A stretch of DNA of 64,000 nt from Clostridiaceae bacterium. GTDB lineage: Bacteria > Bacillota > Clostridia > Saccharofermentanales > DTU023. Below are positions 1 through 64,000 of this stretch, piece after piece. Both the position numbers and the translations under genes were made by a program. The notes below the pieces were generated by a model. The model was not told the DNA's origin and searched no databases. It saw only the letters and a list, made by a program, of their open reading frames with translations. Within the stretch, counting starts at the first letter, position 1; the number at the start of each line of letters is the position of its first letter. The stretch is from assembly GCA_012841015.1 (NCBI GenBank), contig DUVN01000014.1, positions 65,663-129,662 of the forward strand, read 5' to 3'.

Positions 1-37
1 AAAAAGTTGCCGTCATACACCGTAGCAAGTAAAAGAG

Positions 38-856
38 ATGTTGAAGAATAGCAAACTGAAAACTAAATTAGCGTGGCAAAGAGCTGCCTTTCTTGTGGCA
101 TGTCTGCTTGCCTTGAGTTCTGTCGCGTGCGTATCGCCTTTGAACGAACGTGGCGATCCGACAACAATTGCGCTCGTCGAAACGTCATCAAGCATGTCTG
201 CTAGTACACTTTCGACCTCGTCTAGTTTGTGCGCAGAATCGATTAGTACGGCTGAAAGTGAGTTGTCGGTCGCAAGCGGAACGACGGATGACACTTCGTA
301 TAGCACAGCGCCGTCCTCGACAGAACATCAGCCTACGTCGAGCCGTGTTGCTCGGACATCGACGAGCCGGACCGCTTCAACGACGACATCTACAAGGCGC
401 TCGACAACGAAGACGGCAAAATCAACCTCAACAAAACAGTCGACAACGAAGACGACAGCTTCCAACAAGGTCACGGTTACCTTTATCGTCGAATGTCGCA
501 ACGCCGTCCAGCGCAAACATGAATTTCCCGGTCTTGAGGATAAAATTGATTACATGATAGAGAAAAAACTGTGCTCTCCTAACGGTAACATGCTTAAAAA
601 AACAGCTACGTTTCCACGGGGCACGACGGTGTATGATGCTTTGCTTTCTTTACCTTTAAATGTCACAGTCAGCACATTCAATCCTGGCTATATTGCTGCG
701 ATAGGAGGACTTGCTGAAAAAGAAGCGGGATCTTACAGCGGGTGGGTCTTTCTAATCAACGGCGTCTTTTCAATGAAAGGGAGTACTCAATGCGTTCTGA
801 AAAATGGCGATGTCATACACTGGGGTTACACGATACAGAAAGGTGACGTTAAATAG
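38..856 (+). CDS. Exported (lipoprotein-like) DUF4430-domain protein, possible substrate-capture partner of the ECF transporter
   Basis: N-terminal signal with Cys (LALSSVAC), a long Ser/Thr-rich linker, and a C-terminal GWVFLINGV...LKNGDVIHWGY motif typical of DUF4430/transcobalamin-like domains. It sits directly upstream of the ECF genes. Confidence 0.6.
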   Translation: MLKNSKLKTKLAWQRAAFLVACLLALSSVACVSPLNERGDPTTIALVETSSSMSASTLSTSSSLCAESISTAESELSVASGTTDDTSYSTAPSSTEHQPTSSRVARTSTSRTASTTTSTRRSTTKTAKSTSTKQSTTKTTASNKVTVTFIVECRNAVQRKHEFPGLEDKIDYMIEKKLCSPNGNMLKKTATFPRGTTVYDALLSLPLNVTVSTFNPGYIAAIGGLAEKEAGSYSGWVFLINGVFSMKGSTQCVLKNGDVIHWGYTIQKGDVK

Positions 857-889
857 CGACAAATCTCAGGAAAAGGAGATATTTGACTG

Positions 890-1858
890 TTGACTCTAAA
901 ACGTTATCATCCGGTTGTTATCTTCCTCTATTTTGCTGCTGTCCTTTTGGTGACGATGCTTGTCCAGCACCCTGTTATCGCAGGTATCTCTTTTTTCTTT
1001 GCTGTCCTTTTGAAATGGCGTGTGGTGGGCGTTGTAAAAACATTGAAGTCGTTGTGGCACCTACTACCGATGTTGGCCATCATTACTTGTATCAACGCCC
1101 TTGTAAATGATAGCGGCATGACGGTACTGTTCACGATTGGCCGCAGGTCGTTCTCTTTGGAAGCACTGTTGTACGGACTAGTCGCCGGATTGACGCTCCT
1201 TGCAGTTATTTTGTGGTTTTCAAGTTACAGCGATTTGATGGAAAACGGTCGTTTTCTCGCAATGCTGGGGAGGCGATTACCTGTGATCAGCATGATGGTG
1301 TCCATGATCTTTCGGTATATCCCCGATACGCTTCAGCATGGACGTGAGATCGACATGAGCCAGCGTGCGCTTCTCGGCTCTGACGATCGTCATCGGAAAA
1401 CAAAAGTTGCGCGCGCCATTCGCTTAGTATCGATTCTTATGGCATGGAGTATGGAAAACGCCATCGAAACGGCCGACTCGATGAGAGCTAAGGGATATCA
1501 GGCGCAATGTCGTAGACCTTATGCGCGAGTTCGTTGGACACTACGCGATGTGATGTCGCTTTTACTCATTGTATTATTGAGTGTTCTTGCGGTGATCGGA
1601 GTTGCGATGGGCGGTGCAGCATTTCTTTTTTACCCTGAGTGGTTCATACCCGCTCGCGCTCTTGCGGGCGGACGTCTTTACATTCTCGCAGGGGCCTTTG
1701 TAGCGTTGGGTGGACTTCCTTTTCTGCTTGATGTAGAACAATGGCTTCGTGACTTCGCAAGCCATAGACGACGTCCTTCCTCTTGCAAGATCAGCCCCTT
1801 TGTCGCTGCTATGTTACCTTGTTGTGGCAGTGCTAGCCAGCGGCAACAGTTGCCTTGA
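890..1858 (+). CDS. ecfT: ECF transporter transmembrane (T) component, EcfT/CbiQ family
   Basis: Polytopic membrane ORF between the DUF4430 gene and the ECF ATPase. TTG start preceded by AAAGGAG (872-878). Confidence 0.7.
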   Translation: MTLKRYHPVVIFLYFAAVLLVTMLVQHPVIAGISFFFAVLLKWRVVGVVKTLKSLWHLLPMLAIITCINALVNDSGMTVLFTIGRRSFSLEALLYGLVAGLTLLAVILWFSSYSDLMENGRFLAMLGRRLPVISMMVSMIFRYIPDTLQHGREIDMSQRALLGSDDRHRKTKVARAIRLVSILMAWSMENAIETADSMRAKGYQAQCRRPYARVRWTLRDVMSLLLIVLLSVLAVIGVAMGGAAFLFYPEWFIPARALAGGRLYILAGAFVALGGLPFLLDVEQWLRDFASHRRRPSSCKISPFVAAMLPCCGSASQRQQLP

Positions 1859-1887
1859 GAGATGATCGATCGAAGGGGGGGTGAATC

Positions 1888-3630
1888 ATGACGAAGACGC
1901 ATGTACGGTCAGGCGGCATTGAGATACGTGGATTCAGCTTCCGTTATCCTAGGAGTGAGACGAAAGCGCTTGATGATGTCTCTTTCTCTGTCATGCCCGG
2001 TTCTTTCACGATCGTTGCAGGCCCGAGTGGAAGTGGCAAGACGACGCTCTTAAGGTGTTTGAAACCTGAACTTACACCACATGGAGAAATTGAAGGTGTT
2101 ATTAGCTTTGTAGACAGTGCCTCTGCTAGCAGACCCACACATCAATCATTTCACGATATCGCTTTCGTTATGCAGAATCCGGCAAACCAGATCGTCTTAG
2201 ATGTCGTCTGGCACGAGTTGGCTTTCGGCCTTGAGAACATGGGGTTATCGCCTGAATTGATCGAGCGCCGTATTGCGGAGACGGCTCACTTTTTTGGGAT
2301 ATCAAGTTGGATTCACAAGAAGGTCAGTGAACTGTCGGGAGGAGAAAAGCAAATACTTAACCTTGCCTCAGCCTTGATCATGCATCCACGCCTTCTCATT
2401 CTCGATGAGCCGACATCTCAACTCGATCCCATCGCGCTCAAGCAATTCCTCACGATGTTACAGCGAGTTCATCAGGAGATTGGCACGACGATTATCTTAT
2501 CAGAGCACAGGATGGGCGATGTGTTTCCGATGGCAAGCGACGTGCTATACCTCGAGGAGGGCAGAGTATCCTTTTACGGGTCACCAAACGACTTTGCTGT
2601 CTATCTTCTAGGCTACGATAAACCGTTCAAACGTTCATTGCCTGCCGCTACACGAATTGTCTGGAATGCCTGCAAAGTACTTGATGGATCGAGTATGGAG
2701 ATGAACAAGGAGAGTAATAAAGTGCTGCCGCTCAATGTGCAACAAGCAAGAGAACAGCTCTCCAACATCTCGACATCATTACAACAGCACATCAGCGCGA
2801 CGGAGGCACTCGGTACAAAGATGCGCCGAGATCAATGCTCTGCGTCATCCGTGAAAAAGTGCACAAAGCCAATCCTCCAAGCAAAGCGACTTTGGTTTCG
2901 CTACAAGAGCGATGCGCCTTTTGTGTTAGAAGAGGCGAATATCGACCTCTATCGCGGCACCATTCATGCGCTCATCGGAGGTAACGGGAGCGGAAAAAGT
3001 ACGTTGCTCTATCTGCTCGCAGGTGTGCTGAAGTCGCAGCGCGGAAAAGTCTCGCGCGTTTCTGATGTCAAAGTCAGCCTTCTCACTCAGAACCCGCAGG
3101 CTGTTTTTACACGCGATACGCTCTTTGATGACTTGATGGAACATCGCGCGCTCGGAGATTACGATGAGCAGCGCGTATTGGACATCGCAGAAAGTTTAGG
3201 ATTACGTCATCTTTTAGATCGTCACCCTTACGATTTGAGTGGAGGCGAAATGCAAAAGGGGGCTCTTGCTAAAATCTTGCTCTTAGAGCCTGATGTCCTT
3301 TTACTTGATGAGCCGGTCAAGGGGCTCGATGCCGTGAATAAGCATGAGATCGCGGGGATTTTTAAGCGACTTCGCGACAAGGGCATAAGCATACTTATTG
3401 TCACGCACGATCTCGAAATCTCTGCAAACATCGTTGACGAGTGTTCACTTATCTTTGACGGTCGTATTGTGGCAAACGGGGAGACGACGTCGTTTTTTCA
3501 AGATAATGCTTTCTACACAACCGATACCTTCCGCGTAACGCGCGGAATCGTGAAACCTGTTGTGACAATGGACGCATTTGACAGAATGCTCGGTGTCACG
3601 CGTGAGGAGCAAGGCGATGACCACGGATAA
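1888..3630 (+). CDS. ECF transporter ATPase, fused tandem ABC domains (EcfA1-EcfA2 type)
   Basis: Two Walker A motifs (GPSGSGKTT, GGNGSGKST), two LSGGE/LSGGEMQ signatures and two Walker B motifs (LILDEP, LLLDEP) in 580 aa. Confidence 0.9.
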   Translation: MTKTHVRSGGIEIRGFSFRYPRSETKALDDVSFSVMPGSFTIVAGPSGSGKTTLLRCLKPELTPHGEIEGVISFVDSASASRPTHQSFHDIAFVMQNPANQIVLDVVWHELAFGLENMGLSPELIERRIAETAHFFGISSWIHKKVSELSGGEKQILNLASALIMHPRLLILDEPTSQLDPIALKQFLTMLQRVHQEIGTTIILSEHRMGDVFPMASDVLYLEEGRVSFYGSPNDFAVYLLGYDKPFKRSLPAATRIVWNACKVLDGSSMEMNKESNKVLPLNVQQAREQLSNISTSLQQHISATEALGTKMRRDQCSASSVKKCTKPILQAKRLWFRYKSDAPFVLEEANIDLYRGTIHALIGGNGSGKSTLLYLLAGVLKSQRGKVSRVSDVKVSLLTQNPQAVFTRDTLFDDLMEHRALGDYDEQRVLDIAESLGLRHLLDRHPYDLSGGEMQKGALAKILLLEPDVLLLDEPVKGLDAVNKHEIAGIFKRLRDKGISILIVTHDLEISANIVDECSLIFDGRIVANGETTSFFQDNAFYTTDTFRVTRGIVKPVVTMDAFDRMLGVTREEQGDDHG

Positions 3631-4330
3631 ACGCTCAATCAACAGGGGCAGAATCGTCGAGGTTGCCACGCTCATCGCTTTGCCTGTGTTTATGTTTTTG
3701 TGTGCCTATTACGAGATTGAGCAGACGGCTCTCGTGACGTTGCTGGCGGCGATTTTTGCCAACATTCCATTCTTCATCAATTTTGAAAAATCGCGCCCAA
3801 AGCCACGCCATATTCTGCCCATCGTGATTATGTCGGCTCTTGCGACGGTAGGAAGGATCCTTTTTGCCCCCATTCCACATGTGAAACCCGTCTCTTCGAT
3901 CGTGATTGTGACGGGAATTGTTTTCGGAAGACAAAGCGGTTATTTGACAGGGGCACTGACTGCGCTTGCATCCAACATGTTTATGGGGCAGGGACCTTGG
4001 ACGCCTTGGCAGATGTTCGCATGGGGGCTGATCGGCTTCCTGGCGGGTGTGATGGAAAGCGTCGGTTTGTTTCGACATCGGTGGGTCGTTTATGTCTACG
4101 GTTTTGCCTCTGGTCTTTTGTTCGGACTGATCATGGATTCATGGCATATCATCAGTTTTATCTCGCCTTTGACGTGGACAGGCGCAATCGCAGCATACGG
4201 GGCAGGTTTCTTTTTCAACCTAGCTCACGCGATTGCCACGGTCGTCTTTCTCGTTCCTATCCTGAAACCGTGGACAAAGAAGCTCACGCGCATCAAACTT
4301 AAATTCGATCTCGATCATTCAGTTGAGTGA
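3617..4330 (+). CDS. ECF transporter substrate-specific (S) component-like membrane protein
   Basis: About six hydrophobic helices in a small integral membrane protein immediately after the ECF ATPase. ATG 3617 is preceded by GAGGAG (3604-3609); the track ORF begins at 3578. Confidence 0.6.
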   Translation: MTTDKRSINRGRIVEVATLIALPVFMFLCAYYEIEQTALVTLLAAIFANIPFFINFEKSRPKPRHILPIVIMSALATVGRILFAPIPHVKPVSSIVIVTGIVFGRQSGYLTGALTALASNMFMGQGPWTPWQMFAWGLIGFLAGVMESVGLFRHRWVVYVYGFASGLLFGLIMDSWHIISFISPLTWTGAIAAYGAGFFFNLAHAIATVVFLVPILKPWTKKLTRIKLKFDLDHSVE

Positions 4331-4521
4331 TCCATGTTGCTGTTGTTGTTACAAAAGCTAAGCGGAAAGGCAGAGGGTTCATTTTTTATTCGGTTAACGT
4401 TTTAGATGAGTTGTTATCGTGCTTAATCACGATAATTCGTATCCAGTGAATCTTCTCGTATGTTACTATTATTAATAGATAACGAATCAAAACGAATCTT
4501 GCTTTTTCTGGGGAGGTTAAT

Positions 4522-5631
4522 ATGAAAAAAACACCATTATATCAGCGCCATATCGACCTTGGTGCTCGTATGGTCGAGTATGCCGGCTGGAACATGCCTG
4601 TGCAGTACACCGGCATTCGTGAGGAAGTTTTGGCTGTTCGCAACAAAGTAGGTATGTTCGACGTTTCGCACATGGGTGAAATCCGCGTATACGGTCAAGG
4701 TGCCGGCGAGTTTCTCAACTGGCTGATGACACGTCGTATCACTGGCAAAAAGCCTGATCAGATCACTTACACCATCCTTTGCGCTGCTGACGGAGGCACA
4801 GTCGACGATCTGCTCGTCTACACTTTAGATGAAGAAGATTATCTGCTCGTCGTCAACGCGGCCAACAAGGATAAGGACGTCGTCCACATCGAAGCCAGTC
4901 TTCCGGTCTATGGGGAGAAATATCCCGACCGCGACATTTCTGATATCAAGATCGTCGATGAATCAGATCTCTACGGTCAAATTGCTGTTCAGGGGCCTGA
5001 GAGTCTCGCAGTTCTTCTCGACCTTTCCGAAAAACTCGGTCTGACGGAAGAACAGCGTGCACAGCTTGAAGGACTTAGGCGTTTCCGCGATATGTCGGTT
5101 CCGATCGAAGGTGAAGAACTCCCCATGATCATCTCACGTACAGGTTACACAGGAGAAAATGGCTTCGAACTGTACATTCCTGTTGACAAGACGGTCTACT
5201 ACTGGGACGTCCTCGTGGAGGCCGGTATTGAGCCATGCGGTCTCGGTTCGCGCGATACGCTCCGCCTCGAAGCCGGTTTGCCATTGTACGGTCATGAAAT
5301 GTCGCCGACGATCAATCCGTTAGAGGGCGGCATGGGATTCTTTGTCGATCTTAAGCATGAATTCCAGGGAGATGTCATGAAAGACAACGTAACTCGTCGT
5401 CAACTGGCGCTTGTCAGTGACACGAAAATGATCCCGCGCGAAGGCTATGAAGTCTATCTTGAAGGAGAGAAAATCGGTGTCATCTCATCCGGCACGTTTT
5501 CTCCCGTACTCGAAAAAGGTATTGCATTCGCGCTCGTTGACGTTGAGACGCCGGAAGTGGAAGCTGTCGAAGTTTTTATCCGCAAGAAGATGCAGCCGTT
5601 CACGGTCGTCAAACCGCCATTTGTTGGTTAG
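4522..5631 (+). CDS. gcvT: Glycine cleavage system aminomethyltransferase (T protein)
   Basis: MKKTPLYQRHIDLGARMVEYAGWNMPVQY... is a canonical GcvT N-terminus; full length of 369 aa; RBS GGGGAGG. Confidence 0.95.
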   Translation: MKKTPLYQRHIDLGARMVEYAGWNMPVQYTGIREEVLAVRNKVGMFDVSHMGEIRVYGQGAGEFLNWLMTRRITGKKPDQITYTILCAADGGTVDDLLVYTLDEEDYLLVVNAANKDKDVVHIEASLPVYGEKYPDRDISDIKIVDESDLYGQIAVQGPESLAVLLDLSEKLGLTEEQRAQLEGLRRFRDMSVPIEGEELPMIISRTGYTGENGFELYIPVDKTVYYWDVLVEAGIEPCGLGSRDTLRLEAGLPLYGHEMSPTINPLEGGMGFFVDLKHEFQGDVMKDNVTRRQLALVSDTKMIPREGYEVYLEGEKIGVISSGTFSPVLEKGIAFALVDVETPEVEAVEVFIRKKMQPFTVVKPPFVG

Positions 5632-5806
5632 TTGAACATAGGCAAGTTTGCTGATATGCTCGGCTGTTGTCCCTAAGCAGCTAGGCGCAGCAACAATAGG
5701 TATCTGGGCAAGGCTCTTTAATGAGCGTGCCATGAAACAACCGGTTGAAATGATTTTGCCTTTAACCGGTATACAAATGAAACACAAACAGGAAGGAATC
5801 AGAACT

Positions 5807-6169
5807 ATGAAATTTTCCAAAACACATGAGTGGATTAAAGTTGATGGAAACGTCGCAACGATCGGGCTGACCGATTATGCGCAGGATCAGTTGGGCGAGA
5901 TCGTTTACGCGGAAGCTGAGCCGGAGGGAACTGTCGTTGAACTCGAAGGCATCATCGGAACTGTTGAATCCGTCAAGGCGGCATCCGACCTCTACTCGCC
6001 GATCAGCGGTGAAATCATCGAGTCGAACGAAGAGATCGAGGATGCTCCAGAAATGATCAATGAAGCACCGTGGGACACTTGGTTTGTCAAAATTGAGATA
6101 GCGGATCCCTCTGAGCTTGACGCACTCCTCGACGAAGACGCTTATAAAGCATTCTGTGAGGAGGAGTAA
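5807..6169 (+). CDS. gcvH: Glycine cleavage system H protein (lipoyl carrier)
   Basis: MKFSKTHEWIKVDG...VESVKAASDLYSPISGE contains the lipoyl-lysine motif. ATG 5807 has RBS GGAAGGA (5791-5797); the upstream part of the track ORF is unlikely to be translated. Confidence 0.95.
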   Translation: MKFSKTHEWIKVDGNVATIGLTDYAQDQLGEIVYAEAEPEGTVVELEGIIGTVESVKAASDLYSPISGEIIESNEEIEDAPEMINEAPWDTWFVKIEIADPSELDALLDEDAYKAFCEEE

Positions 6170-6171
6170 TC

Positions 6172-7521
6172 ATGATCGGCTATCTCCCGATGGGCCGTGA
6201 GGAACGCCGACGGATGCTGGCATCCGTCGGCGTTGACCTCGACAAACTGTTCGACATGATTCCTGAATGCGACAGGTGTATGGTGGATGAGTATGAAGCT
6301 CTTCCTGACAAAGGCATGAAGGAAATGGAAGTCGTCGAACACGTTCAGGCGTTAGCTGACAAGAATTTGAATACCGTGAAATATGACTGCTATCTCGGCG
6401 CAGGTTATTACGACCATTACCAGCCTTCAGCCGTCAAGCACATTATTAACAGATCCGAGTTCCTGACATCGTATACGCCTTATCAAGCGGAGATCTCGCA
6501 AGGTACGCTTCAGGCTTATTTCGAATGGCAAAGCTACATCACGCGCCTGACAGGACTTCCTATCGCGAATGCGGGACTCTACGACGCGGCATCAGGTGCC
6601 GCCGAGGCTGTGCTTCTCGCATGCCGCGATAAACGCCGCTATAAAGTTTTCGTATCGGGTGGAATACATCCCGAAACACTCGAGACTGTTCAGACGTATT
6701 GTCATGCTGCAGGTATTGAAGTCGTCATTGGTGATGTAGACGAAAATGGTCAGCAGACTGTCTACCCCGACAAGAAAAATGAATTTGCTTGTTTTATGAT
6801 TCAGAGTCCGAATTATTTCGGTATTGTCGAAGATCTCGATTTGTTAGTAGCGAAAGCACACGCAGTAAACGCGTTGGCAGTCGTCTCTGCCGATCCTGTC
6901 AGTTTAGCGATGTTGAAACGTCCCGGTGATGCCGGTGTCGATGTTGCGATCGGTGAGGCTCAATCGCTCGGAATCCCGACGTCGTACGGTGGTCCCGGCA
7001 TCGGGTATATGGCTGTGACGAAAAAACTGATGCGCAAGATGCCTGGTAGGATCTGCGGACAAACGGTTGATCGTGACGGGAAAACGTGTTATGTCTTGAC
7101 CATTCAGGCTCGTGAACAGCATATACGCCGCGAGCGCGCGACGTCGAATATCTGTACATCGCAGGCGCTGATCGCGACGGCAGCCACAATTTGGCTTGCC
7201 TTACAAGGCGGATCGGGATTGTTGGATGTTGCCGAGCAGTCGGCGGCGAAAGCGATCTATCTAGAAAAGAAATTGACCGCAAGCGGCTACTTCAAGCTCG
7301 TCTATGACAAACCATACTTCCGTGAATTCCTGATTGAGGCGAAAGATGGTGTCGATCTCGAGAAGCTTAACAAAGCGCTCCTCGAAGAGAATATCATCGG
7401 TGGACTCATCGTCGACGGCAACAAGCTCTTGATCGCCGTGACAGAGAAGAAGACAAAGGATCAGCTAGACCGCTATGCGGAAGCGATGCTTCGTCTTTGT
7501 GACGCACAGGGAGGGAAATGA
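6172..7521 (+). CDS. gcvPA: Glycine dehydrogenase (decarboxylating) subunit 1
   Basis: 449 aa with typical GcvPA sequence (YTPYQAEISQGTLQ), in gcv operon context. Confidence 0.95.
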   Translation: MIGYLPMGREERRRMLASVGVDLDKLFDMIPECDRCMVDEYEALPDKGMKEMEVVEHVQALADKNLNTVKYDCYLGAGYYDHYQPSAVKHIINRSEFLTSYTPYQAEISQGTLQAYFEWQSYITRLTGLPIANAGLYDAASGAAEAVLLACRDKRRYKVFVSGGIHPETLETVQTYCHAAGIEVVIGDVDENGQQTVYPDKKNEFACFMIQSPNYFGIVEDLDLLVAKAHAVNALAVVSADPVSLAMLKRPGDAGVDVAIGEAQSLGIPTSYGGPGIGYMAVTKKLMRKMPGRICGQTVDRDGKTCYVLTIQAREQHIRRERATSNICTSQALIATAATIWLALQGGSGLLDVAEQSAAKAIYLEKKLTASGYFKLVYDKPYFREFLIEAKDGVDLEKLNKALLEENIIGGLIVDGNKLLIAVTEKKTKDQLDRYAEAMLRLCDAQGGK

Positions 7522-7523
7522 TT

Positions 7524-8978
7524 ATGTCAAGATATAAAGATACACCACTCATTTTTGAACTCGCGACTTGCCACGAAGGTAGCCGCTATATCCGTCCTTT
7601 AGACGTCCCTAAACCCGACTTTGCCGAGTGGTTCGGCGATGCTTATCGTGAAGGGAAACCGAATATCCCTGACGTTGATGAGGTTTCTGTTGTACGCCAC
7701 TTCACAAATCTTTCGGCGAAAAACTATCACGTCGAAGTTGGAACGTATCCGCTCGGATCCTGCACGATGAAGTACAATCCGAAAGTCAATGAGGATATGG
7801 CTGCCCTAACGGGTTTTGCGGCGACTCATCCCATGCAGCCGGACGAAACGGTACAAGGGAACCTTGAGATGCTCTATCACCTCGAGAAGCTGCTGAACGA
7901 CGTGACGGGTATGACCGCCCACACGTTCCAACCCGCGGCGGGCGCTCACGGTGAGTTTGCCGGTATTCTCTTGATCAAGGCGTACCATGAAGATCGAGGC
8001 GACATGAAGCGCGATACGATCATCGTCCCCGATGCTGCCCACGGAACGAACCCCGCAACGGCGGCGATGGCCGGTTACAAAGTCCGCGAAGTCAAATCGA
8101 ACGAGTACGGCACTGTCGATCTAGAATCATTGGAAGCGGCGCTCGGTGACGACGTCGCCGGATTGATGTTGACGAATCCGAACACGCTCGGTCTTTACGA
8201 TGGCAACATCGAAAAGATTACGAGCATGATCCATGAATGTGGCGGACTTTGCTATTACGACGGCGCCAATATGAACGCGATCATGATGCATGCCCGCCCC
8301 GGCGACATGGGATTCGACTGTGTTCACTGGAATGTCCATAAGACGCTCTCAACTCCTCACGGCGGCGGCGGTCCTGGAGCTGGCCCTGTTGGCTGTAACA
8401 AATTGCTCGAACCCTATCTGCCGAGACCGATCGTTGCGAAAAAGGATGATATGTATTATCTCGACTATGATCGCCCGAAATCTTTCGGCATGATCAGGTC
8501 TTTTGTCGGTACATTTGGCGTCCTTGTGCGCACATACGCATACATGCTGACGAACGGTGCTGAAGGTCTCTACGAAGTATCGGAAGGTGCCGTTGCGAAT
8601 TCGACCTATCTCCGCGAGAGATTGAAGGATTACTACCACATCCCGTATGACACGCCGTCGATGCATGAGTTTGTCATGACAAGTGAATGGCAGAAGAAGG
8701 AAAGCGGTTGCAATACACTTGACATCGTCAAGCGTCTGATCGATTACGGATTCCATCCGCCGACCGTGTACTTCCCGCTTGTCGTCTCTGAGGCGATCAT
8801 GATCGAACCGACTGAGACAGAGACGTGGCGTGACCTCGACGCTCTCGCCGACGCATTCATCAAGATTGCAGAAGAGGCGAAGGAAGATCCTGAACTTCTC
8901 AAGGGAGCACCACGCTACACCCCGATTGCAAGACCCGACGAGACAGCCGCAGCCAGAGATCCGATCTTGGCAGGCTAA
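7524..8978 (+). CDS. gcvPB: Glycine dehydrogenase (decarboxylating) subunit 2
   Basis: Typical GcvPB sequence (GSCTMKYNPK, HWNVHKTLSTPHGGGGPG with the PLP lysine). ATG 7524 has better spacing to GGGAGGG (7509-7515) than ATG 7518. Confidence 0.93.
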   Translation: MSRYKDTPLIFELATCHEGSRYIRPLDVPKPDFAEWFGDAYREGKPNIPDVDEVSVVRHFTNLSAKNYHVEVGTYPLGSCTMKYNPKVNEDMAALTGFAATHPMQPDETVQGNLEMLYHLEKLLNDVTGMTAHTFQPAAGAHGEFAGILLIKAYHEDRGDMKRDTIIVPDAAHGTNPATAAMAGYKVREVKSNEYGTVDLESLEAALGDDVAGLMLTNPNTLGLYDGNIEKITSMIHECGGLCYYDGANMNAIMMHARPGDMGFDCVHWNVHKTLSTPHGGGGPGAGPVGCNKLLEPYLPRPIVAKKDDMYYLDYDRPKSFGMIRSFVGTFGVLVRTYAYMLTNGAEGLYEVSEGAVANSTYLRERLKDYYHIPYDTPSMHEFVMTSEWQKKESGCNTLDIVKRLIDYGFHPPTVYFPLVVSEAIMIEPTETETWRDLDALADAFIKIAEEAKEDPELLKGAPRYTPIARPDETAAARDPILAG

Positions 8979-9085
8979 TTTAACTAACGTATTATAGCTG
9001 GCCTGCCACTGTCAGAAATCCTGCTCTTGGCAGGCCAACGCATTGTAGTGATCCTGCCGCAGCCAGAAACAATAATTCAAGTGGA

Positions 9086-9380
9086 TTGTGGCCAAAAATT
9101 CCGATTTGGGTACCAATTTCTTACCGAAAACGTTATTTTTGACCAGATGCGGGGGATTTTGGCCAAAATTTACACTTTGAGCAGAGAATTTCTGCCTAAA
9201 GCGTTATTTTTGACCATTTTTGAGCGCTCCTCACTCGGTTGTGGTCAAAATTTCCGCTTTGGGTATTGATTTCTTGCCTAAAATGTCATTTTTGACCATT
9301 TTCGCATGGTTTCTGGCAGATTGTGGTCAAAATTTCCGCTTTGGGTATTGATTTCTTGCCTAAAGCGTTATTTTTGACCA
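9086..9380 (+). repeat. Four tandem copies of a 60-nt hairpin-forming intergenic repeat
   Basis: Copies at 9086-9145, 9157-9216, 9239-9298 and 9321-9380. The consensus is TTGTGGTCAAAATTTCCGCTTTGGGTATTGATTTCTTGCCTAAAGCGTTATTTTTGACCA. Start-to-start distances are 71, 82 and 82 bp. Ends GGTCAAAAT/ATTTTTGACC and inner arms CTTTGGG/CCTAAAG are complementary. Confidence 0.9.
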
Positions 9381-9402
9381 ACTTAGCGCACTAAGTGTTT
9401 TT
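9381..9402 (+). terminator. Weak rho-independent terminator candidate after the gcv operon and repeat array
   Basis: ACTTAG-cgca-CTAAGT stem-loop followed by GTTTTT. Confidence 0.4.
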
Positions 9403-9499
9403 ATAGGAGTCTATAAACTAGGATAACCTTAAAGTGTAAGTATTTCGGTGTTACAGGCCAATACATTTTAATAGGCTAATAGAAGAATGCTATGTGGAG

Positions 9500-10030
9500 T
9501 TATGGACCAATTTGAAAGTCATCTCCTGAAACAGCGTGCAAATACACTTCTTCAACATCTTCTTTCGATCGTTCTTTCACTTCGTAAACGAGCTCAAACT
9601 CATGTGCCAATCTATTGACGCGCGTCAGCAACTGCTTCCTTGCGATGATGCCGAGAAAACTTTTGTCTCGTTCGGTGACGCAAAGGTAGTTAGAGTTTAC
9701 TAGGACGTGGAGGATATCTTCAAAAGGAGAATCTCGATAAACGAGAGGGACGTTAGTTGTCATGACGTCTTTTACTTTGCGGACGGGTAGCAGATCCCAG
9801 TTATAGTCTTCATTTTCAAGCAAACCATTGATGATGGCTGGCATTGCAATGATGCCAGCGACGCGAGACGATTCGTCTAATACGGGAACCGAAGTGAAGC
9901 CGACACTTGACAATAGTAACAACGCATGAAGCAATGTGTTTTCAGTTCTGACGGTGGCGCACTGGGCGGCTTCGATCATCAGGGGATCTTCACCTTGTAT
10001 CAGAAACTTCCCAATATGTTTACCAATCAT
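9500..10030 (-). CDS. CBS-domain pair protein
   Basis: Two CBS-like repeats (SVPVLDESSRVAGII..., LCVTERDKSFLGII...). ATG 10030 is preceded by GAGAGGA; the track ORF starts at TTG 10045. Confidence 0.8.
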   Translation of the reverse strand: MIGKHIGKFLIQGEDPLMIEAAQCATVRTENTLLHALLLLSSVGFTSVPVLDESSRVAGIIAMPAIINGLLENEDYNWDLLPVRKVKDVMTTNVPLVYRDSPFEDILHVLVNSNYLCVTERDKSFLGIIARKQLLTRVNRLAHEFELVYEVKERSKEDVEEVYLHAVSGDDFQIGP

Positions 10031-10306
10031 GAGCGATCCTCTCAATTGTTGGACTCCAGAGAAGCCATTGACGTTCGTTTTGAAAGTACGACAGACTTAA
10101 TACCACGTTGTAGGATATGGGTGCACATGAACAAATTTCTTCGTTCAGTTGATCTGTTCGAAGAAATTCCCCATAGCTCCTTTCCTTGAAACTATTCATA
10201 TTGTACAGTAATACTCCTATAAAAGGGCAAACAAATTGTGAACAATGATCGCGCAGATGTCACAAATAAGTGATGCAAATTATGATAACGATGATAAAAT
10301 ATAAGC

Positions 10307-10978
10307 ATGGAATCACACATGATGAAGCTTGATGAAGCAAATCGACTTCTCGACGCTGGACAATTTTCCAAGGCGCGAGATCTTTTTTCTGCGCTTATTT
10401 TGGATGTTGAGGCGACACCTCCCATTAAAGGTCGTGCGCGTCTCGGTGAGGTTCGCTCTCTGATTGGACTCGGACAAATAGATGAGGCAATTCAATTAGT
10501 TGAGCGAATACTTGCAGGTCATGAGCGGCAAGTTCATCCGAATCTTCGTCCTTCTTTTCTACACGAGCGGGCGAGGTTGGCTGAGCTTCAGGGTGACAGA
10601 CAGGGGGCCATCGTCTATTACCGTGAGGAGTTGCTTTTTTTGTCATCGTCTATGCCTCATTATTTCTCTAGGCTCGCTGACAACTACATTAAGCAGGGGA
10701 CAGTTTTCTTCGAGCTCGGGGACAGGGCGGAATGCGAAATCTATTTGAGATTGGCTCGAGATTATGCCGACCGAGTGACATCGGAAAAGGCATATGCTGC
10801 TTTATTGGTGTTAAAGGGACGTTGTTTCGCGGAAGACGGTGAACTGTCGAGGGCGCTTGATGTTTTTTGTGAAGCGCGCGATCTGTACATAATTAAGGGG
10901 TTATTTTATGAATCTGCATCTGTCAACAAGAGGATTGCGAATGTTCGATGTAGAATGGAGAGAGGCAGAGTATTGTGA
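10307..10978 (+). CDS. TPR-like repeat protein, hypothetical
   Basis: Repeated approximately 34-aa helical A/L/Y-rich units (e.g. AGQFSKARDLFSALI, GQIDEAIQLVERIL, GDRQGAIVYYREEL). No closer assignment is possible. Confidence 0.55.
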   Translation: MESHMMKLDEANRLLDAGQFSKARDLFSALILDVEATPPIKGRARLGEVRSLIGLGQIDEAIQLVERILAGHERQVHPNLRPSFLHERARLAELQGDRQGAIVYYREELLFLSSSMPHYFSRLADNYIKQGTVFFELGDRAECEIYLRLARDYADRVTSEKAYAALLVLKGRCFAEDGELSRALDVFCEARDLYIIKGLFYESASVNKRIANVRCRMERGRVL

Positions 10979-12402
10979 AAGATGAAGGTAAAGAGAAACA
11001 ACTGACATCTCGAGCTATTAATAGCGAAGATATTTTGAAAGGATCGATTGTCCCGGTCCTTTTTTCTGTATCCGTCCCGATGATGATTACCAACTTAATC
11101 AATGCTGTATACAATCTGGCGGACGGACTATGGGTAGCGCAACTCTCGCTCGTTGATTTCTCTGCGACAAGTTTTGTTTGGCCTCCACATTATCTATTTG
11201 TATCTTTGGGTGTCGGCATTTCGATTGCGGGGACAGCGATCATCTCACAGCTAATCGGTGCTGGTGAGGATGAGCGAGCCGAATCGTATGCGACACATAT
11301 TTTCATTTTTTGTTTTGTTCTAGGTTTATTTTTCTCTATCGCTGGCTATGCTTTAGCGCCTTACATTATCAAAGTCATGGGTGCTACGGGAGAGCTTTAT
11401 GCTGCGGCCACGACGTATCTTTCTATCCTGATGGTTGGATTTGTATTTGAAATGGTCTACTTATCGTTTAATGCGATCTTAGGAGCTCAGGGTAAAACGC
11501 GCGTGACAACGAGGATTAGTGCAGTGTCGGCTATCCTTAATATTGTCCTCGACCCGATTTTTATTTTTACACGCATTCCTTTCGTCAATCTTCCCGGGTT
11601 AGGGATGGGGATCGCAGGTGCGGCGTGGGCGACTGTTATCTCGCAGGCTGTTCGTATGCTTTTGGGTGCGATGGCGATTCGTTCCGATGTCAATGAGGTG
11701 AGACTGCGTTTTAGAAATACAAAACTGACTTTTTCACAATTTACTAGACTCGCCCGCACGGGTTTCCCGACGGCGCTCGGGCAATCGAGTGCGGCGCTCG
11801 GATTTACTCTAATGCACTCGCTCATCGTCGATTATGGCAATGCGACGATTACTGCATACGCTGCAGTTAACCGTATCAATAGCTTTGTTATGATGCCGGC
11901 TTCCGGTATCGGCAGTGCACTGACGCCGCTTGTCGGGCAGAATATGGGAGCTGACAATCGCGAAAGGGCGAGAGATTTTGCTCGTACAGCCTTTCGCTAC
12001 ATCACGTATATATCGGTCGCAGGCGGCTTCTTAATGTGGCTTTTGCGCCATCCAGTGCTCTCGCTCTTTATCCGTGAAACGGGTGAACATGCTGATCTTG
12101 TCTGGGAGCAGTCATTGGAATATATGATTTATTCTGCATTCATGACACCCCCAATGGGATATTTTAGTGCGTTCGCGGGGATTTTTAGCGGTGCCGGGTA
12201 CCATCGATACGCCGCGTTCATTTCAATTTTTCGATTGTGGGGTATCCGACTTCCACTCATCTACTTCTTTAAGTCGGCAACTTCACTCGGTGCGACAGGC
12301 GTTTGGATCTCCATGCTCGCATCTAATATACTTATCATCCTTGTGGGGGCGATCATCTATCAGAAAGGCAAGTGGTACACGGATCCGATCGTCCGTCACT
12401 GA
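10975..12402 (+). CDS. MATE family efflux transporter
   Basis: 475 aa, about 12 TM helices, MATE-typical N-terminus (PVLFSVSVPMMITNLINAVYNLADGLWV). The GTG start overlaps the upstream stop (GTGA). Confidence 0.85.
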   Translation: MKDEGKEKQLTSRAINSEDILKGSIVPVLFSVSVPMMITNLINAVYNLADGLWVAQLSLVDFSATSFVWPPHYLFVSLGVGISIAGTAIISQLIGAGEDERAESYATHIFIFCFVLGLFFSIAGYALAPYIIKVMGATGELYAAATTYLSILMVGFVFEMVYLSFNAILGAQGKTRVTTRISAVSAILNIVLDPIFIFTRIPFVNLPGLGMGIAGAAWATVISQAVRMLLGAMAIRSDVNEVRLRFRNTKLTFSQFTRLARTGFPTALGQSSAALGFTLMHSLIVDYGNATITAYAAVNRINSFVMMPASGIGSALTPLVGQNMGADNRERARDFARTAFRYITYISVAGGFLMWLLRHPVLSLFIRETGEHADLVWEQSLEYMIYSAFMTPPMGYFSAFAGIFSGAGYHRYAAFISIFRLWGIRLPLIYFFKSATSLGATGVWISMLASNILIILVGAIIYQKGKWYTDPIVRH

Positions 12403-12597
12403 TGTGTCGTCGTTTCATGTTTACGGTTGTATGTCGTAGAGTATGAGACATCACATAATAGTATCTGTGAATATATCTTGGGTACTTAGTGCTTTCATTT
12501 TTTACGTATAATAAAAGATAGATACGACATTTTGATAAAGTGCTCCTAGAGTTTTTTCTGTAACGTTGAATCAAGCGATGAGCAGTGATGAGGTTAG

Positions 12598-13680
12598 ATG
12601 ATGGCTGTTTTATTGAGGTATACTTTGTTATTGTCCAATGCGGTGTTTGTGCCGAGTGTCTGTGCCAGTACGCATCCGGCATTGATTGCGTCAATTGTTA
12701 TCGGCGCTATCCTTCTCGTCTTCTTATGGTTTGAGATTTCTCTAGGTCGTGTATTGTTTCGTTACGCGACGAAGCCGCCAGAAGGACAGACCATTCAAGG
12801 TAGTGTATCGTATGTCTCTGAAGAGACGGTCGCATACTTTGAATCAGCGAAGAAGGTCAAAGAGGAATTGCTCACAGGTGGTGAGACAGAACTTGAAATA
12901 GAGCGTGATGGTCTTAAACTCCGCGGAGTCTATATTCCTGCATTTCCAGGATCAGTTGAGAATTGTGCGTTCGGGAACGGATGTGTTATCCTTGTACACG
13001 GTTGGCGCGATACGAGCGGAGCGAGAATTCTCGACGCGCGACCGTACCTTGAGGAGGGTATTTCTGTCTTTTTACCTTCACTGCGGGGGCATAACCTTAG
13101 TGAGGGAAAGAGGATCGACATAGGGTGTAAACACTACGACGATTTATTCGTATGGATGGATGAGCTCGACAGGCGTTTAGACGCGAATGCTCCAGAGTGG
13201 TATGTACTCGATGGGCTGTCTATGGGTGCTTCTGCTGTACTGACAGCGAGTGGCGATGAGCAACTTCCGAAAAAGGTTGTCGCTGTGATTTCTGATTGTG
13301 CGTTTACATCGCTTATCGATCAGGGCAAATGGCTGACGCGCGGAATAAGTCCGATTTTGCGTGTTCCCGCCTTCTTCTTTGCTAAAATCTTTTTCTATTT
13401 TATGCAAGGATATAGGCGACACGATCCGACTGCACTCTCGAATGTGGCAAAGGCGACCGTTCCGATTTTTATCATTCACGGCAGTGGAGACAAGTTCGTG
13501 CCTACGTGGATGTCGCAACAATTATTTGAAGCGTGTTCTTCAGAAATTAAAGAGTATTGGGTTGTTGAGGGTGCTCAGCACGCTTTATCTGCTTTCGTCG
13601 CAGGTCCTGAATATCCGAGGAGGAAACTATCCTTTATCGGGAGAGCGATTGCCAAGAGGTACGGTACCAACACGTTGTAG
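12598..13680 (+). CDS. Membrane-anchored alpha/beta hydrolase (S9/BAAT-like)
   Basis: N-terminal TM segment, nucleophile elbow GLSMGA and a C-terminal IIHGSGDKFVP motif. Confidence 0.75.
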   Translation: MMAVLLRYTLLLSNAVFVPSVCASTHPALIASIVIGAILLVFLWFEISLGRVLFRYATKPPEGQTIQGSVSYVSEETVAYFESAKKVKEELLTGGETELEIERDGLKLRGVYIPAFPGSVENCAFGNGCVILVHGWRDTSGARILDARPYLEEGISVFLPSLRGHNLSEGKRIDIGCKHYDDLFVWMDELDRRLDANAPEWYVLDGLSMGASAVLTASGDEQLPKKVVAVISDCAFTSLIDQGKWLTRGISPILRVPAFFFAKIFFYFMQGYRRHDPTALSNVAKATVPIFIIHGSGDKFVPTWMSQQLFEACSSEIKEYWVVEGAQHALSAFVAGPEYPRRKLSFIGRAIAKRYGTNTL

Positions 13681-13866
13681 AGGTGAGTGGATGACGTTAA
13701 TGCCACGTTAATATGCCGATCAATGACACAATATATAATAAATACGAATAGAAAGAGAGGAGTATCAAAAGAGTACGTAATCATCATGTTAATGCGGAAT
13801 CATTGCACGCCCTTAGCGCAGGCTGCAAGTTACCCTTTGATATGTGATTCAACACACTTTCACAGC

Positions 13867-14700
13867 ATGAACAATCAAATTATATTGAAGTTACTTAAAG
13901 AAGCAGATGAATCGCTATCGGGGGAACGGATAGCGACAAAACTCGATGTATCGCGCACGACCGTTTGGAAAATGATCGATGCTCTTAGAAAACAAGGATA
14001 TGTGATTGAAGGCGTCCAAAATCTGGGGTATCGCTTGGTTAGTGAACCGTACCTTTTCTCCGAAGAAGCGCTTAGAAATCGACTGTCTTCCGATTGGAAA
14101 GACCTGTATATTCGCTGTTTTGAGACGATCACGTCAACTAACATTTTTGCACGTGCAGCGGTCAGTGACGGAAAGCTTCCATGTCTCATCGTTACGAATG
14201 GACAGACTTCTGGAAGGGGGCGGCGTGGGAAGGCTTTTTTATCCCCTTATCACGTTGGACTCTTTTTTTCGCTTGCCTTTCCTTGGAATTGTGAAGAGTC
14301 ACCAGTTCTTGTGACGACAATGTCGTCAGTTGCCGTGTGTCGCGTTCTCGAAAGAGAATTAGGGGTGCGTGCCGACATCAAAAGGGAGAATGACATTTTC
14401 TTTGAAGACAAGAAGATTGGTGGTATTTTAACTGAAGAGATGTCCGATCCTGAGTCGTCAGAAGTAAAGGTAATCATTCTAGGTATCAGCATGAATTTGG
14501 AGCACCCTTCGGAGGATTATTTTGTTGAGTTGCAGGATAAGGCTGGTGCCTTGTCAGATGCTATAGACCGTACGACTATTGATGCTGACAATCCAGTTTT
14601 TGCAGAGGATGAGAAGGGCAATCTTGCATTTAATCGTAATACCCTTACAGCGATGATGATCAATGAGCTTGCTAAGATCATGCATGAGCTCCCCAGTTGA
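13867..14700 (+). CDS. birA: Bifunctional biotin-[acetyl-CoA-carboxylase] ligase / biotin operon repressor, truncated by an in-frame TGA
   Basis: N-terminal wHTH (ILKLLKEADESLSGERIATKLDVSRTTVWKMIDALRKQGYVIEG) and catalytic core (GQTSGRGRRGKAF, KRENDIFFEDKKIGGIL). The same frame continues after TGA 14698-14700 to 14868 and encodes the expected C-terminal domain. Confidence 0.85.
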   Translation: MNNQIILKLLKEADESLSGERIATKLDVSRTTVWKMIDALRKQGYVIEGVQNLGYRLVSEPYLFSEEALRNRLSSDWKDLYIRCFETITSTNIFARAAVSDGKLPCLIVTNGQTSGRGRRGKAFLSPYHVGLFFSLAFPWNCEESPVLVTTMSSVAVCRVLERELGVRADIKRENDIFFEDKKIGGILTEEMSDPESSEVKVIILGISMNLEHPSEDYFVELQDKAGALSDAIDRTTIDADNPVFAEDEKGNLAFNRNTLTAMMINELAKIMHELPS

Positions 14701-14910
14701 GAGTATCTTGACGATTACTGTAACCGTTGCTTCATTGTCGGGAGGCAAGTTGTTCTCGACGATGGTCGCACTATTGTGCCGACCGGTATTTCAGGTAATA
14801 ATGGTGCGCTCACTTACTGTGATGCGGACTGCCGAGATTGTGAGCTCGTGCAGGGTCTTGCCGATTGACAGTCTCGAAATATATAAAACATACCTAAATT
14901 AGAAATACAA

Positions 14911-14946
14911 TAACTGATCATTCTATTCAATAATCAGTCATTTTTT
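14911..14946 (+). terminator. Rho-independent terminator candidate downstream of the extended birA frame
   Basis: ACTGAT (14913-14918) and ATCAGT (14933-14938) form a stem followed by CATTTTTT. Confidence 0.45.
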
Positions 14947-15060
14947 GATTAATATCTACTCTATTTCTACATATTCATATGCTACAATAACATTAGTATT
15001 GTTATTTAGAGCTAAATCGTTTACTGCTGACTTTGTATGAAATAAATGTGGGGCAATATT

Positions 15061-16746
15061 ATGCTGGACAAAAATAACCTTTTGATTGAATTAAGGGATA
15101 TTTTGCAAGTCAGTTTGTTGAAAGATGCTGAAGTATTGGCGGGAGGCGACGGCATGACCAATCGTATTGTCTCTGTCAGTATTTTGGATGTTCCTGAAAA
15201 TATTGATTGTGTTCGTCCCGGAGAATTCCTGTTGACGACGGCTTACATTTTTAGTAATGATCTTGGGTCGTTTGAGCGCCTTATTTCCCAGCTGAAGGAA
15301 AGACAAGTCTGTGGAATGGGCATTAAATTGCAGAGGCATATCAGTGAGGTGCCTGATAGCGTGTTGAGGATAGCTGATGAGATCTCATTTCCCATCATAC
15401 GGATTCCTCAAGCTGTGCCGTTTGGAGACCTCATTAGGGAGATCTTTAACCAGATTGTCAACAAACAGACGAAATTACTCGGCCGCATCAAAGACTTTAA
15501 CTCGAATGTGCGCAACCTTATGTTGCGCCGCGGAGGTATGAAGGCGATTGCTGAACAGATCTACCGTTTCGTATGTGCGCCTGTCGCGGTCTTTGACGAA
15601 TTCTTCCGCGATGTTCACTTTCAATGTATCGATCGAAACAAGGAGATGATAATCGAAGATGACTTAAAGGATGTGCTGGCCAATGCTTTCGTACGACGAT
15701 ACCCGCAATTTTCTGAAATACGTATTGTTCAGTCGATCGTGACGAAACATTTCATTAAGCGTTTTGTTATCCCTATTTACTTTGACAACGTGTATTACGG
15801 CAGTATCTTTTTGTGGGATACGGAGAATTCTATGCGGATGCAGGACTTATTTGTGATCGAATCGGTGACTCCGCTCATTGCGCTCGATATTCTGAACCGG
15901 ATTACACTCGTAGAGCGCGAAAACGTCGATCAGACAACATTTTTAGAGCAACTGCTCAGTGAAGATGAAAAGGAACAGAGTAAAGCGATCGAGAGTGCTG
16001 AAATTTTTCTGTTTCAACCAGAGATGCCGAGCCAGTGTATCGTCATTATGATGGAGCAGGAGAAGCAGTACCAGTTGACACCCGATCATGCGCACATGGC
16101 CAATAACCTCAATACAATTCTATTACATTTGACAAACCGTTTGAAACAGGAATACGACGGATATTTCCTTGTGGCACGCAAAAGCGATCGCGCTGTCTTT
16201 CTATTGCAATTTGACAATAACGACACAGCAGACAGGAGGTATGCCAGTACGAAGAGCTTTGTCGATACACTGATTAAATGTATCGATGAGAAAGGGGAGC
16301 TCGATCATACGTACATTGGTGTTGGCACATGTGTTGACACGTATCGTTCTTTATCGTTGAGTTTACTACGCGCGGAGCAGACCGTCCGTATACTGATGGG
16401 TCGGAAGGAGAGGGTGACTCCTGTTCTCTATTACGATGAATTGGGGCTGCTCCGCGTTCTAGGGCATCCGTTCCTCAGAGATGAGGTTCTCGCTTATGCC
16501 GATGAGATTCTCTTGCCGCTTGAAGCGCACGATAACAGGCAGCAAGGTGACCTGATCGAAACGATTCGCGCGTACTTAGCTACCGGTGGAAATTTAAAGC
16601 GTGTGTCGGAGATTTTGTTTACCCACTATAACACGATTATTTATCGTATCAACAGGATACGCGACGTTTACGGTATTGATCTGCGTGATCCTGAAATGGC
16701 ATTCCGTATTCAGCTCGCGATGAAAATAAGAGAACTCATCCGGTAA
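15061..16746 (+). CDS. PucR/CdaR family transcriptional regulator
   Basis: The C-terminal PucR-type HTH (LIETIRAYLATGGNLKRVSEILFTHYNTIIYRINRIRDVYGIDL) follows a large N-terminal sensory region. The alternative start is 15046. Confidence 0.8.
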   Translation: MLDKNNLLIELRDILQVSLLKDAEVLAGGDGMTNRIVSVSILDVPENIDCVRPGEFLLTTAYIFSNDLGSFERLISQLKERQVCGMGIKLQRHISEVPDSVLRIADEISFPIIRIPQAVPFGDLIREIFNQIVNKQTKLLGRIKDFNSNVRNLMLRRGGMKAIAEQIYRFVCAPVAVFDEFFRDVHFQCIDRNKEMIIEDDLKDVLANAFVRRYPQFSEIRIVQSIVTKHFIKRFVIPIYFDNVYYGSIFLWDTENSMRMQDLFVIESVTPLIALDILNRITLVERENVDQTTFLEQLLSEDEKEQSKAIESAEIFLFQPEMPSQCIVIMMEQEKQYQLTPDHAHMANNLNTILLHLTNRLKQEYDGYFLVARKSDRAVFLLQFDNNDTADRRYASTKSFVDTLIKCIDEKGELDHTYIGVGTCVDTYRSLSLSLLRAEQTVRILMGRKERVTPVLYYDELGLLRVLGHPFLRDEVLAYADEILLPLEAHDNRQQGDLIETIRAYLATGGNLKRVSEILFTHYNTIIYRINRIRDVYGIDLRDPEMAFRIQLAMKIRELIR

Positions 16747-16833
16747 TGCTAAGCAGTTACAATCAGTCGACACTTAATCGAGGGTGACCAACTGGACTTT
16801 TTTCTGTACAATAGTCAATGTCTGGTCACTTAT

Positions 16834-16910
16834 GGTCCCGTAGCTCAGCAGGATAGAGCGGCCGCCTCCTAAGCGGCAGGTCGCGCGTTCGAATCGCGCC
16901 GGGATCACCA
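16834..16910 (+). tRNA. tRNA-Arg (anticodon CCT)
   Basis: Hand-folded cloverleaf: acceptor GGTCCCG/CGGGATC, anticodon stem GCCGC/GCGGC with loop CTCCTAA, T-arm GCGCG-TTCGAAT-CGCGC, encoded CCA. Confidence 0.92.
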
Positions 16911-17035
16911 GAAAAGCCATGTTATTGAGTGCGATTACATCGCTTTTATGTGAACAGATGAGTGGCGTGCCGTTCTCAGTTCCTCTACGAGGAATAGTGT
17001 ATTGTAAACGGTGAGGGATGGCTGTGCTTGAGTGC

Positions 17036-17063
17036 TTGACCGTGTTGATAAACCTGTTATAAT
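17036..17063 (+). promoter_or_regulatory. SigA-type promoter candidate for the rimP-nusA-infB operon
   Basis: TTGACC (17036-17041), a 16-nt spacer, then TATAAT (17058-17063). Confidence 0.55.
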
Positions 17064-17090
17064 TAAGTGGCACAGCGTGTATCGGGTCGA

Positions 17091-17116
17091 AAGAGCGGGG
17101 TGGTCCGCTCTTTTGT
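17091..17116 (+). terminator. Leader terminator/attenuator hairpin upstream of rimP
   Basis: AAGAGCGG (17091-17098) and CCGCTCTT (17105-17112) form an 8-bp stem running into a T-tract, between the promoter candidate and the rimP start. Confidence 0.5.
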
Positions 17117-17153
17117 ACGTAAGGGTCGATCATCGACAGTAAGGAGAGTTGGC

Positions 17154-17618
17154 GTGCGTTTAAGAAAGATGAATAGAGGGCGCATCTTTGAAGCGGTCAC
17201 GCCTGTTGCGAAGTCGCTGGGTCTTGATTTGCTTGATGTGATTTACGTGTATGAGAATGGGAGGACTATTCTCCGACTGATTATCGATAAACGTGGAGGA
17301 GTCGGCATAAAGGATTGCGAGTCGTTAAGTGAGATTGCTGATTTAATCATCTCCAATGAGCTCGGAATCGACGATTTCGATGTTTTTGAAGTCTCGTCGC
17401 CCGGGATTGATAGACCGCTAAAAACGATGGATGACTTCATCCGCCATGAAGGAGCTTATGTTAAGTTAAGCCTTTACAGGGCCATTGATGGAGAGAAGCG
17501 ATTGTTCGGTCACCTCATCGTTGACGGTGATCGCATTGGTGTAGAAGTGGAAGGCGGGGGACGGCTACTTTTTGATTTAGAGCAAGTCGCGAATGTGAAG
17601 CGCGAGATTGTTTTCTAG
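17154..17618 (+). CDS. rimP: Ribosome maturation factor RimP
   Basis: Typical RimP sequence (LGLDLLDV..., EVSSPGIDRPLK) directly upstream of nusA. GTG 17154 follows AAGGAGAG; the alternative is ATG 17169. Confidence 0.85.
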   Translation: MRLRKMNRGRIFEAVTPVAKSLGLDLLDVIYVYENGRTILRLIIDKRGGVGIKDCESLSEIADLIISNELGIDDFDVFEVSSPGIDRPLKTMDDFIRHEGAYVKLSLYRAIDGEKRLFGHLIVDGDRIGVEVEGGGRLLFDLEQVANVKREIVF

Positions 17619-17723
17619 CATTAAAGTATGAACTGATTGTTGGACAGACTGGAGTGTGCTTGAAGGTAGATTATGAGGACGGCCGATCATTCATAAGATC
17701 GGGATGATGTTGAAGGAGATTGA

Positions 17724-19091
17724 ATGAACCACGAATTTATTGAAGCACTAAAGCTTCTTGAAAAAGAACGCGGCATTGAGATGGAAACATTGATCGAGGC
17801 GATCGAGGGTGCACTTGTCGCTGCCTATCGGCGCGAATTTGAAATCCGCTCAAAAGATCGCGACAAATCGCGCGAACGGGAAGCTCTAGGTGGTGGCCAG
17901 GAAAGTGAATCAAAAATTATTGAAAATGATGGTATTACAGCGCATATTGATCGTCGCACCGGTGAGATGCGTGTCTATCAACCGATGACGGTCGTCGAGA
18001 AGGTACAGGATCCCAACAGCGAACTCTCTCTTGAACAGGCACACGCACTTTCACCAGAACTGGAGCTCGGAGACCAACTCGTGCGTGAAGTCGATCCTTC
18101 ACATTTTGGCAGGCTCGCGGCACAGACCGCCAAGAGTGTCATCAATCAAAAACTCTCACAAGCGGAGAAAATGCGCATTCACGAAGAGTTCTCAGGTCGT
18201 GTGGGCGGTCTTGCGAGCGGTATTGTTCAGCGGCGAGACCGTAATGAGGTTCTCGTGGACATCGGGCGCGCTCAGGCCGTGCTCCCGTATAATCAACAGT
18301 CGCGTCTCGACAACTATACGTTCAGGAAACACATGCGTTTCTACATTCAGAAAGTTGATCAACGTGACCATCGCCCCGTGATCATGATCTCGAGAAGTCA
18401 TCCGGGTCTTGTCAGGCGTTTATTTGAACAGGAAGTGCCTGAGATTGGTGCCGGCATCGTTGAGATTGTGAGTATCGCGCGTGAGGCAGGTTCGAGAACA
18501 AAAGTAGCTGTGACGAGTCACGATAAGAATATAGATGCTGTCGGAGCCTGTGTCGGGCAACGCGGGATGCGCGTCCAATCGGTTATCACAGAACTCAACG
18601 GCGAGAAGATTGATGTGATCGAGTGGAATCCCGATATTGCTGAATTTATCAGTAGCGCACTCTCGCCGGCGCGTGTCATGCGTGTTGTACTCGATGAAGA
18701 AGAGCAGAGCGCTCGCGTGATTGTCGCCGACCACCAATTATCGCTCGCTATCGGTAAAGAAGGTCAAAACGCCCGTCTCGCTGCTAAGCTGACAGAATGG
18801 AAGATTGACATCAAGAGCGAGTCTCAATACAGGGAATTGCTCGAGGCGAGCTGGTTGTCCGATTTCGATGAAGCTGTTGCCGCTGACGAGGCGGATCGTG
18901 CTGAAGCGATGGGTGAAGATACCCCTGTGGTTGTTGACGAGCTGGACGACATGCCCGTAAAGATACCGTCACCTGAGAGTTATCTCAATGTGATTGAGAG
19001 TGCTATTGATGCACTAGAGGAAGATGTTGATGAAGACGTCGACGAAGAGAGCCAGCAAGATCTAGTGGAAGGTGGCATCCGTATTGAGTGA
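17724..19091 (+). CDS. nusA: Transcription termination/antitermination factor NusA
   Basis: Canonical N-terminus (EFIEALKLLEKERGI), S1 and KH domains (AIGKEGQNARLAAKLTEWKIDIKS), and an acidic C-terminal tail. Confidence 0.95.
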   Translation: MNHEFIEALKLLEKERGIEMETLIEAIEGALVAAYRREFEIRSKDRDKSREREALGGGQESESKIIENDGITAHIDRRTGEMRVYQPMTVVEKVQDPNSELSLEQAHALSPELELGDQLVREVDPSHFGRLAAQTAKSVINQKLSQAEKMRIHEEFSGRVGGLASGIVQRRDRNEVLVDIGRAQAVLPYNQQSRLDNYTFRKHMRFYIQKVDQRDHRPVIMISRSHPGLVRRLFEQEVPEIGAGIVEIVSIAREAGSRTKVAVTSHDKNIDAVGACVGQRGMRVQSVITELNGEKIDVIEWNPDIAEFISSALSPARVMRVVLDEEEQSARVIVADHQLSLAIGKEGQNARLAAKLTEWKIDIKSESQYRELLEASWLSDFDEAVAADEADRAEAMGEDTPVVVDELDDMPVKIPSPESYLNVIESAIDALEEDVDEDVDEESQQDLVEGGIRIE

Positions 19092-19455
19092 CCGGCGACG
19101 TAAAAGGCAACCTTTGCGCACTTGTATCGCCTGCCGTGTAAAGCGTGAACAGCGTGATCTGATGCGTGTGACGGCGTCGAAGGATGGCGTTGTCATGTTG
19201 GACAGTGAACAGAAGATGCCCGGCAGGGGCGCTTACCTATGTTATCGTAACGAATGTGTTGCAAGGGCGAGAAAAAGAGATTCACTCCAAAGAGCGCTGA
19301 GATGCTCTATACCGGAGGAGATCTGGGAAGATATTGAGTGTGCCTTGGCAGAAGTGTTGGCTTTGGACGACACATTAACATACCAGCGGGTGCAGGACAG
19401 TGCAGCAAGTGAAGAATGCATCGGTGCGGAAGGCGTCGAAGGATGGGAGGAATGA
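19072..19455 (+). CDS. ylxR: YlxR/RnpM family (DUF448) RNA-binding protein
   Basis: [20 protein letters not shown]...GRGAYLC motif, conserved position between nusA and infB. Confidence 0.85.
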
Positions 19456-19462
19456 ACTGAGT

Positions 19463-22400
19463 ATGGCAAAACGTGAAGAAGCAGATTCAGGACTCAGAGC
19501 AGGATTTATCACAGAAGATGAGGCGATGCGACAGCGCCGCGAAATGGAAGCGCGCGCGCTTCTTGAGACGCTCGAAATTCCGGAGAAACCTGAAAAAGTT
19601 GAAGAAGAGTCTGTCAAGACGGAGCCTTCACCTGATGAGAGGTTAAAAGCCATCCCCGGTGCCTCGACGATTGAGATACAGGGTATTTCTGGGAAAAGTA
19701 TTCCTGGTGTGATCAAAATTGTCAAAAGGCCAAAGCGAGATGTCGTGAAAGCCAAGGCTGAACCGCCTGCTGTTACTGTGATCGAACCTGTTGCAAAAGA
19801 AAAGCCGGCTGAGGCGATACTAGTCACACCGCCTGCAGTCATTCCTGTAACGGAACCAAAGAAAAAAGCGCCCGAAAAATCTATTCCCATCACTGAGACA
19901 GTCGCGATTCCGAAGGAAGAAATCAAGACAGTTAAACGTGTAGAAGAGCGAGAGAAGGTAAAGCCTGCTGATATAAAACGCGAGGAAAAACCTGATATAC
20001 CATCGGTGCCAAAAGTGGAGAAAGACGACAGTAAAGGATTGTCAGTGGTGGAAGAGGTCGTTTCAGAAGTTGTCAAGACACGTTCTGCCAAAGATGAAGC
20101 ACGTGATCTGCCGACGAAGCCAGAGACACCTCGACCTGCTGTTGCGAGAGAAGCGGGCGTTCAAACTAAGAAGCGTTCTGCGAAGCCGACACCACGGCCA
20201 AAGAAAAAGGAACAGGTACAAGCTGTAGAAACAGCTAAAAGAGAAGTGCCCGATAAACCTGCGCCGCGGCAATCTTCAAGGTCGACGCGGAGGGAGCGCA
20301 GAAGTATTGCGGAACTCTCACTTCCGATTACAGAACGTATTACGACACCAGATCCCGTCACACCGCCTAAACCTGCACGAAGGCGTCCTTTGACGACGAG
20401 CGACGGACGCCCTGTCAGGCCTCAGCGGGGCAGCTATGTCGGTAGGGACCGCGATATCCCTGTGAGCGAGCAGAGACGTCCATCGCGACCTCCTGTTCAG
20501 CCGACACGTGAGGAGCGACGACCGACAACGCCTACTACTTCTACTACTTCAGATCGCGAGCAAAGTTCACGCCGATCGAGACCGAGACGCCAGTCACCGG
20601 CCGTCCCCATGATGCCTGTTGAGACGCCAATCGCTGAAGAGCCACCGCCTGTTGCCATGTCAAGGCGACAACGAGATCGTGGACGTCAGCGTGACCAAGA
20701 GCATCGCGATAGGCAGATTCGTCGCGAGCAACAGGAGACGATGGAGAAGAGTATACGTCTGCGCCGTCAAACAGCACCGAGTTCCCCGAAACGCTCTGTT
20801 GCTCAGCTGACGCAAGTTGTGTTGCCTGAACATCTGACGGTCAAAGAGCTGGCTGAGGCAATCAAGAAGTCAACGGCCGATGTCATCATGAAGTTGATGG
20901 GACTCGGTATGATGGTGACGATTAATCAAGACATCGATTATGAGACGGCTGAAATCGTAGCGGCGGAATTTGGTATCACAAGCGAGAAACTCGTCGAAGT
21001 GACGGAAGAGGATATCTTGTTTGATGATTCTGATGATGATGAAAAAGACCTCGTTGCGAGACCACCTGTTGTCGTTGTCATGGGGCATGTTGACCACGGG
21101 AAGACATCGATTCTTGACCACATTCGTGAATCGTCCGTAACGGCTGGTGAGGCAGGAGGCATTACGCAGCACATTGGAGCGTACTCCGTCAAAGTCAATG
21201 GCCGTACTATCACATTCCTCGATACACCTGGTCACGAAGCATTTACTACACTTCGGGCGCGCGGCGCGCAAGTCACAGATATCGCGATCCTAGTCGTTGC
21301 CGCCGACGATGGTGTCATGCCGCAGACTGTTGAGGCGATCAATCATGCCAGAGCGGCCGATACGGAGATTATTGTTGCGATTAACAAGATTGATCGTCCT
21401 GAGGCTGATGTTGAGCGCGTCAAGCGTGAATTGGCGAATTACAATTTGATGGATTCTGATTGGGGCGGACAGACGACCATTGTTCCCGTCTCCGCCAAGA
21501 CAGGCCAGAATATGGATGAGTTGCTGGAGATGATTCTTCTGACTGCTGATGTCTTAGAACTTAAAGCCAATCCAGATCGACAGGCGAAGGGCACAGTCAT
21601 TGAGGCTAAGCTAGATAAGGCGCGTGGCCCTCTTGCGACGATTCTAGTACAGCGCGGTACGCTAAGACAGGGTGATACAGTTGTTGTAGGCAGTGCGATC
21701 GGTCGCGTTCGGATGATGTACAACGATCGTGGACAGCAATTAGAAGAGGCGGGGCCGTCAACGCCAGTCGAGATTATCGGGCTCGATGAAGTGCCCGAAG
21801 GTGGCGATATTCTCTACCAAGTTGAAAATGAGCGAATTGCACGCGATCTTGTCGAAAAACGTAAGACGGAAGAGCGCGAGTCGGCCCTGCGCCAATCGTC
21901 TCGCATGTCACTCGATACACTGTTCTCGCGGATGGCCAATGCAGAATTGATTGACCTCAACATCATCGTGAAAGCTGACACGCAAGGTTCCGTCGAAGCG
22001 ATGACACAATCTCTGACAAAATTGACAACGGAAAAAATTCGTGTCAATGTGATCCATGGTGCTGTCGGCGCGATCACAGAATCCGACATCCGTCTTGCGG
22101 AAGTTTCGGATGCGATCATTATCGGCTTCAACGTAAGACCTGCGACGACAGCGGCTGGGATTGCAGCCGATTCTGATGTTGATATTCATCTCTATCGCGT
22201 CATTTATGAAGCGATAGAAGAAGTTGAACAAGCGATGAGGGGTATGCTGGCACCGGTCCTCAAAGAAGTTATCGTTGGACATGCAGAAGTTCGCAATGTC
22301 TTTCATGCTTCAGCTGTCGGTACCATTGCCGGTTGCTATATCACCGAAGGTCGAGTCAATCGAAACGACAGTGCGCGCCTCGTACGAGACGGCATCGTCA

Positions 22401-22561
22401 TCTATGAGACGAAGATCGCTTCATTGCGCCGATTCAAAGACGACGTGCGTGAAGTCCAAGCAGGGTACGAGTGCGGCCTCAGCCTCGATCGTTTTAACGA
22501 TATTAAGATCGATGATGCGATTGAGTTTTATACGATGAGGGAAGTACAGGAAGATGCGTAG
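19463..22561 (+). CDS. infB: Translation initiation factor IF-2
   Basis: GTPase core ([28 protein letters not shown]) and a conserved C-terminus. The N-terminal region is long and K/E/P/R-rich. ATG 19463 follows GGATGGGAGG and the ylxR stop. Confidence 0.95.
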
Positions 22562-22910
22562 GGCAGACAGATACGGCGATGAAGTATACAGGATTCTTGC
22601 CGATATCATTTATAAAAAAATCAACGATCCGCGTATATCGGGCATCGCATCTTTGACAGGCGTTGAGGTAAGCGGTGACCTTACGGTCGCCAGAGTCTTT
22701 TATAGCGTGTATGGCTCCGATGAAGATCGTAAAAAGGCGAGTGACGCATTTGATAGAGCGAAAGGTTTCCTCCGTAAAGAACTTGCCTCAAGAATGCGCT
22801 CTAAGAAAGTGCCGCGCTTAGTCTTTATGGAGGATATGAGCCTTCGTTACGGTGAATCGATCGATCGACTCTTGAAGTCGGTCGCTGGCATAAGAGATGA
22901 TAAGGAGTAG
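22554..22910 (+). CDS. rbfA: Ribosome-binding factor A
   Basis: 118 aa with RbfA-typical sequence ([25 protein letters not shown]); operon position after infB. Confidence 0.9.
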
Positions 22911-23007
22911 AAAGGTCGTTCGCGTCTGTAAGTGAATAGAGTAATCGCGAAGCCGATGCGTGTGACATACCCACACGATCTCGCGGTTCAGAGTTTTGGG
23001 GTATGTA

Positions 23008-24048
23008 ATGAGTAAACAACAAGATAAAAGAAGACTGCTCCTTGAAGTCGTTCTTAACATAGCTGCAGACGGCGGACACGTCGTGTTCCTGCCTCATGAG
23101 CGATTTGATCCTGATGCGATCGGTGCGTCTATATCGCTCGCCGAAGTGTTCCGGGCGATCGGATGCGAGACGACTGTTTTGGTCGATGCAAAGCCGCCTG
23201 CAGCGATGTCCCATCTTCCACTTCTCAACACGATACAAGTTTATGAACCTGGTTTGTTCTGTCTTTCTTATGATCTCGCCTTGGCGATCGACTGTCATGA
23301 AGCTGACCGTATAGGTGCACGTGCCGATTGTTTAGCTCAATCGCGATTCCGTGGTTCTGTTGATCATCACATTGTTTCGACTGAATTAGGCAGGCTGGAT
23401 CTTGTCGTGCCGTCTGCGTCCTCAACGTGTGAAGTAGCCTTTGAGATTATTTGGGACTTAGAACACCACCTTGCGAAGCCGTTGTTCAATGATGATATTG
23501 CCATCCTTTTGCTCGCAGGAGCCATCACTGACACCGGTAGGTACTCCTATAGCAATACGACGCCTACCGCTTTCCGCCAAGCGGCTTTTTTACTTGAACG
23601 ATTCGACATCGACCTCGCAGCGCTTAACCACGAGTTGTTCGAGCGCACGACGATAGGTCGGTTGCAGATCAAAGGAGACATCCTTTCTAATATGGTTGTA
23701 ATCGACGATGGGCGCATCTTAGTCGCTTCGGTGACACGCGATATGCTAAAGCTGCGCGATGTTGAAGATGATGATCTTGCAAATTTTGCTTCAGAAATGA
23801 GGGGGGCAAACGGTGTCGAAGTGACGATGCTTTTTACCGAGTCGATCAACCCTTCAGGTGTACGTGTCAACATTCGCTCAAACGGCTGTTTCGACGCCGC
23901 ACAGTTTGCAAAGCAATTTGGTGGTGGTGGACACCTGCGAGCTGCAGGGATGACGCTGCAAGGTATCACATTGGATGAGGCGAAGGACTGCGTCTTACGG
24001 GAGGCGAAAAGAGCTCTTAGCGTATGCAGAGGAGAACTTCGCTCATGA
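23008..24048 (+). CDS. nrnA: DHH/DHHA1 family phosphoesterase (NrnA-like oligoribonuclease/pAp phosphatase)
   Basis: DHH motif (VDHHI) and DHHA1 motif (GGGGHLRAAG); conserved position between rbfA and truB. Confidence 0.8.
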   Translation: MSKQQDKRRLLLEVVLNIAADGGHVVFLPHERFDPDAIGASISLAEVFRAIGCETTVLVDAKPPAAMSHLPLLNTIQVYEPGLFCLSYDLALAIDCHEADRIGARADCLAQSRFRGSVDHHIVSTELGRLDLVVPSASSTCEVAFEIIWDLEHHLAKPLFNDDIAILLLAGAITDTGRYSYSNTTPTAFRQAAFLLERFDIDLAALNHELFERTTIGRLQIKGDILSNMVVIDDGRILVASVTRDMLKLRDVEDDDLANFASEMRGANGVEVTMLFTESINPSGVRVNIRSNGCFDAAQFAKQFGGGGHLRAAGMTLQGITLDEAKDCVLREAKRALSVCRGELRS

Positions 24049-25082
24049 CGCACGTAGCAGGCGGTGTTCTCATCATTGACAAAGAAGAGGGCATGACGTC
24101 GGCTGCCGTTGTTTCACGTGTACGTGTATTGCTTGGAGAGAAGAGAGTAGGGCATACGGGGACGCTCGATCCCTTTGCAACGGGTGTTCTGCCGGTCTGT
24201 TTCGGTCGTGCGACGGCGGCTGCGCAGTATATGCTCCACTGGAACAAGCGGTATCTTTGTAGCATTTCCCTTGGTATGTCGACTGATACGATGGATTCAA
24301 CGGGCATGACGGTGGAGCAAACGCCTGAGACAAATTGGCGACGTTTCGCCTCGGATGACCCTCATATCCAAAGGGAGCTCGAGGCTGTTACGTGCTCATT
24401 TATTGGCAAGCGTATTCAGGAGGTGCCGATCTATTCAGCTGTCAAAGTTGATGGAAAGCGCCTCTACCGCTATGCTCGCGAGGGGAGCGAGGTCGATTTG
24501 CCAAAGCGTGAGATCACAGTCTATGATGCGATCTGTCGAGGTGTATCGATCGACAACGAGACAGGATTCCCAGCCATTTTGGTCGAATTTCTTGTCAGTG
24601 CCGGAACATACATCCGTGTGCTCGCCGAGGAGTTCGGACGAGCGCTCGGTTGTTTTGCTCATGCACAAAGATTACGTCGACTCGCCGCAGGACCTCTGAC
24701 CATTGAGCGAAGTATTACGCTTAACAGCTTGTTCGAGTTATTCAACGCGCTTGGCCGCGATCCGAAACGTCTCAGAAGGCGTATAAGGGAGGAAGGGATC
24801 GTTTCATCGCTTGGCTCTGTATTCGCCGATTGGCGCACTGTGATCTTTGACAGAGCAAGTGCGATCGATCTAACATACGGACGAAAAGTATCTCTGACTG
24901 CGGGCCGTCTTGTTTCGCCATTTCGTGAGTTTAAGTCACAAGTAGTAGATGATGAATTGTTCGCTTTTTATTACGGTGAACAGCTGATAGCAATCGGTTT
25001 CATAGAGGGGGAATACTACCGTGTGAAACGTGTTTTTTTGGAGCCGGCCGATATGAAATCATTTGAGGGGATGTCAAGTTGA
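24045..25082 (+). CDS. truB: tRNA pseudouridine(55) synthase
   Basis: GVLIIDKEEGMTSAAVV...VGHTGTLDPFATGVLPV contains the catalytic Asp motif. Confidence 0.92.
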   Translation: MTHVAGGVLIIDKEEGMTSAAVVSRVRVLLGEKRVGHTGTLDPFATGVLPVCFGRATAAAQYMLHWNKRYLCSISLGMSTDTMDSTGMTVEQTPETNWRRFASDDPHIQRELEAVTCSFIGKRIQEVPIYSAVKVDGKRLYRYAREGSEVDLPKREITVYDAICRGVSIDNETGFPAILVEFLVSAGTYIRVLAEEFGRALGCFAHAQRLRRLAAGPLTIERSITLNSLFELFNALGRDPKRLRRRIREEGIVSSLGSVFADWRTVIFDRASAIDLTYGRKVSLTAGRLVSPFREFKSQVVDDELFAFYYGEQLIAIGFIEGEYYRVKRVFLEPADMKSFEGMSS

Positions 25083-25083
25083 G

Positions 25084-26064
25084 ATGACATTTAACGTGTA
25101 TAGACAATTAGATCAGCTCCCATTTGCGCATCGTGGTATCGCATTGGGCGTGTTCGATGGAGTACATAAGGGGCATCGCCACCTCATCTCGATGTTGAAG
25201 TGTCGGTGCGAAGATCTGAGCCTACGCTCGGGTGTTTTTACTTTTTCGTATGAGATGGGAGTAGGCTTTAATGAAAGAAAAGTCAATCATGATTTTCTTA
25301 TGACAGACGATGAGAAAATTGACATACTCCACGGACTCGGTGTGAAAGATGTCTTTCTTATCCCGTTAACTTCTGATTTTTGCCATCTGAATAAGGAGTC
25401 CTTTTTACGCAGTGTGCTAGAGGAGAAGCTCCATGTCCGATTGTTGGCGATCGGTGAAGATGGACGATTCGGCTGGAAGGGCGAAGGCGATGCTGCCTAC
25501 TTAAGAGAGTACTCCAAACACCACCAGCTCGAACCTTTGATTGTTCCCGATCTCACATGGAAGGGGAAAAAGGTGACGAGTACGAGGATTCGTGAAGCTT
25601 TGATGATCGGGCATGTCGTGGAAGCGGCCAAAATGATGGCGAGAACATTTCGTCTCCAGGGCACCGTCGTAAGCGGCAGTCATCTCGGATCGAGGATCGG
25701 GTCTCCCACAGCAAACTTCGTGTATCCATTGACTTCGGTATTATTGAGACGAGGTGTTTACGCAACGCGCACACGAGTGGATGGCGGCGAAAGACTGCCG
25801 TCGATCAGCAATGTTGGCGTTGCACCTTCTGTACGAGAGAAAGGGAGCGATGTGGTTGTCGAGACGCACATCTACGACTACGCCGGTAATCTGTATGGAC
25901 GAAAGATCGATGTCGAATTCAAAGAGTTCATACGCGATGAATGCGTTTTTAGTTCAGTTCATGATTTGTCGGCACGCGTCCGTGCTGATCTTGACGCTGT
26001 CAGGGCATGGCATCAGACAATTGGAGCTGTGCAGTTTCCAGACGCGTCGTATATGGTAGAATGA
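25084..26064 (+). CDS. ribF: Bifunctional riboflavin kinase / FAD synthetase
   Basis: GVFDGVHKGHRHL nucleotidyltransferase motif and the C-terminal kinase region (GSHLGSRIGSPTANF...ETHIYDY). Confidence 0.92.
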   Translation: MTFNVYRQLDQLPFAHRGIALGVFDGVHKGHRHLISMLKCRCEDLSLRSGVFTFSYEMGVGFNERKVNHDFLMTDDEKIDILHGLGVKDVFLIPLTSDFCHLNKESFLRSVLEEKLHVRLLAIGEDGRFGWKGEGDAAYLREYSKHHQLEPLIVPDLTWKGKKVTSTRIREALMIGHVVEAAKMMARTFRLQGTVVSGSHLGSRIGSPTANFVYPLTSVLLRRGVYATRTRVDGGERLPSISNVGVAPSVREKGSDVVVETHIYDYAGNLYGRKIDVEFKEFIRDECVFSSVHDLSARVRADLDAVRAWHQTIGAVQFPDASYMVE

Positions 26065-26086
26065 CGACATTCTCGGAGGTCGGATT

Positions 26087-27064
26087 ATGCATGCCATTTT
26101 GAATTACAATGTTTCGTTTCCGGGGCTGGGGATCCATGATCTGTCCATTAGCCGGATTGCTTTTCAATTTAACCTTTTCGGACGACAAGTGGTCGTCTAC
26201 TGGTACGGATTACTTTTCGCTATTGCGATGGTGTTGTGTCTCGTCCTCGCCGCGCGTCATGCCAAATACCATCATCTGGCGAGTGATGATATTGTTGATT
26301 TATTCTTGTGGATGGTGCCGTCTATACTAATCGGTGCGCGTATTTACTACGTCATCTTTGAATGGGATCAGTTCAAAGGAAACTGGAAATCAGCTTTGAA
26401 CTTTCGAGAGGGCGGACTTGCTTTCTACGGAGGTGTCATTGGAGGCATTATTTCCGTCGTTGTTGTGGCGAAGGTCAAAAAGATGAAACTTCACCGTCCA
26501 CTTGATTTTTTAGCTGTTTACGTTCCGCTCGGACAGGCAATCGGGAGATGGGGGAACTTCTTTAATCAGGAAGCATTCGGGACAAATACGTCACTCCCTT
26601 GGGGGATGATTAGCGAAGGGACGAGACGTGGGCTTGCTTCCGTTAATCCTGATCCCGCCAATCCTCTACCCGGTATTGATCCCGCCTTACCTGTTCATCC
26701 GACATTCCTTTACGAGTTTATTGCGAATATGATCATTTTCGTTATCCTCATCTACGTTCGAAGAAATATTAAGCGCCCATGGGTGACGTTTCACTCGTAT
26801 CTATTTCTCTATGGGCTTGTTCGATTCTTTGTCGAGGGGATTCGCACCGATTCATTGATGTTTACGTTTTTAGGTTACAATTTACGCGTGTCACAGGTAT
26901 TGTCTGCCCTTATGGTACTCGCCTCTGTCGCTTTCCTAATCGCGATATATCTGCGTGGACGTCAACGCGACCGTATTATGGCGAGTCTTGCCGGGGTACC
27001 CGCTGACATTGTAGAGGTCAGCGAAATAGTTGCTGAAGATACGGATGAGGATGTAGAGGAGTAA
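26087..27064 (+). CDS. lgt: Prolipoprotein diacylglyceryl transferase
   Basis: Lgt hallmarks (YWYGLLFAIAM, GRWGNFFNQEAFG, HPTFLYE); acidic C-terminal tail. Confidence 0.92.
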   Translation: MHAILNYNVSFPGLGIHDLSISRIAFQFNLFGRQVVVYWYGLLFAIAMVLCLVLAARHAKYHHLASDDIVDLFLWMVPSILIGARIYYVIFEWDQFKGNWKSALNFREGGLAFYGGVIGGIISVVVVAKVKKMKLHRPLDFLAVYVPLGQAIGRWGNFFNQEAFGTNTSLPWGMISEGTRRGLASVNPDPANPLPGIDPALPVHPTFLYEFIANMIIFVILIYVRRNIKRPWVTFHSYLFLYGLVRFFVEGIRTDSLMFTFLGYNLRVSQVLSALMVLASVAFLIAIYLRGRQRDRIMASLAGVPADIVEVSEIVAEDTDEDVEE

Positions 27065-27124
27065 GTAAGCAATCATGACGATGTTGCCGGGGAGCGATTG
27101 AAAGTGAATTGGACGGAAGGGAGT

Positions 27125-28273
27125 ATGAGAAGGACTGTCGATGCGAATCGACAGTCACGAGCCGATTATTTTTTTAGAGCGCTTGATTACCGTATGCTCG
27201 TTCCAGTTCTCGCGCTTGTGATGATCGGGCTCGTTGTTCTGAACAAGGTGCTTGCGACAGGGTATGGCGTCGCCGCCTTTGAATATCCGATGAATTTCTT
27301 CAAACAAATTGCCGCTGTTCTGATTGGTATCGTGGCGGCTTTCATCCTTTGTCTATTTGATCCGCCGACGATGCGCCTGATCGGTGGTATCTTGTACTTC
27401 ATTAGTCTTTTTCTCTTGCTAGTTGTTAAAGTGGATGGGTACCAAGCAGTTGCCGGCGCAGATAGCTGGTTGCGTATTCCTGTGTTCGGATCGTTCCAAC
27501 CATCGGAGCTATCTAAAATAGCTGTGGCGATGGTATCCGGTTCAATTTTTGCCGCGATGAAGAAAGGCAAACTGTCTGTTGCGCGTGGTTTTCTTCGGTT
27601 AAGTGTTATCTACGGTGTCCCGTTCTTGTTTGTCATCACTGAGCCTGACCTCGGTACAAGTCTCGTTCTGATTTTTATGTTTCTCTGCACGACTTTTGTA
27701 TGGGGAGTCAGATGGCGCACGATTCTATTGTCTGTCGCAGGGATGATCTTTGTTGTTTTACCGCTCGGCTGGAATTTCGCACTCAATGCAACACAGAAAG
27801 ACCGCATTATGACATTCCTTTTTAGAGGGCACGATAAAACGGCATCGTATCACATCAATCAATCGTTGGCATCTGTCGCCTCAGGTGGTTTAACAGGGAA
27901 TCGTAGCGGAGTGAATATCAGTGTCCCCGTCAAAGAATCTGATTTTATTTTCCCCGCTATTTCCGAACAACTTGGATTCATAGGGACGACAGTCGTCATT
28001 TTACTGGCTGGCTATTTTATTTTTCATACAATTCGAGTTGCCGGTTTGATTCACGCGCGATCGCCTGAAGAATCGTACATCATGGTGGCGCTTATTTCAT
28101 GTATCGCCTTTCACTTTATTGAAAACATTGGCATGACAGTCGGGCTACTCCCTATCACAGGTATCCCGCTCCCTTTTATCAGCTACGGCGGATCGGCCAT
28201 GATTTCTAACTTTATCCTTTTAGGCGTACTACTCAACTACTCGATGAACAACAATGAAAAAGCTAGATTGTGA
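27125..28273 (+). CDS. rodA: FtsW/RodA/SpoVE (SEDS) family peptidoglycan polymerase, RodA-like paralogue
   Basis: SEDS signatures (FQPSELSKIA, ESDFIFPAISEQLGF, GIPLPFISYGGSAM). It lies outside the dcw cluster. ATG 27125 is preceded by GGAAGGGA. Confidence 0.8.
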   Translation: MRRTVDANRQSRADYFFRALDYRMLVPVLALVMIGLVVLNKVLATGYGVAAFEYPMNFFKQIAAVLIGIVAAFILCLFDPPTMRLIGGILYFISLFLLLVVKVDGYQAVAGADSWLRIPVFGSFQPSELSKIAVAMVSGSIFAAMKKGKLSVARGFLRLSVIYGVPFLFVITEPDLGTSLVLIFMFLCTTFVWGVRWRTILLSVAGMIFVVLPLGWNFALNATQKDRIMTFLFRGHDKTASYHINQSLASVASGGLTGNRSGVNISVPVKESDFIFPAISEQLGFIGTTVVILLAGYFIFHTIRVAGLIHARSPEESYIMVALISCIAFHFIENIGMTVGLLPITGIPLPFISYGGSAMISNFILLGVLLNYSMNNNEKARL

Positions 28274-28310
28274 TGTTGAGGCTCGGTATATAGAAGAAGA
28301 GGGTTTGACC

Positions 28311-29051
28311 ATGGGGATTTGCATTCAACTTTCTGCGGCTACTTGTGTGTACGGTGATGTTAAGGCTAATCTTGCGACAATTGAGCGGGAGGCTGAGCTT
28401 GCCAAGAACGCGAACGTTGACCTTGTTCTTTTCGGTGAAGCATTCTTGCAGGGATTCGATTCGATGACCTTCAATTACCATCACGACGCAGACGTGACGT
28501 TCGGCTTGGGTAGCGTGCCCATAGCGCATCTACGAAAAATGGCAAGCGATTACAGCGTTGGGATTGGCGTTGGGTTTTACGAGAACGATCACGGAGCTTT
28601 TTATTCTTCCTATTTGGTCATCGATAAGAGAGGTAAGATTGTCCATCGATACCGGCGTGCATCCGAGGGATGGAAACTGCCCGGTGCGAACGCCGATTAT
28701 CGTGAAGGTAATGACTTTCTCCCGTTTGAATTTGAAGATGTGAAGATGGGTGTTCTTATCTGTGGTGATCTATGGGAAGACCATTTACTTAAAGCGATTG
28801 CTGACCTTGATGCACATGTCGAATGCATTTTGTGGCCAGTACATACAGATTATTCCATTGATGAATGGGAGGGCGGAGTACGGAAAGAGTACATCGAGCG
28901 AGCGTCCATTCTCGGTGCTCATGTCTTTTTTGTCAATAACTACGTTCAACATGAAGATTTGGCGAAGGGCGGTGCCTACGTGTGGTACCAGGGGCGAGAG
29001 CTTGCCGCCTTATCGCCCGGCCATCCTGGCCGACTTTTGTTCGATTATTAG
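28311..29051 (+). CDS. Carbon-nitrogen hydrolase (nitrilase superfamily) protein
   Basis: Candidate Glu-Lys-Cys triad (FGEAF, VIDKRGK, VLICGDLW). The track ORF begins at 28254. Confidence 0.7.
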   Translation: MGICIQLSAATCVYGDVKANLATIEREAELAKNANVDLVLFGEAFLQGFDSMTFNYHHDADVTFGLGSVPIAHLRKMASDYSVGIGVGFYENDHGAFYSSYLVIDKRGKIVHRYRRASEGWKLPGANADYREGNDFLPFEFEDVKMGVLICGDLWEDHLLKAIADLDAHVECILWPVHTDYSIDEWEGGVRKEYIERASILGAHVFFVNNYVQHEDLAKGGAYVWYQGRELAALSPGHPGRLLFDY

Positions 29052-29200
29052 CTGCGATATCTCAATCTCAAAAAGCGAATTACCGATTACGTCGATTTAA
29101 AGATCGACTGTTTGGTGTGCGCTTCTTCCGCGCGAAAACCCTTACTCTGTTATAGGTGCAACATAAAGTAGAGGCAATTCCAAGGTGATTTCTGGAAAAA

Positions 29201-29253
29201 GGTGGGAGAATATGGGGGAATGGGTACATTTTGGTTATGATTTGTGGTAGAAT
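29201..29253 (+). promoter_or_regulatory. dcw promoter with candidate MraZ operator repeats
   Basis: Three direct [G/A]TGGG repeats start at 29202, 29212 and 29220. They are followed by an extended -10 element TGgTAGAAT (29245-29253), 28 nt before the mraZ GTG start. Confidence 0.5.
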
Positions 29254-29280
29254 GCTTGCAAAACGAAGAGGAGAAAACTC

Positions 29281-29715
29281 GTGGCGCGCTATACCCACAC
29301 AGTCGATAACAAAGGACGAGTCATTGTGCCAGTCAAGTTGCGTGAGCAACTTGACGGTGTGTTGATCGTGACGCAAGGAATCGACAAGGGTTTTTTGGCC
29401 GCGTACACTCCTGAGGAATTTGAAGTGATCAAGGACCAGATCTTGAATCACTCCAGTACAGGTTATGAAATTCGTAAATTGAAGCGTGAGGTTCTCGGTT
29501 CATCGACCATTTGCGAATTTGACGGACAGGGGCGTATTTCTGTACCGGCATTCCTATGGGATCATATTTTCGTCAATCCAGGTGACGAAATATGCTTCAT
29601 TCACGTTTTCGACAAGATTGAAATATGTTCGCAATCCTTCTACGACAAACTGCAGGAGGAAGAGACGCCCTTATCAGAAATGGATTTGAGCCGTTATGAA
29701 ATCCGTGGACTGTAA
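29281..29715 (+). CDS. mraZ: Division/cell wall cluster transcriptional regulator MraZ
   Basis: Two SpoVT/AbrB-like repeats (DNKGRVIVPVKLREQL; DGQGRISVPAFLWDHI). GTG start after GAGGAG. Confidence 0.92.
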   Translation: MARYTHTVDNKGRVIVPVKLREQLDGVLIVTQGIDKGFLAAYTPEEFEVIKDQILNHSSTGYEIRKLKREVLGSSTICEFDGQGRISVPAFLWDHIFVNPGDEICFIHVFDKIEICSQSFYDKLQEEETPLSEMDLSRYEIRGL

Positions 29716-30661
29716 CACGTGGCACGTACCTGTACTCCTCGACACCGTGATCGATTATCTCTCGATTGAGCCGAACGGTCTTTACATCGACCTCACAGTG
29801 GGTGGTGGCGGGCACAGCACGGCGATCCTCGAGAGGCTAGAGGAAGGTGGTAGGCTCCTTGCGGCAGATCGTGACCCGGTTGCTCTGACCGTCTCCTCTG
29901 AGCGATTGAAAAGCGTCGAGACGAAAGCTGCTTTTGATATGATACAGGCGAAGTTCAGCGAATTTCCTAGCTGGCTCGCTGAAGACGATATAGGGCATAT
30001 CGACGGACTTTTAGCTGATTTAGGTGTCAGCTCGTACCAGCTAGATGCTTCGGAGAGAGGCTTTTCGTATTTACACGATGGCCCGCTCGACATGCGAATG
30101 AATCCTGACCAAAAAGAAACTGCAGCCGACCTTATTGCTAAGCTGAGGGAAAGTGATCTTATTGCTCTTCTCAGATTATACGGGGAGGAGCAGTATGCCT
30201 ATTTGATCGCAAAGGCGATCGTTGAAAGACGCGATAAGACCCCCATTACAACAACAGGGGAGTTAGCTGACATCATTGTGTCCGCCGTACCATCACATGC
30301 AAGACGAGGTGGTAACCCTGCAAGACGGACATTTCAAGCTCTACGTATGGCGGTGAACCATGAACAGGAAGAGCTTTCATACTTGTTACAAGTGCTTCCT
30401 GAAGTTATGGCCCCGAACGGTCGCGTCGCCATTATCAGCTTTCATTCACTAGAAGATCGGATGGTGAAACAGGCTATGCGACGCTGGGAATCTCCATGCG
30501 ACTGTCCGCGAGATTTTCCTGTCTGTGTGTGCGGGAAGAAGCCGCTAGGGCGCAGCATCACAACTAGACCGATTATGGCTAATGAAGCGGAGTGCGAACG
30601 TAACAGGAGGGCGCGCAGTGCAAAATTGCGTGTTTTCGAATTTGGGGAGGTAGATGTATGA
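29696..30661 (+). CDS. rsmH: 16S rRNA (cytosine1402-N4)-methyltransferase
   Basis: HVPVLLDTV..., DLTVGGGGHS, GVSSYQLD and ISFHSLEDRMVK motifs. Confidence 0.95.
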   Translation: MKSVDCNTWHVPVLLDTVIDYLSIEPNGLYIDLTVGGGGHSTAILERLEEGGRLLAADRDPVALTVSSERLKSVETKAAFDMIQAKFSEFPSWLAEDDIGHIDGLLADLGVSSYQLDASERGFSYLHDGPLDMRMNPDQKETAADLIAKLRESDLIALLRLYGEEQYAYLIAKAIVERRDKTPITTTGELADIIVSAVPSHARRGGNPARRTFQALRMAVNHEQEELSYLLQVLPEVMAPNGRVAIISFHSLEDRMVKQAMRRWESPCDCPRDFPVCVCGKKPLGRSITTRPIMANEAECERNRRARSAKLRVFEFGEVDV

Positions 30662-31221
30662 GATATTATTCTGACGGCAATCTTGCCGAGCAATTGAGCC
30701 AGCAGCCCATACCGTATGAGCTGCCCGATGTCTACATCCCGCATCCTGATGAAGTAGAGGAACAAAAGAGGAGAAATCGGAAGAGACTTGAAGAGGTCAA
30801 TCACGTTCGCTACCAATACAAGAGCATCACGCGCTCTCGTGCGCGCGTGTCTTTGCGGCTACTTTCTGTCCTTCTTGCCTTGGCAACTGTTGTCGGGTAT
30901 ATCGTCTGGAGAAGCGCTAAAGTGACAGAGATGAGTTTTTATAATGCTGGACTTAAACGTCAAATCAAAGAACTTGATAAACAGAATAGTCTTCTTCAAG
31001 ATAAGATTTTCAGTAAGTCATCGCCCCTTGCCGTGAAAGATGTCGCTACCTCTGAATTGGGCCTCCAGAAGCCAAGCTCAGAACAGATACTCTATGTACC
31101 AGCTGCCATTCTCACACCGGCTTTGAGTGATGAAGAGGCGGCAGAGGTTCACCAGGACAATACAGCCCGGATATCTGTTGAAAATATGAAGCTGATTGAA
31201 TCGTGGGTTCGCAGCCATTAG
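30658..31221 (+). CDS. ftsL: FtsL-like cell division protein (single-pass, coiled coil)
   Basis: One TM helix (LRLLSVLLALATVVGYIVW) followed by a coiled coil (LKRQIKELDKQNSLLQDKI); conserved position after rsmH. Confidence 0.65.
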   Translation: MRYYSDGNLAEQLSQQPIPYELPDVYIPHPDEVEEQKRRNRKRLEEVNHVRYQYKSITRSRARVSLRLLSVLLALATVVGYIVWRSAKVTEMSFYNAGLKRQIKELDKQNSLLQDKIFSKSSPLAVKDVATSELGLQKPSSEQILYVPAAILTPALSDEEAAEVHQDNTARISVENMKLIESWVRSH

Positions 31222-31259
31222 CCTGCTTCATGACTACGCCAATGATTTAGAGGTTCAGT

Positions 31260-33677
31260 ATGAAGCGTCAGCAAGATGTCAGGGCGACATATAGCCAGAA
31301 CGTTAAGATGTCGATTAAAGCGTTTAACGTCAAATTGTTGGTGGTCGTTATCGTTTTTCTTTTGTTGGCGAGTGTTCTCGCTTTTCATTTTTTTGACCTG
31401 CAGATTGTACAACATGATGTACTTGCAGCGAAGGCGGCAAGTCAACAGTATATGACAGAGAGGAAAAGTTCCAGACGCGGCATGATTCTTGACCGCCACG
31501 GTCAACCGCTCGTCCTTTCGACGTATGTCTACCGTATCGGTATCACGCCGCGAGATGTGAATTCAAGAAAACCCGACGTCACCGACATCGATATTGTCAA
31601 CCAGCTGTCTTCTCTTTTGGAGCTTGATGATGAGAAACGCGACCGTATTCTTGAACAGATCCGTGCAGATCGTGTGACAGGCTGGACGGGACTCAAAAAA
31701 CAGCTCATCGGTGAGAAGACGATGCCATACATGCAGATAGCTTCTGAAGTCCCGGAGACGAAGGCAATGGCTTTGAAAGACTGGCTCTCTGCTAAAGGCG
31801 TCGGTGGCGTGCGATTCGATGCAGAAGAGCGTCGTATCTACAACAATCAGATGCTCGCCTCGCCTGTTCTAGGGATGACACGTGTCATAGACGGAAAACT
31901 TGTCGGTGTTTCAGGCTTAGAAGCTAAGTACAACGCATTGCTTTCAGGAGCAGATGGCTATCTGTACGCTAGGCGCAACAATTACTCAAATAAAGGTGTA
32001 ACGCCATTTAGTACACCGATCAGTTACCCTGTTGAATCGAGTCTCAACCTTGTTTCTACGCTCGATATGGAAGTGCAGACGATTCTTCAGGAGGAACTTT
32101 TATCGATTGCCACCGCAGCAGGATTGAAAAATGGTGTGCACGGGCTTGTGATGGAAGTCGATACAGGTGATATTCTCGCTATGGCGCAGGTAGGTGGATA
32201 CGATGCCGCACAACCGGCGGCGATGCCTCTTGGTTTTACAAGTAAAGAGTGGGACGTCTTATCGGCAGAAGAAAAGACGCGCTACCTTTCATCAAATCTC
32301 TGGAACAACATTAACATTACTGATGTCTATGAACCGGGATCGACATTTAAAGCGGTAACACTCGCCATTGCTTTGGAAGAGAACGTCGCCTATGAGGGTT
32401 CAGTCTTCAGCGATGATCCGATCACGATACAGGGCAAAACAATCAGTTGCTATACGGTACACGGTCATGGCGATGTCACGCTGCGCCAATCATTTGCTTT
32501 GTCGTGTAACCCTGTGTACGTGGAATTAGGCAATAGAATTGGAAAATCCACATATTATGACTGGATTAGAAAATTTGGATTTTACGACAGAACAGGAATT
32601 GATTTGCCTGCTGAGGCGGCAGGTGTGCTTCACAGGAATCCCGCACCACTCGACTTTGCCAATCTGACTTTTGGCGAATCGTCTTCTGTGACTGCTATAC
32701 AGATGGCTCGATTTTTTGCTATGATTGGCAACGATGGCTATCTCGTGACACCTCGTGTCGGATGCGCTGCGACATCAGATGGGTTGGATGTAATGCAACC
32801 ATTCCCTCTCTGTGAGGCAAAGAAACTATTGTCAAAGAAAACGTGTGAGCGTGTCCGTTCAATGATGGTTGATGTCGTATCGGAGGGGACGGCTGCGGGA
32901 ACTTTCGGTGCGATCGGACTCGATATCGGAGGAAAGACGGGGACGTCGAGAGACTCGCAAGATGATGACCGACGCACATTTTCGTTCATCGGCATCAATC
33001 CGATCAATGACCCGGAATACGTCGTTCTTGTTACGCTCAGAAAGCCGGAGACATCGATCAATGTGAGTACGGTTGCTGCTCGTGCGGCAAACCGCGTTGC
33101 GGCAAGGATCGAAAACAGTCATGAGAAAGGTCAGCAATATGATGCACATGATTTAAGTGTATTGTCGCAACACGTCGAGATACCTGAGATAGATGGCATG
33201 ACAGTACGAGACCTCGCTATGCACCTAGTCAAACTTAATCTTGCTCCGAGCGTCCCGACAGATGAGTATCTGCTTGACCGACCCTGTGCTGTTGTATTGC
33301 CTAAGCCGGGCACGAAAGTTGGGGCGGGATCTACCGTATGGCTTTACCCCGAGGGCAATCGTGGAGTAGAATGGGTAACTGTGCCTGATTTTCAGGGTTT
33401 GAACTACCATGAATGTGTTTGGCTGGCCTCGGAATACGGCGTAGTGATCTTGCCTGACGATATACCGGTGGGAGTTGCGACGGGGCAAGATATTCCAGCG
33501 ACCATCGTCACGAGTCATGAGCCGGAATACGATGATTCCGGGGCGCCCATTGAGGCTGCCGGATCAGACGTGCCTGATGACGGGAAAGTTAGAAAAGGAC
33601 AAGTGATTCATGTATCATTCGGTAGGAAGAGCCTGCACGAAAAAACAAATACGACCGATGACTTGGGTGAAGAATAA
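31260..33677 (+). CDS. Class B penicillin-binding protein (FtsI/PBP2B/SpoVD-like) with C-terminal PASTA domains
   Basis: STFK, SCN and KTGT transpeptidase motifs, an N-terminal anchor, and two PASTA-like repeats near the C-terminus. Confidence 0.9.
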   Translation: MKRQQDVRATYSQNVKMSIKAFNVKLLVVVIVFLLLASVLAFHFFDLQIVQHDVLAAKAASQQYMTERKSSRRGMILDRHGQPLVLSTYVYRIGITPRDVNSRKPDVTDIDIVNQLSSLLELDDEKRDRILEQIRADRVTGWTGLKKQLIGEKTMPYMQIASEVPETKAMALKDWLSAKGVGGVRFDAEERRIYNNQMLASPVLGMTRVIDGKLVGVSGLEAKYNALLSGADGYLYARRNNYSNKGVTPFSTPISYPVESSLNLVSTLDMEVQTILQEELLSIATAAGLKNGVHGLVMEVDTGDILAMAQVGGYDAAQPAAMPLGFTSKEWDVLSAEEKTRYLSSNLWNNINITDVYEPGSTFKAVTLAIALEENVAYEGSVFSDDPITIQGKTISCYTVHGHGDVTLRQSFALSCNPVYVELGNRIGKSTYYDWIRKFGFYDRTGIDLPAEAAGVLHRNPAPLDFANLTFGESSSVTAIQMARFFAMIGNDGYLVTPRVGCAATSDGLDVMQPFPLCEAKKLLSKKTCERVRSMMVDVVSEGTAAGTFGAIGLDIGGKTGTSRDSQDDDRRTFSFIGINPINDPEYVVLVTLRKPETSINVSTVAARAANRVAARIENSHEKGQQYDAHDLSVLSQHVEIPEIDGMTVRDLAMHLVKLNLAPSVPTDEYLLDRPCAVVLPKPGTKVGAGSTVWLYPEGNRGVEWVTVPDFQGLNYHECVWLASEYGVVILPDDIPVGVATGQDIPATIVTSHEPEYDDSGAPIEAAGSDVPDDGKVRKGQVIHVSFGRKSLHEKTNTTDDLGEE

Positions 33678-33699
33678 AGATTGACTGAAAGATGATGAT

Positions 33700-35175
33700 A
33701 TGACACGTTTCTTGCCTACACAAATTAAGCTGTGGACCGATGGAGAACTTCTGCAAACGGTTAAGCATGCAGAAGATTCCGAGCGCTATTATCCTTCCAT
33801 TTCGACAGATACGAGATCGATTACCTCTCAAGAGGTATTTGTACCGCTTCGAGGTGATCATTTTGACGGGCATCACTTTCTCAATGAAGCGTACAAACGC
33901 GGAGCAGGCATGCTCGTCATCGCGTATGATGCTCCTGAGAAGGATGAATTCTTAGCGCTTCTCAACTGTGACGAAGACGCACCAGATATTCTCCTCGTTG
34001 AGGACACGTGGAGAGCGTATCAGGACATTGCAAGCGGCTATCGTAATGTGCTCGAGGCGAGCGTTATCGGCGTGACAGGAAGTGTCGGCAAGACGACGAC
34101 ACGCCGGATGATTTACTGTATGATCGAATCGCAAGTTAGGGCGGAACAGTCACAGCGAAATTACAATAACCAAGTAGGGTTACCTCGAACGATTTTGTCG
34201 ACGAATCCCAAGACACAAGCTTTGGTTGCTGAGTTAGGGATGGATCGAAAAGGTGAGATTCGAACACTCTCTCATATATCCAGACCCGATATCTCGATTA
34301 TCACCGGTGTCGGGATTTCCCACGCGGAGCATCTTGGATCGACGCGTGACATCCTCGAGGAGAAAATATCTGTTATAGATGGCATGAAAAGCAATGGGCT
34401 TCTCTTACTCAATGGAGATGATGCCTTGCTCGAGAACTGGGTCATCCGTGAAGAGCCCGATATTTCTCATTGGTACGTTTGTAGCGAGAAAAATGTAGGC
34501 AGACTAGAGCGTGATGGTAGTCCTGTTTTCTGGGCTGAACACATCAGCGTTAATTCACATAGTTTATCGTTTATTGGACGATCGAATTTAACGCCCGACG
34601 AACGGTGGCCGATTGACCTTCCCCATCCGGGATTCCATCTTATTCCCGCTGTCTTATTTGGCCTCGCTGTCGTCTATGCGATGGGATTGAATATGCAAGA
34701 AGCAGCGGCATCGGCGAGAAAATTTGTCACGACGGAGCATCGTCAGGAGCTTTTCAGCTCTGGGTCAGTCGATATCATCGATGATACGTATAACTCATCG
34801 CCAGAATCGCTACGATCTGCCCTTCGTACTGCTTCCATGATGGCGGGCGGACGGCGAAGGCTTGTGGCAGTGATCGGTGGTATGCGCGAACTCGGACGAT
34901 ATTCAAAAAAGGCACATCTTGACGCCATTGTTGAGTTTTCTCGTGCACATGTCGATCGTGTTTTTCTGATCGGGGAAGAGACGAAAGTCATGCGCGATGC
35001 GATGTGTAAAGACCATCATTTTTCATCTATGTATTCCGGTTGGTATGGGACAGGCGAGGAGGCGATCCCCGATGTGCTTAGAGAAGTATCAGGAGATGAT
35101 CTTGTGTTGGTCAAAGCTTCTCGTTTCTATGAGCTTGACCATATCGTGACGGCGCTTGTCGAGAGGGATTCGTGA
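33700..35175 (+). CDS. murF: UDP-N-acetylmuramoyl-tripeptide--D-alanyl-D-alanine ligase
   Basis: STDTRSITSQEVFVPLRGDHFDGHHF and GVTGSVGKTTT are MurF-type motifs. Confidence 0.88.
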   Translation: MTRFLPTQIKLWTDGELLQTVKHAEDSERYYPSISTDTRSITSQEVFVPLRGDHFDGHHFLNEAYKRGAGMLVIAYDAPEKDEFLALLNCDEDAPDILLVEDTWRAYQDIASGYRNVLEASVIGVTGSVGKTTTRRMIYCMIESQVRAEQSQRNYNNQVGLPRTILSTNPKTQALVAELGMDRKGEIRTLSHISRPDISIITGVGISHAEHLGSTRDILEEKISVIDGMKSNGLLLLNGDDALLENWVIREEPDISHWYVCSEKNVGRLERDGSPVFWAEHISVNSHSLSFIGRSNLTPDERWPIDLPHPGFHLIPAVLFGLAVVYAMGLNMQEAAASARKFVTTEHRQELFSSGSVDIIDDTYNSSPESLRSALRTASMMAGGRRRLVAVIGGMRELGRYSKKAHLDAIVEFSRAHVDRVFLIGEETKVMRDAMCKDHHFSSMYSGWYGTGEEAIPDVLREVSGDDLVLVKASRFYELDHIVTALVERDS

Positions 35176-35187
35176 GGAGGCGGCTTC

Positions 35188-36210
35188 ATGTTTCCTTATG
35201 ATGCTATGCGTTTTGCTGTTTTAAGCTTGTTGATAACGGCAGGCGGAACGATTGTGAGCGGGTGGATATTGCTCCCATGGATACGGCGCAAGCGCTCAAG
35301 CCAGCCGATCCGAGATAACGGACCGCAGTCACATCTTTCAAAGGCGGGAACACCGACATTTGGCGGGCTGTTTTTTCTTCTTCCGATCACCCTCTTTGCG
35401 ATCATCGGTCCAATTATAAAGCGTGAGCTGCTACCTATGACAGTTATGATTGTCTTTATGATGCTCTTCGGAATCGTCGGTTTCGCTGATGATTACGTCA
35501 AGGTTAATATTTCACGTAAAGGTCTGAGTGTCAAACAGAAGACGGCGTGGCTTGGACTATTTTCGACGGCGGCTACTGTTTTTTATCTCTGGGTTTCACC
35601 TTATCCACCGTTCATTCTGACGCTCTCAGGAAAAGTCATCCCCATCATCGGAGCGTGGAAGGTCATCTATGGGCTTATCATGATCCCATTTTTGTTTTAT
35701 ATGAGTAATTCCGTTAACATAACAGACGGGGTCGATGGCTTGTTGTCATCGCTCATGTCGATTGCCGGTATCGGTCTTTTCGCAGTGAGCGGCCTGTTGG
35801 CACCTGTGATCCCGCACGTTTTGTCAACGATGACTTTGTCGTTAGTCATTACAGGTGGATGCCTCGGTTTTTTAGTCTTTAATCGTTACCCAGCCCGTAT
35901 TTTTATGGGGGATACTGGGTCGCAGGCACTCGGAATCGTATTTACTCTCTTGACTGTCGTGATGGGTGTTCCTTACCTTGCTTTGATCATAGGCTTTGTC
36001 TTTTTCTTCGAAGGTTTCTCGGTCGTCATGCAGGTGATTTATTTTAAAGCGACAGGTGGAAAGCGTATCTTTCGTATGTCACCCATTCACCACCACTTCG
36101 AGTTGGGCGGGTGGCATGAAAAGAAAATAGTACTCGTCTTCAGCCTCGTTGGCATCGTGTCCTCGCTCGTAGGATTTTTGGTGATGTCGTATCCACTTTT
36201 TAGGAGGTAG
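35188..36210 (+). CDS. mraY: Phospho-N-acetylmuramoyl-pentapeptide transferase
   Basis: KAGTPTFGG, NITDGVDGL, MGDTGSQALG and PIHHHFE motifs. Confidence 0.95.
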   Translation: MFPYDAMRFAVLSLLITAGGTIVSGWILLPWIRRKRSSQPIRDNGPQSHLSKAGTPTFGGLFFLLPITLFAIIGPIIKRELLPMTVMIVFMMLFGIVGFADDYVKVNISRKGLSVKQKTAWLGLFSTAATVFYLWVSPYPPFILTLSGKVIPIIGAWKVIYGLIMIPFLFYMSNSVNITDGVDGLLSSLMSIAGIGLFAVSGLLAPVIPHVLSTMTLSLVITGGCLGFLVFNRYPARIFMGDTGSQALGIVFTLLTVVMGVPYLALIIGFVFFFEGFSVVMQVIYFKATGGKRIFRMSPIHHHFELGGWHEKKIVLVFSLVGIVSSLVGFLVMSYPLFRR

Positions 36211-36212
36211 AG

Positions 36213-37721
36213 ATGTCGGGAACTGATAAAAAGTTTCTTACATTTAGTCAATCTGGCAGCCAAGTAATGGCTGATACTCAGAAGACAGTTCTCGGCTATA
36301 GACAGCTCTCTTCGCATAGGCGTATGTCGCTTGTCTTCCTCTTTATTTGGCTCATCTTAATCGCTTTTGGATTGACGATGATGTTCAGTGCCAGCTATGG
36401 TGTTAGCTTTGTTCAATCCAGTTCTGCAATACGCTCGCAATGGAAGCAGACAGGTGCTCTAGATCCTTCGTCTCCTGTGGGTGTGATTGTAGAAGCAGAC
36501 GCGACAAAACTTGCTCAGAAGCAGGCCTTTTACACGATAGGTAGCGCACTGTTAGCTCTTACACTTGCGATCATCGTTCCGTTCCGTCAATTGACACGGC
36601 CATCGTTTAAGTGGATAGTCTATGTTGTCATCACGTTTGCTCTTCTTTATACCATCGTCGCTGGGCGAAGTTTTAACGGCGCTAAGCGTTGGCTCACAAT
36701 TGCAGGGATAACGTTCCAAGCGTCGGAGCTTGCTAAGGTTGGTGCTGTTTTTTTCTTAGCCTCATATTTTTCGGACCGCCGAAAGGCACGTCTGCAAGAA
36801 GCGGGTTCAGTGAAGACAGGTCGCTCGAAAACCCGCACATCAAGGATAAGGCGCTCCTCTTGGATGAAGCAGGCTTTTATGGAAGTAGCGTGGCCGGGGT
36901 TCTTGATGTTCGTTTGGGTTGGTCTGACTGTCGTTCAACCACACCTCTCCGGGGCGATTATTTTGACGTCAATCTGTCTTGTAGTATTCTTTTTTGCGCA
37001 GATGCCTCTTAAGATTCGCTTGGCTGGGCTTGTCCAGTTGCTTATCATCGTTCTCGTGATTTGTATAGCTGCCGGCGCCCTCTTTGAAGCATTGACTGGC
37101 AGATCGGCCGTTAGTTTCATAAGTCAACGCTTTGCCCACGCATCGCGAAGACTCGATACATTTCAGAATAGAGATGCCGTCAGTGAAGATGATCGCATGC
37201 AGATTGAACAGGCGGAGATTGCACTCGGGTCGGGCGGTTTGACAGGGAAAGGTCTAGGTAAGAGCGTTCAGAAACTCAACTGGCTGTCGGAAGCGCACAA
37301 CGATTTTATCTTATCGGTCATCGGCGAGGAGTTAGGGTTTTTAGGCATCTTAGCAATCATACTCATGTTTTTAGCTTTCCTTGTGGCAGGCCTCATGATT
37401 GCCAAACGTGCAGCAACACCTATGGCGAGACTCATCGCAGCAGGCTATACGTTTATGGTCGTATGGCAGGCATTTCTCAACATGGCGGTGGCGACCAGTT
37501 TAATACCTGCGACAGGTATATCCCTTCCTTTCTTTAGTTATGGAGGGACAGCTAATATTTTCTTCTCATTAGCAGCAGGTCTGGTGCTCTGTGTTTCTAA
37601 AAGTGGCACAAAGCAAAATCGAGAATTGGCGAAAATTCTTAACAGTTCGCGTTACAATAAAGAGCTAGATAGAGATGATGGAGAGCTTGAGGATGACGGC
37701 ACCGTAGGTTACGCTGTGTAG
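36213..37721 (+). CDS. ftsW: FtsW-type SEDS protein of the dcw cluster
   Basis: FQASELAKV, HNDFILSVIGEELGF and GISLPFFSYGGT motifs. It is extended relative to typical FtsW (502 aa) by a basic internal insert and a C-terminal tail. Confidence 0.85.
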   Translation: MSGTDKKFLTFSQSGSQVMADTQKTVLGYRQLSSHRRMSLVFLFIWLILIAFGLTMMFSASYGVSFVQSSSAIRSQWKQTGALDPSSPVGVIVEADATKLAQKQAFYTIGSALLALTLAIIVPFRQLTRPSFKWIVYVVITFALLYTIVAGRSFNGAKRWLTIAGITFQASELAKVGAVFFLASYFSDRRKARLQEAGSVKTGRSKTRTSRIRRSSWMKQAFMEVAWPGFLMFVWVGLTVVQPHLSGAIILTSICLVVFFFAQMPLKIRLAGLVQLLIIVLVICIAAGALFEALTGRSAVSFISQRFAHASRRLDTFQNRDAVSEDDRMQIEQAEIALGSGGLTGKGLGKSVQKLNWLSEAHNDFILSVIGEELGFLGILAIILMFLAFLVAGLMIAKRAATPMARLIAAGYTFMVVWQAFLNMAVATSLIPATGISLPFFSYGGTANIFFSLAAGLVLCVSKSGTKQNRELAKILNSSRYNKELDRDDGELEDDGTVGYAV

Positions 37722-37808
37722 GTGTGATAACGAGTGTTTGCAATGGTAAGCAGATGCAGGTTGAACGGAAGTGTCAAGACAAACAATGATTAGGGTGTGG
37801 TGTGTAGG

Positions 37809-38969
37809 ATGACTTTTGAGGAAGGTCATGAATGTAAACGCGAGCATAACGAAACAAGGACGGTTCTAATTGCTGCTGGGGGTACGAGTGGTCACATCTT
37901 CCCAGCGCTCGCTATCGCGAGGGAGCTTCGAAGCCTTTGTCCTCTCTGTCATGTCGTCTTTAGCGGTATCACCAATGGTCTCGAGCACAAGATGGCACTG
38001 CAGGAAAATTTTGAATTTATACCCATCACAGCTCAAAATCTTCCCTCACGTTTCGGCCGGCGTTATTGGAATTGGCTGAAGCGTAATGTGCGCGGCATGC
38101 GACTTAGTCGCAAGGCGATGAAGGAGATGAAACCCGACATCGTGATCGGTACGGGCGGTTTTGTTTCTGCACCAGTCATCGCTGCTGCCAAGATGCTACG
38201 GATCCCCTATGTTCTGCACGAGCAAAATTCTATTCCGGGCAGGGCGAATCGCGCCTTCTCAAGAGGCGCTAAGAAAGTTTTTATCAGCTACGATGTTAGC
38301 CGATCGCATTTTTCTCGAAAGGCGAACCTTATACTGACAGGTAATCCCGTTCGCCCCGAGTTTCATCTTTTGGAAAAGGGAGAGGCGCGAACATCACTCG
38401 GTATCGATCCGGAAGCCTTTGTCGTTCTCGTCATGGGAGGTAGTCTTGGCGCAAAAGCGATCAATAACGCTGTCCGAGGACTCGATCAGGACGGTCGGTG
38501 GTCAGAGTTGATTGAGCAATATCCTAACTTGTCTTTGATTGTTAGCACAGGGACCTTACATGATCCGTGTATCGTAGAGCAGATGAATGCTTTGCCTCAC
38601 ATTTCGGCAGCATCATTTTACGATGATGCGCCAATGCGGATTGCCGTATGTGATTTATATATTGGTCGAGCCGGGGCGATGACATGCGCGGAAATTGCCA
38701 TTCTCGGTAAACCGTCGCTGCTGATACCTTTTCCCTATGCGGCCGATGATCACCAAACGGAAAATGCTAACGTTATGAGGAGAGCTGGGGCAGCGTATGT
38801 CTGCGATGAGAAGAGCTTCGATAGCTACACACTGCTTGAAGTCATTAGAAGCGCTATCAAGGAGAAAGATCTTCTCAGAGAAATGGGTGAGAAGGCAAAA
38901 TCCCTCGCCACACCCGATGCTTCGCGAGTGATCGCAGAAGAGATTTTAGAGCTGTTGTACGCTGTATGA
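37809..38969 (+). CDS. murG: UDP-N-acetylglucosamine--LipidI N-acetylglucosaminyltransferase
   Basis: AAGGTSGHIFPALA N-terminal motif, GGSLGA and a C-terminal DHQTENA motif. The track ORF starts at GTG 37797. Confidence 0.92.
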   Translation: MTFEEGHECKREHNETRTVLIAAGGTSGHIFPALAIARELRSLCPLCHVVFSGITNGLEHKMALQENFEFIPITAQNLPSRFGRRYWNWLKRNVRGMRLSRKAMKEMKPDIVIGTGGFVSAPVIAAAKMLRIPYVLHEQNSIPGRANRAFSRGAKKVFISYDVSRSHFSRKANLILTGNPVRPEFHLLEKGEARTSLGIDPEAFVVLVMGGSLGAKAINNAVRGLDQDGRWSELIEQYPNLSLIVSTGTLHDPCIVEQMNALPHISAASFYDDAPMRIAVCDLYIGRAGAMTCAEIAILGKPSLLIPFPYAADDHQTENANVMRRAGAAYVCDEKSFDSYTLLEVIRSAIKEKDLLREMGEKAKSLATPDASRVIAEEILELLYAV

Positions 38970-39955
38970 GTCGCCGAATCAATAAAAAGCGAAAAGCTAG
39001 CGTGGGTAGTTCTGCGAGGAGAGAACTAAGAAAACGCACGCGTAAACAATCTAAAGAGGGTGCCCTCTACGACGGTTACCCCAAGAGTTTCAAGCCATCG
39101 CCTTTTACAGAAGAGAGCCGTAAGAAGCGCGCAAGTGAAAGGCGCCGACGCATGATCGTCGGCTGGCCGCTCGCTATTTTAAGCGTGATAGCGATGATCC
39201 TCATCATCGTCACACTCATCGCCTATCTGCCGCAGTTTTACATAGAGCGTATTACGATCAGTGGCTTAAGGTTAGTCGACCGCGAAGAAGTAGGGGCTTT
39301 GATCGATAAAAAGCCGGGGGAACACTTTATTCATGGAGTCGGTGGGGGACTGGGTCAGTACATTACTCTTCGTTATGGAAACATTGAGAAAACGATTGAA
39401 GATACCTTTCCGCTCGTCCGTTCAGCGAAAGTCCAGTTTCGCTTTCCCTCAGAAGTGCACGTCACCATCGTAGAAAAAACAGAAATACTTGCCGTTCGTA
39501 TTTCAGGCGGGTACGCCCTTCTAGATAGCGGTCTGTACGTGATGCGCATGACGAGTGAACGTGATTTTGATATCCCAGTACTTGAGGGGATAAGGGTGCA
39601 AAGTACACCTGTCGTCAATGAGAAGATTGACGTTGATGATGAGGCGCGTCTCTTTGCGGCGATCAACATTACGGCAGCGCTGATCGGACACGATCAAAGT
39701 GATACAGAGTATAATGCCGTCTCTTTGATGCAGCACGTGAAGCAGATCAGGCAACTTTCAGATCATGTGTTTTATCTCTTTGTTCCCCTGTCGCAAGGAG
39801 GGGAGATTCGTGTTAGACTGGAAGACAACAGGTCATTACAGGATAGATTGAAAGTATTAAGTTACCTTCTTGGAGAAGGTGATCTTAGAAGTCGAGGATC
39901 GGGTGAATTAGACTTAACGGGTCAGTCGGTGTTTTTTCGGCCTGATGCGACTTGA
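38966..39955 (+). CDS. ftsQ: FtsQ/DivIB-type cell division protein (POTRA)
   Basis: Basic N-terminus, a single TM helix and a POTRA-like segment (IERITISGLRLVDREEV); position after murG. Confidence 0.75.
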   Translation: MSRRINKKRKASVGSSARRELRKRTRKQSKEGALYDGYPKSFKPSPFTEESRKKRASERRRRMIVGWPLAILSVIAMILIIVTLIAYLPQFYIERITISGLRLVDREEVGALIDKKPGEHFIHGVGGGLGQYITLRYGNIEKTIEDTFPLVRSAKVQFRFPSEVHVTIVEKTEILAVRISGGYALLDSGLYVMRMTSERDFDIPVLEGIRVQSTPVVNEKIDVDDEARLFAAINITAALIGHDQSDTEYNAVSLMQHVKQIRQLSDHVFYLFVPLSQGGEIRVRLEDNRSLQDRLKVLSYLLGEGDLRSRGSGELDLTGQSVFFRPDAT

Positions 39956-40024
39956 TTTTTTAAAATTGATGTCATGACATCTCATAATATCGTCAGTTAA
40001 GATGAATGAAGGGAGCGAAAAGGA

Positions 40025-40399
40025 TTGGTCATCTTGATAGGCTTACTCATCGGCCTGATCATCGGTCTATTCGTCAATGTGACGATTCCCGCCGGGCTAA
40101 CGCCCTATCTCGCTGTCTTGACACTCGTTGGTATAGAGGCGCTGACGTCATCTTACAATGCTATGTTGCGCAACGAATTTGCAGCGTCAAAGTTTACTAT
40201 TGAGTTTCTTTCAAACATCGTCATATCAGGGCTTTTAACGGGTTTGGGCATCCAGCTTGAATTTGATTTTGCCTTTGTAATCGCCTTTGTATTTGCTTAT
40301 CGCATTTTTAGAAATATCAATTTTATCTCGCGCCATTTTTACTTGCGGTATAGGTCTTGGCGTGCATCTCGTCGCAAGTCAAGAGATTCTGACAACTGA
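40025..40399 (+). CDS. sbp: Small basic protein (DUF1290, Sbp/YlxX-like)
   Basis: Small membrane protein with a basic C-terminal tail. Same position as B. subtilis sbp, upstream of the ftsA/ftsZ region. TTG start after GGGAGCGAAAAGGA. Confidence 0.7.
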   Translation: MVILIGLLIGLIIGLFVNVTIPAGLTPYLAVLTLVGIEALTSSYNAMLRNEFAASKFTIEFLSNIVISGLLTGLGIQLEFDFAFVIAFVFAYRIFRNINFISRHFYLRYRSWRASRRKSRDSDN

Positions 40400-40651
40400 T
40401 GAAGTTGAGCCGAAAATTCGCGATGGGTGATACAGCTCAGGCTTGTAAGAACGTCCTTATGAGCAAAAGTCAGTCGAAATAGTTCTTCAGGCAATCTCTT
40501 TAAAGGTTGCGATTCATGTTGGTGTGGTGTAGAATGACGGCATGACGCAAACAGACTCGCTATTTGGATAGAATGAATGCGATTTTGTTGATGTTAGATT
40601 GTAATGACAATTCCGTACTGTGCGGTTAAAACGTTTGGAAGGAGCTAAACG

Positions 40652-42010
40652 GTGGTGGATTATAATTTTGATATTGGGATGAGTGATGATCTCTACGCAA
40701 CGATACGTGTTGTCGGAGTCGGTGGTGGCGGATGTAATGCTGTCAATAGAATGGTTGATGGTGGCGTTCAGGGAATAGAGTTTATTGCTGTCAATACGGA
40801 TCATCAAGCTTTACTGCGTTCAAAGGCGAGCGAAGCGATTCAGATTGGTGAGAAGGTTACACGAGGGCTCGGTGCTGGTGCCGTTCCTGAGATTGGTCAA
40901 AAGGCAGCTGAAGAGAATATCGAAGAGATTTCTAAGGCGATTGAAGGTTCCGACATGTTGTTTATCACGGCAGGTATGGGGGGCGGCACGGGAACTGGTG
41001 CAGCACCTGTCGTTGCTCAGGTCGCGGAGAAGCTCGGCATTCTGACGGTTGGCGTCGTGACAATGCCGTTTAGGTTTGAAGGTTCGAGAAGACGCCAGAA
41101 CGCCGAAAAGGGTATCCGTGAACTCCAGCAGCATGTTGATTCGCTCATCGTCGTGCCAAATGATAAGCTTTTGGAGATTGCTAGTGACGATACAACGATT
41201 GATGAAGCATTTGGACTGGCCGACCGTGTTCTACAATATGGCGTATCGAGTATCTCCGACCTTGTTGCTGTGCCCGGATTGATTAACCTCGACTTGGCAG
41301 ACGTCAGACGTGTTATGACAGATGCTGGTGTGTGTCACATGGGGATCGGGCGTGGTAGCGGTGAGAGCCGCGCGGCGACAGCTGTTAAACAGGCGATGTC
41401 TAGCCCGCTGCTCGAGACGACCATTGAGGGGGCGCACAGCATCATCATTAACTTTACCGGCGGACACGATATGAAGATTAAGGAGATCAACGAAGCTGCT
41501 TCGCAGGTGCGCGAAGCTGTCTCGCCCGATGCTGATATTATCTTCGGTGCCGTTATGGATGAAAATATGCAAGATGATCTCATCATCACCATTATTGCGA
41601 GCCGCTTCGAGCCAGATGGTATTCAGGGAAGGCCGTCGAAGCTAGGACAAGCACAAACGCCCTTATCGTCCTTTAATGTGCCTTCACGTGGACAACAGGA
41701 AACATCGAGGTCTACGATTGATGATCTTCCTTACTTCCTCCGTCCGCAGCGTGGGAATGAGCCGTCCACGAGAAGTCGCGACAATGTACAGGCGACAGGT
41801 TTTAGTCGAAGCAGTGCAAGACAAACAGATCAGGAGATGGCAGATCTGATCCATAGGGCGACGGATAATGCGGCAAGACAAGAGGCAAAAGCGCCTCGCG
41901 TGTTAGATGAGGCTCCGGTCGATTCACGCCAAGTGAAATCTCGTCACAGTCGCCAAGAGGGGCGTACGCTCCCGTGGTTCTTGCAGGATGATGACGACGA
42001 TCGCTCTTAA
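40652..42010 (+). CDS. ftsZ: Cell division protein FtsZ
   Basis: [17 protein letters not shown] and [13 protein letters not shown] tubulin signatures. A long disordered linker ends in an LPWFL C-terminal peptide. GTG start after GGAAGGAG. Confidence 0.95.
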
Positions 42011-42081
42011 TCCGGTGAGGCGGCAGTCTCCGCAGAATCATGCGGCGCTTCACCGCAGCGACCGCTGTATAGATTAACCAC

Positions 42082-42112
42082 ATGGCCGGATCGTCGATCC
42101 GGTCATGTTTTT
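42082..42112 (+). terminator. Rho-independent terminator after ftsZ
   Basis: ATGGCCGGATCG / CGATCCGGTCAT stem (one G-U pair) followed by GTTTTT. Confidence 0.7.
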
Positions 42113-42126
42113 CAAAGGAGGCATTC

Positions 42127-42609
42127 ATGAAGTGTCCAGCTTGCGAAGCCAATGATGACAAAGTGATCGATTCACGTCCGGCAGAAGACGGAAGTTCAAT
42201 ACGTCGTAGACGTGAGTGTCTGGTCTGTGGCTCTCGTTTCACAACTTACGAGCGTGTGGAAGAAATGCCTCTTATGGTGATCAAAAAAGATGGGAGCAGA
42301 CAACCATTCGACAGACAGAAACTGATCATCGGTATCATGAAAAGTTGTGAGAAGCGTCCGATTACAACGGAACAGATAGAGCATTTAATTGACAACATCG
42401 AACGCACCGCGAAAAACGCGTTCAGGCGCGAAATATCGACAGCTGAAATTGGTGAGCAAGTACTAAAACAGCTGCGAAAAATCGACGAAGTTGCCTATGT
42501 TCGGTTCGCTTCTGTCTATCGCGCTTTCAGTGACATTAATTCTTTCGTATCAGAGATAAGCACTTTGACAATAGGCGAAGAGCGAGATGAACACATGAGT
42601 ACCTCTTAG
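42127..42609 (+). CDS. nrdR: Transcriptional repressor NrdR
   Basis: MKCPACEANDDKVIDSRP...RRRRECLVCGSRFTTYE zinc ribbon plus an ATP-cone. ATG 42127 follows AAAGGAGG. Confidence 0.93.
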   Translation: MKCPACEANDDKVIDSRPAEDGSSIRRRRECLVCGSRFTTYERVEEMPLMVIKKDGSRQPFDRQKLIIGIMKSCEKRPITTEQIEHLIDNIERTAKNAFRREISTAEIGEQVLKQLRKIDEVAYVRFASVYRAFSDINSFVSEISTLTIGEERDEHMSTS

Positions 42610-42666
42610 GTTTCGGACGATTAATGCTGCACCGGCTTTGATGGTTGAATGAGGAGTGACGGAGAG

Positions 42667-43398
42667 ATGGATGAGACGAAACGTGTCTTAATTGTAGACG
42701 ATGATAAACATATTATTGAGCTTCTTAGGCTATATTTTGAGAAAGATGGATTTGAGGTTACGGCGGGATATACAGGCGATACTGTCATACCTCTTGTTCG
42801 CGCTATCAATCCCGATGTCCTGATTCTTGATCTGATGCTTCCCGGAATGAGCGGTTTTGACGTTATGCGAGAGTTGCGGCGAGAATCAGACGTTCCTGTA
42901 CTCATGCTGACGGCGCGAAGCGATACACTCGATAAAATTGTCGGTCTCGAGCTCGGCGCCGATGACTACATTCTCAAACCTTTTGAACCGAAAGAATTAT
43001 TGGCACGTGTTAAGGCTGTCTTACGCCGCATTACGCGTAGTGCGCCGGTTGCTGTGAACGACCAGGATAACACGAAAGATAATGTCGTATCGTACCCTGA
43101 ACTTGTCGTTGATCGCATTCGCTATACAGTCCGGATCGGTGATCAGGAGATCGATATGCCGCCTAAAGAGCTGGAATTGCTCTTTTTCCTAGCGACGCAC
43201 CCAAACCGTGTTTTTACGAGAGACCAGATACTTGAAAATATATGGGGAATGGACTATTACGGTGAGCAGCGCACGGTTGATGTTCATATTAAGCGTATCC
43301 GTGAAAAGCTCGATGTGATCGATCACCCGCTGTGGCAGATTAAAACAGTATGGAGTGTAGGCTATAAATTTGAGGTAAAGGACGACGAACGATCGTGA
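42667..43398 (+). CDS. OmpR/PhoB family response regulator
   Basis: Receiver domain (VLIVDDD...ILDLMLPGMSG) and a winged-helix output domain (ELELLFFLATHPNRVFTRDQIL). Confidence 0.9.
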   Translation: MDETKRVLIVDDDKHIIELLRLYFEKDGFEVTAGYTGDTVIPLVRAINPDVLILDLMLPGMSGFDVMRELRRESDVPVLMLTARSDTLDKIVGLELGADDYILKPFEPKELLARVKAVLRRITRSAPVAVNDQDNTKDNVVSYPELVVDRIRYTVRIGDQEIDMPPKELELLFFLATHPNRVFTRDQILENIWGMDYYGEQRTVDVHIKRIREKLDVIDHPLWQIKTVWSVGYKFEVKDDERS

Positions 43399-44933
43399 AA
43401 CGGCGTGGCATCTCCATCTATGCTCGCACACTGTTGACGACTTCAGCTGCGATTCTTGCCGTTTTTCTCGTGCTTGCGATTGTTTATGGAACGGTCTACA
43501 AAGTCTCGACATCGAAACAACGCCAAGAAGAGTTGACGCGCTATGCTCAGGAGCTTGCACTGCTTACAGAACGGCGCATGGATGTCTCTCTTACTACGTT
43601 TACCGGTTCCGACATTACTGGCTATATCTCCTTTGCGACGCGTTCGACAGGCGCGTACATATGGGTTGTCAATTCAGAGAAGGAGATCATCTACAATACA
43701 GGAATTCCCTCTGACACGATCGTAAAGCTTGAGAGAGGTGAGGACGACGCGGGAGGTGATTTCATATTGCCAGAAGTCGCGAGAAATGAAGGACACGTTG
43801 CGTACTGTGAGCGAGGAAGTCAGACAGGTTTTTACGATTTGCTTTCGGATCCAGCATCATGGTTCGTCGCCAGCGCTCCTATCGGGACGCGAGGCGATCT
43901 TTATACCGGCGAGGTGCTTCTATTCAGACGACATGTACCCGACTCTTTTATCACTTGGCTCGTCGATCATAATGTCCATATTTCATTTGCTGTTGCGTAC
44001 GTTGTCTCTCTAGCTATTATCATATGGCTTTCACGCAACATTACAACACCGATTTCTGCTCTCGCTAAGACAGCAAATTCAGTCTATCGCGGCGACTTGA
44101 CAGCGCGTGTTCAGCTTGGAAAGGAGCGAAAGACGCTAACACTTCCCGATCATGCTGATGAAGAGAGTGCAGAATCACTCATGCGAGAGGACGACCTGAC
44201 AAGGCTCGTTAGGACATTCAACATGCTGATTGCCAAATTTGAGATGCGTGAAAGTGAACACTTGGAGTTTCTCGGGAATGTTTCGCATGATTTGAGAACA
44301 CCTGTGACGTCTATTTCCGGCTTCATTGAAGGTATGCGCGATGGGACGATTCCTAAAGATAAGTTCGAGTACTACCTCGACATTATCAAAGCGGAAGCAG
44401 ATCGCCTTGAGGACTTGATCAACACTTTGTTCGAACAGACTGAGAGAATGGACTCTCAGGAACTGAAACTGACTGTTTTTAATCTCAATGAATGGATTCG
44501 CCGTGTAAAAGTCTCCTTCGAGCCAATGCTCCGCGAAAAAAAGATTCACTTGCTGCTTAATTTCGATACGGGAGTTAAGGGCGATTTGAGGGCAATAGGA
44601 GATGTAGGGCAGCTGACACGAGTTCTCAATAATATCGTGTCAAACGCGATTCGCTTTGCGCCTCGCGGGGGCCTTGTGACGATTAGTACGAGAGCAAAAG
44701 AGCGTTCCGTCTGCGTTATCGTCGAGGATAACGGCCCCGGTATTAGTACGGAAGATATTCCCTATGTCTTTGATCGCTTTTATAAAGCCGACAAATCGCG
44801 TGGCCAGGAGGGGTCGGGATTAGGATTATATATCGCTCGGGCACTTGTGAATCGTCATGGACAAAGTATTGAGGCGGGTATTTCCACGGAACTTGGCGGT
44901 GCTAGGATTTCTTTTACTTTGGCTCGTCCATGA
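43395..44933 (+). CDS. Sensor histidine kinase (two TM, HAMP, HisKA, HATPase_c)
   Basis: H-box FLGNVSHDLRTPVTSI, N-box NNIVSNAIRF and G-boxes DNGPGI / GSGLGL. It overlaps the regulator stop. Confidence 0.9.
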   Translation: MKRRGISIYARTLLTTSAAILAVFLVLAIVYGTVYKVSTSKQRQEELTRYAQELALLTERRMDVSLTTFTGSDITGYISFATRSTGAYIWVVNSEKEIIYNTGIPSDTIVKLERGEDDAGGDFILPEVARNEGHVAYCERGSQTGFYDLLSDPASWFVASAPIGTRGDLYTGEVLLFRRHVPDSFITWLVDHNVHISFAVAYVVSLAIIIWLSRNITTPISALAKTANSVYRGDLTARVQLGKERKTLTLPDHADEESAESLMREDDLTRLVRTFNMLIAKFEMRESEHLEFLGNVSHDLRTPVTSISGFIEGMRDGTIPKDKFEYYLDIIKAEADRLEDLINTLFEQTERMDSQELKLTVFNLNEWIRRVKVSFEPMLREKKIHLLLNFDTGVKGDLRAIGDVGQLTRVLNNIVSNAIRFAPRGGLVTISTRAKERSVCVIVEDNGPGISTEDIPYVFDRFYKADKSRGQEGSGLGLYIARALVNRHGQSIEAGISTELGGARISFTLARP

Positions 44934-45038
44934 GGGCTGTTCACATATTTGTCAAAATCAGACATTACAATGGTAAACAACGGTAGAGGACTCTCTATTT
45001 TCTGAACTTAGATGATGTCAAATGAGGGAGGTGAACGC

Positions 45039-46415
45039 ATGAGCGTGCGAGAACGATACAGTACGATCCTCTTAGCGTTGTTTTTGATGATTTCGATGGC
45101 GATATCGCTTTCTTGTGATGAATCTACGCCGGCTGCAGAAGAGACTTCGACGACGGTCTCAGAGACGACGATAAGCACAACAAGTTCATCGAGTACAGCA
45201 AGCGCAACGAGCATTTCGAGCACAACGTCGAGCACGTCGAGCACGTCGAGTACAGCAAGTACATCGAGCGTGTCTACAGCAGATCCGCTGCTATCTGTCG
45301 TGCCGACTCCTTCGACAAGTATCTCGGACGTTTTAAGTATGACGACAACGGCTCATGACGATCATGCACCAAGTAAAGTGACGTCCGACCCACCGAACGA
45401 GGAAACGACCAACACGCCGGGTCATTACGTGACATCAGCTTTTCCTGTCGCTGAAATCTATGAGAATGTCTCGCCCGCCGTTGTTTCTGTGCGCGTCTCA
45501 ATTCCTGCCACGTCGCTGTATAGAAAGCGAGATGAGATCTTCTCAGGACTGATCATCGACGAATCGGGGCTCGTCATTACGACGTATAGTCTCATGGAGC
45601 GTGCGCTCGATTACCGCGGAAGGCTCTTGAAGAATGCGAGCATTAGTATTCTTGTGAAAGGTATACCGAAAGCATTCACGGCGACATTAGTCGGCCATCA
45701 GTCCTCGACCGATTTAGCTCTCCTCAAAATCGGAAATCCTGATAAGCTCATCTTTCATGCTATTCCTCTTGCCAAAGATGTTGACCTATACGTCGGGACA
45801 CAAGTCGCGAGCATCGGTTACCCGCCGATGATGGTGTCGGCAGGAGGGCTTACGATGGGTTACGTGACATCGTTTTATCGCAGGACATACGAAGAGGATG
45901 GAGCGCCGCTCGGACTGATTGAAACGAGCATCTCGACCTTACCAATTTACGCCGGCTCTCCGCTCGTCAATGCTAAAGGAGAAGTTGTCGCTATCGTGAG
46001 TGGCTATCTGAAGCGTGTCTACGTACAAAACCAAGGTTACGCTGTGCCGTCAACGATTGTTGCCGATGTTGTCAATCGAATACAAGAAAAGGAGAATGGA
46101 GGGCCAACGAGAAAAGCAGCTCTCGGTATCACAGTCCTAAGCGACGAAGATACGCTAGAGATAAGAGAAACGTACGGCTATCCTAATGGTTTATACATCT
46201 CAACTGTTAAACCTGAGAGTGCGGCGTACACAGCTGGACTTAACCAAGGAGACATCTTGCAAACGCTTAATGGCGTGTCGATGGAGCTTACGCAAGATCT
46301 CATCTTCTTTCTTGATGAGCAGGCAATCGGTACGCTCGTAGAGATTGTCGTTTATAGACCGTCAGAGGATAAAACTTTAACACTGACAACATATCTCTTG
46401 GAGGTTCGGCCATGA
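45039..46415 (+). CDS. Exported HtrA/DegP-like S1C serine protease with PDZ domain
   Basis: Signal peptide or membrane anchor, Ser/Thr-rich linker, trypsin-like core (TDLALLKI, YAGSPLVNAKGEVVAIVSG) and a C-terminal PDZ (GLNQGDILQTLNG). Confidence 0.85.
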   Translation: MSVRERYSTILLALFLMISMAISLSCDESTPAAEETSTTVSETTISTTSSSSTASATSISSTTSSTSSTSSTASTSSVSTADPLLSVVPTPSTSISDVLSMTTTAHDDHAPSKVTSDPPNEETTNTPGHYVTSAFPVAEIYENVSPAVVSVRVSIPATSLYRKRDEIFSGLIIDESGLVITTYSLMERALDYRGRLLKNASISILVKGIPKAFTATLVGHQSSTDLALLKIGNPDKLIFHAIPLAKDVDLYVGTQVASIGYPPMMVSAGGLTMGYVTSFYRRTYEEDGAPLGLIETSISTLPIYAGSPLVNAKGEVVAIVSGYLKRVYVQNQGYAVPSTIVADVVNRIQEKENGGPTRKAALGITVLSDEDTLEIRETYGYPNGLYISTVKPESAAYTAGLNQGDILQTLNGVSMELTQDLIFFLDEQAIGTLVEIVVYRPSEDKTLTLTTYLLEVRP

Positions 46416-47095
46416 AAAAGAGTTGTGAGAAGGAGCGGGAACGTGCACAAACAATTGTTTTACTTCTCTTAGAGCAATACCCGCAAGCCGCATGCACACT
46501 GACACACGAATCTCCATGGGAACTGCTCGTCGGCGGTATTCTCGCGTCACAATGTACAGATGAGCGCGTGAATAAAGTAACACCTGTTTTGTTTGAACGT
46601 TATCCTGATGTTGAACATCTCGCTTCTGCCAATAGGGACGATGTCGAAGATATCGTGAGGAGTTGTGGGCTATATAAATCAAAGGCGAAGGCGCTCGTGA
46701 ATACGTCTATGATGATTCTTGATCGTTTCAGTGGACAAGTGCCACGGACGAGGGAGGAGTTGATGGAGCTTCCAGGTGTCGGACGGAAGATTGCCAACTT
46801 AATCTTAGGTGACGCATTCGGATTCCAAGAGATTGTTGTTGATACGCACTGTGGTCGAATCAGTCGTCTGCTCGGGTTCACAAAAGCTGAGAGCCCTCTC
46901 AAGATTGAGCAAGACTTACTGGAGGTTGTACCTAAAGATTCGCGTACTCTCTGGGGACATCTGATGGTTGCGCATGGCCGAGCCATTTGCAGGGCGCGTT
47001 GCCGCATGTGTTTTTCCTGTCCTATTCGCTTGCACTGTCATTATGGTGCAGCTTTAGAGCTGTCTTATGATGTTGGGGAGGACGATTGTGTCTGA
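46412..47095 (+). CDS. nth: Endonuclease III
   Basis: HhH-GPD motif (LMELPGVGRKIANLIL) and a C-terminal 4Fe-4S cysteine cluster (CRARCRMCFSCPIRLHC). Confidence 0.92.
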   Translation: MKKSCEKERERAQTIVLLLLEQYPQAACTLTHESPWELLVGGILASQCTDERVNKVTPVLFERYPDVEHLASANRDDVEDIVRSCGLYKSKAKALVNTSMMILDRFSGQVPRTREELMELPGVGRKIANLILGDAFGFQEIVVDTHCGRISRLLGFTKAESPLKIEQDLLEVVPKDSRTLWGHLMVAHGRAICRARCRMCFSCPIRLHCHYGAALELSYDVGEDDCV

Positions 47096-49181
47096 TTCGC
47101 ATGTCTGTGAAGACACATCGGACCATCTTTTCCGACAAAGCATCACGACTTTACCGCGCATTTCAGATAAAAGAAAAAAGATGTTTGCCAAACTTGGCGT
47201 TGAAACAGTAGGCGATCTGATTTGGCTTATGCCGAGGTTGTACAATGATTGGAGTCAGCGTATACCTGTCGGTCACCTCGTAGGAGGTGACGTGGCAGCG
47301 TTTGAGGCTGTCATCGAGAGTGTTCCATCTCTGACGCGACGCGGGAAACTATCTTATATCCGAGCTCGGCTCAGCGATGATACGGGTTCAATTCGTGCTG
47401 TATGGTTTAACCAACCGTGGCTGAGTGATCGGCTGAAGCGCGGCGATCGCTATATTTTTCGCGGCAAGATAGAGGGCAGTGGCAGAGCGTGTTCTGTCAA
47501 CACGCCTGAGATACGTGCTCTCGATGACGAGAGTCCAATGTTTACGCCCGTTTATCCTTTGACAGCTGGTTTAAGTCAGGCGACTGTCAGACAGGCAATT
47601 GAAGCAGCCTTTTCAGATCGCAATCTTGTGATCACGGAAAGTCTTCCTGCAGAGATTCGTTCTGATTACCGTCTCGCGACGGCTGATTTCGCATTACGCA
47701 AAATTCACTTCCCTGAAAGTGAACACGATATTGAGGTCGCTCGCAGACGATTAGCGTTTGAAGAGCTCTTTCTACTGATCGCAGGGTTAAGATATATGAA
47801 AGCGGGGCGACGTGAGGAGTGCGGACCTAACATCGAACTGACGCAACCTGTCCTGAAGCGTTTGAAAAGCCAGATCGACCGATTGCCCTACTCGTTGACC
47901 TCGTCACAAGAAAGTGCGATCGAGTCGATATTAAATGATTTTCGACTGACTTACCCCGCAAACCGATTGATTCAAGGCGATGTTGGATCGGGCAAAACTG
48001 TCGTCGCAGCCATGGCCATGGCCGTCGCAGCCTGGAGCGGTTTTCAATCTGTCATGATGGCACCAACAACGATACTCGCATCACAACATGCAGAGAGCGT
48101 CGCGTCGATACTCGAAGGAAGCGGGTTAAGTATTGCTCTTTTGACAGGAGGTGTGACGGCAGCGCGTAAGCGACTTTTGATAGACGCACTTGCGGAAGGA
48201 GAAATCGATATCCTGATCGGAACGCACGCTGTTATCGAAAAAGACGTTCAATTTGCAAAACTGGGATGTTGTGTGACTGACGAGCAACACCGATTTGGTG
48301 TACGGCAACGCATTAAACTGTCAGGAGATGGCGACATCATTCCGCACATGCTTGTCATGTCGGCTACACCGATACCGCGCACGTTAGCGCTGATACTCTA
48401 CGGTGAACTCGATATCACAGAAATGAAGGACATGCCGTCAGGACGGAAGGACGTAAAGACGTATACAGCAACAAGTAGAGACCGCTCGCGTATCGATCGT
48501 TTGATCGAGCGCGAGACGAATCTCGGGCATCAAGTGTTTGTCGTCTGTCCGATGATTGAGGAATCGCCAGAACTTACCATAAACTCTGCGGAAACTGTTT
48601 TCGATCGTTTGTCAAGGCTCGTTTTTCCTGATAGGCGCGTTGCATTGATGCACGGGAAATTGAAGGTGAAAGAGAAATCAGATGTGATGCGAGAGTTTGA
48701 CCGAGGAGACATCGATATTCTCGTTTCGACGACTGTCATTGAGGTCGGCATCGACCAGCCAAACGCTACACTTCTTATCGTTGAGAACGCCGAACGCTTC
48801 GGGTTGTCTCAGTTGCACCAACTGCGTGGACGCGTCGGGCGCTCACTGATTCAATCATATTGTGTTCTGGTGAGTGACAGTGAAGATCCTCTCGTGCGCC
48901 GTCGCTTGACTGCCCTTTGCAGGAATAGCAGTGGTTTTGCAATCGCTGAGGAAGACTTGTTGCTCCGAGGCCCCGGCGATGTCTTTGGCGTCCAGCAGCA
49001 TGGACTGCCCGATTTTCGTGTTGCGAACTTGTACGAGGACAGTGCTCTGCTGAAAGAGGCTTCAAATGCAGCCGAACAGATTGTTCGAGTCGATCCTCAT
49101 CTGATAAATCACGAAACCCGTGTCATTCTCACGGAGTTCAAAGCACGATATGGTGATCGCTTGGCGCGTCCAGGATTATGA
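47088..49181 (+). CDS. recG: ATP-dependent DNA helicase RecG
   Basis: Wedge domain, helicase motifs (GDVGSGKT, TDEQHRFG, SATPIPRT) and a TRG-like C-terminus. GTG 47088 follows GGGGAGGA; the track ORF starts at 47067. Confidence 0.93.
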   Translation: MSDSHVCEDTSDHLFRQSITTLPRISDKRKKMFAKLGVETVGDLIWLMPRLYNDWSQRIPVGHLVGGDVAAFEAVIESVPSLTRRGKLSYIRARLSDDTGSIRAVWFNQPWLSDRLKRGDRYIFRGKIEGSGRACSVNTPEIRALDDESPMFTPVYPLTAGLSQATVRQAIEAAFSDRNLVITESLPAEIRSDYRLATADFALRKIHFPESEHDIEVARRRLAFEELFLLIAGLRYMKAGRREECGPNIELTQPVLKRLKSQIDRLPYSLTSSQESAIESILNDFRLTYPANRLIQGDVGSGKTVVAAMAMAVAAWSGFQSVMMAPTTILASQHAESVASILEGSGLSIALLTGGVTAARKRLLIDALAEGEIDILIGTHAVIEKDVQFAKLGCCVTDEQHRFGVRQRIKLSGDGDIIPHMLVMSATPIPRTLALILYGELDITEMKDMPSGRKDVKTYTATSRDRSRIDRLIERETNLGHQVFVVCPMIEESPELTINSAETVFDRLSRLVFPDRRVALMHGKLKVKEKSDVMREFDRGDIDILVSTTVIEVGIDQPNATLLIVENAERFGLSQLHQLRGRVGRSLIQSYCVLVSDSEDPLVRRRLTALCRNSSGFAIAEEDLLLRGPGDVFGVQQHGLPDFRVANLYEDSALLKEASNAAEQIVRVDPHLINHETRVILTEFKARYGDRLARPGL

Positions 49182-49190
49182 GGAGGAAGT

Positions 49191-49748
49191 ATGCCCAGAA
49201 TCATTGCCGGTTCTAGAAAAGGTATGAATCTATATGCGCCGCCCTCCAAAACGACGAGAATGACTTCTGGTCGTGCGAAGGAGGCTCTTTTTTCCATGAT
49301 CGGCGATACCATCGAGGGAATGCGTGTTCTTGATGTCTTTGCCGGCTCTGGTCAGATTGCTTTCGAGGCGCTCTCGCGCGGAGCGACACACGCGACACTC
49401 ATTGAGCGTGATCGCGATGCTATAACCGCCATTCAAAAGAACATCATCAAGACGCGTTGGAAAAATCAAGTGTTCTTGATGGCGGGCGATTTTCGCCGTA
49501 ACTTAGCGATTTTAAAGCGACGAGGTGAGCAGTTTGATTTTATATATATCGATCCGCCGTGGAAGGCGGCAGATACGCTTGCCATGCAGTTTCATGATGT
49601 CATCCCTGACCTCTTGTCTGAAGGAGGTTTGCTCGTTATTGAGAGTGAACGAAGGAATCGTATCTTAGATTTTGATGATGTAGGATTAAAAAATGTTAAA
49701 AGTTGTCAGTACGGTATCAGCGTGTTATCCTTTTACCGATCGATTTGA
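49191..49748 (+). CDS. rsmD: 16S rRNA (guanine966-N2)-methyltransferase
   Basis: MPRIIAGSRKG..., DVFAGSGQIAFEALSRGA and IYIDPPW motifs. Confidence 0.9.
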   Translation: MPRIIAGSRKGMNLYAPPSKTTRMTSGRAKEALFSMIGDTIEGMRVLDVFAGSGQIAFEALSRGATHATLIERDRDAITAIQKNIIKTRWKNQVFLMAGDFRRNLAILKRRGEQFDFIYIDPPWKAADTLAMQFHDVIPDLLSEGGLLVIESERRNRILDFDDVGLKNVKSCQYGISVLSFYRSI

Positions 49749-49927
49749 GGCAGTGCTTGATACACCATCATTAGAGCTTGTTAACCCAATATTTGGCAAG
49801 GTCATTCGTGTATCTCAGCTGACTTCTTTCTGAATGATAACCATGTTTTTTGCGTGTTGAAGTGAGGAGAGATTTGCAGAGGCAGTGACCATGCTACAAG
49901 TGAATAAACCATATGAAAGGTCGATCT

Positions 49928-50431
49928 ATGCAACAGAATAAACTACTGGGCTCGTTTGGGTTGGCCGTGTTTCCTGGCACATTTGATCCTTTCACCGCCG
50001 GTCACCTCGACCTCGTGGGGCGTGTGAGGCGCTTTTGTTCGGAATTGCGTATCGTTGTCTTTGACAATAGTGCGAAAATGCCTGTCATGCCCAAAGGGGA
50101 TAGGATGAAATTAATTGGTCGTGCTGTCGCCCACATGAAGAATGTGACGGTTGATCGAGGCGAAGGGCTATTGGCGGACTACTGTATCGAACACGGTGTC
50201 GATGTCATCGTTCGAGGTGTTCGCGACAGCTTTCAATTTGAAGAAGAAAGCGTGATGGCTAAGGTAAACAAGCGTTTAAGTCATGGTGTCGAGACGATTC
50301 TCTTGCCGGCAGGTGAGCTACAGCATGTGTCGTCAACACTCGTAAGAGAGATTGCGCGGCATGGTGGAGAACTCGAGGGTTTAGTGCCGGATGTGATCAA
50401 GGATGATATTGAGAAGGTTTACGGTTTCTAA
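49928..50431 (+). CDS. coaD: Phosphopantetheine adenylyltransferase
   Basis: AVFPGTFDPFTAGHLDLV motif and ISSTLVREI-type C-terminal motif (VSSTLVREI). Confidence 0.93.
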   Translation: MQQNKLLGSFGLAVFPGTFDPFTAGHLDLVGRVRRFCSELRIVVFDNSAKMPVMPKGDRMKLIGRAVAHMKNVTVDRGEGLLADYCIEHGVDVIVRGVRDSFQFEEESVMAKVNKRLSHGVETILLPAGELQHVSSTLVREIARHGGELEGLVPDVIKDDIEKVYGF

Positions 50432-50526
50432 TACTTTGTACAATGAGATACAATAGATGAATATAAGGCAAATGCAAGCATGTCGCACAGCATTTAGAGA
50501 TATTCACTTACCGGGAGGTAACTATT

Positions 50527-51045
50527 ATGAATGAATTTGAAGATAGCCGCGATTACGATTCGGGCGTACCTGCGCAACGGGGGGCGAAAAGAGCTGCGCG
50601 TGATGATCGCAGTGTGGCAACATTACTTGATCGTATGGAAGCGGAATTACTTGATGCGAAGAGTGTTCCTTTTTCGGACAAGTGCATGGTAGAAAGAGAA
50701 GAGATGCTCTTCCTCGTGCGTATGATGCGTGAAGGTCTACCAGAGGAGTTGGAGCGCGCCCGCTGGGTTCTGCAACAGAATCGCCAGCTTATCAATCAGG
50801 CGAGACGTGAGGCTGATACGATCATGCGCGATGCGGAAGTACAGATGGCGCGTATGATCGACGAGCACGAAGTGACGCAGCAGGCGATTAATAATGCCTC
50901 CTTGATGATCGAAAAGGCAAACAGGCAGAGCAACGAAATTCGTAATGGTGCTATCTCTTACACGCGTGAGATGCTGACTAACCTCGAGAATCACCTCACG
51001 GATATTTTGGTCAACATTACGAGAAACAAAAAGGAGCTCGAGTGA
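50527..51045 (+). CDS. Hypothetical coiled-coil protein
   Basis: 172 aa, charged and helical, with no recognisable catalytic motif. RBS GGGAGG is upstream. Confidence 0.5.
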   Translation: MNEFEDSRDYDSGVPAQRGAKRAARDDRSVATLLDRMEAELLDAKSVPFSDKCMVEREEMLFLVRMMREGLPEELERARWVLQQNRQLINQARREADTIMRDAEVQMARMIDEHEVTQQAINNASLMIEKANRQSNEIRNGAISYTREMLTNLENHLTDILVNITRNKKELE

Positions 51046-51049
51046 TCAT

Positions 51050-52132
51050 ATGACGGGAAAAATTCATCTTGTCGTCCTTTTTGGCGGTCAATCTGGTGAG
51101 CACGAGGTCTCCCGTACGTCAGCTTCCTATATTATCGATACGCTTCTGACTTGTGAAGAATACGACATTTACCCTGTCGGTATCACGAAGGAGGGGAGCT
51201 GGTATTACTACGAAGGTGCTATTTCAGCGTTACCTGACGGCAGCTGGTTTGAGTCAGGTCCCATCGCTCCTGCGACCTTAATTCCTGATACAGGGCGACA
51301 TTTTCTTTACGTGGAGCGTCGAGATGGCATTGAGAAGTTCCCGGTAGATTGTGTCTTTCCCGTACTCCATGGATCGAACGGCGAAGACGGGACAATCCAA
51401 GGGATGCTGGAGATGGCGGGAATTGCGTTTGTCGGTTGTGGGATGACATCGAGTGCCCTAGCAATGGATAAGGTGTTCGCCAATGCACTCTTCGATTATT
51501 GCAACATTCCCCAGACGAAATGGCGCTGGATCGACGAAGCGTCATGGCGATGCGATCGCGAAAACGTCTTAAGTGAAGCACTGGAGGGGCTGAAATACCC
51601 CCTCTTCATCAAACCTGCACGAGGAGGATCATCGCTCGGTATTACACGTATCACATCGCCAGAAGAGGCGGAGTGTGCGTTTGAATCGGCATTTAAACAT
51701 GATCGTAAGATCATCATTGAAGAAGGTGTAGTCGGAAGAGAACTAGAAGTTGCCGCGATCGGTGGCTATGAAACTCCTTTCTTATCCCCTGTCGGTGAGA
51801 TCATTCCAGATCGCGATTTCTATGACTACGACTCAAAATATAAAGAGAGCTCCACATCAAAACTCATTATCCCGGCGCCGTTGACGACAGAGAAGTTGAA
51901 TGAGATCCGACAAGTCGCCACACGTGCCTATCAAGCGCTCGATTGTTATGGCCTTTGTCGGATAGACTTTTTTCTTACGGATGATGATCGCGTCCTTTTA
52001 AATGAGATCAACACAATTCCCGGATTCGTGAGCATCAGTATGTATCCGCGGCTACTTCGGTCGGCAGGCTATGGAGACGCCGAAGTTTTGCGGGAGCTAG
52101 TTCGCCTCGCTCTCGTACGCGACAAATCGTAG
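51050..52132 (+). CDS. ddl: D-alanine--D-alanine ligase
   Basis: LFGGQSGEHEVS N-terminus, HGSNGEDGTIQG, ATP-grasp core and C-terminal EINTIPGF. Confidence 0.95.
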   Translation: MTGKIHLVVLFGGQSGEHEVSRTSASYIIDTLLTCEEYDIYPVGITKEGSWYYYEGAISALPDGSWFESGPIAPATLIPDTGRHFLYVERRDGIEKFPVDCVFPVLHGSNGEDGTIQGMLEMAGIAFVGCGMTSSALAMDKVFANALFDYCNIPQTKWRWIDEASWRCDRENVLSEALEGLKYPLFIKPARGGSSLGITRITSPEEAECAFESAFKHDRKIIIEEGVVGRELEVAAIGGYETPFLSPVGEIIPDRDFYDYDSKYKESSTSKLIIPAPLTTEKLNEIRQVATRAYQALDCYGLCRIDFFLTDDDRVLLNEINTIPGFVSISMYPRLLRSAGYGDAEVLRELVRLALVRDKS

Positions 52133-52178
52133 TTGCAAACAAAATAGCGAAAGTGAATCATTAGTAGAGGTAAGGCAA

Positions 52179-53771
52179 ATGTTTTTAATGGAGATGTCAA
52201 CTGTCATAAATGCAGTCGTTCTTGAATCACCAGTCCAGATAACAGGCACGGCCGTGATCGTATTGTCCGCTGTTGGAATTCTCGCTCTCGTGATGATTGG
52301 TTTGGTAGTCACAAGGGTACTTGCCAACCGCAAGTATGTCGAATTTGCGAGAGAGTTGGCGGAGGACGCCGTTGACGCTTTGGATAGTGCAGGTCATAAA
52401 GAAGGCGAAACAGCTGCGGAAGCTGTTCAGAGAGCGTTTTCGTCCTCACGTCAAGCTTTGCGTCGGTTCGGCGAAGCGATGCGTGAGACGAGCGAGGTGC
52501 TCTATGAGGGGCGTTGGATTGCCGATCCGAGAGATATCTTCTTGACACAGGGTTTTTTTACGACGACTGCTGTACAGATGCGGACAAGACTGGTCGCATG
52601 GCTCTGTTTCGCGATTAGTTCTGTTGCGGCTGCTGTGCTTATACCGGTGATGACCTATATGGACATTCCTGTCAATCCTCTCTACGTTGCCATTCCTCTA
52701 TTTGTCATTGGTCTTGTTTGCGGACTATTCCTCTTGATACTGAATGAGCGTACTACATTGAATAAAGTAGAGGATTGCGAGCGGCATGTCACCGCTGCTC
52801 TTGCGTCCTTTGTTCCTGTATTTCAAGACAAGGTAGGTGTTGCAATACTCGTGAATGAAGTGATTGGATACGGTGAGAAAATGCGCGAAGAAGTAAAATC
52901 TTTCAGCGTCATAGCAGAAGAGCTCGCTAAAGGCGAGTTCGCAGAGGGCATTAAGGTTGGCGTGCGCGATATCATGACGGAAGAAGTTGTCCCGCCGCTG
53001 CAAGAATCGAACTATGCGTTGACAGAGCTTGCCACATCACTTGCAAAGAAACAAGAGCACGGTATGGAGCAACTGGCAGACACGTTCTCCGAGTCGGTGG
53101 CACGTTATCTATCGATTCATATGTCGGCATTTCCCGAGAAGCTCCAGGCACTTCATCGCGTCATCGACCAGAGTGCGATCATGATGGAGGAATCGAATAG
53201 GGCGCTTGAGCAGGCGAAAAAGGAAAACATGGAAGTCAATAGTGATGTCCGTGAAGTGCTTCGTTTGATGGCGCTAGCCAAGGATGATATGGCAAATGAG
53301 ATGGCGTTTATCAGCGACAATCTTGCGATCATTGGGTCAAGCACCGACAGGATGACTGCACTTTATGCAGGTGAAGAGACAAACCTAGCCTCGCACATCA
53401 ATCAGATGACAGAACAGCTCCGCATCTATTCAGAAAAGCTCGATAAAGGAATCGTTGAGAGCGCTAAGGCGATCGATGCTTCCGTTGACATGGCTAGAAC
53501 TCAAAACAGGCAATCGCTGGCACTGCTCGACAGACTTGATGCGCAATTACACTCGCTCGACGAACTTGGCAGATTGATCTCACAAAATACAACGCACTTT
53601 ACACGCGAGTCGAGCGAATACGTCATCAAAACTCTTAATGAGTTTGACGCAAACTTAGCTGAAGTCGTTGAGCGACTGACATTTACAACAGCGGAGATTC
53701 GTGATGCTATTGATCCGCTTCCGCCGACCATCCGCAAAGCAGGACTCGGACGTGAAGTATATGACGTATAG
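52179..53771 (+). CDS. Hypothetical membrane-anchored coiled-coil protein
   Basis: Three predicted TM helices (about residues 23-48, 137-160 and 168-190) followed by about 330 aa of heptad-like helical sequence. No family was recognised. Confidence 0.6.
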   Translation: MFLMEMSTVINAVVLESPVQITGTAVIVLSAVGILALVMIGLVVTRVLANRKYVEFARELAEDAVDALDSAGHKEGETAAEAVQRAFSSSRQALRRFGEAMRETSEVLYEGRWIADPRDIFLTQGFFTTTAVQMRTRLVAWLCFAISSVAAAVLIPVMTYMDIPVNPLYVAIPLFVIGLVCGLFLLILNERTTLNKVEDCERHVTAALASFVPVFQDKVGVAILVNEVIGYGEKMREEVKSFSVIAEELAKGEFAEGIKVGVRDIMTEEVVPPLQESNYALTELATSLAKKQEHGMEQLADTFSESVARYLSIHMSAFPEKLQALHRVIDQSAIMMEESNRALEQAKKENMEVNSDVREVLRLMALAKDDMANEMAFISDNLAIIGSSTDRMTALYAGEETNLASHINQMTEQLRIYSEKLDKGIVESAKAIDASVDMARTQNRQSLALLDRLDAQLHSLDELGRLISQNTTHFTRESSEYVIKTLNEFDANLAEVVERLTFTTAEIRDAIDPLPPTIRKAGLGREVYDV

Positions 53772-53778
53772 AAGATAG

Positions 53779-55170
53779 ATGAGCATGGTGATGGACGAGA
53801 GGGGAAATCTTAATCGAGCTCAGAATATAGAGGGTGAAAGCACGAGAAAACGTGTAATCCGTCCTCTTAGGCTTCCCTCCATTCTGAAGGAGAAGTCGCC
53901 TCGTGACGATAAATTCACGCTTGGTTCTCCCGAGCTGATCGAGGCGGCTGAAGAACTGTTGAAGTCAGACAAGAGTACTGGACGTTCGACGGAGCGCGTT
54001 GAAGAACTGCCGAACGCAAGTGATGATCCAACGATATCTTCAGTTGTTCCTACTGGGCCCTTGGGCGTTCGCGAACAGTCTGCGAGAGCTGTTATGATAC
54101 GACCGTCTAAGCCTTTAAGCGTTGGTGATGAGCGTATTCGAGGAACAACACGTCCTAAATCCCTCGATGTCAGAGATGAGCCTGTGAGAGTTGCAGTACG
54201 ACCTGCTGAGCCTTTTTTGGATGAAAGTGACGATTATCTGGCAGATGCAGTACCTGCTGCCCCTCTAGCTAGCGATGCACTTGAGGTAGGTATAACACCT
54301 TCTGAACCGTTTGATGTTGACGAGGGGTCTGATACAGACAGAGCAGAACAAGCTGAACCCACATTACCTATGCTTGTAAGAAGGCCGCGAGAGTTTCGGA
54401 TAAGCAGAAAGCACGTTCCTGAAAAGGATAGTGCTCGTGAGGGAAGAAGTGTCAAAAAATCACTCATCCCTCTCCGCTACAAATCGCTAGAGGAAGCGAT
54501 GGGCGGTCTAAGAGATTTTCACCCTTTACCCTTTGAACTTATTCTTACGCAGACGCCGCACTATTCGACATGGATCATGACACAAATCAAGGGTGCCAAA
54601 ACAAAAAAAGAACTCAAAGAGCTCGCATTTAGTCTTTCCTATAAAGATTTGAGTCTTTTGTTTACAACGCTCTCTACGAAAAAGAAGCGAGATGAAATTG
54701 ATCAGATTGTGAATTTGATCCGTCTACGCGCGAGCCATTATCTCTATCTGTGCGGATGGTTGACGCTTCAGTACTGTTATCCACGTTCATCTGTTTCGCG
54801 TGCTCTTTCCGATCTCTGTACAATTCTAGAAGATTTAACTTACGTGAGAGACAACCGTCTTCACAGCCAACGAATCAGCCGAGAACCTTTGGCGCTTCCC
54901 GTTGTTTCGCTCGGGAGGGGACGTGTTATCTGGACGCGTGTACCGTTGATTTCGCGGATTTCTTCACCGAACAGTCGTCATTTTATTGCCGATATCGTGA
55001 CTGAGATGATTGAGTCCAAAGTTGATCCAGAGGCTTTCTTCACAGAGTACGCGATTATTCCAGGACAGCCGCTGGCCAACGCGATTGAAGTCCGCTACAA
55101 CGAAATGGTCACAGGTGTCGCTGCTAATCCGTTGCTCTCGAGCGATTTCTTCGATCGTTTCAGGCGCTAG
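53779..55170 (+). CDS. Hypothetical protein with a disordered N-terminal half carrying R-P-x-x-P/L short repeats
   Basis: The ORF starts 8 nt after the preceding gene. Repeats such as VIRPLRLP, MIRPSKPL, TTRPKSLD and AVRPAEPF occur in the N-terminal half. The roughly 230-aa C-terminal region was not recognised. Confidence 0.55.
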   Translation: MSMVMDERGNLNRAQNIEGESTRKRVIRPLRLPSILKEKSPRDDKFTLGSPELIEAAEELLKSDKSTGRSTERVEELPNASDDPTISSVVPTGPLGVREQSARAVMIRPSKPLSVGDERIRGTTRPKSLDVRDEPVRVAVRPAEPFLDESDDYLADAVPAAPLASDALEVGITPSEPFDVDEGSDTDRAEQAEPTLPMLVRRPREFRISRKHVPEKDSAREGRSVKKSLIPLRYKSLEEAMGGLRDFHPLPFELILTQTPHYSTWIMTQIKGAKTKKELKELAFSLSYKDLSLLFTTLSTKKKRDEIDQIVNLIRLRASHYLYLCGWLTLQYCYPRSSVSRALSDLCTILEDLTYVRDNRLHSQRISREPLALPVVSLGRGRVIWTRVPLISRISSPNSRHFIADIVTEMIESKVDPEAFFTEYAIIPGQPLANAIEVRYNEMVTGVAANPLLSSDFFDRFRR

Positions 55171-55256
55171 CGTGGACATTCAGCATCAATTCTGTGGTAA
55201 ACTATTTGGCGTGCCAGCTACCGGATGGTCGTCTGGTTAGCTAACATATAACAAGT

Positions 55257-55347
55257 GGAGGCGTACCGAAGTGGCCGTAACGGGGCGCTCTCGAAAAGCG
55301 TTTGTCGGGTGACCGACACGTGAGTTCGAATCTCACCGCCTCCGCCA
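55257..55347 (+). tRNA. tRNA-Ser (anticodon CGA)
   Basis: Acceptor GGAGGCG/CGCCTCC, anticodon loop CTCGAAA, long variable arm (TGTCGGGTGACCGACA), T-arm GTGAG-TTCGAAT-CTCAC, encoded CCA. Confidence 0.92.
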
Positions 55348-55355
55348 CAATTTGT

Positions 55356-55395
55356 CCTAAAACGCCGTCATACTAGGCGTTTTGGGACTTTTTTT
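55356..55395 (+). terminator. Rho-independent terminator after tRNA-Ser
   Basis: CCTAAAACGCC / GGCGTTTTGGG stem followed by ACTTTTTTT. Confidence 0.8.
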
Positions 55396-55513
55396 ACCCT
55401 GAAGGTATTAAGCCCTGAAGGTAAACTGCACCCTATAGAACGGATACGAGCAGTTTTCAAAAACCCTGATGAGCAAAATGAAAATATTGATCACAGTACT
55501 TACCGTAATTGTG

Positions 55514-55563
55514 TAGACGTCAAACCTGCCGGCGGTTCCTACTACCGACATGTTTGACGTCTA
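55514..55563. repeat. Perfect 12-bp inverted repeat TAGACGTCAAAC / GTTTGACGTCTA separated by 26 bp
   Basis: Read directly: arms at 55514-55525 and 55552-55563. No adjacent T-tract on either strand. Confidence 0.8.
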
Positions 55564-55689
55564 TTTCTAAATCTGCCAAAAACAGCGTACAATCGACCCA
55601 ACCACCGTCCTCGTCTGAAATAATGACATCATTTAAGTTTAATATCAGATCATGCCGAATTGGTTGTACCCGCTTCGTATGCAGTCATA

Positions 55690-56910
55690 TCACCATCCAA
55701 TTTCGTTACTGTATCTGCCTTTCATGCTCGCCTCGGCAAGAACATGCCCTTTTATGGCCTCGTCAAATTGTTCTTTTGTAAATCCATTTTCAAGCTGAAC
55801 TAAGGAATCAAGAGCATAAACTGTAATGACATACGTATGGGGTTTATCGGGCGGTGTAGGGCCGCCGTAACCGATTTTTCCGAAATCATTTTCCCCCTGC
55901 ACCATGTCCGCCGCCATCGTAATGCTTGCGTCTTCGGGCAGCTCGTTGTCTTTCAAGTTTACGACTGTCCAATGAAACCATTCATAACCGCATAACGGCA
56001 CAGAGTCCGGATCGGTCATTTTGATCGCATAACAAACAGTATTGTCAGGTGCATAGTTTATTGAGATCGGGAATGATCGCGTCGGCACATCGTCTTCCAT
56101 CTGCCCTCCAAACATGCCGTACTGCGGCCATATATCACCATCTACGATATCCCTGCTACTCACCTCCATCTCCATTGTTCCCGTGGCGTGTTTCAAGGCA
56201 CAGTTAACGGCTTCCTGCATCGGAAATGATCCGTCAAAGTACTTTGTGCCTTTTATTACTGTAATTGATGCGGGCGGATCACTACCTATGAAGCTTTCAA
56301 TCCATGTTTCGGCGCCGGATGTCATATCGATGTAGGATACATCAATTCGCCATCGGATCGCGGGCAGTATGCCTGCACCGTAGGATGTATAAGTGAAAAC
56401 TGTTTCGGGAATGGCGGTCATTTGAATAAACGTATCGCACGCTACTAGGCTTGCCGGAATATTATCTTTCGGCAATTGCGCCATACAGTCGAGGAATAGA
56501 CCATTTTTACCTTTCAGCGAAGCTTCAGTGTTTTCATGCTGCTTATAGAATATTAGTGCGCGCTTGCCATCAGCGTGGCTTACGTTCAAGTCATATTTGT
56601 CTATTGGGAGAATAAATCCGTTGCGCATGACACCAGGTTTTTTAAAATCGACTATTTTATCTTTGTTTTTCTCCATATATTCTGCAAAAAAAGCGCCAAA
56701 GTCGTCCGGATTAGTTAGCAGCCTCTTTGCTGCTTCGGCAATGTTCCCAGTTGTTACTTTGCCGTCCATAAAATAAGGCCCGTCAGTTGCTAATGGCTGC
56801 GGTTTGTCTATTGTCAATGCGCTTTTTATCGGTGCGTTGCCGGGCTGACTACTACAGGCTGTTAACAGTAGGACAAATACGATGACAAGAGCTAAATTTG
56901 ATCGTTTCAT
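55690..56910 (-). CDS. Lipoprotein with C-terminal PEBP (YbhB/YbcL, Raf-kinase-inhibitor-like) domain
   Basis: Lipobox LLTAC after a signal peptide. The C-terminus (WFHWTVVNL...YGGPTPPDKPHTYVITVYALD) matches the PEBP family. ATG 56910 is preceded by GGAGGA. Confidence 0.8.
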   Translation of the reverse strand: MKRSNLALVIVFVLLLTACSSQPGNAPIKSALTIDKPQPLATDGPYFMDGKVTTGNIAEAAKRLLTNPDDFGAFFAEYMEKNKDKIVDFKKPGVMRNGFILPIDKYDLNVSHADGKRALIFYKQHENTEASLKGKNGLFLDCMAQLPKDNIPASLVACDTFIQMTAIPETVFTYTSYGAGILPAIRWRIDVSYIDMTSGAETWIESFIGSDPPASITVIKGTKYFDGSFPMQEAVNCALKHATGTMEMEVSSRDIVDGDIWPQYGMFGGQMEDDVPTRSFPISINYAPDNTVCYAIKMTDPDSVPLCGYEWFHWTVVNLKDNELPEDASITMAADMVQGENDFGKIGYGGPTPPDKPHTYVITVYALDSLVQLENGFTKEQFDEAIKGHVLAEASMKGRYSNEIGW

Positions 56911-57183
56911 TCGTTCAATCCTCCACAATGGAAATCAGTTTTGATTAAAGTCGCCAATAAGATAGAAACGTCAGCTTATGTTATCCCACCTATCGCCGAC
57001 CGTCATTTGCAGCTTCCGGATTTATTTTCACTTTCAGTATACGCCTCAATGCCCCCTCGGTTGTCTGCTTTGAGCATACAACTGACCTTTATCTTAGCGC
57101 TACTCTACTAGAAAGACAGCGTTGGAGTGGTGATGAAGGCGTAGCAATGCCCGCCAAGTTAACGAATAATGGAGGTTTTCAGA

Positions 57184-57501
57184 ATGGACATTTTTTTAAC
57201 AATTATTGGTGCAGTGGTCATCGTTGCATTCGTATTTTTTCTTATTGTTGTTATACCGATAATCTTCGGAAAACTCTTTCTTCGATGGTCGGGTAAGAGG
57301 ATGCGTTACGTATTTTCAGAATCGCTTTCGACAATTCTAGCTGCAGTGATCGGTTCATTGGTGTTAACCGGCTTGATTTTGTTGATCGGTTTAGTATTTA
57401 AGAAGCAATGGGCTTTCTCAGGGGGACTCCTTCTTGTGTACACATTTTGGATTGCGATTAAGGTGGTTCGGGAAAATATATGGCGTTCAAGAGGACTGTG
57501 A
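57184..57501 (+). CDS. Small hypothetical membrane protein (3 TM)
   Basis: About 105 aa and strongly hydrophobic. ATG 57184 lies 8 nt after GGAGG (57171-57175). Confidence 0.5.
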   Translation: MDIFLTIIGAVVIVAFVFFLIVVIPIIFGKLFLRWSGKRMRYVFSESLSTILAAVIGSLVLTGLILLIGLVFKKQWAFSGGLLLVYTFWIAIKVVRENIWRSRGL

Positions 57502-57577
57502 TAAACAGGAAGTAAGGAAAAGAAGAAAAAGAAGAAAACAATTCTTTGAGTGTCTTTTCAGGTTCGTGGGGCTGAGA

Positions 57578-57849
57578 AGCCGGTCTCTATGACCAAGGGT
57601 ATCATGTTCTAACCGTCCCAATCAACGCCCTTATATGCAGCTGGCCTCTACGACTATTGGTATCACGTTTCGGTATCTCTACAGACGTTTGTTGTCCACA
57701 GCTTGCCTCTACGACCATGAGTATTACCGAGCTATCCATCTATCGCGAACATAAATCGCTAATCGGTCTCTACGACCATGTGTATTACAATCCGGTCTAA
57801 GTTCTCGGATGACTCTAGGCAAGTCGGTCTCTATGACCAAGGGTATTAC
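57578..57849 (+). repeat. Degenerate repeat-spacer array: five 24-28-nt repeats at an exact 61-bp period
   Basis: Repeat cores start at 57582, 57643, 57704, 57765 and 57826. Consensus GGTCTCTAYGACCAWGNGTATYAC, preceded by AGYY. The intervening roughly 33-37 nt differ from each other. Confidence 0.85.
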
Positions 57850-57863
57850 TGTTGTCTTACATC

Positions 57864-58005
57864 GGTTGGTCAAAATTTGCACCTTGAGTACGACCCCTTT
57901 GCCTAAAGCGTCATTTTTGACCATTTTCAAGCGACTTCAAGACAATTCTGGTCAAAATTTCCACTTTGAGCACCAAATGCTTGCCGAAAGCGTATTTTTT
58001 GTCCA
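57864..58005 (+). repeat. Two further copies of the 60-nt hairpin repeat seen at 9086-9380
   Basis: Copies at 57864-57923 and 57946-58005. They have the same orientation, the same 82-bp start-to-start distance and a 22-nt linker beginning TTTT. Confidence 0.85.
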
Positions 58006-58152
58006 GATTAGAAAATATGTAGTGACTCCGGAATTGCAAGGAGGCGTTTTAATCTACAACCTTAAATAGAAAAACAGTGCGGCATGACCACAAACAATGG
58101 AGGACACTGCATGTTTGCTAAGCAAATTACTGTCTGTTCACGCACAATTTCA

Positions 58153-58348
58153 GGTCGATCATTGACCACTCTAGGTTGAGTTTGCCCCGTTGCCCACGCC
58201 TATTCTCGCATGCTTTCGGGTTGATTCCTACGCCCAAGTGCGCGATCAATGCGGTGTGGGGCTAACACGACGGAAAGTAGGTCGATCCCCACGCTCAAGT
58301 GCGCGCTACACAAAAAAGCACCTATTCTCGCACGCTTTCGGGTCGATC
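58153..58348 (+). repeat. Mosaic repeat array, again in 61-bp register
   Basis: GGTYGATY cores start at 58153, 58219, 58280 and 58341 (steps 66, 61, 61). A 28-nt segment CCTATTCTCGCAYGCTTTCGGGTYGATY occurs at 58199 and 58321. A 26-nt segment GGTYGATYCCYACGCYCAAGTGCGCG occurs at 58219 and 58280. Confidence 0.8.
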
Positions 58349-58443
58349 AGAGCCACTAACGGACCTGGTGCGCAAAAACTGTGTGCCAGATTTGAGCGCT
58401 GGGGAAAAAGCGGGCTATCTCGTTTTGAGACAGCCACGACACT

Positions 58444-58857
58444 TTATTCCGAAGCCAACTTATGTCCTAATTCGCGGCAGGCAGCAAGTCCGTCTATGTC
58501 AGGCATTAGGTGGCAAATTAAACCATCGGCCACCAACCGGATACCGAGTCCTTCACAATCTTCTTGCCAGTTTCTCATCCATTCGCCATCACCCCAATCA
58601 TAAGAGCCAAACAGCGCAATTTTCTTGCCGGACAACTTTCCCTTCACGCTGTCAAACATGGGCGCAAACTCGCCGTCCTCTAATTCTTCAGACCCCATAG
58701 ATGGGCACCCGAAGGCAATCGCTTCATAGCCAGACATCAATTCAGCATTAAAATCGCTTGCATGGTACAAATCAGCGTTACAAGTTTTGGCAATTTCTTC
58801 AGCCATCGTTTCCGTATTACCAGATCCGCTCCAATAAACTACAGCTATTTTAGACAT
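58444..58857 (-). CDS. Short-chain flavodoxin
   Basis: MSKIAVVYWSGSGNTETMAEEIA FMN-binding N-terminus, 137 aa, RBS AGGAGG. Confidence 0.9.
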   Translation of the reverse strand: MSKIAVVYWSGSGNTETMAEEIAKTCNADLYHASDFNAELMSGYEAIAFGCPSMGSEELEDGEFAPMFDSVKGKLSGKKIALFGSYDWGDGEWMRNWQEDCEGLGIRLVADGLICHLMPDIDGLAACRELGHKLASE

Positions 58858-58890
58858 GAATGAAACCTCCTTAAAATAATAATTTGTATG

Positions 58891-59454
58891 TCAAGCAGCG
58901 TGAACAATCTGCAAAACACTCTGTCCTTCTCGCAGGCATTCTAGGCAGTGCTCTCGGCATCGTTGGAACAATTCGAAACGCTCTTTTGCTATGTCTGGTT
59001 GTGAATATACTTTCCAAAGACCTGAAAAAGCAAAATTTTTGCCTTTGTTGGTGATAAAACCTAGGACGTCGTCAAGAGGGTAACCTAAAAATAGTCCAAT
59101 CTCATGAGGAAAATCATCATACTCAGTCAATTTTTTCAGTAAATGTTCAACATTAGCCTCGTAACCTTTGTTAACAGGATAGCCTAATTCGCATAAGAAG
59201 CACTGAAGCTCCGGTTGGGATAGCATAGCCTCTATCAGCTTGGGTCGATAAACAAAAATGAGCATAGAACCACTATTTCTATCTATCATATGGATTTGTA
59301 CGCCTTTTTTGTGAAGTGCTTGATCAAGCGTCCTAAGTTTCTCCCGAAACATTACGACGCAAGAAGGACGGTGGGAAAAGAGGCTTCCGGCCTTATAACC
59401 TTTTAATGTCGCTGATGTATGATGCACAAAAATTTCTTCAAAGGTGTCTTTCAT
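58891..59454 (-). CDS. DUF3793 family protein
   Basis: The N-terminus HHTSATLKGYKAGSLF and overall size resemble DUF3793, which from memory is commonly paired with flavodoxin in Clostridia. Confidence 0.6.
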   Translation of the reverse strand: MKDTFEEIFVHHTSATLKGYKAGSLFSHRPSCVVMFREKLRTLDQALHKKGVQIHMIDRNSGSMLIFVYRPKLIEAMLSQPELQCFLCELGYPVNKGYEANVEHLLKKLTEYDDFPHEIGLFLGYPLDDVLGFITNKGKNFAFSGLWKVYSQPDIAKERFELFQRCREHCLECLREGQSVLQIVHAA

Positions 59455-59485
59455 AATATCCCTAATAATGTAGTGGAATCACCGA

Positions 59486-59526
59486 GGTTAGCTACCCCTA
59501 ACCAGTAAAGTTAGTCTAACCTAACC
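59486..59526. promoter_or_regulatory. Two adjacent rGTTAG-N6-CTAACy palindromes upstream of the DUF3793-flavodoxin operon
   Basis: GGTTAG-CTACCC-CTAACC (59486-59503) and AGTTAG-TCTAAC-CTAACC (59509-59526). Confidence 0.6.
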
Positions 59527-59663
59527 TTGCTGAATTGTCAAGAGGTTTCAACCATCGAAATTTTTCTCTGAATGAAGGAGTTGTATTATTCATTGCTTTT
59601 TTATACAGATACGATTTGGTTGGTTTGGCGTTAATGGAAAGACTTCTTTTGCTAAATATTAAT

Positions 59664-59681
59664 GGTTAGTTTATTCTAACT
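59664..59681. promoter_or_regulatory. rGTTAG-N6-CTAACy palindrome upstream of the hydrolase gene
   Basis: GGTTAG-TTTATT-CTAACT, ending 52 bp upstream of ATG 59733. Confidence 0.55.
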
Positions 59682-59732
59682 ATAGGCAGCTTTTCACGTG
59701 ATTTTGAATGATTTGGCAAGAGAGGATATTCG

Positions 59733-60650
59733 ATGATACTCAGTAATAAATTAATTATGGGAGCTCTTTGGCTGTTGCATTTTTTGAATCCACCGACTCT
59801 GGATGTGGACGCCATTTATGCGCACGCTAAGAAGCATAACGAGCGTCAGGTGTTTAAGATCCCTAGGGGTAGGGGGATTGATTACGATGACCTGAGCATT
59901 CACACTGAGATCGATTCTTATCATTGTCTACGTATGAAAAGGAAGGGGCACAAGCCTGAAAGGGCTGTTCTTTATATTTGTGGCGGCGGAGGTGTATACG
60001 ACTATTGCCAAGCACAACTTGTCCTAGCGAAAAGGCTTTTGAGACGTGTGGACGCCGATATTTATTACCCGTTCTATCCTCCTGCGACAAAGAATCCCAT
60101 TAGAGAAACTTATAGAATGATTTTTGAAACGTACAGAGCTATGCTCAAACATTACAGCAACGAACAAATAGGAGTTCTGGGCTTGTCCTTCGGAGCGACG
60201 GCGGCCATGACAATGATTTCCTGGAATAATTTCTATGAGGAAAATCTACCCATGCCTGCTGTCACGATAGGATTATCCCCCGGTCATGTGCCTGCCTGTC
60301 AGGATGAAAAGGATATGCTCGAAACTTACAGAGGCATAGATCCCTTCATTCCTGTTGAATGGATCGATGCGTTTGGGCATATCCAAAAAGGGGGAGTGGA
60401 TTTGGATCATTGGATGATTCACACCTGCCATGGAGATTTTCGTAATGCCGGGGAAATTTACCTTTATTATGGCGAGAAAGAGAGTCTGGTTTATGCAGCT
60501 CCCATCTACGAGAAGTCACTTAAGAGGTCAGGGGCAAAATACCAAATCCATATAGAGCTGGGTATGCCTCACTGCTATGGGATCGGTCGGATAAACAAAG
60601 CCACTAGAACAACCTATGATGAAATTGTGGGCTTATTGAATGAACTGTAG
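59733..60650 (+). CDS. Alpha/beta hydrolase (esterase/lipase-like, GGGG oxyanion motif)
   Basis: LYICGGGGVYDY and nucleophile elbow GLSFGA; 305 aa; RBS AGAGGA. Confidence 0.7.
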   Translation: MILSNKLIMGALWLLHFLNPPTLDVDAIYAHAKKHNERQVFKIPRGRGIDYDDLSIHTEIDSYHCLRMKRKGHKPERAVLYICGGGGVYDYCQAQLVLAKRLLRRVDADIYYPFYPPATKNPIRETYRMIFETYRAMLKHYSNEQIGVLGLSFGATAAMTMISWNNFYEENLPMPAVTIGLSPGHVPACQDEKDMLETYRGIDPFIPVEWIDAFGHIQKGGVDLDHWMIHTCHGDFRNAGEIYLYYGEKESLVYAAPIYEKSLKRSGAKYQIHIELGMPHCYGIGRINKATRTTYDEIVGLLNEL

Positions 60651-60720
60651 AACCGTCAGATAACAAGTGTAAAACATGTTTTGCTTAGCTTGAGATCGCG
60701 GCAAGTTCATGCAAGCACTT

Positions 60721-61191
60721 TCATTTCTTGCTGGACGACAGAAGCTTTTGCCATTTTCTTTGCCGATGAGTGTAAAAGGCCTTAGCCCACAGAGCGACAA
60801 ACGGTGTTTTCCATCCGGCACCGATCTCCACCTCGTCCGTATAGCGCGTCGTTGCTCGATTGATCGCTTCTAGGTAGATTCTGTGATTCCAGATAGGGAC
60901 GTGTTTATTGTGCTCCTCAGTACTGATGCCTGCTTCTTCACCAGACGTCAGAACACGAATCGTATGGATGCCGAAAGGAATAAAGCCGAACAGATAGAAA
61001 CGGAAAGAAAACGTCGAGCCTTCTTCCCATATAATGTCTTGGTCGTCACCGACCGGGATGAATTTGGCATACGGGGCGGCGACATATTGAAGTGTTTCCA
61101 GTTTTAGCAGTTTCTGAAACACTTCACTTTTTCCGGCTTGAAAATGCGTCGAAATGGCGATTGTCTTCGTTTTTAAGAAACATTTATTCAT
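60721..61191 (-). CDS. Hypothetical protein, possibly SRPBCC-fold
   Basis: 156 aa with no motif recognised with certainty. It lies 5 nt downstream of the methyltransferase gene on the same strand. Confidence 0.45.
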   Translation of the reverse strand: MNKCFLKTKTIAISTHFQAGKSEVFQKLLKLETLQYVAAPYAKFIPVGDDQDIIWEEGSTFSFRFYLFGFIPFGIHTIRVLTSGEEAGISTEEHNKHVPIWNHRIYLEAINRATTRYTDEVEIGAGWKTPFVALWAKAFYTHRQRKWQKLLSSSKK

Positions 61192-61196
61192 TTTGC

Positions 61197-61901
61197 TTAT
61201 ACGTCCGTCTCAGGTAGAACTGCCTTCCTCATTAAAAAGTGAATCCATTGTCTGCCATCAATGTACAGGCAAGGTGTTCTTGCAATATGAATGATTTGTA
61301 AAACCGGGACGGATGAGAGAACCGTTTGCATACGATCCTCAGTCATATTGGCCATGAATGAGCCCAATTGCTCTCGCCATTCTTCCTCATCGCCCTCCAT
61401 AAAACTGGCGTAAACGTACCCTCTTGGCTTAAGGGCTGTAGCAATACGTGAAAAGGCATCCGGCATAGCTCGTCTTGGAATATGCAGGAGAGAACAGCAA
61501 GCCCACACCGCATCGTACAAAGCGACGTCCGACAGCTGATCGAAGCGGAGGCTCTGTACAGGCATGCCGAGTTTTTCAGAGGCGATGCGGCAGCAGGCGA
61601 TAGACGCATCGGAAGCGCTCACTTGGAACCCCAATCGCTGGAAAGTAAGAGCGTAATGACCTGTCCCACAACCTAGATCAAGAATGTGATCGCCGTCTTT
61701 AAGATAGGGTAAAAGAAACTTTTCCCAAGAAGGATACCGATCGCTAGGTACCGCTTCCTCTTCATCTATAAACCGATCATATTGGTCGATCGTTTTCTGG
61801 CAATACAGCGCCTCCTGGTGAATCATCACTTCATCTCCGATCATCATATTTTGCGCGAACTTTTTACCAGTTGAGTACGACACATACACTATCTGTTGCA
61901 C
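61197..61901 (-). CDS. Class I SAM-dependent methyltransferase
   Basis: Motif I ILDLGCGTGHYA followed by the acidic motif II region. Start uncertain, with several in-frame Met codons. Confidence 0.8.
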   Translation of the reverse strand: MQQIVYVSYSTGKKFAQNMMIGDEVMIHQEALYCQKTIDQYDRFIDEEEAVPSDRYPSWEKFLLPYLKDGDHILDLGCGTGHYALTFQRLGFQVSASDASIACCRIASEKLGMPVQSLRFDQLSDVALYDAVWACCSLLHIPRRAMPDAFSRIATALKPRGYVYASFMEGDEEEWREQLGSFMANMTEDRMQTVLSSVPVLQIIHIARTPCLYIDGRQWIHFLMRKAVLPETDV

Positions 61902-61949
61902 TCTATTAGAGACATCGCGTTTGATAGAGTCAGCAATCGTTTGCCTGGC

Positions 61950-61967
61950 GGTTAGCTTAAGCTAACA
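61950..61967. promoter_or_regulatory. rGTTAG-N6-CTAACy palindrome upstream of the methyltransferase operon
   Basis: GGTTAG-CTTAAG-CTAACA; the central 16 bp form a perfect palindrome. Confidence 0.55.
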
Positions 61968-62198
61968 TCATGTTATCAGACAGAATATCGGCAAGCAAAC
62001 GGAGCTGAATGCCAAAGTGACTTGGACAGTGAGAAGCGGGGGTCGTCCAGTTTAATCTGGCAAACCGTCTGTTCTGCTTAGTTTGACACAACGTTCATCA
62101 ATCTTCGTGGCCCGCAGAATGCCAAAGTAAACTGCACCGTCGAGTAGATATCGAAGAAGCGACTCAAACGTAGCAATCGATTAACGGTTATCGTCGTA

Positions 62199-62248
62199 TT
62201 GACTTATGTGTTGATGTAAAATATGATCATAGTTAGCAATAGCTAACT
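62199..62248 (+). promoter_or_regulatory. SigA-type promoter candidate followed by an rGTTAG-N6-CTAACy operator
   Basis: TTGACT (62199-62204), 17 nt, TATGAT (62222-62227), then AGTTAG-CAATAG-CTAACT (62231-62248). Confidence 0.5.
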
Positions 62249-62381
62249 ACCTGGCAATCTACTGTGCATGAGGAGTAATTATGTGAGAGAAAGACTTTCA
62301 AATGTTTCCTAGGTACCTCTGAGATAATACTGCCCCCTGTTTAAAATACGTGGATGCTGTTGACTTTTTATAGGAGTAAAC

Positions 62382-63077
62382 ATGATAAAACTAAGCAACG
62401 TTTCAAAGATATATCAAAGCGGTTCAACCGAGATCAGAGCGCTCGATAAGGTCAATCTGGAAGTCAAGAAGGGTGAATTTGCTGTCGTCCTCGGTCCATC
62501 AGGGTCTGGGAAGTCTACTCTTTTAAACTTGATCGGCGGAATGGATGTCGTCACTGAGGGCGCCATCGAAATTGACGGAGAAAACATAAGCACAAAGTCA
62601 GCCGCCGAAATGGAAAATTACCGGCGGGACATGATTGGTTTCGTTTTCCAGTTTTATAACCTGATTCCTTCTCTGACGGTGAGAGAGAACGTTGATATCG
62701 TGACGTCTCTGACGAAGGATCATCTCGATGTCGATGACATCATCGATTCCGTCGGTTTAGGGGAGAGAAAGTCTTTGTTTCCTTTCAATTTATCGGGCGG
62801 CGAATTGCAGCGATTGTCGATCGCACGAGCCGTCGTGAAAAAACCAAAAATTCTCCTCTGTGACGAGCCTACGGGAGCTTTGGACACAAAGACAGGCATA
62901 CGAATCTTGAAGCTGTTAAAAGAAACGGCGAAAGACTATGAGATCACTCTGATCATCGTCACGCATAACTCCAAAATTAAAGAAATCGGCGATACCGTCA
63001 TCGAATTAAAAGACGGCAAGATCGAGAGCATCACGGAAAACATGAATCCCATCGATATTGAACAGGTGGAATGGTAA
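62382..63077 (+). CDS. ABC transporter ATP-binding protein (MacB/LolD/FtsE-like)
   Basis: Walker A GPSGSGKST, signature LSGGELQR, Walker B LLCDEPTGALD. Confidence 0.9.
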   Translation: MIKLSNVSKIYQSGSTEIRALDKVNLEVKKGEFAVVLGPSGSGKSTLLNLIGGMDVVTEGAIEIDGENISTKSAAEMENYRRDMIGFVFQFYNLIPSLTVRENVDIVTSLTKDHLDVDDIIDSVGLGERKSLFPFNLSGGELQRLSIARAVVKKPKILLCDEPTGALDTKTGIRILKLLKETAKDYEITLIIVTHNSKIKEIGDTVIELKDGKIESITENMNPIDIEQVEW

Positions 63078-64000
63078 TGAAACATCTTTTCCTAAAGACG
63101 CTCAGAGATGTGAAAAACTACTGGACTCAGTTTCTCGGCGTATTTTTTATGACCTTAATTTCGATCACAATCTATGCGGGGATGGCTGTCGTCAGCCATG
63201 GACTCGACGTATCGGTTGAGCAATACGTCAACGAGAGCAATCTTGCCGATCAGTGGATCTACACGACGGGCATCACGGATGAAGATATAAGCCGCTTTGA
63301 AAAAGACGAAGGCGTTCAAGAGGTGACTTATGCGAGTCGTCTCAGAGCTGATGTAAAGGGCGGACATCAATTCTTGGAACTTACGGCTTTGAGCAACGAC
63401 ACGTTCATGAAGTCGCACCTTGTGGAAGGGGTGGCGTTCGACCCGGAAAGTGTAGGGCTTTGGCTAGACAGCAAATTTGCGCAGGAAAACGATCTAAAGT
63501 CAGGCAATGCGATCATCATCGAATATGCGGGCTTTGAAAAAGAGTTCGAGATTAAGGGACTCGTGCTCAACATCGAGAAGATGTTGTTTACCGGTTCCAA
63601 CCTTTTGACAATCCCCGATCACAAGACTTTCGGCTATGCGTTCATTGGTAAAGAGAGCCTAAATGAGCTCATCCCTTTGTATCCATACACGGAGATGAGG
63701 CTGGGCAACGGGCAAAGTCTCTCTGATGATCAACTTGAGTCCGTATTGGGCGATCGCTTTTTGTTTTCCGAGACGCGAGAGGATAAAGATTTCTTAGAGG
63801 AAGTCGCAAAAGAGTCGAATCAGATGATGAAAATGTCGATCTTGTTTTCGTTGGTATTCGTGCTCTTATCTGCCTTGACGATGTATTCTTCCATGAGTCG
63901 ATTGATTACGAATCAACGGACGATCATCGGCACGATGAAAGCCCTCGGTATCGAGGCGTGGAAGATAAAAATTCACTACGGCTTATACGGTGTCATCATC
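63077..64000 (+). CDS. FtsX-like ABC transporter permease (partial, runs off the window)
   Basis: Hand translation from ATG 63077 (TAATG overlap) is open to the window end. It gives MKHLFLKTLRDVKNYWTQFLGVFFMTLIS..., a large extracytoplasmic segment, then the FtsX-type region TIIGTMKALGI. Confidence 0.8.
   Translation, partial: MKHLFLKTLRDVKNYWTQFLGVFFMTLISITIYAGMAVVSHGLDVSVEQYVNESNLADQWIYTTGITDEDISRFEKDEGVQEVTYASRLRADVKGGHQFLELTALSNDTFMKSHLVEGVAFDPESVGLWLDSKFAQENDLKSGNAIIIEYAGFEKEFEIKGLVLNIEKMLFTGSNLLTIPDHKTFGYAFIGKESLNELIPLYPYTEMRLGNGQSLSDDQLESVLGDRFLFSETREDKDFLEEVAKESNQMMKMSILFSLVFVLLSALTMYSSMSRLITNQRTIIGTMKALGIEAWKIKIHYGLYGVII

What the first reader, a model, noticed from the sequence alone, without database searches (positions are those of the whole stretch)
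57578..57849. Exact 61-bp-period repeat-spacer array (5 units) with degenerate 24-28-nt repeats and no cas genes in view
Repeat cores begin at 57582, 57643, 57704, 57765 and 57826, an invariant 61-bp step. The repeats are: R1 GGTCTCTATGACCAAGGGTATCAT; R2 GGCCTCTACGACTATTGGTATCAC; R3 TGCCTCTACGACCATGAGTATTAC; R4 GGTCTCTACGACCATGTGTATTAC; R5 GGTCTCTATGACCAAGGGTATTAC. Each is preceded by AGYY. The core contains a small palindrome, GGTC-N5-GACC. The roughly 33-37-nt intervening segments are mutually dissimilar, which gives a CRISPR-like layout (e.g. 28+33). Against a functional CRISPR: the repeats differ from one another at 2-6 positions, no cas gene is within the window, and three spacers carry weak half-phase echoes of the core. 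Those echoes are GGTATCTCTACAGAC at 57672, CCATCTATCGCGAAC at 57736 and GGTCT...ATGAC at 57794. Alternatives are a decaying orphan CRISPR array, an array of phased protein-binding sites (iteron or centromere-like, left by an integrated element), or a repeat-encoded small-RNA locus. The fixed register with a variable filler is not explained by any annotated feature here.
Basis: seen in the sequence. Interest (0 to 1): 0.7.

Follow-up and report, generated by a model that had tools for sequence, protein, structure and literature searches.

The report
Cas-less, drifted CRISPR-like repeat array
Five drifted copies of a 28-base repeat, separated by four unrelated 33-base fillers, lie between two ordinary genes of an uncultured Clostridia bacterium; this looks most like the fossil of a CRISPR array that lost its cas genes, and nothing shows that it still works.

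Summary
Five copies of a 28-nt core start at 57578, 57639, 57700, 57761 and 57822, an exact 61-nt step. Cores are 70-89% alike. The four 33-nt fillers are no more alike than random DNA.

The array sits in a 942-bp gap between two convergent genes: a 105/110-aa membrane protein and a flavodoxin. The gap is a synteny breakpoint and also holds an unrelated 82-bp palindromic repeat family.

The 28+33 layout equals the 61-bp unit of type I-E CRISPR arrays. Differences between the cores are scattered as random drift would scatter them. Together with the unrelated fillers, this fits a repeat-spacer array that was born as such and then decayed.

I found no evidence of function:
- No cas or defence gene in the 64-kb window or about 5 kb past its end.
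- No Rfam CRISPR repeat family matches.
- No related repeat in 185,579 species genomes, or in the metagenome or viral collections.
- No spacer match in phages, plasmids or viral contigs.
- No fold signal.
- 20 metagenome contigs are 100% identical, but they come from one clone.

Most likely this is a decayed orphan CRISPR (about 0.45). The main rival is a lineage-specific non-CRISPR "false-CRISPR" (about 0.35). Interest is low to moderate.

The parts
57578..57849 (+). Whole repeat-filler array: 5 repeats of 28 nt and 4 fillers of 33 nt, exact 61-nt period. The strand of function is unknown; '+' is only the strand on which it is described.
57578..57605 (+). Repeat R1: AGCCGGTCTCTATGACCAAGGGTATCAT. 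3 differences from R5; hairpin GGTC/GACC intact.
57606..57638 (+). Filler (spacer) S1, 33 nt: GTTCTAACCGTCCCAATCAACGCCCTTATATGC
   Evidence: no match
57639..57666 (+). Repeat R2: AGCTGGCCTCTACGACTATTGGTATCAC. Hairpin lost.
57667..57699 (+). Filler S2, 33 nt: GTTTCGGTATCTCTACAGACGTTTGTTGTCCAC. Holds the best 'echo', which is not significant after correction.
   Evidence: no match
57700..57727 (+). Repeat R3: AGCTTGCCTCTACGACCATGAGTATTAC. Hairpin lost.
57728..57760 (+). Filler S3, 33 nt: CGAGCTATCCATCTATCGCGAACATAAATCGCT
   Evidence: no match
57761..57788 (+). Repeat R4: AATCGGTCTCTACGACCATGTGTATTAC. Hairpin intact.
57789..57821 (+). Filler S4, 33 nt: AATCCGGTCTAAGTTCTCGGATGACTCTAGGCA
   Evidence: no match
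57822..57849 (+). Repeat R5: AGTCGGTCTCTATGACCAAGGGTATTAC. Hairpin intact.
57502..57577 (+). Context, left flank: 76 nt between the stop of the 105/110-aa membrane-protein ORF and R1. It is A-rich (37% G+C, 41% A) and includes AAGAAAAAG x2.8. No terminator-like site separates the ORF from the array on the + strand, so this flank is a possible short leader or simply a 3' UTR.
57862..58005 (+). Context, not part of the array: two copies of an 82-bp-period imperfect palindrome (TGGTCAAAA...TTTTTGACCA) abutting R5. The same family has 4 copies at 9084-9380.

Best explanation
The locus is the decayed remnant of a small CRISPR array with 28-nt repeats and 33-nt spacers, the 61-bp unit typical of type I-E systems, and its cas genes are no longer nearby.

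Inferred history: the units were added one at a time by a Cas1-Cas2 type integrase. That enzyme copies the neighbouring repeat and inserts a foreign fragment of fixed length, so the fillers were unrelated from birth and the period was exact. After the adaptation and interference genes were lost or separated, the repeats drifted by about 0.13 substitutions per site per copy. Two of the five lost their small hairpin.

Today the array is most likely inert DNA in a convergent intergenic gap. At most it is carried passively on read-through transcripts of the upstream membrane-protein gene.

Shown: the anatomy, the two classes of columns, the absence of cas genes in the window, and the absence of matches.
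Inferred: the CRISPR origin and the present lack of function.
For: (1) Exact 61-nt step with a 28-nt conserved block and a 33-nt filler. In E. coli type I-E, each acquisition adds 61 bp (29-bp repeat plus 32-bp spacer) and duplicates the leader-proximal repeat (PMC4081107).
(2) There are two sharply separate classes of columns. Cores average 77.5% identity (Jukes-Cantor distance 0.27). Fillers in register average 26.8% identity, against 25.5% expected at random. With gaps allowed the fillers are no more alike than random 33-mers (P=0.72). Tandem Repeats Finder does not see the array even at minimum score 30, although it reports the neighbouring 82-bp whole-unit repeat at 80% matches. If a 61-nt unit had been duplicated and the fillers had then drifted to saturation, an unchanged period across four units would be very unlikely (inference).
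(3) The 12 variable columns of the core are scattered as uniform drift predicts. There are 16 invariant columns against 14-17.5 expected, and the longest invariant run is 5 (P=0.53). There is no sign of a constrained sub-motif such as a binding site would show.
(4) All six columns with a 3:2 split group neighbouring repeats, as copying from the adjacent repeat would produce. This is only suggestive: 10 of 120 orderings do as well.
(5) Three repeats contain a short palindrome.
(6) The gap is a synteny breakpoint. In relatives at about 70% identity the flavodoxin gene is followed directly by ABC-transporter genes.
Against: - No cas or other defence gene lies in the 64-kb window or the roughly 5 kb beyond its end.
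- All five repeats differ from one another at 3-8 of 28 positions. That is far more than in working arrays.
- No Rfam CRISPR-DR family matches, even at E<=10 on a 291-nt slice.
- The invariant core positions, required twice at CRISPR-like spacing, occur in none of the 185,579 species genomes. The single hit is a chance match inside a duplicated spacer of an unrelated array. Metagenome hits are unrelated satellites and viral contigs give nothing.
- No spacer match in phages or plasmids by BLAST at E<=10, apart from one chance-level 24-nt match to a Stenotrophomonas phage at E=1, nor as 20-mers in viral contigs.
- R1 resembles R5 most closely. Strictly polar addition from one end does not predict this.
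- The repeat lacks the G+C-rich 6-7-bp stem of typical type I-E repeats (my own knowledge, not tested against a repeat database).
- The same gap holds other, non-CRISPR repeats.
Confidence: 0.45

Rival explanations
1. It is a lineage-specific non-CRISPR repeat, a 'false-CRISPR' of the unknown class. Short direct repeats would have arisen or been maintained in this repeat-prone convergent gap by some other process, for example local gene conversion or selection on a weak protein-binding or DNA-structural motif with constrained spacing. It would have no link to adaptive immunity.
For: - No cas genes, no known repeat family, no spacer matches and no variation between assemblies. These are the criteria by which Zhang and Ye classed 27% of predicted CRISPRs as false; 1,285 of their 3,224 false-CRISPRs remained of unknown kind (PMC5294841).
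- The same gap and a second convergent gap (about 8979-9499) carry an 82-bp-period palindromic family that also keeps a strict period, and a third patch at 58117-58350 has 61/66/122-nt spacings.
- The ring-like similarity of the repeats (R1 closest to R5) is not what polar CRISPR growth gives.
Against: - The fillers are at random-level identity while the cores differ by only 0.27 substitutions per site. This needs either fillers that were unrelated from the start or strong selection on both a 28-nt block and its spacing.
- The scatter of variable positions shows no constrained sub-motif.
- TRF does not detect the array, so it is not the 'tandem repeat' class.
- The STAR signature is absent.
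- The core is not dispersed. There is no other copy in the window, in the roughly 5 kb beyond it, or in relatives' loci.
- It is not a long palindrome like REP elements.
Confidence: 0.35
2. It is a still-functional cas-less CRISPR-like RNA locus. It would be served in trans by cas genes elsewhere in the genome, or processed by housekeeping RNases as in Listeria RliB-CRISPR, and would act in interference or regulation.
For: - Precedent: RliB-CRISPR sits at a fixed locus, is never next to cas genes, is processed by PNPase and interferes when cas genes are supplied in trans (PMC3886909).
- On the + strand no terminator-like site separates the upstream ORF from the array, so read-through transcription is plausible.
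- The locus is identical in 20 assemblies.
Against: - The repeats are too divergent for one Cas6 or Cascade-type recognition. Two of the five have lost the hairpin without compensation.
- No fold signal on either strand (z +1.24 and +1.12).
- No promoter-like site of its own.
- No spacer targets found.
- No homologous locus in any relative examined, whereas RliB is conserved across a genus.
Confidence: 0.1
3. It is an array of phased protein-binding sites (iterons or a partition centromere) left by an integrated plasmid or phage.
For: Five direct repeats at a fixed spacing, some with a small dyad, in a region of lower G+C (0.43-0.44 against 0.48) at a synteny breakpoint.
Against: - No replication-initiator, partition, integrase or other mobile-element gene appears among the neighbours.
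- No similarity to any plasmid or phage record.
- 61 bp is 5.8 turns of B-DNA, so the sites would not share one face of the helix (inference).
- The dyad is not the conserved part of the repeat.
- Known iteron and centromere arrays have much shorter or whole-unit-conserved periods (my own knowledge).
Confidence: 0.05

Closest known systems
Type I-E CRISPR arrays (for example E. coli K-12: 29-bp repeat plus 32-bp spacer, a 61-bp unit)
   Same: Identical unit length and a strictly constant period. A repeat of 28-29 nt with a short internal palindrome. Fillers of 32-33 nt that are unrelated to one another. Neighbouring repeats tend to share variants, as expected when the adjacent repeat is copied at each acquisition (PMC4081107).
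   Different: The repeats are only 70-89% identical to each other. There is no G+C-rich stem and no typical 3' handle. No Rfam CRISPR-DR match, no cas genes in 64 kb, no long AT-rich leader and no spacer targets.
RliB-CRISPR of Listeria monocytogenes (cas-less orphan array; PMC3886909)
   Same: A small array at a fixed chromosomal site between housekeeping genes, with no adjacent cas genes.
   Different: RliB is conserved across the genus, varies in spacers between strains, has spacers that match Listeria phages, and is known to be expressed and processed. None of this is shown here, and the repeats here are much more degenerate.
[quoted passage not shown]
   Same: A repeat-spacer look, no companion cas genes, no spacer diversity between assemblies, and a repeat unlike any known CRISPR repeat.
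   Different: It is not detected by Tandem Repeats Finder, it lacks the STAR signature, and it is not low-complexity. The fillers within the array really are diverse, so only the 'unknown' class could hold it.
REP/BIME-type clustered intergenic palindromes
   Same: Located in a gap between convergent genes, clustered, and next to a true palindromic repeat family (the 82-bp elements).
   Different: All five units are in direct orientation. The dyad is only 4 bp and is present in 3 of 5 copies. There are no dispersed copies in the 64 kb examined.

Membership tests
CRISPR array (generic) | Direct repeats of 23-55 nt that are nearly identical within the array | tested here: not met
   The length (28 nt) fits, but pairwise identity is only 70-89% and no two copies are identical.
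CRISPR array (generic) | Spacers of uniform length that are unrelated to one another | tested here: met
   Four fillers of exactly 33 nt. In-register identity is 26.8% against 25.5% at random; gapped local scores equal the null (P=0.72). TRF is blind to the array.
CRISPR array (generic) | cas genes adjacent or elsewhere in the genome | tested here: not met
   None in the 64-kb window or about 5 kb beyond it (Pfam, NCBIfam, PADLOC and precomputed Pfam). The rest of the genome could not be examined.
CRISPR array (generic) | Spacers match phages, plasmids or other mobile DNA | tested here: not met
   BLAST at E<=10 against 50,697 phage and 72,556 plasmid records gave only one chance-level hit at E=1. 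Central 20-mers of all four fillers have 0 hits in 2.9 million viral contigs. This is a weak test for an uncultured lineage and for drifted spacers.
CRISPR array (generic) | Gain or loss of units between strains | tested here: inconclusive
   20 contigs from at least 12 sequencing runs are 100% identical across the locus. They show zero differences anywhere, so they are one clone. The next relatives (59-77% protein identity) lack the locus.
CRISPR array (generic) | Repeat belongs to a described CRISPR repeat family | tested here: not met
   No CRISPR-DR family of Rfam 15 matches, even at E<=10 on a 291-nt slice. No array with the invariant core was found in the genome, metagenome or viral collections. 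Dedicated repeat databases were not available.
CRISPR array (generic) | AT-rich leader with a promoter next to the first repeat | tested here: inconclusive
   Only 76 nt separate the upstream stop codon from R1. This stretch is 37% G+C and A-rich, with no promoter-like site on the + strand.
Type I-E CRISPR | 61-bp unit (28/29-nt repeat plus 32/33-nt spacer) with a strictly constant period | tested here: met
   Four successive steps of exactly 61 nt, as 28+33. Reference value from PMC4081107.
Type I-E CRISPR | Repeat with a G+C-rich stem of about 6-7 bp followed by an 8-nt handle | tested here: not met
   The only stem is the 4-bp GGTC/GACC, present in 3 of 5 copies and followed by 11 nt. The family feature itself is from my own knowledge.
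False-CRISPR, tandem-repeat class | Detected as a tandem repeat by Tandem Repeats Finder | tested here: not met
   Not reported at minimum score 30.
False-CRISPR, STAR-like class | Signature T[GAT]TGTTG[GT]GGCCC[CA] | tested here: not met
   No match in or near the array with up to 2 mismatches.
False-CRISPR, unknown class | Repeat-spacer look, no cas genes, no spacer diversity between genomes, repeat unlike real CRISPR repeats | tested here: inconclusive
   All the criteria are formally met. However, the diversity test rests on one clone, and cas absence is shown only for the window and about 5 kb beyond it.
REP/BIME-like elements | Imperfect palindrome of about 20-40 nt, in many dispersed copies, often in alternating orientation | tested here: not met
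   The dyad is 4 bp, all copies are direct, and no other copy exists in the window or fetched loci.
Iterons or partition centromere | Next to a cognate rep or par gene on a plasmid- or phage-derived segment | tested here: not met
   The neighbours are a PEBP-family lipoprotein-like protein, a small membrane protein, a flavodoxin and a DUF3793 protein. No plasmid or phage similarity.
Type III toxin-antitoxin RNA repeats (ToxI-like) | Near-perfect head-to-tail repeats of about 34-40 nt next to a toxN-type gene | tested here: not met
   The units are 61 nt with unrelated fillers. No such gene is nearby and there is no PADLOC hit.
RliB-like cas-less CRISPR | Expressed and processed into small RNAs; conserved at one locus across a genus | not testable with these tools
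   No expression data. No orthologous locus in the relatives examined.

The most novel reading that the evidence does not exclude
The array is maintained by selection and is not a fossil. One version: it is a set of five spaced recognition sites for an unknown protein or RNase in which both the 28-nt core and the 61-nt spacing matter. Another version: it is the product of an unrecognised spacer-inserting activity that tolerates divergent repeats and works without any known cas gene nearby.
Probability: 0.05. Interest if true: 0.7.

Novelty: new member of a known kind. Interest (0 to 1): 0.25.

Why it matters
If it is a fossil, it is a small but clean example of how a CRISPR array decays after losing its cas genes. 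The repeats have drifted by about a quarter of a substitution per site between copies, while the ruler-set period has survived untouched. It would also record that this uncultured lineage related to Christensenellales once carried a system with type I-E-like geometry.

It is also a useful test case for CRISPR callers. It passes the "diverse spacers" filter and is invisible to Tandem Repeats Finder, yet it fails every functional criterion.

It does not open a new biological question unless the whole genome shows that the core is used elsewhere or that the locus is expressed and processed.

Tried and rejected
(1) I thought by eye that the third repeat patch (58117-58350) was a diverged continuation of the array, because it also has 61-nt spacings and TCCCCACGCTCAAGTG resembles TCTCTACGACCATGTG. 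Gapped local alignment scores equal the null from random window segments (best 9.0 against a mean of 8.6), so I rejected this.

(2) I thought by eye, and from memory, that the core or that patch resembled Firmicute type I-E repeats. This is not testable here and gains no support from Rfam CRISPR-DR models. It remains an untested lead.

(3) The half-phase echoes, which could suggest an ancestral unit of about 30.5 nt, are not significant.

(4) RNA structure: the whole array folds no better than shuffles on either strand, and the small hairpin is not maintained.

(5) Comparative route: homologues of DUF3793, the PEBP-like protein and the 105-aa membrane protein led to relatives at 59-77% identity, all with different neighbourhoods and no array. 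Exact-protein look-ups returned only 100%-identical copies of the locus.

(6) Collection scans for the paired core pattern gave one chance hit inside a duplicated spacer of a Pseudomonadota CRISPR (L011) and three unrelated satellite arrays (L012-L014).

(7) A full-text search of the literature for 12-mers of the core returned only unrelated primer sequences.

(8) One exact look-up, of the MatE protein at 10975-12402, found nothing on record.

Full report
WHAT IS THERE. The window is chromosomal DNA of an uncultured Clostridia bacterium. Proteins of this locus are recorded as 'MAG TPA: Clostridiaceae bacterium', and the nearest DUF3793 homologues, at 72% identity and below, come from Christensenellales MAGs. 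The window carries housekeeping genes throughout: glycine cleavage, rimP-nusA-infB, the dcw cell-division cluster, recG and ddl.

The finding lies in a 942-bp gap (57502-58443) between two convergent genes. One is a 105/110-aa membrane-protein ORF on the + strand that ends at 57501. The other is a flavodoxin gene on the - strand that ends at 58444 and is followed at once by a terminator-like hairpin at 58435-58413.

CHECK OF THE OBSERVATION. Five copies of a conserved block occur at an exact 61-nt step. Laying the region out in rows of 61 shows a block of 28 conserved columns (57578-57605 in the first unit). The columns on both sides drop straight to random-level agreement, so the layout is 28-nt repeat plus 33-nt filler.

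A degenerate consensus finds four of the five copies at up to 3 mismatches, with 0.00 matches expected. A weight matrix scores the five at 39-42 bits. The best score elsewhere in 128 kb of both strands is 11.8, and shuffles reach at most 15.4. The feature is real and not due to chance.

Details to correct:
- The AGYY prefix holds in four of five copies.
- The GGTC-N5-GACC dyad is intact in R1, R4 and R5 only.
- Copies differ at 3-8 of 28 positions.
- The 'half-phase echoes' are not significant (sum P=0.11).

ANATOMY AND STATISTICS. Cores average 77.5% pairwise identity (Jukes-Cantor distance 0.27). Fillers in register average 26.8%, against 25.5% expected from base composition. With gaps allowed they resemble one another no more than random 33-mers from the window do (P=0.72).

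Tandem Repeats Finder does not report the array at minimum score 30. It does report the neighbouring 82-bp repeat at 80% matches. This is therefore a true repeat-filler array, not a whole-unit tandem repeat.

The twelve variable core columns are scattered as uniform drift predicts: 16 invariant columns against 14-17.5 expected, and a longest invariant run of 5 (P=0.53). All six columns with a 3:2 split group neighbours in the order R1-R2-R3-R4-R5-(R1). This is suggestive only, since 10 of 120 orders do as well. R1 is closest to R5.

The fillers have the genome's G+C content and no match longer than 12 nt elsewhere in the window. Neither strand folds better than shuffles (z +1.24 and +1.12). 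R2 and R3 lost the small hairpin without compensation.

No promoter-like site precedes the array on either strand. On the + strand no terminator-like site lies between the upstream ORF and R1. On the - strand two terminator-like hairpins (58435-58413 and 58092-58078) lie between the flavodoxin gene and the array. If the array is transcribed at all, it is most likely as + strand read-through (inference).

SEARCHES FOR RELATIVES AND FUNCTION.
- Rfam gives nothing but chance-level hits, and no CRISPR-DR family, even on a 291-nt slice at E<=10.
- I required the invariant core positions twice at CRISPR-like spacing. In 185,579 species genomes this found one place, a chance match inside a duplicated spacer of an unrelated Pseudomonadota CRISPR. 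In the metagenome collection it found three unrelated satellite arrays. In viral contigs it found nothing.
- BLAST of the array against phage and plasmid records at E<=10 gave only one chance-level match at E=1. Central 20-mers of all four fillers have no hit in viral contigs.
- No cas or defence protein is encoded in the window or in the roughly 5 kb past its end.
- Twenty contigs from at least a dozen sequencing runs carry the locus, and all are 100% identical over up to 1.9 kb. There is no unit turnover, but these are one clone, so the test is weak.
- In relatives at about 70% identity, the flavodoxin gene is followed within 60-140 bp by ABC-transporter genes. Homologues of the PEBP-like and 105-aa proteins sit in other neighbourhoods, with no copy of the repeat. 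The gap is a synteny breakpoint and the array has no detectable homologue.

INTERPRETATION. The decisive feature is that the columns fall into two classes with an unchanged period. Suppose a 61-nt unit had been duplicated in tandem. The fillers would then have had to drift to saturation (more than 2 substitutions per site) while the cores changed by only 0.27, and no insertion or deletion could have changed any of the four steps. That requires strong selection on a 28-nt block and on its spacing. Yet the block shows no internally constrained sub-motif, and its only dyad has been lost in two copies.

The alternative is simpler. The fillers were unrelated from the start and the period was set by a molecular ruler. 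CRISPR adaptation does exactly this. In E. coli type I-E, each acquisition duplicates the leader-proximal repeat and adds exactly 61 bp, made of a 29-bp repeat and a 32-bp spacer (PMC4081107).

I therefore rank a decayed orphan CRISPR array first, at 0.45. What keeps the figure below one half:
- Every positive criterion came back empty: cas genes, repeat family, protospacers, turnover.
- The repeats are far more divergent than in any working array.
- The closeness of R1 to R5 is not what polar growth predicts.
- The same gap is full of other non-CRISPR repeats.

By the criteria of Zhang and Ye (PMC5294841) the element would be filed as a false-CRISPR of the 'unknown' class; I give that rival 0.35. 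A working cas-less locus like Listeria RliB-CRISPR (PMC3886909) gets 0.10, and an iteron or centromere relic gets 0.05.

COMPARISON WITH WHAT IS KNOWN, AND NOVELTY. In geometry the array resembles a type I-E array. It does not meet the sequence or context criteria for membership of any CRISPR family. It is best described as an orphan, degenerate CRISPR-like array. That is a known kind of object, and this is a new and unremarkable member of it. Interest is low to moderate (0.25).

The most novel reading the evidence leaves open is that the array is maintained by selection. Either it is a spaced recognition array, or it was made by an unrecognised spacer-inserting activity. I give this about 0.05.

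Noticed in passing
window 9084-9380 (4 copies) and 57862-58005 (2 copies): A dispersed family of imperfect palindromes (TGGYCAAAA...GCCTAAAGCGTTATTTTTGACCA) arranged in tandem with an 82-bp period (one step of 71 bp). Both clusters lie in gaps between convergent genes. No covariation supports an RNA structure. Two metagenome contigs break inside the second cluster (about 57973 and 57998), as expected for a genome-wide repeat. No match in plasmid or phage records.
   Followed up: partly
window 58117-58350: A third repeat patch in the same gap. A 27-nt motif (CCTATTCTCGCAYGCTTTCGGGTYGAT) occurs at 58133, 58199 and 58321. A 26-nt motif (GGTYGATYCCYACGCYCAAGTGCGCG) occurs at 58219 and 58280, again 61 nt apart. 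A long imperfect hairpin spans 58240-58306. Its similarity to the 61-bp array's core is at chance level. I have no explanation for the recurrence of the 61-nt spacing.
   Followed up: partly
window about 59485-59527 (- strand, upstream of the DUF3793-flavodoxin operon): Two adjacent palindromes (GGTTAGGTTAGACTAAC and GGTTAGGGGTAGCTAACC) resemble DtxR/IdeR-type iron-repressor operators (from memory). In relatives a Fe_dep_repress gene lies directly upstream of the same operon, and similar boxes are visible there (L018 5930-5970). This suggests iron-regulated flavodoxin expression.
   Followed up: no
window 52179-53771 and 53779-55170 (+ strand): Two adjacent large ORFs (530 and 463 aa) between ddl and the PEBP-like gene have no match in Pfam, NCBIfam or PADLOC.
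   Followed up: partly
window 57184-57501; loci L039-L043: The 105-aa membrane protein just upstream of the array has homologues at 70-77% identity in other uncultured Bacillota. They always sit in different neighbourhoods, often beside large unannotated proteins with a zinc-ribbon hit. It behaves like an accessory gene.
   Followed up: partly
L013 and L014 (metagenome contigs Ga0209122_1077358 and Ga0209150_1063218): Long satellite arrays with a unit of roughly 40 bp contain CTCT(C/T)TATGACCCARTGTATCC. This resembles the core of the array here (CTCTATGACCAAGGGTATCA) over about 20 nt. It is probably coincidence. Their source organism is unknown.
   Followed up: no
window 54000-62000: G+C falls from about 0.48 to 0.43-0.44. 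The steadily positive GC skew and the all-plus gene orientation of the first 55 kb end here. This coincides with the synteny breakpoint that holds the repeats.
   Followed up: no
window 57514-57538: A polypurine micro-repeat, AAGAAAAAG x2.8, lies directly after the stop codon of the membrane-protein ORF and 40 nt before the first repeat.
   Followed up: no
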